A DNA stretch of 12,973 nucleotides from Candidatus Zixiibacteriota bacterium (GCA_041742355.1 JBGSIV010000272.1:1-12973); one strand, 5' to 3'; shown: positions 1 through 12,973, counted from the stretch's first letter. Numbers and translations are program-made. The notes: generated by a model from the letters alone, not told the origin.

Positions 1-168
1 GATCTGGGCGGTCGGCGACTGCTCCCGGGCGATAGCAATCGCCCGGTCGAGGGTCATCTGCTCGGCCATCACCGATCCGGCCAATAGCGACCCGGCGAAT
101 ACTGATCCGGCCAGAAGCAGGCTCAATCCGACGGCGGCCGGCAGGAGGCGAGTCCGGCGGGGCCTCAT
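1..168 (-). CDS. TolC-family outer membrane efflux protein, N-terminal part (runs off the window)
   Basis: Hand translation from ATG at 168: MRPRRTRLLPAAVGLSLLLAGSVFAGSLLAGSVMAEQMTLDRAIAIAREQSPTAQI. It has a Sec signal peptide followed by 'MTLDRAIAIAREQSP', which resembles the TolC N-terminal 'LTLxxAIxxALxNNP' motif. Divergent from arsR. Not in the ORF track (56 codons visible). Confidence 0.7.
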   Translation of the reverse strand, partial: MRPRRTRLLPAAVGLSLLLAGSVFAGSLLAGSVMAEQMTLDRAIAIAREQSPTAQI

Positions 169-314
169 GGACGCCCCCCGGTCGGCCGGGAAGCCGGGCG
201 TTGCGGGAAGGTGCTGTTCTCCATTCGCTGTTGTTCCTTTCTATTGCTATTCTATCTTGCCAATCGAAGACCGGAGGGGGCGGCGGGCGGCCCGCCGGAA
301 ATCCCTTGCCAAAC

Positions 315-334
315 ATATAACTATATAGTTATAT
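315..334. promoter_or_regulatory. Perfect 20-bp palindrome ATATAACTAT-ATAGTTATAT, probable ArsR/SmtB operator overlapping the arsR promoter
   Basis: Exact inverted repeat, AT-rich in a GC-rich background, ending 7 bp upstream of the arsR ATG. TTGCCA at 306-311 and TATCTT at 332-337 flank or overlap it. ArsR/SmtB repressors bind AT-rich inverted repeats at their own promoters. Confidence 0.75.
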
Positions 335-341
335 CTTAGCC

Positions 342-689
342 ATGACAAACAAAAACCGCACCGATTTCACTGAATTGCCCGACCCGCTGCTCGATCTGGT
401 TGCGGGCTGTTTTCGGGCGCTGGGTGATCCGACCCGGCTGAAAATCCTGCGCGCCCTCAGAGACGGCGAGAAGACCGTGCATGATCTGGTCGCCCTGTTC
501 ACCTGGACTCAGCCTAATATATCGCGTCATTTGTCCATCTTGTCAAGAGCCGGGCTCGTTAAGAAGGTCAAGGAGGGGCCGTTTGTGTACTACAGCGTGG
601 CCAATCCCCGTATTTTCACTTTGTGCGACAATGTTTGTGCGCATGTCAATAAGATGATCGGGGAGTACGCGGGGATTCAAAAAAAGTAG
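342..689 (+). CDS. ArsR/SmtB-family winged-helix transcriptional repressor
   Basis: 115 aa with 'FRALGDPTRLKIL', 'TQPNISRHLSILSRAGLV' (HTH) and 'KEGPFVYYSV' (wing). C-terminal 'LCDNVC'. Confidence 0.95.
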   Translation: MTNKNRTDFTELPDPLLDLVAGCFRALGDPTRLKILRALRDGEKTVHDLVALFTWTQPNISRHLSILSRAGLVKKVKEGPFVYYSVANPRIFTLCDNVCAHVNKMIGEYAGIQKK

Positions 690-1122
690 GGGGAAGGGGG
701 GCCAATTTGGGCGGGCATCAGTGGGTCAGGGGCTGAGTAGCCGGGGGTGGATTGGGGGGGGCCACAGCGAGCTGTAGGCGACCCAGCCGCGTAGTCAATA
801 TCTACTCAACAATTCAATGGCACGGAGTCAGATCGACTCCCGGATCAGTCATAGTCTATTCGGTGCTCTGTCTAACTCATTATCGTACACCGGAAAACGA
901 TTCGCACGCCTTTCTTTCATTGAGGGCATGGCGTTTGATAGACACCGGATGGTGGTAGCAACTAAGTCTACCCGTAGGATCACAGGAAAAAGACATGATT
1001 CGGCGGAGGTGTATGTAAAGAGTTGTTCGTCTTTCGTAACAGCAGCATAAACAAACACCGGGCAGGATTCCAGGCCGAATGGATTCACCCGGCAAGACAG
1101 AAGCAGGTGGAGGATTCCTCGT

Positions 1123-3399
1123 ATGGTTCAACAACTCGCAAAACTGGGCATGGCGTCAGTGCTGATGCTATGCCTGTGCGCTGCGGCATTCGCGGCACAG
1201 ACAGTGGTAATTGACTCGATCACTCTGGACGCACCGTCCTGGGGCTTGGGAGTCGATGATTTCAACGTCGACGACAGCCTGGACTTCGTCGTTCGTTGCA
1301 CAGACGGCAATGTGTACCTGTACACCAATGTTGGTTCACATTCGTTTTCGAAGTCAGTTATCGCATCCGGCATTGCAACGGACGCCGGCGACATGGGAAC
1401 AGGTGACTTCAACAGCGACGGTTGGCCCGACATAGCACTCACGAATTTCTCCGATACCGTCCACCTCTTGATTAGCGACGGCCTTGGCGGGTTCCTGCAA
1501 GACGTCTGCCCCACCCCCCTCGATGATCTGATCGGAACCGACTGCGCCGACATCGATGGCGATGGCGATATGGACATGGCCGTACTGGCCTACAATGCCG
1601 CAACTGTTCTGCTTTTCGCGGGGGACGGTGCCGGCCACTTCACTTTCGTCGACAGCTTCCACGTTGATCCGGGCGTTCCCATGTCCGGGGGAATCCCGGG
1701 CCTGATGGCCGGCGATTTCGATGGAGACGGTACAATCGATCTTATCGTCGGTCAGGACGATGACGTTCTTCCTGGTGACGCGTGGCTGTATACGGGCGAC
1801 GGCGCGTTTCACTTTACATTCGCAGGCAGAGTATACGACACCAACCCCGCTGACTCCACGGGGACAAATCGAGCTGGCGGGGGGGGCGGCGATGCTTTCG
1901 ACTTTACTGGAGACGGCGTGATAGACATAATCACCTCCAGCCAGACCGAGTATCCTGAGGACGGGGGCGCAATGGTCCTCTTCGTCGGCCATGGATCCCC
2001 CTCGTTCGGTTCGTCAGACACGTTGGTCGTCGCATCGAGCAACCTGAATATTGCGGCCGCGCCACCCCTGAACTACACCGGCCCAGATTGCTTAGCGATC
2101 GCCGCGGGTGCCTTGGGACCAACCGCCTATCTGGTTTGGTTTGAACATCCCTTTCTTACCTTCCCCGCAGCAAGCCCGTGCGATAATCAACCCGTCAGTC
2201 AGCCCGTCGTAATCACTCTTCCTCAACCCATCAACGGCGGCATGATCCCCTTCAAACTCCCGCCAGATGTCACCGTTACAGGCATAAGCACTACCGGCCT
2301 TGTAACTGAGGGATGGGAGATCGAGATCGACAGACTGAGTTGCCCCGGCGCCTGGGCGGTCGGCTTCTACAGTTTCACGGCGCCCTCGATTCCTGCCGGC
2401 ACACATACCATATTCAATATCGAGTTAGATATAGATATGTGTGGGCAAGCTGATCTCTTCATTCAGTGGGATACCGCATGCATGGGCAACGAGAGCCATC
2501 AACTCGTGCTCGCGGACACGTCTGATCACGATCTGTCCTGCACCTTCACTCCCGGACTCGATTCAACCATGGTCTACGGGTACATCCCTGGTGATTTCAA
2601 CGGCGACGGCACAGTAAATATCTCTGATGTTACCCCTCTGGTGAACTTCCTCTTCAAGAGTGGTCCCGCGGCATGCATCAAAGCGGCGGCCGATGCTAAT
2701 CGCGACAGTAGAGTGACCGTCAGTGACCTAACATTCCTGATCAGCTTCCTCTTCAAGGGTGGCCCCGCGCCGATCTGCGGCCCGCTCGAGCAACTCGCCG
2801 AAAAACTGGCCCCAGGCGGCCTGCTCACAGCCACCTTTGATGGAACGCAGACGACACTCACCCTCAGAGCCGACGCTTCCCTCCGTGGTCTCCAGGTCAC
2901 TCTCGGAGGTACAGGCATCCCGACCCCGATCAGCCTGGTCGATCCCCGGCTGGAGCTGATCGACGGCACCACGACGATCGGCCTGCTCGACCTCGAGGGG
3001 GACGCGGTTATCGAAGCCGGACAGCACGACATCATTCGCATCCCCGGTGAGTGGTCTGTGGTCGAAGCTTACGGATCGAATCTGAACCACCACGATGTTC
3101 TCCTGACTCCGGCGGCGAGCATCACCACCCTGCCGACTGAGTTCGTCCTCAACCAGAACTTCCCCAACCCCTTCAACCCGACCACCGAGATCAGCTTCTC
3201 ACTGCCCAACGCGGGAGAAATCAGGCTGGAGGTATTCAACATGCTCGGCCAGAAGGTAGCCACCCTCATATCCGGCAACCTCGACGCCGGCAACCACACC
3301 GTGACCTGGGATGCCTCGAACCAGTCGAGCGGCGTCTATCTCTATCGCCTGGAGGCCGGGACGTACACCGACACCAAGAAGATGCTCCTACTCAAGTAG
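1123..3399 (+). CDS. Secreted multidomain protein: signal peptide, FG-GAP/VCBS repeats, cohesin-like domain, type I dockerin, C-terminal T9SS-type-A/FlgD-like sorting domain
   Basis: SD GGAGGA at 1109-1114. Signal peptide ending 'AAFA'. Repeats DFNVDDSLDF, GDFNSDGWPDI, ADIDGDGDMDM, GDFDGDGTIDL, DFTGDGVIDI. Beta-sandwich segment at ~2152-2550. Duplicated dockerin 'GDFNGDGTVNISDVTPLVNFLF...ADANRDSRVTVSDLTFLISFLF' at ~2587-2778. CTD 'LPTEFVLNQNFPNPFNPTTEISF...SGVYLYRL...KKMLLLK' at ~3130-3399. Confidence 0.9.
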   Translation: MVQQLAKLGMASVLMLCLCAAAFAAQTVVIDSITLDAPSWGLGVDDFNVDDSLDFVVRCTDGNVYLYTNVGSHSFSKSVIASGIATDAGDMGTGDFNSDGWPDIALTNFSDTVHLLISDGLGGFLQDVCPTPLDDLIGTDCADIDGDGDMDMAVLAYNAATVLLFAGDGAGHFTFVDSFHVDPGVPMSGGIPGLMAGDFDGDGTIDLIVGQDDDVLPGDAWLYTGDGAFHFTFAGRVYDTNPADSTGTNRAGGGGGDAFDFTGDGVIDIITSSQTEYPEDGGAMVLFVGHGSPSFGSSDTLVVASSNLNIAAAPPLNYTGPDCLAIAAGALGPTAYLVWFEHPFLTFPAASPCDNQPVSQPVVITLPQPINGGMIPFKLPPDVTVTGISTTGLVTEGWEIEIDRLSCPGAWAVGFYSFTAPSIPAGTHTIFNIELDIDMCGQADLFIQWDTACMGNESHQLVLADTSDHDLSCTFTPGLDSTMVYGYIPGDFNGDGTVNISDVTPLVNFLFKSGPAACIKAAADANRDSRVTVSDLTFLISFLFKGGPAPICGPLEQLAEKLAPGGLLTATFDGTQTTLTLRADASLRGLQVTLGGTGIPTPISLVDPRLELIDGTTTIGLLDLEGDAVIEAGQHDIIRIPGEWSVVEAYGSNLNHHDVLLTPAASITTLPTEFVLNQNFPNPFNPTTEISFSLPNAGEIRLEVFNMLGQKVATLISGNLDAGNHTVTWDASNQSSGVYLYRLEAGTYTDTKKMLLLK

Positions 3400-3437
3400 C
3401 AGTAGCTCACGAGAGAGTCAGAGGGGACTCTACGAAG

Positions 3438-3469
3438 GAGGCGGGCCATCAAGCCCGCCTCTTCTTGTC
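3438..3469 (+). terminator. Intrinsic terminator of the secreted-protein gene
   Basis: Stem GAGGCGGGC (3438-3446), loop CATCAA, GCCCGCCTC (3453-3461), then TTCTTGTCT. About 40 nt after the stop codon. Confidence 0.7.
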
Positions 3470-3520
3470 TATTCTGTAACCAGTGGACCTTTGGTCGGTC
3501 CACCGCCTCAACCCCCCAAC

Positions 3521-3545
3521 AAAAAAACCCGGCTTTCGCCGGGTC
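3521..3545 (-). terminator. Intrinsic terminator of tRNA-Leu
   Basis: Minus strand reads ACCCGGC-GAAA-GCCGGGT-TTTTTT: GNRA tetraloop and U-tract immediately after the tRNA CCA end. Confidence 0.9.
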
Positions 3546-3553
3546 ATCTATTT

Positions 3554-3640
3554 TGGTGCCGAAGGGGGGACTCGAACCCCCACATCCTTGCGGATACTGC
3601 GCCCTGAACGCAGCGCGTCTACCAGTTTCACCACTTCGGC
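3554..3640 (-). tRNA. tRNA-Leu (anticodon CAG), 87 nt, encoded CCA
   Basis: GCCGAAGTGGTGAAACTGGTAGACGCGCTGCGTTCAGGGCGCAGTATCCGCAAGGATGTGGGGGTTCGAGTCCCCCCTTCGGCACCA. Acceptor stem GCCGAAG/CTTCGGC; anticodon arm CTGCG-TTCAGGG-CGCAG; long variable arm ATCC-GCAA-GGAT; T-loop GTTCGAG; discriminator A. Confidence 0.98.
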
Positions 3641-3693
3641 AATGTCAATTCGTATCGAACTTGTCAGGCACCGCCCGGCCGCCCGGTTCGGTA

Positions 3694-3727
3694 GACGCCA
3701 ATATACACCCTAATTCCCGTCGCGCAA
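3694..3727 (-). promoter_or_regulatory. Putative sigma-70 promoter for tRNA-Leu
   Basis: Minus strand TTGCGC (3727-3722), 16 bp spacer, TATATT (3705-3700), then a GC-rich discriminator GGCGTC typical of stable-RNA promoters. Confidence 0.55.
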
Positions 3728-3856
3728 CCCCATTTTTCCCGCAATGCAATCCCATTTTCCCCACCAACGCGACCTTTTGTTTTCCCGCAACACGGCCACA
3801 CTTTTCCCGCCGCCCAACCCCACTTCTTCAACGCTGCGCCCGCATATTTTCCGCCC
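3712..3856. repeat. Degenerate direct-repeat array (core TTTTCC(C)GC), period ~21-25 bp
   Basis: TTTTCC starts at 3734, 3755, 3780, 3802 and 3847, with degenerate in-phase copies at 3712 (AATTCCCG) and 3824 (TTCTTC). TTTTCCCGCAA occurs exactly at 3734 and 3780. Confidence 0.55.
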
Positions 3857-4075
3857 CACGCCGACCTTCAGGCCCCCTGACGCCAGCCTTCTCGCCTTCG
3901 CCCGCGGCATAATCGCGCCCTGTAGTTTTTGTCTTGCGTTTCCCCCCTTCAGCCCCCCAACTTGTTTGCCGAAAAGATGATACAGCGCCCCGACCCAACC
4001 CCATGACCGCGCCGGTCCGCCGCCATGGCTCGGGGCCAATAAATCGGCCAACCACCGGGAACGATAAAGAACACC

Positions 4076-6685
4076 ATGTACACCCATATGGGAACCGACA
4101 TCTCTGAACGGGTCGGCGAAACAGTCGAACGACCCGAGAACCTTCGCCACCAGTGGCGCGACATTCTCGTGGTCCTCATCCCCCTCGCCCTCTACGTCGC
4201 GCTGGCGTACCCGCTGCGGGCGTGGCTGATCGACGACGCCGGGATCACGTTCGCCTACGCGCGCAACCTCGCGCTCGGCCACGGCCTCGTGTCGCAGCCC
4301 GGCGCGATGCCGGTCGAGGGGTACTCCAACACGCTCTGGCTCCTCCTCATGGTTCCGTTCCTCAAATTCGGCTGGTTCGACCTCTACCTCACGCCGAAGC
4401 TCCTCGGCCTCGGCTGCATGCTGATCACGTTCTACCTGATCTACCGCTCAGTCATTCGCATAACGATCGGCTCCCGGATCGCCGCGTTCCTCGCGCTGGT
4501 GCTCATCGCCGCCAACGCCTCGTTCGTCATCTGGACCACCTCGGGCCTTGAGAACCCGCTCTTCGTGCTCCTGATCGCCGCACTGTTTCTGCTGACCCTG
4601 CGCTATATCGAACGCAACCATACGTCGGTCTGGTATCCGCTCGGCGCCGCGCTCATTGTTTTCGCCGCCGCGCTCACCCGTCCCGATGGGATCGCCTACG
4701 CCGTGATCTTCCCGATGGTGATCGTTCTGCGGCCGTTCTCAATGACGGGCGAGCTGGTCGGCCGCAAGCTGTCGCACCTGTTGCAATATCTGCTCTACCT
4801 CGGCCTGTGTGCCGGCGGGTTCCTCTATTTCCGCCAGTGGTATTTCAGCGACTGGCTGCCGAACACGTACTATGCCAAGGGGGGGCCGGAGCAACGTTTC
4901 CTCATGCCGGCGCTGACGCTGCAGGGGGACTACCTCGCCAAAGCCCGCGAGCTGCTTTCCTCGCTCTACGGCGATCTCTGGTGGGCGGTGGTGGTCCTTC
5001 TCCTTTTCGCGGGGATCGCCGCGCTTCTCTCCCGGATCGTGCGGGTCCGGCCGCTGCTGGTTGCGGCCGCGTTTGTTTTTGTCGGCTACTATGTCTACCT
5101 GATTATGCCGAACGACTGGATGGGGGAGTTCCGCTTCGCCACGCCGTTCTTTATGCTCTTCCACGCCCTGGTCGGCTCGGTGCTCTTCCTGTGGATGAAC
5201 AATATCACCGGCACCCGCCGCATGCTGAACACGCTCCTGATTGTGCTCGGCGGGATTCTTCTCTATGGCACAGCCCAGGAACACCGTCCGCGCCTTGAGG
5301 CCGTGTACACCGCGCCCCCGGTTTCCTTTGATCGGGTCGCGGGTGAATATGCCGTTCGTTACGACAACTATGCCTCGGCCCTCGGAATACAGAACGGCTC
5401 GGTTCTCCTGCCCGATGTCGGCGCCACGCTGTGGTTCTCCAGGCTCCGGGTCTACGACCTGGGACGCTTGACTGACCGGGAGATCGCGCGCACTCTCCAC
5501 AAGGACCAGAAGCGGTTTTACGATTATGTTTTCACTCGCATCAAGCCGACGTTCATTCACACCCACGGCTCCTGGACCAACCGGGCGGCGTTCGAGGATG
5601 ATCCGCGTTTCCGCCAGCAGTATGTCGCGATCAAGGAATGGCCCGACAAGTGGGTGAAGGAGTTTAACGGGCGCAACCTCATGTCCGGGGATTACGTCCG
5701 TCGCGATGCGATTGTGGGACGGGAAGATCTGGTCAGGGACCTGGGCACGCTGGACGCGGTCCCGCCTCCTCCCGCGGCCAAACCGGCTCCGGCCGATACC
5801 GCTTCTTTCCTCGGCGCCCATCGCCTGCCGCAGGGGTTTGTCGAATTGTCCGGGCGCGCCCTGCCGAATACGAGAGTCGATCTGGCCGCGGCTATCGCCT
5901 ACCGCAGCCCGCTGGATGCCGACAGCATCGAGTTGATCGAGTACGGCGGTTCGCTCCACTACCAGCCGGTTGAACTGGCGCATCGCTGCTACCATTTTAT
6001 GGGGGCGTATTTGATCAACGGCGACACAGCCCTCCTGCGCCGGACCGCCAGGTACCTGCGCAAGACGATGGAGCTGTCCCGCGCGGTCGGCGACGCCTCG
6101 TATGTCCCGTACAGTTTCGACAAGCGCGTCCACCGCGACGAGCCGACGGTTCTGAAGGCGCCATGGTATTCCGGCATGGCCCAGGGGGAACTTCTCGGCG
6201 CCAGCATGCGTCTCTGGGAGTTCACCGGCGACACCGCGTTTCTGAACTACGGGCACCGCCTGTTCAACTCGCTCCTTCGCGTTCGCGGCGGGGATGGCCC
6301 GTGGGTGACCCAGGTCGACGGCTCCGGCTATTTCTGGATTGAGGAGTACCCGCACGACGAGACGCCGGACCTGACGCTCAACGGGTACATCGCCGCGGTG
6401 TTCGGCGTTTATGATTACTACCGGCTCACCAAATCCGACTCGGCCCTGGGGCTCTATGAAGCCTGCCTGACGACGCTCAAGCACTATCTCCCCCAATACC
6501 GCCGCCCGGGGGATTACAGCTACTACTGTCTCGGCCACCGCTCGCCCGCGAACGCCGACTACCACAATCTCCACGTCAGCATGTGCGGGCATCTCCACCG
6601 CATGACGGGCGACGAATTCTTCAGGACCATGGCGGAGGAACTCCGGAGTGACACGCCGCCGCTGCGAACCGATCTGGAGGAGTGA
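4076..6685 (+). CDS. Multi-TM GT-C-fold glycosyltransferase (AftB/PMT-like) fused to a C-terminal D-glucuronyl C5-epimerase-like domain
   Basis: N-terminal part: 'IDDAGITFAYARNLALGHGL...PVEGYSNTLW', 'SGLENPL', 'LTRPDG', 'LPNTYYAK', 'DWMGEFRF', many hydrophobic helices, then soluble 'PDVGA...VYDLGRLTDREIAR'. Linker PPPPAAKPAPAD at 5762-5797. C-terminal part: 'PWYSGMAQG' (6161), 'WIEEYP' (6335-6352), 'LNGYIAAVFGVYDY', 'LKHYLPQY', 'YHNLH' (6560-6574). An alternative start is ATG 4088. Confidence 0.85.
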   Translation: MYTHMGTDISERVGETVERPENLRHQWRDILVVLIPLALYVALAYPLRAWLIDDAGITFAYARNLALGHGLVSQPGAMPVEGYSNTLWLLLMVPFLKFGWFDLYLTPKLLGLGCMLITFYLIYRSVIRITIGSRIAAFLALVLIAANASFVIWTTSGLENPLFVLLIAALFLLTLRYIERNHTSVWYPLGAALIVFAAALTRPDGIAYAVIFPMVIVLRPFSMTGELVGRKLSHLLQYLLYLGLCAGGFLYFRQWYFSDWLPNTYYAKGGPEQRFLMPALTLQGDYLAKARELLSSLYGDLWWAVVVLLLFAGIAALLSRIVRVRPLLVAAAFVFVGYYVYLIMPNDWMGEFRFATPFFMLFHALVGSVLFLWMNNITGTRRMLNTLLIVLGGILLYGTAQEHRPRLEAVYTAPPVSFDRVAGEYAVRYDNYASALGIQNGSVLLPDVGATLWFSRLRVYDLGRLTDREIARTLHKDQKRFYDYVFTRIKPTFIHTHGSWTNRAAFEDDPRFRQQYVAIKEWPDKWVKEFNGRNLMSGDYVRRDAIVGREDLVRDLGTLDAVPPPPAAKPAPADTASFLGAHRLPQGFVELSGRALPNTRVDLAAAIAYRSPLDADSIELIEYGGSLHYQPVELAHRCYHFMGAYLINGDTALLRRTARYLRKTMELSRAVGDASYVPYSFDKRVHRDEPTVLKAPWYSGMAQGELLGASMRLWEFTGDTAFLNYGHRLFNSLLRVRGGDGPWVTQVDGSGYFWIEEYPHDETPDLTLNGYIAAVFGVYDYYRLTKSDSALGLYEACLTTLKHYLPQYRRPGDYSYYCLGHRSPANADYHNLHVSMCGHLHRMTGDEFFRTMAEELRSDTPPLRTDLEE

Positions 6686-6688
6686 GCC

Positions 6689-8191
6689 GTGCCCTCCGAT
6701 CATGATTTCCCCCGCCGCCTCATCGCTGTTCTGAAGTTGGTGGCCGGCGCCGTCGCCGCGGCGTATATCATAATATTCGCGGTCACCGCCATTCTGCGGA
6801 TCACCTATCCGTTCGAACTGGAGTGGATGGAAGGGGCGATGGTTGATCATGTCGCGCGGATCATGCACGGTCTGCCCCTCTATGTCGAACCCAGCGTGGA
6901 CTTTGTCCCGTTCCGTTACACACCGCTGTACTACTATGTCAGCGCCGCCGTGTCGGGTATAACCGGATTCAGCCTGTTTTCTCTGCGGCTTGTATCGGTG
7001 GTGAGTGCAATCGGCGCGTTCGTTTTGCTTTTCCTTTTTGTCCGGCGCGAGACAGGGAGGAACCTCCCGGGTCTGCTGGCCGCCGCGCTGTTCGCCGCCG
7101 CCTATCCGATCACCGGATCGTTTTATGATCTCGCCCGCATCGATTCGCTCTTCATGGTGCTGCTCCTTGCCGCGGCGTATGCGTTCAGGTTTTATCCCTC
7201 GATGCGCGGCGCGATCCTGTCCGGATTGCTCTTTGGTCTCGCATTCCTGACCAAGCAGGCCGCCGGCCCAGTGCTGGCGCTGCTGCTGATTCCGGCTCTC
7301 TTCCTCAACTGGCGGTACACGCTCGTCTGCGGCTTCTCCGCTCTCGTTGTCGCCGGTGGCGCCAGCCTCGCGTTAACTCTCGCCTCCGACGGCTGGTACT
7401 GGTTCTACACAATCGAGCTCGGTGATAATATCTTCCCCACCGAGAGTTTCGTCGCGTCGATCCGCAAGGTCTTTGTCGAGGATCTCCTGCGGAGTTTCCC
7501 GATCGCCGCCCCGCTCGCTTTGGCCGCGCTGGTAGATATAACGCTTCGAGAGGATCGCCGCACCCGCTGGTTTCATCTGTCGTTCGCGGTCGGCCTGATC
7601 GCCATTATCTTTATCGCGCGCATCCACCCCGGCGGCTGGACCAACACGCTGATCCCCGCCTGCGCCGCGATCGCGCTGCTCTTCGGGCTTGCGGTCGGTC
7701 GGCTCGACCTTGCCGCCGACACCTTCCGCGCGGGTGTCCGACAATCGGCTCTGGTTTCCCTCTACCTGCTGGTGATCGTGCAGCTGGCGATGCTCGCCTA
7801 TGATCCGAGGAAGCACCTTCCTTCCGACGCCGACCGGGCCGCAGGGCAGCGGTTTATCGCTCAGATAGAATCGATCGACGGCGACGTGTATGTCCCGCAC
7901 CACGGCTACTATGCCATGCTTGCCGGTAAGAAGACATTCGCGCACTTTCAGGCGATCCGCGACGTGTGGTCATCGCCCGAGCATTCGGCGATCACCCGGG
8001 GTATGACGGGTACCATTCGCGATGCGATCACCGGCCGTCGGTTCGCCGCCATGGTGCTGGATCGGGATTTCTTCATTGAGGAAGTGAGAGCGAATTACAC
8101 GGAGAGCGGGAAGATCTTTGATCGTGGCGAGGTCTTTTTTCCGAGAGCCGGGTGGGCGGTTCGCCCCGAGCGCCTCTACCTTCCCAAATAA
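6689..8191 (+). CDS. Membrane GT-C glycosyltransferase (ArnT/PMT_2-like, GT39/GT83-like)
   Basis: GTG start 3 nt after the upstream stop, with SD GGAGGAG inside the end of that gene. Acidic first loop 'YPFELEWMEG', 'YTPLYYY', 'LRLVS', 'LARIDSL', 'LAFLTKQ', and many TM helices. Confidence 0.85.
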   Translation: MPSDHDFPRRLIAVLKLVAGAVAAAYIIIFAVTAILRITYPFELEWMEGAMVDHVARIMHGLPLYVEPSVDFVPFRYTPLYYYVSAAVSGITGFSLFSLRLVSVVSAIGAFVLLFLFVRRETGRNLPGLLAAALFAAAYPITGSFYDLARIDSLFMVLLLAAAYAFRFYPSMRGAILSGLLFGLAFLTKQAAGPVLALLLIPALFLNWRYTLVCGFSALVVAGGASLALTLASDGWYWFYTIELGDNIFPTESFVASIRKVFVEDLLRSFPIAAPLALAALVDITLREDRRTRWFHLSFAVGLIAIIFIARIHPGGWTNTLIPACAAIALLFGLAVGRLDLAADTFRAGVRQSALVSLYLLVIVQLAMLAYDPRKHLPSDADRAAGQRFIAQIESIDGDVYVPHHGYYAMLAGKKTFAHFQAIRDVWSSPEHSAITRGMTGTIRDAITGRRFAAMVLDRDFFIEEVRANYTESGKIFDRGEVFFPRAGWAVRPERLYLPK

Positions 8192-8200
8192 CCGCCCCCC

Positions 8201-8232
8201 AAAGAACAAAAAGCCGGCGGTGAAGCCGGCTT
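8201..8232 (-). terminator. Intrinsic terminator between the convergent GT and sigma genes (strong on -, possibly bidirectional)
   Basis: AAGCCGGC (8211-8218), 6-nt loop, GCCGGCTT (8225-8232). On the minus strand the hairpin runs into TTTTTGTTCTTT. Confidence 0.8.
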
Positions 8233-8256
8233 CGGAAAATTCGATTCAGTTGTAGG

Positions 8257-9111
8257 TCAGTTCAGGTACGCGCGCAGCGAACGGCTTCGGGAGGCGTGGC
8301 GCAGACGGCGGATCGCTTTTTCCTTGATCTGACGCACTCGTTCCCGGGTCAGGGAGAAGCGCGCGCCAATTTCCTCGAGGGTCAGCGCCTTCTCGTGGTT
8401 CAGACCGAAGTACAGGTTGATCACCTCTGCCTCACGCGGGGTCAGCGAGTCGAGCGCTTTTTCGATTTCCACCCGCAGCGAGTCTTTCAGGAGCGCTTCA
8501 TCGGGGGAGGGCTGGAATTCGTCTTCGAGTACGTCGATGAGCGAATTGTCCTCCGACACCGAGAACGGCGCGTCGAGCGACAGGTGCGAGTTGGAGATCT
8601 TCAGCGTGTCGGCCACTTCGCCCTCGGTGAGTTCGAGCTCCTTGGCGATCTCTTCCGGCGAGGGTTCGCGCCCGAGGCCCTGCTCCAGCCGGCTGGAGAC
8701 TTTGCCGATTTTGTGCAAAGTCCCTACCCGATTGAGCGGGAGGCGCACGATGCGACTCTGCTCGGCCAATGCCTGCAAAATCGCCTGCCGGATCCACCAC
8801 ACCGCGTACGAAATGAACTTGAATCCACGGGTCTCGTCAAACCGCTTGGCCGCTTTGATAAGGCCTATATTGCCTTCGTTAATGAGATCGGCCAGGGACA
8901 GACCCTGATTCTGGTACTGCTTGGCAACCGAGACGACGAAACGCAGATTGGCTTTGGTCAATTTCTCCAGGGCCTTCTTGTCGCCCTGCTTGATTCTCCG
9001 AGCCAGCCGCACCTCTTCGTCGGCGCTGATCAATGGTGTCTCCCCGATCTCGCGCAAGTACAGATCGAGCGATCGGTCCTCATCGCGATACTTGAGGGAT
9101 TGTTTAGCCAC
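8257..9111 (-). CDS. rpoD: RNA polymerase sigma-70 factor, RpoD/SigA family (short FCB-type, no region 1.1)
   Basis: Region 1.2 '[10 protein letters not shown]...EEV'; region 2 '[18 protein letters not shown]...[10 protein letters not shown]...[21 protein letters not shown]'; region 3 'RIVRLP...SLDAP'; region 4.2 'TLEEIG...[13 protein letters not shown]'. GTG start with SD AAGGAG. Confidence 0.93.
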
Positions 9112-9188
9112 TGTTTACGACTATCTCCTTCCTGTAGAAGTAGTTGTAAACGACCGCGCACTATGCGCGATCAGTCAATCAACTGCTG

Positions 9189-9194
9189 ATTATA
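9189..9194 (-). promoter_or_regulatory. Candidate -10 element (TATAAT) for the sigma gene
   Basis: Perfect TATAAT on the minus strand in the 97-bp htrA-rpoD gap. No well-spaced -35 was found; TTGCGA lies 20 bp away. Confidence 0.4.
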
Positions 9195-9208
9195 CACAAA
9201 GCACCGGA

Positions 9209-10702
9209 CTAGGGTCGCAACACCTTACGAGCGATTGTGCCATCCGGCTCCTGCACGATCAGCGGAATCCGCTGTCTCGAGCCGGCCAGCCGGCGAACAA
9301 TCTGCTCCACATCGCCCGGCGCCTTGACTGTCTCGTTGTTTACCTGTAAGATAATCGTACCACGGGCTATCGACGACTGATCGGCCGGCGACCCCGGATA
9401 CACCCGCGAAACGTACACCCCCGGGACATGTTCGGTCGACACCGCCGACGCTATCTCCGGGGTAAAGGTCAGTAAATCCATTCCCATCCACTGGTACTGT
9501 TCGGTATCCGGCGGCTCGGCTGAGGGCGTGCCGGAGGCGAGGAACTGGTCGCGGTCGCCGATGATGGCGCGCGCGGTCTGCCGCGCGCCGTCGCGGAGCA
9601 GTTCCATTTCGATTTCATCGCCGCGGCGTACGGTCGAGACGAGCACGGACAACTGGGCGGCGTTGCCGACCTCGAGGCCGTTAAATTTCACGACGATGTC
9701 GCCGCGTTTGATCCCGGCCCGTTCGGCCGGTGAATTGGCGAAGACCGAATCGATCACCACGCCGCGCACGGCCGACAGGCCCTGCCGTTTGGCTTCGCGT
9801 TCGGTGATATTGTCCAGCCATACCCCGAGCCAGCCGCGCTGCGGCTTGCCCACCTCGATCAGGTCGGGCACGATGGCCCGGGCGAGGTTGATGGGAATGG
9901 CGAAACCAATGCCGACCGATCCGCCTGTCGGGGACGAAATCGCCGCGTTTACCCCGATGCACTCGCCGCGGAGATTGAGGAGCGGTCCGCCGGAGTTGCC
10001 CGGGTTGATGGAGGCATCGGTCTGTATGTAGTACTGGTACTCCGGGGTTTCCCGGCCGAAATTGAGCTGGCTGCGCCCCACCGCGGAGATGACACCGACG
10101 GTCACGGAGCGGTCCAGTCCCTGCTGCGGGAACGGATTGCCGATCGCGATGGCCCAATCCCCGACTTTCAACTTGTCCGAATCGCCGAACGGGATCACGG
10201 TCACGTCATGCTCCGGCTCAACCTTGATTACCGCCAGGTCGGTTTCGGGATCGGCGCCGACCAGTTTTGCTTCATATTCAAACCCCGTCGCCGTGCGCAC
10301 CGTCATTTCCTGTGCGCCCTGCACCACGTGGTTGTTGGTCAAAATGTAGCCGTCCTGGCGGAAGAAGAATCCGCTGCCGGACGATGTTGCCATGCCGGCG
10401 CGCTGGTGCCACCAGGGGAGGCTCTGGTCCTGCGACCGGGCCGAGATATTCACCACGGCGTTCTGCACCTGCTCGACCACGGCGACGAACGGCGATTCGT
10501 ACTCGCCGTCGCGCTCCACGACCGGATAAACGCCGAACGCCGTTCCGTTGACGGGCGACTGCGCTACCGATTTCGGGGAAAGATCGAGACCGGACGAGAT
10601 CAGAATGCCGACAGCCACGCATACGACCGCCCCGAACCCGACGGCGATCGACGTGAACCCCCTGGAGATGTTTTTCTGCGGGGAGCGGACGGTCCTATCC
10701 AA
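9209..10702 (-). CDS. htrA: HtrA/DegP/DegQ (Do family) serine endoprotease with N-terminal anchor and two PDZ domains
   Basis: 'GSGFF...ILTNNHVV' (His), 'DLAVIK' (Asp), 'IQTDASINPGNSGGPL' (Ser). PDZ1 'RGWLGV...SPAERAGIKRGD'; PDZ2 'WMGM...GSPADQSSI'. TTG start with SD GGAGG 10 nt upstream. Confidence 0.95.
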   Translation of the reverse strand: MDRTVRSPQKNISRGFTSIAVGFGAVVCVAVGILISSGLDLSPKSVAQSPVNGTAFGVYPVVERDGEYESPFVAVVEQVQNAVVNISARSQDQSLPWWHQRAGMATSSGSGFFFRQDGYILTNNHVVQGAQEMTVRTATGFEYEAKLVGADPETDLAVIKVEPEHDVTVIPFGDSDKLKVGDWAIAIGNPFPQQGLDRSVTVGVISAVGRSQLNFGRETPEYQYYIQTDASINPGNSGGPLLNLRGECIGVNAAISSPTGGSVGIGFAIPINLARAIVPDLIEVGKPQRGWLGVWLDNITEREAKRQGLSAVRGVVIDSVFANSPAERAGIKRGDIVVKFNGLEVGNAAQLSVLVSTVRRGDEIEMELLRDGARQTARAIIGDRDQFLASGTPSAEPPDTEQYQWMGMDLLTFTPEIASAVSTEHVPGVYVSRVYPGSPADQSSIARGTIILQVNNETVKAPGDVEQIVRRLAGSRQRIPLIVQEPDGTIARKVLRP

Positions 10703-10733
10703 GTGTCACTTTCCTCCAGCCAAAGAGCCTGTT

Positions 10734-10761
10734 AAGATACGAAAGGTTTCATATATGTCAA
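10734..10761 (-). promoter_or_regulatory. Putative sigma-70 promoter for htrA
   Basis: Minus strand TTGACA (10761-10756), 16 bp spacer, TATCTT (10739-10734). Implied TSS is about 25 nt upstream of the TTG start. Confidence 0.6.
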
Positions 10762-10939
10762 GGTTTATTGTTGACATTTGAGGCAGGATTGACGTTCTTC
10801 CCCCTCCTGTCAGAAGATATACGTACGAAACGCCTTTTTGACTCAGCAGTTCCTCCGGGATAGCGACTTCGACCGAAAATCGTAATCCATGCGCCGGGCC
10901 GACGGCCCCCCGCGCCCGCTCCCTTCTCCCCCTAAGTTG

Positions 10940-10968
10940 TTGACAGGTGGGCAAGAAGCCTCTACCTT
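10940..10968 (+). promoter_or_regulatory. Putative sigma-70 promoter for the aldolase-aminotransferase-folB operon
   Basis: TTGACA (10940-10945), 17 bp spacer, TACCTT (10963-10968). The A of the ATG lies 7 nt downstream at 10975. Confidence 0.7.
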
Positions 10969-10974
10969 ACGGCA

Positions 10975-11631
10975 ATGATCACTCCCGAGCACCTTCGTCG
11001 TCAGTTGGCCGACATTGGCCGATGGCTCTACGAACGAGGCATGGTCGCCGCGACGGACGGCAACCTATCGGCCCGTCTTCCCGACGGCAACATCCTTCTC
11101 ACTCCTTCGGGCGCGGCCAAAGGGCGCATGTCCCCGGATGATCTTGTGATAGTCGACCCCGAGGGCAACCACGTTTTCGGCGCGGGCAAAGCTTCCAGCG
11201 AGTCGGCCATGCATCTTTACATGTACCGTGCCCGTCCCGATATCGGCGCCTGTGTCCACTCCCACGCCCCGCATGCGACGGCGTTTGCCGCAGCCGGACG
11301 TGCGCTCCCGGACAACATCCTGCCGGAGGTGGTCCTGTTTGTCGGTCCGATCGCGCTCACCGAGTATGCCCCGCCCGGGACTTCGGCCGTGCCGCAGTCG
11401 CTTGTGCCGTATGCCGCCGACCATGATGCTTTCCTCCTGCGCAATCACGGCCTCCTGACAGTCGGCGTCAACCCGGAAGAGGCTTTCCACCGGCATGAAA
11501 CGGTCGAACACTACGCCCGCATTCTTCTGATTGCCGAGAGGATCGGCAGCATAGATCCGATTCCGGATGACGACATCCGCCGCCTGAACGACATGCGCCG
11601 CACGTTGCGCAATCGCCCTGGTGAACGCTGA
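10975..11631 (+). CDS. Class II aldolase/adducin family metalloenzyme (FucA/MtnB-like)
   Basis: 'TDGNLSAR', 'LTPSG', 'ASSESAMH', 'CVHSHAPHATAFA' (HxH) and 'LLRNHG' (third His ligand). Confidence 0.93.
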   Translation: MITPEHLRRQLADIGRWLYERGMVAATDGNLSARLPDGNILLTPSGAAKGRMSPDDLVIVDPEGNHVFGAGKASSESAMHLYMYRARPDIGACVHSHAPHATAFAAAGRALPDNILPEVVLFVGPIALTEYAPPGTSAVPQSLVPYAADHDAFLLRNHGLLTVGVNPEEAFHRHETVEHYARILLIAERIGSIDPIPDDDIRRLNDMRRTLRNRPGER

Positions 11632-11649
11632 GGACCGAGGAGTCGCCCG

Positions 11650-12831
11650 ATGGTACCGAAGAAAGTCGTGATCGAAAAAGCCAACCGGCTGTACCAGCTT
11701 CCGCCCGAACCGGATGCTTACCTTCCGGAACGACGCCGTCGCTCGCTGATTCGCAAGATGACGGTCCTCGATCTCGCCTCGTTCGTCTGGCCCATTCGCC
11801 CCGATGAAACGCAGATGGTCAGCGCGGCGGCTTTCGCCCCCGCCGACCGCGACTCCGTTGCCCGTCTCAAGGAAGACCTGGCGGTCTGGTACCAGACGCG
11901 TTTCGGCGCCCGGCTCAATCCCGAAAAGGAGATCTATATCGGCGGCGGCACCACCTCGATCATAGTCAGTCTCGCGGCCGCCTTTGTCGACCCCGGCGAT
12001 CCGGTCTTTGTTCCGGATATCGGCCTTCCGCTCTACCGTCGCGCGGCTGTCGCCGCCGGCGCCGAACCGGTGGCTTACGGGATCAACGGCAAGGATGACT
12101 GGCGCCCCGACTTCTCGCGCCTCGATTCGCGCCTCGGCCGTGTCGCCCGGCTCCTCTTTCTCAACTCCCCCCACAATCCTACCGGCGCCGAATTGAGCGA
12201 ACGTGCGCTGGCCGACCTGATCGCCCAGGCCGCCCGCGACAACGTGATCGTGGTTAACGACGCCGCCTACCAGTCGTTCGCCGCCCGCACCCCGGTTTCG
12301 CTCATGTCGGTCGCCGGCGGCAAACGCATCGGCGTTGAGGTCGGCAGCTTCTCCTATGTTTTCGGTCTTCCCCGGCTGCCGCTCGGGTATGTCGTCGGCA
12401 GCCGCGACATCATCAGCGGGCTCAAGCAAGCCGCCCGCCTAGCCCCTCCGTTCGTCAGCGCGTTTGCGGTCGCCGAGGCGTTGGCCGCCCTCCAGCGCTA
12501 CCCGAATGATGCCTTCACCCGTGTCCGCGCCACTGTCGCCGCTGCCCGGGCCGAGGCCATCAAGCTGCTGGATCTGCTCGAACTCGAACCGGCCGGGCAC
12601 GATACGATTCCCTTCCTCTGGGCCCGTATCGAACGGCGCCGCGCGGCAGCGCTTGCGGCCACCCATCTTTTCCGCCGCGGCCGTATTCTCGCGCTGCCCG
12701 GCACCGCTTTCGGCGAATCGGGCGAGGGCTTCCTCCGCTTCTCGCTGACTGCCCCGCCCGAGCAATACGCCCGCGCCTGCGAACGGGTGAAAAAGCGTCC
12801 CCGACTCTTCAAACTCACGAGGCCCCAGTGA
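11650..12831 (+). CDS. Class I/II aminotransferase-fold protein (LL-DAP aminotransferase-like) lacking the catalytic lysine
   Basis: Retains 'RLYQLPP', 'FVDPGDPVFVPD', 'LLFLNSPHNPTG', 'VNDAAY' and 'PGTAFGESGEGFLRFSL'. The PLP motif reads 'GSFSYVFGLPRLPLGY' instead of 'xSxSKxxxxxGxRxG'. Confidence 0.88.
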   Translation: MVPKKVVIEKANRLYQLPPEPDAYLPERRRRSLIRKMTVLDLASFVWPIRPDETQMVSAAAFAPADRDSVARLKEDLAVWYQTRFGARLNPEKEIYIGGGTTSIIVSLAAAFVDPGDPVFVPDIGLPLYRRAAVAAGAEPVAYGINGKDDWRPDFSRLDSRLGRVARLLFLNSPHNPTGAELSERALADLIAQAARDNVIVVNDAAYQSFAARTPVSLMSVAGGKRIGVEVGSFSYVFGLPRLPLGYVVGSRDIISGLKQAARLAPPFVSAFAVAEALAALQRYPNDAFTRVRATVAAARAEAIKLLDLLELEPAGHDTIPFLWARIERRRAAALAATHLFRRGRILALPGTAFGESGEGFLRFSLTAPPEQYARACERVKKRPRLFKLTRPQ

Positions 12832-12973
12832 AAGATGTGATTCGCATCTGCGGCATGTCGTTCTACGGCTACCACGGTGTCACGACCGAGGAGCGCGCCA
12901 CGGGCCGCATGTACGAGGTCGACTGCGAGGTCGAGACCGATCTCGCCGAAGCAGGCCGGACCGATTACCTGCA
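12828..12973 (+). CDS. folB: Dihydroneopterin aldolase, N-terminal part (runs off the window)
   Basis: GTG start overlapping the previous TGA (GTGA). Hand translation MKDVIRICGMSFYGYHGVTTEERATGRMYEVDCEVETDLAEAGRTDYL shows the FolB 'FYGYHGV..EE...G...VD......DL..AG.TD.L' signature. Confidence 0.93.
   Translation, partial: MKDVIRICGMSFYGYHGVTTEERATGRMYEVDCEVETDLAEAGRTDYL

Follow-up and report, generated by a model that had tools for sequence, protein, structure and literature searches.

An AftB-like GT-C glycosyltransferase fused to a putative GLCE-type C5-epimerase domain in a probable Zixibacteria genome

GLCE-type enzymes abstract the C5 proton of a uronate that already lies within a polymer and return one on the opposite face, and they are related to the polysaccharide lyases, with which they share C5-proton abstraction. 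The catalytic residues of GLCE are given as E499, Y500, N510, Y560, and Y578 in the available part of a study that also counts a single characterized bacterial D-glucuronyl C5-epimerase (PMC13308652), and RED-C5epi is described as less selective and inefficient in the accessible part of another (PMC12834895). For the mycobacterial transferase AftB, the available portion of the structural work reports 11 membrane helices, juxtamembrane loops, and a periplasmic cap, with D62, T91, E172, R221, and T274 binding the donor and E172 contacting the C5 hydroxyl of an arabinofuranose analogue (PMC12041299). Three-component pentofuranose systems with variation in the donor route appear in the accessible text of PMC11127046. 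The gene analyzed here is a combination of these two known enzyme classes, functional-looking, narrow in range, dispensable in a sister species, and apparently undescribed; as the earlier note had supposed, no GT-C/C5-epimerase fusion was found in a literature search with most subscription papers outside its scope, nor anything on such enzymes in Zixibacteria.

The window is the whole stretch of DNA that was analyzed, 12,973 nucleotides from a genome (G000) of 4.37 Mb that is 94% complete. The closest homologue is labeled candidate division Zixibacteria, which is probably the phylum of the host. Positions 4076 to 6685 on the plus strand form a single open frame without interruption (P0001, 869 aa) that joins an AftB-like GT-C half to a C5-epim_C domain. 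The DD motif D53-D54 (codons from 4232), the linker PPPPAAKPAPAD at residue 563, and the epimerase motifs WYSGMAQG (697), WIEEYP (754), LNG (768), YSYYCL (814), and YHNLH (829) all lie where they had been reported. The Pro/Ala linker itself covers aa 563 to 574 (5762 to 5797, plus strand), where stand-alone homologues have a signal peptide, a lipobox Cys, and a tether, which suggests that the GT-C has replaced the lipid anchor.

P0001 itself is recorded on one contig only, as might be the case if an assembly chimera or a frameshift artefact had merged two genes. This explanation is refuted by an orthologue in another species of the same genus (G002), which is collinear across an identical junction, has the same N-terminal start, MYTH, and shares 62% identity with P0001 over aa 1 to 860; its protein cluster has five members, and the representative was seen on 18 contigs. 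Assembled reads agree, as a contig from run X1, possibly the source sample, covers 4749 to 6763 and with it the region 5700 to 5850 with zero mismatches, and two overlapping contigs from X2, a run of the same study, cover the linker. We therefore take the junction to be genuine and an artefact to be extremely improbable.

The transferase half is a GT-C(A) domain at aa 23 to 559 (4142 to 5752, plus strand), delimited by an AlphaFold2 model, Foldseek, and a profile. The model, built with 119 sequences (pLDDT 94), shows 11 membrane helices; loops 1, 3, and 7 (residues 48-104, 148-159, and 258-302) carry juxtamembrane helices, and a periplasmic C-terminal alpha/beta cap spans aa ~401-559. Among PDB sequences, the 119-sequence profile found one match, AftB (E 8e-7), and phmmer with the GT half found none; the top Foldseek match is likewise AftB, 9dlf, at E 3.5e-8 and 18% identity. 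Structural ranking by VIA-align puts Pmt4 (Z 24.9, rmsd 3.8, 353 aligned) and OST (Z 22.9) above AftB (Z 21.8, rmsd 3.8, 443 aligned), so that the fold identifies GT-C class A and leaves the donor to be read from other evidence. The seven-helix class A core is apparent in Z scores of 19 to 25 to Pmt, OST, AftB, and ArnT, and D54, at the start of the helix 54-66, supplies the acidic residue that marks the tip of the first juxtamembrane helix in this class. The earlier description of a GT-C membrane transferase is thus upheld by profile and fold, but not by family models, as neither Pfam nor NCBIfam gives a match to the N-terminal part in the protein scan. A genome-level PMT_2 search does match the GT half below the cut-off (E 1.1e-4), the NCBIfam AftB model NF041481 gives no match to P0001 at E up to 0.1, and paralogous GT-Cs of relatives match that model far below its cut-off.

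Residue conservation is more informative about the donor. Both Asp of the DD motif (4232 to 4237, plus strand) are kept in 119 of 119 aligned sequences, and D54 aligns with the catalytic D62 of AftB. With AftB numbers counted from the profile alignment, D62, T91, E172, R221, and T274 correspond to P0001 D54, S84, E159, R202, and T264, a Thr-to-Ser replacement at T91 included, and these positions are conserved in 115 to 119 of the 119 GT sequences. A further donor-binding residue of AftB, R372, falls beyond the aligned stretch; R353, invariant in the GT homologues, is its likely equivalent by position. The genome encodes a decaprenyl-phosphate phosphoribosyltransferase (266 bits against an NCBIfam cut-off of 234); 248 of the phylum's 285 genomes likewise have one above that cut-off, and the presence of such an enzyme makes a lipid-linked pentofuranose the likely donor rather than a uronic acid. 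Neither a DprE1-type ALO domain nor a GtrA flippase was found in the 94%-complete genome, and the donor may therefore be ribofuranose or an epimer of it supplied by another route. The GT half, then, probably adds a five-carbon sugar onto surface glycans.

The second half of the protein is a C5-epimerase-like helical domain at aa 577 to 860 (5804 to 6655, plus strand). Its proposed C5-epim_C identity was borne out by HMMER, with PF06662 matching aa 681 to 855 (6116 to 6640) at 113.8 bits against a cut-off of 23.3 (E 8.9e-33). A PDB sequence search with the epimerase region gave clear matches only to human and zebrafish GLCE, and a 102-sequence epimerase profile again placed GLCE best, at E 7.7e-30, with the match limited to chain residues 346-517 of 527. 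Other barrels match this profile far more weakly (GH76, 3e-6; cellobiose 2-epimerase of the AGE family, 0.002; YteR, 0.013), and a GH76, GH88/105, or AGE identity is rejected. The catalytic set is intact: E757, Y758, N769, Y817, and Y829 (6344 to 6562, plus strand) are conserved and correspond to human GLCE E499, Y500, N510, Y560, and Y578 in the 6hzz alignment, with human numbering counted at an offset of 90. At the position equivalent to Y829, the 6i01 sequence has F, unlike the wild type. The only model that covers the domain, a single-sequence fold of the whole protein, reaches a pLDDT of 40.

The topology of the GT half puts the C-terminal domain on the periplasmic side, as had been predicted, and a cytoplasmic location is rejected. 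This orientation agrees with the exported stand-alone homologues, of which the 120 listed comprise, by an in-house heuristic, 65 with a lipobox-like Cys, 30 with another hydrophobic N-terminus, and 25 with neither, many of the last being truncated. Given an intact site on the periplasmic side, epimerization of an exported uronate glycan is the simplest reading, and the fused domain would be a polymer-level uronate C5-epimerase. The terms "heparan-type" and "glycosaminoglycan-like" in the earlier note go beyond the data, as only the C-terminal helical part of GLCE was matched and the transferase is pentofuranosyl-like. The N-terminal beta-hairpin (dimer) and beta-sandwich domains of GLCE have no counterpart, the 290-aa domain following directly after the linker, and no Sulfotransfer_3 match was found in the 94%-complete genome; a heparan-specific function is rejected on these grounds. 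The same genome encodes two nucleotide-sugar dehydrogenases and a second epimerase, which is stand-alone and intact.

To place the fusion among its relatives, we compared epimerase genes within and beyond the phylum. The C5-epim_C domain is present in 86 of the 285 genomes, and most homologues are stand-alone lipoproteins, often next to changing GT-C genes or within Wzx/Wzy clusters. The architecture search recovered the fusion in two genomes of the 285 (G000 and G002), in the sole frames longer than 500 aa among 94 matches. A word-indexed search with the epimerase region skipped the decayed G002 orthologue (P0059), and its fusion counts are accordingly lower bounds; a 482-aa frame in G095 was rejected as a fusion, being an epimerase with a non-homologous upstream extension. 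None of 13 loci in a metagenome scan had both halves, the ESM Atlas returned unfused GT-C clusters only, and among the top 120 GT homologues listed, 118 are unfused, with lengths of 525 to 625 aa.

Across 32 loci in the phylum (one best match from each genome plus a few extra, with 1.5-kb flanks), the epimerase gene adjoins a GT-C Pfam gene in 13, another multi-helix gene in 6, and neither in 13, against a genome baseline of nine PMT_2 matches and four matches to the P0001 GT profile among ~3,800 frames. The GT-C count is inflated by kinship and shared slots, and 6 of the 13 loci belong to a single orthologous group that occupies a second slot, flanked by hutU and hutI. The adjacent GT-C genes are of AftA-like, AftB-like, and several PMT_2 groups, and within the set of loci fetched the two fusions are the only cases in which the P0001 GT family adjoins an epimerase, which weakens the coupling of the two activities that had been proposed. 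Beyond the phylum, where 24 of 80 loci were set aside as the same phylum (by label or judgment) and neighbors were scanned for 45 of the other 56, 13 of the 45 adjoin glycan-synthesis genes (GT2/GT4, Wzx, Wzy, Wzi, WecB, Wzt, phosphoglycosyltransferase, or DUF6541), and two loci (L114 and L115) have catabolic neighbors.

These comparisons bear on whether the domain cuts instead of inverting, as a periplasmic polysaccharide lyase or trimmer that removes a uronate polymer or sets its length. Many of the homologues are lipoproteins destined for export, or else have cell-wall-binding, PKD, BACON, or T9SS domains, builds typical of degradative enzymes, and at 32 of the 45 out-of-phylum loci the neighbors scanned include no biosynthetic gene. 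However, the five GLCE catalytic positions are intact, no lyase is among the PDB matches of the epimerase profile, and the informative gene contexts are mostly biosynthetic. The sole characterized bacterial member, RED65, is an epimerase according to the available parts of PMC12834895 and PMC13308652. We consider cleavage improbable and retain uronate epimerization as the likelier reading of the fused domain.

The genomic setting of the fusion is itself variable. A second GT-C gene (PMT_2, 500 aa; 6689 to 8191, plus strand) begins three bases past the fusion stop and probably belongs to the same operon; its orthologue also follows the fusion in G002 and is convergent to a stand-alone epimerase in G012. 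No sigma-70-type promoter was found on the plus strand, and the RNA data list no holder of the fusion. Downstream, a terminator-like hairpin (8210-8233) lies between the second GT-C gene and a sigma-70 factor gene (8257 to 9111, minus strand). The latter, with htrA (9209-10702), is the conserved right border of a slot whose left border is tRNA-Leu(CAG) (3554 to 3640, minus strand) and which in relatives is occupied by a changing set of GT-C and epimerase genes. In the remaining two genomes of the genus the slot contains a stand-alone epimerase lipoprotein, and in three further genomes (G011, G025, and G031) it contains an unfused member of the P0001 GT family.

Fusion of this kind has occurred repeatedly. 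P0302 joins a PMT_2 GT-C to an epimerase with the lipobox retained, although as a single record it could be an artefact, and in P0006 and P0312 the partner of the epimerase is a DUF6541-like protein of 15 helices, presumed to be a GT-C; an unfused DUF6541-like and epimerase pair is present at locus L124. A single fusion origin is rejected with p-AU 7e-5 for P0001 with P0302 and 7e-12 for all four, in a test that excluded the long G002 branch, and fusions of GT-C-type proteins with epimerases have at least three independent origins. Epimerase fusions to cytoplasmic-type GT4 enzymes also exist (P0010, P0012, P0346, P0417, and P0425).

Selection has acted differently on the two orthologous fusions. 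Their epimerase domains are sisters (100/97) with branch lengths of 0.14 for P0001 and 1.56 for G002, and the latter has lost N769, Y817, Y829, H830, and H833. Of the 41 columns that at least 90% of the stand-alone homologues conserve, G002 has changed 16, P0001 one, which is a change common to G002, and stand-alone proteins 0 to 4. The GT halves have diverged at dN/dS 0.23, with synonymous divergence of ~1.0, near saturation, and the GT half is predicted to function without the epimerase in G002. The frame of the decayed domain is still open, an outcome of 0.3 to 5% of neutral simulation runs, for which one explanation is translational coupling to the next gene, two bases on.

Decay in one of two carriers raises the question of whether the domain is carried as a passenger or serves as a sugar-binding module without catalysis, joined by accident and heading for the fate seen in G002. 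A fusion confined to two of 285 genomes, a tRNA-Leu slot in which numerous GT-C genes collect, alone or together with an epimerase, and the resemblance of P0302, lipobox kept, to simple read-through would all fit such a history. In the P0001 lineage, however, a single changed column and a short branch since the split require continued selection on the active site. The epimerase site of P0001 is under selection, and a mere passenger is rather improbable.

The opposite extreme, put forward in the earlier note, is a tightly coupled bifunctional enzyme whose sites act in sequence on one glycan, with one step making the substrate for the other, to produce a surface polymer that contains iduronate and resembles a glycosaminoglycan. 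The two active sites are intact and face the same side of the membrane, the fused domain is under purifying selection in the P0001 lineage, GT-C-type fusions arose three times independently, the two nucleotide-sugar dehydrogenases could provide uronates, and the accessible text of PMC3068255 places IdoA in some bacterial O-antigens with PF06662 genes at the loci. Such tight coupling is nevertheless doubtful, as the epimerase has died in the sole other carrier of a P0001-type fusion while the GT half is conserved. The near-universal lack of fusion among the best GT homologues listed, the varying GT-C partners, and the lack of a Sulfotransfer_3 match in the 94%-complete genome and of the two other GLCE domains also count against it, and we regard it as unlikely. 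Changing GT-C partners, together with the loss in G002, fit a role in tethering and co-expression better than they fit an obligatory two-step reaction.

We propose instead that two adjacent genes were joined to give one periplasmic glycan-tailoring protein, a reading that we hold to be somewhat probable overall. The 11-helix GT-C would take a polyprenyl-phosphate sugar, in all likelihood a pentofuranose (ribofuranose or an epimer such as arabinofuranose), and transfer it at the D54 active site to a surface glycan that has already been exported. The GLCE-type domain, continuing from the cap, would invert C5 of uronates within the polymer, from GlcA to IdoA or in another uronate. By substituting for signal peptide and lipid anchor, the GT-C may provide export, tethering, and co-expression, with both activities probably directed at the same glycan class and not obligately coupled as a two-step machine.

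Beyond this gene, it is possible, though we advance it only tentatively, that GLCE-type lipoprotein epimerases with a fold of ~290 residues make L-uronates such as iduronate within exported surface glycans, alongside GT-C pentofuranosyl transferases, in an undescribed periplasmic system. If true, it would be widespread in Zixibacteria, other members of the FCB group, and Patescibacteria, as a bacterial counterpart of Golgi glycosaminoglycan editing. Repeated fusion to GT-Cs puts the reaction in the periplasm, after export, and leads us to expect that the envelope of this phylum, as yet unstudied, bears sugars like iduronate and branches of pentofuranose. P0001 and its lipoprotein relatives, a subfamily for which no characterized member was found in the papers retrieved, have the full GLCE catalytic set in ~290 residues and are candidates for testing the helical domain alone as an epimerase and for chemo-enzymatic heparin work. 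The intact P0001 and decayed G002 domains provide a natural active/inactive pair, and limited weight attaches to the fusion itself, given that it is narrow and dispensable.

Comparison with known systems shows how the parts of P0001 are shared and how their arrangement differs. With animal GLCE (PDB 6HZZ and 4PW2; PF06662) it has in common the C-terminal helical domain, the five catalytic residues, and predicted action outside the cytoplasm; unlike GLCE, it has a GT-C anchor, no beta-hairpin or beta-sandwich, and no sign of a sulfotransferase or of N-sulfated heparosan. With mycobacterial AftB (9DLF/9DLH), which we take to be CAZy GT89, it shares the 11 helices, three juxtamembrane loops, periplasmic cap, DD motif, and donor residues, but identity is ~18%, below the NCBIfam model, and the cap is smaller and followed by the epimerase domain; the host, judging from its phylum, is of Gram-negative type without arabinogalactan. 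The Citrobacter GT136/PPPRS/flippase system, which pentofuranosylates O-antigens in the periplasm, in the available part of PMC11127046 offers a lipid-linked pentose pathway and a post-polymerization GT-C with a C-terminal accessory domain, as here. There, however, a carbohydrate-binding module serves as the accessory domain and it is the donor that is epimerized, by SDR enzymes in the cytoplasm, whereas the PPPRS of the P0001 genome is unlinked and the fused domain is of the polymer-type uronate epimerases. Prokaryotic PF06662 proteins, including RED65_08024 of Bermanella marisrubri, have the same domain with signal peptides, variable N-termini, glycosyltransferase neighbors, and glycan clusters, and the accessible text describes no GT-C fusion among them (PMC3068255). 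Halobacterium Agl32, compared by description only from the available parts of PMC12624080 and PMC13308652, also forms IdoA in a prokaryote, on a lipid-linked glycan, but the GLCE catalytic residues are missing from it and its action precedes membrane crossing (PMC13308652), in contrast to the post-export, GLCE-type action predicted for P0001.

Window positions 1123-3399 encode an exported protein of 758 aa, in which FG-GAP repeats are combined with a dockerin domain and a C-terminal sorting domain of the T9SS type. The tRNA-Leu(CAG) gene bordering the variable slot that holds the fusion lies at window positions 3554-3640. In the sister species G002 and in genome G001, this tRNA gene is adjoined by an integrase-like gene, assigned from the start of its sequence (loci L024:7427-8512 and L025:2710-3822, respectively), which is consistent with the site being an integration hot spot.

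The G002 fusion gene (L024:8976-11561) retains an open frame over the roughly 290 codons of an epimerase domain that appears, from its sequence, to be catalytically dead, and GC3 has dropped from 0.83 to 0.73. Translational coupling is a possible explanation of the open frame. The source genome carries a second, intact stand-alone epimerase (L030:9044-10195, contig C214), inserted with an adjoining PMT_2 GT-C gene between hutU and hutI, a slot likewise occupied in many relatives.

The PF06662 proteins of L041:4855-5829, L042:9065-9994 and L043:8809-9735, immediately adjoined by MurJ-like flippase genes, form a separate clade that lacks a signal peptide, retains the catalytic residues and is probably cytoplasmic. 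Protein P0002 (616 aa) has two C5-epim_C domains in tandem behind a twin-arginine-like N-terminus with a lipobox. Phe occupies the Y758 (GLCE Y500) position in the stand-alone epimerases of G001 (L045:1330-2358) and G003 (L013:785-1918), as in 10 of the 120 epimerase homologues listed. An unnamed family of 8-9-helix membrane proteins with a TWDD motif adjoins epimerase genes in three genomes (L045:1-1299, L047:2514-3758 and L018:111-1322); a Pfam search returned no match for it, and it is possibly a further GT-C family.

A decaprenyl-phosphate phosphoribosyltransferase, scoring above the cut-off, is encoded in the source genome (contig C281:2806-3678; L075:1405-2277, minus strand) and is present in 248 of the 285 phylum genomes. 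AftA-like and AftB-like GT-Cs are also common, and together this suggests that envelopes are decorated with pentofuranose phylum-wide, outside Actinobacteria.
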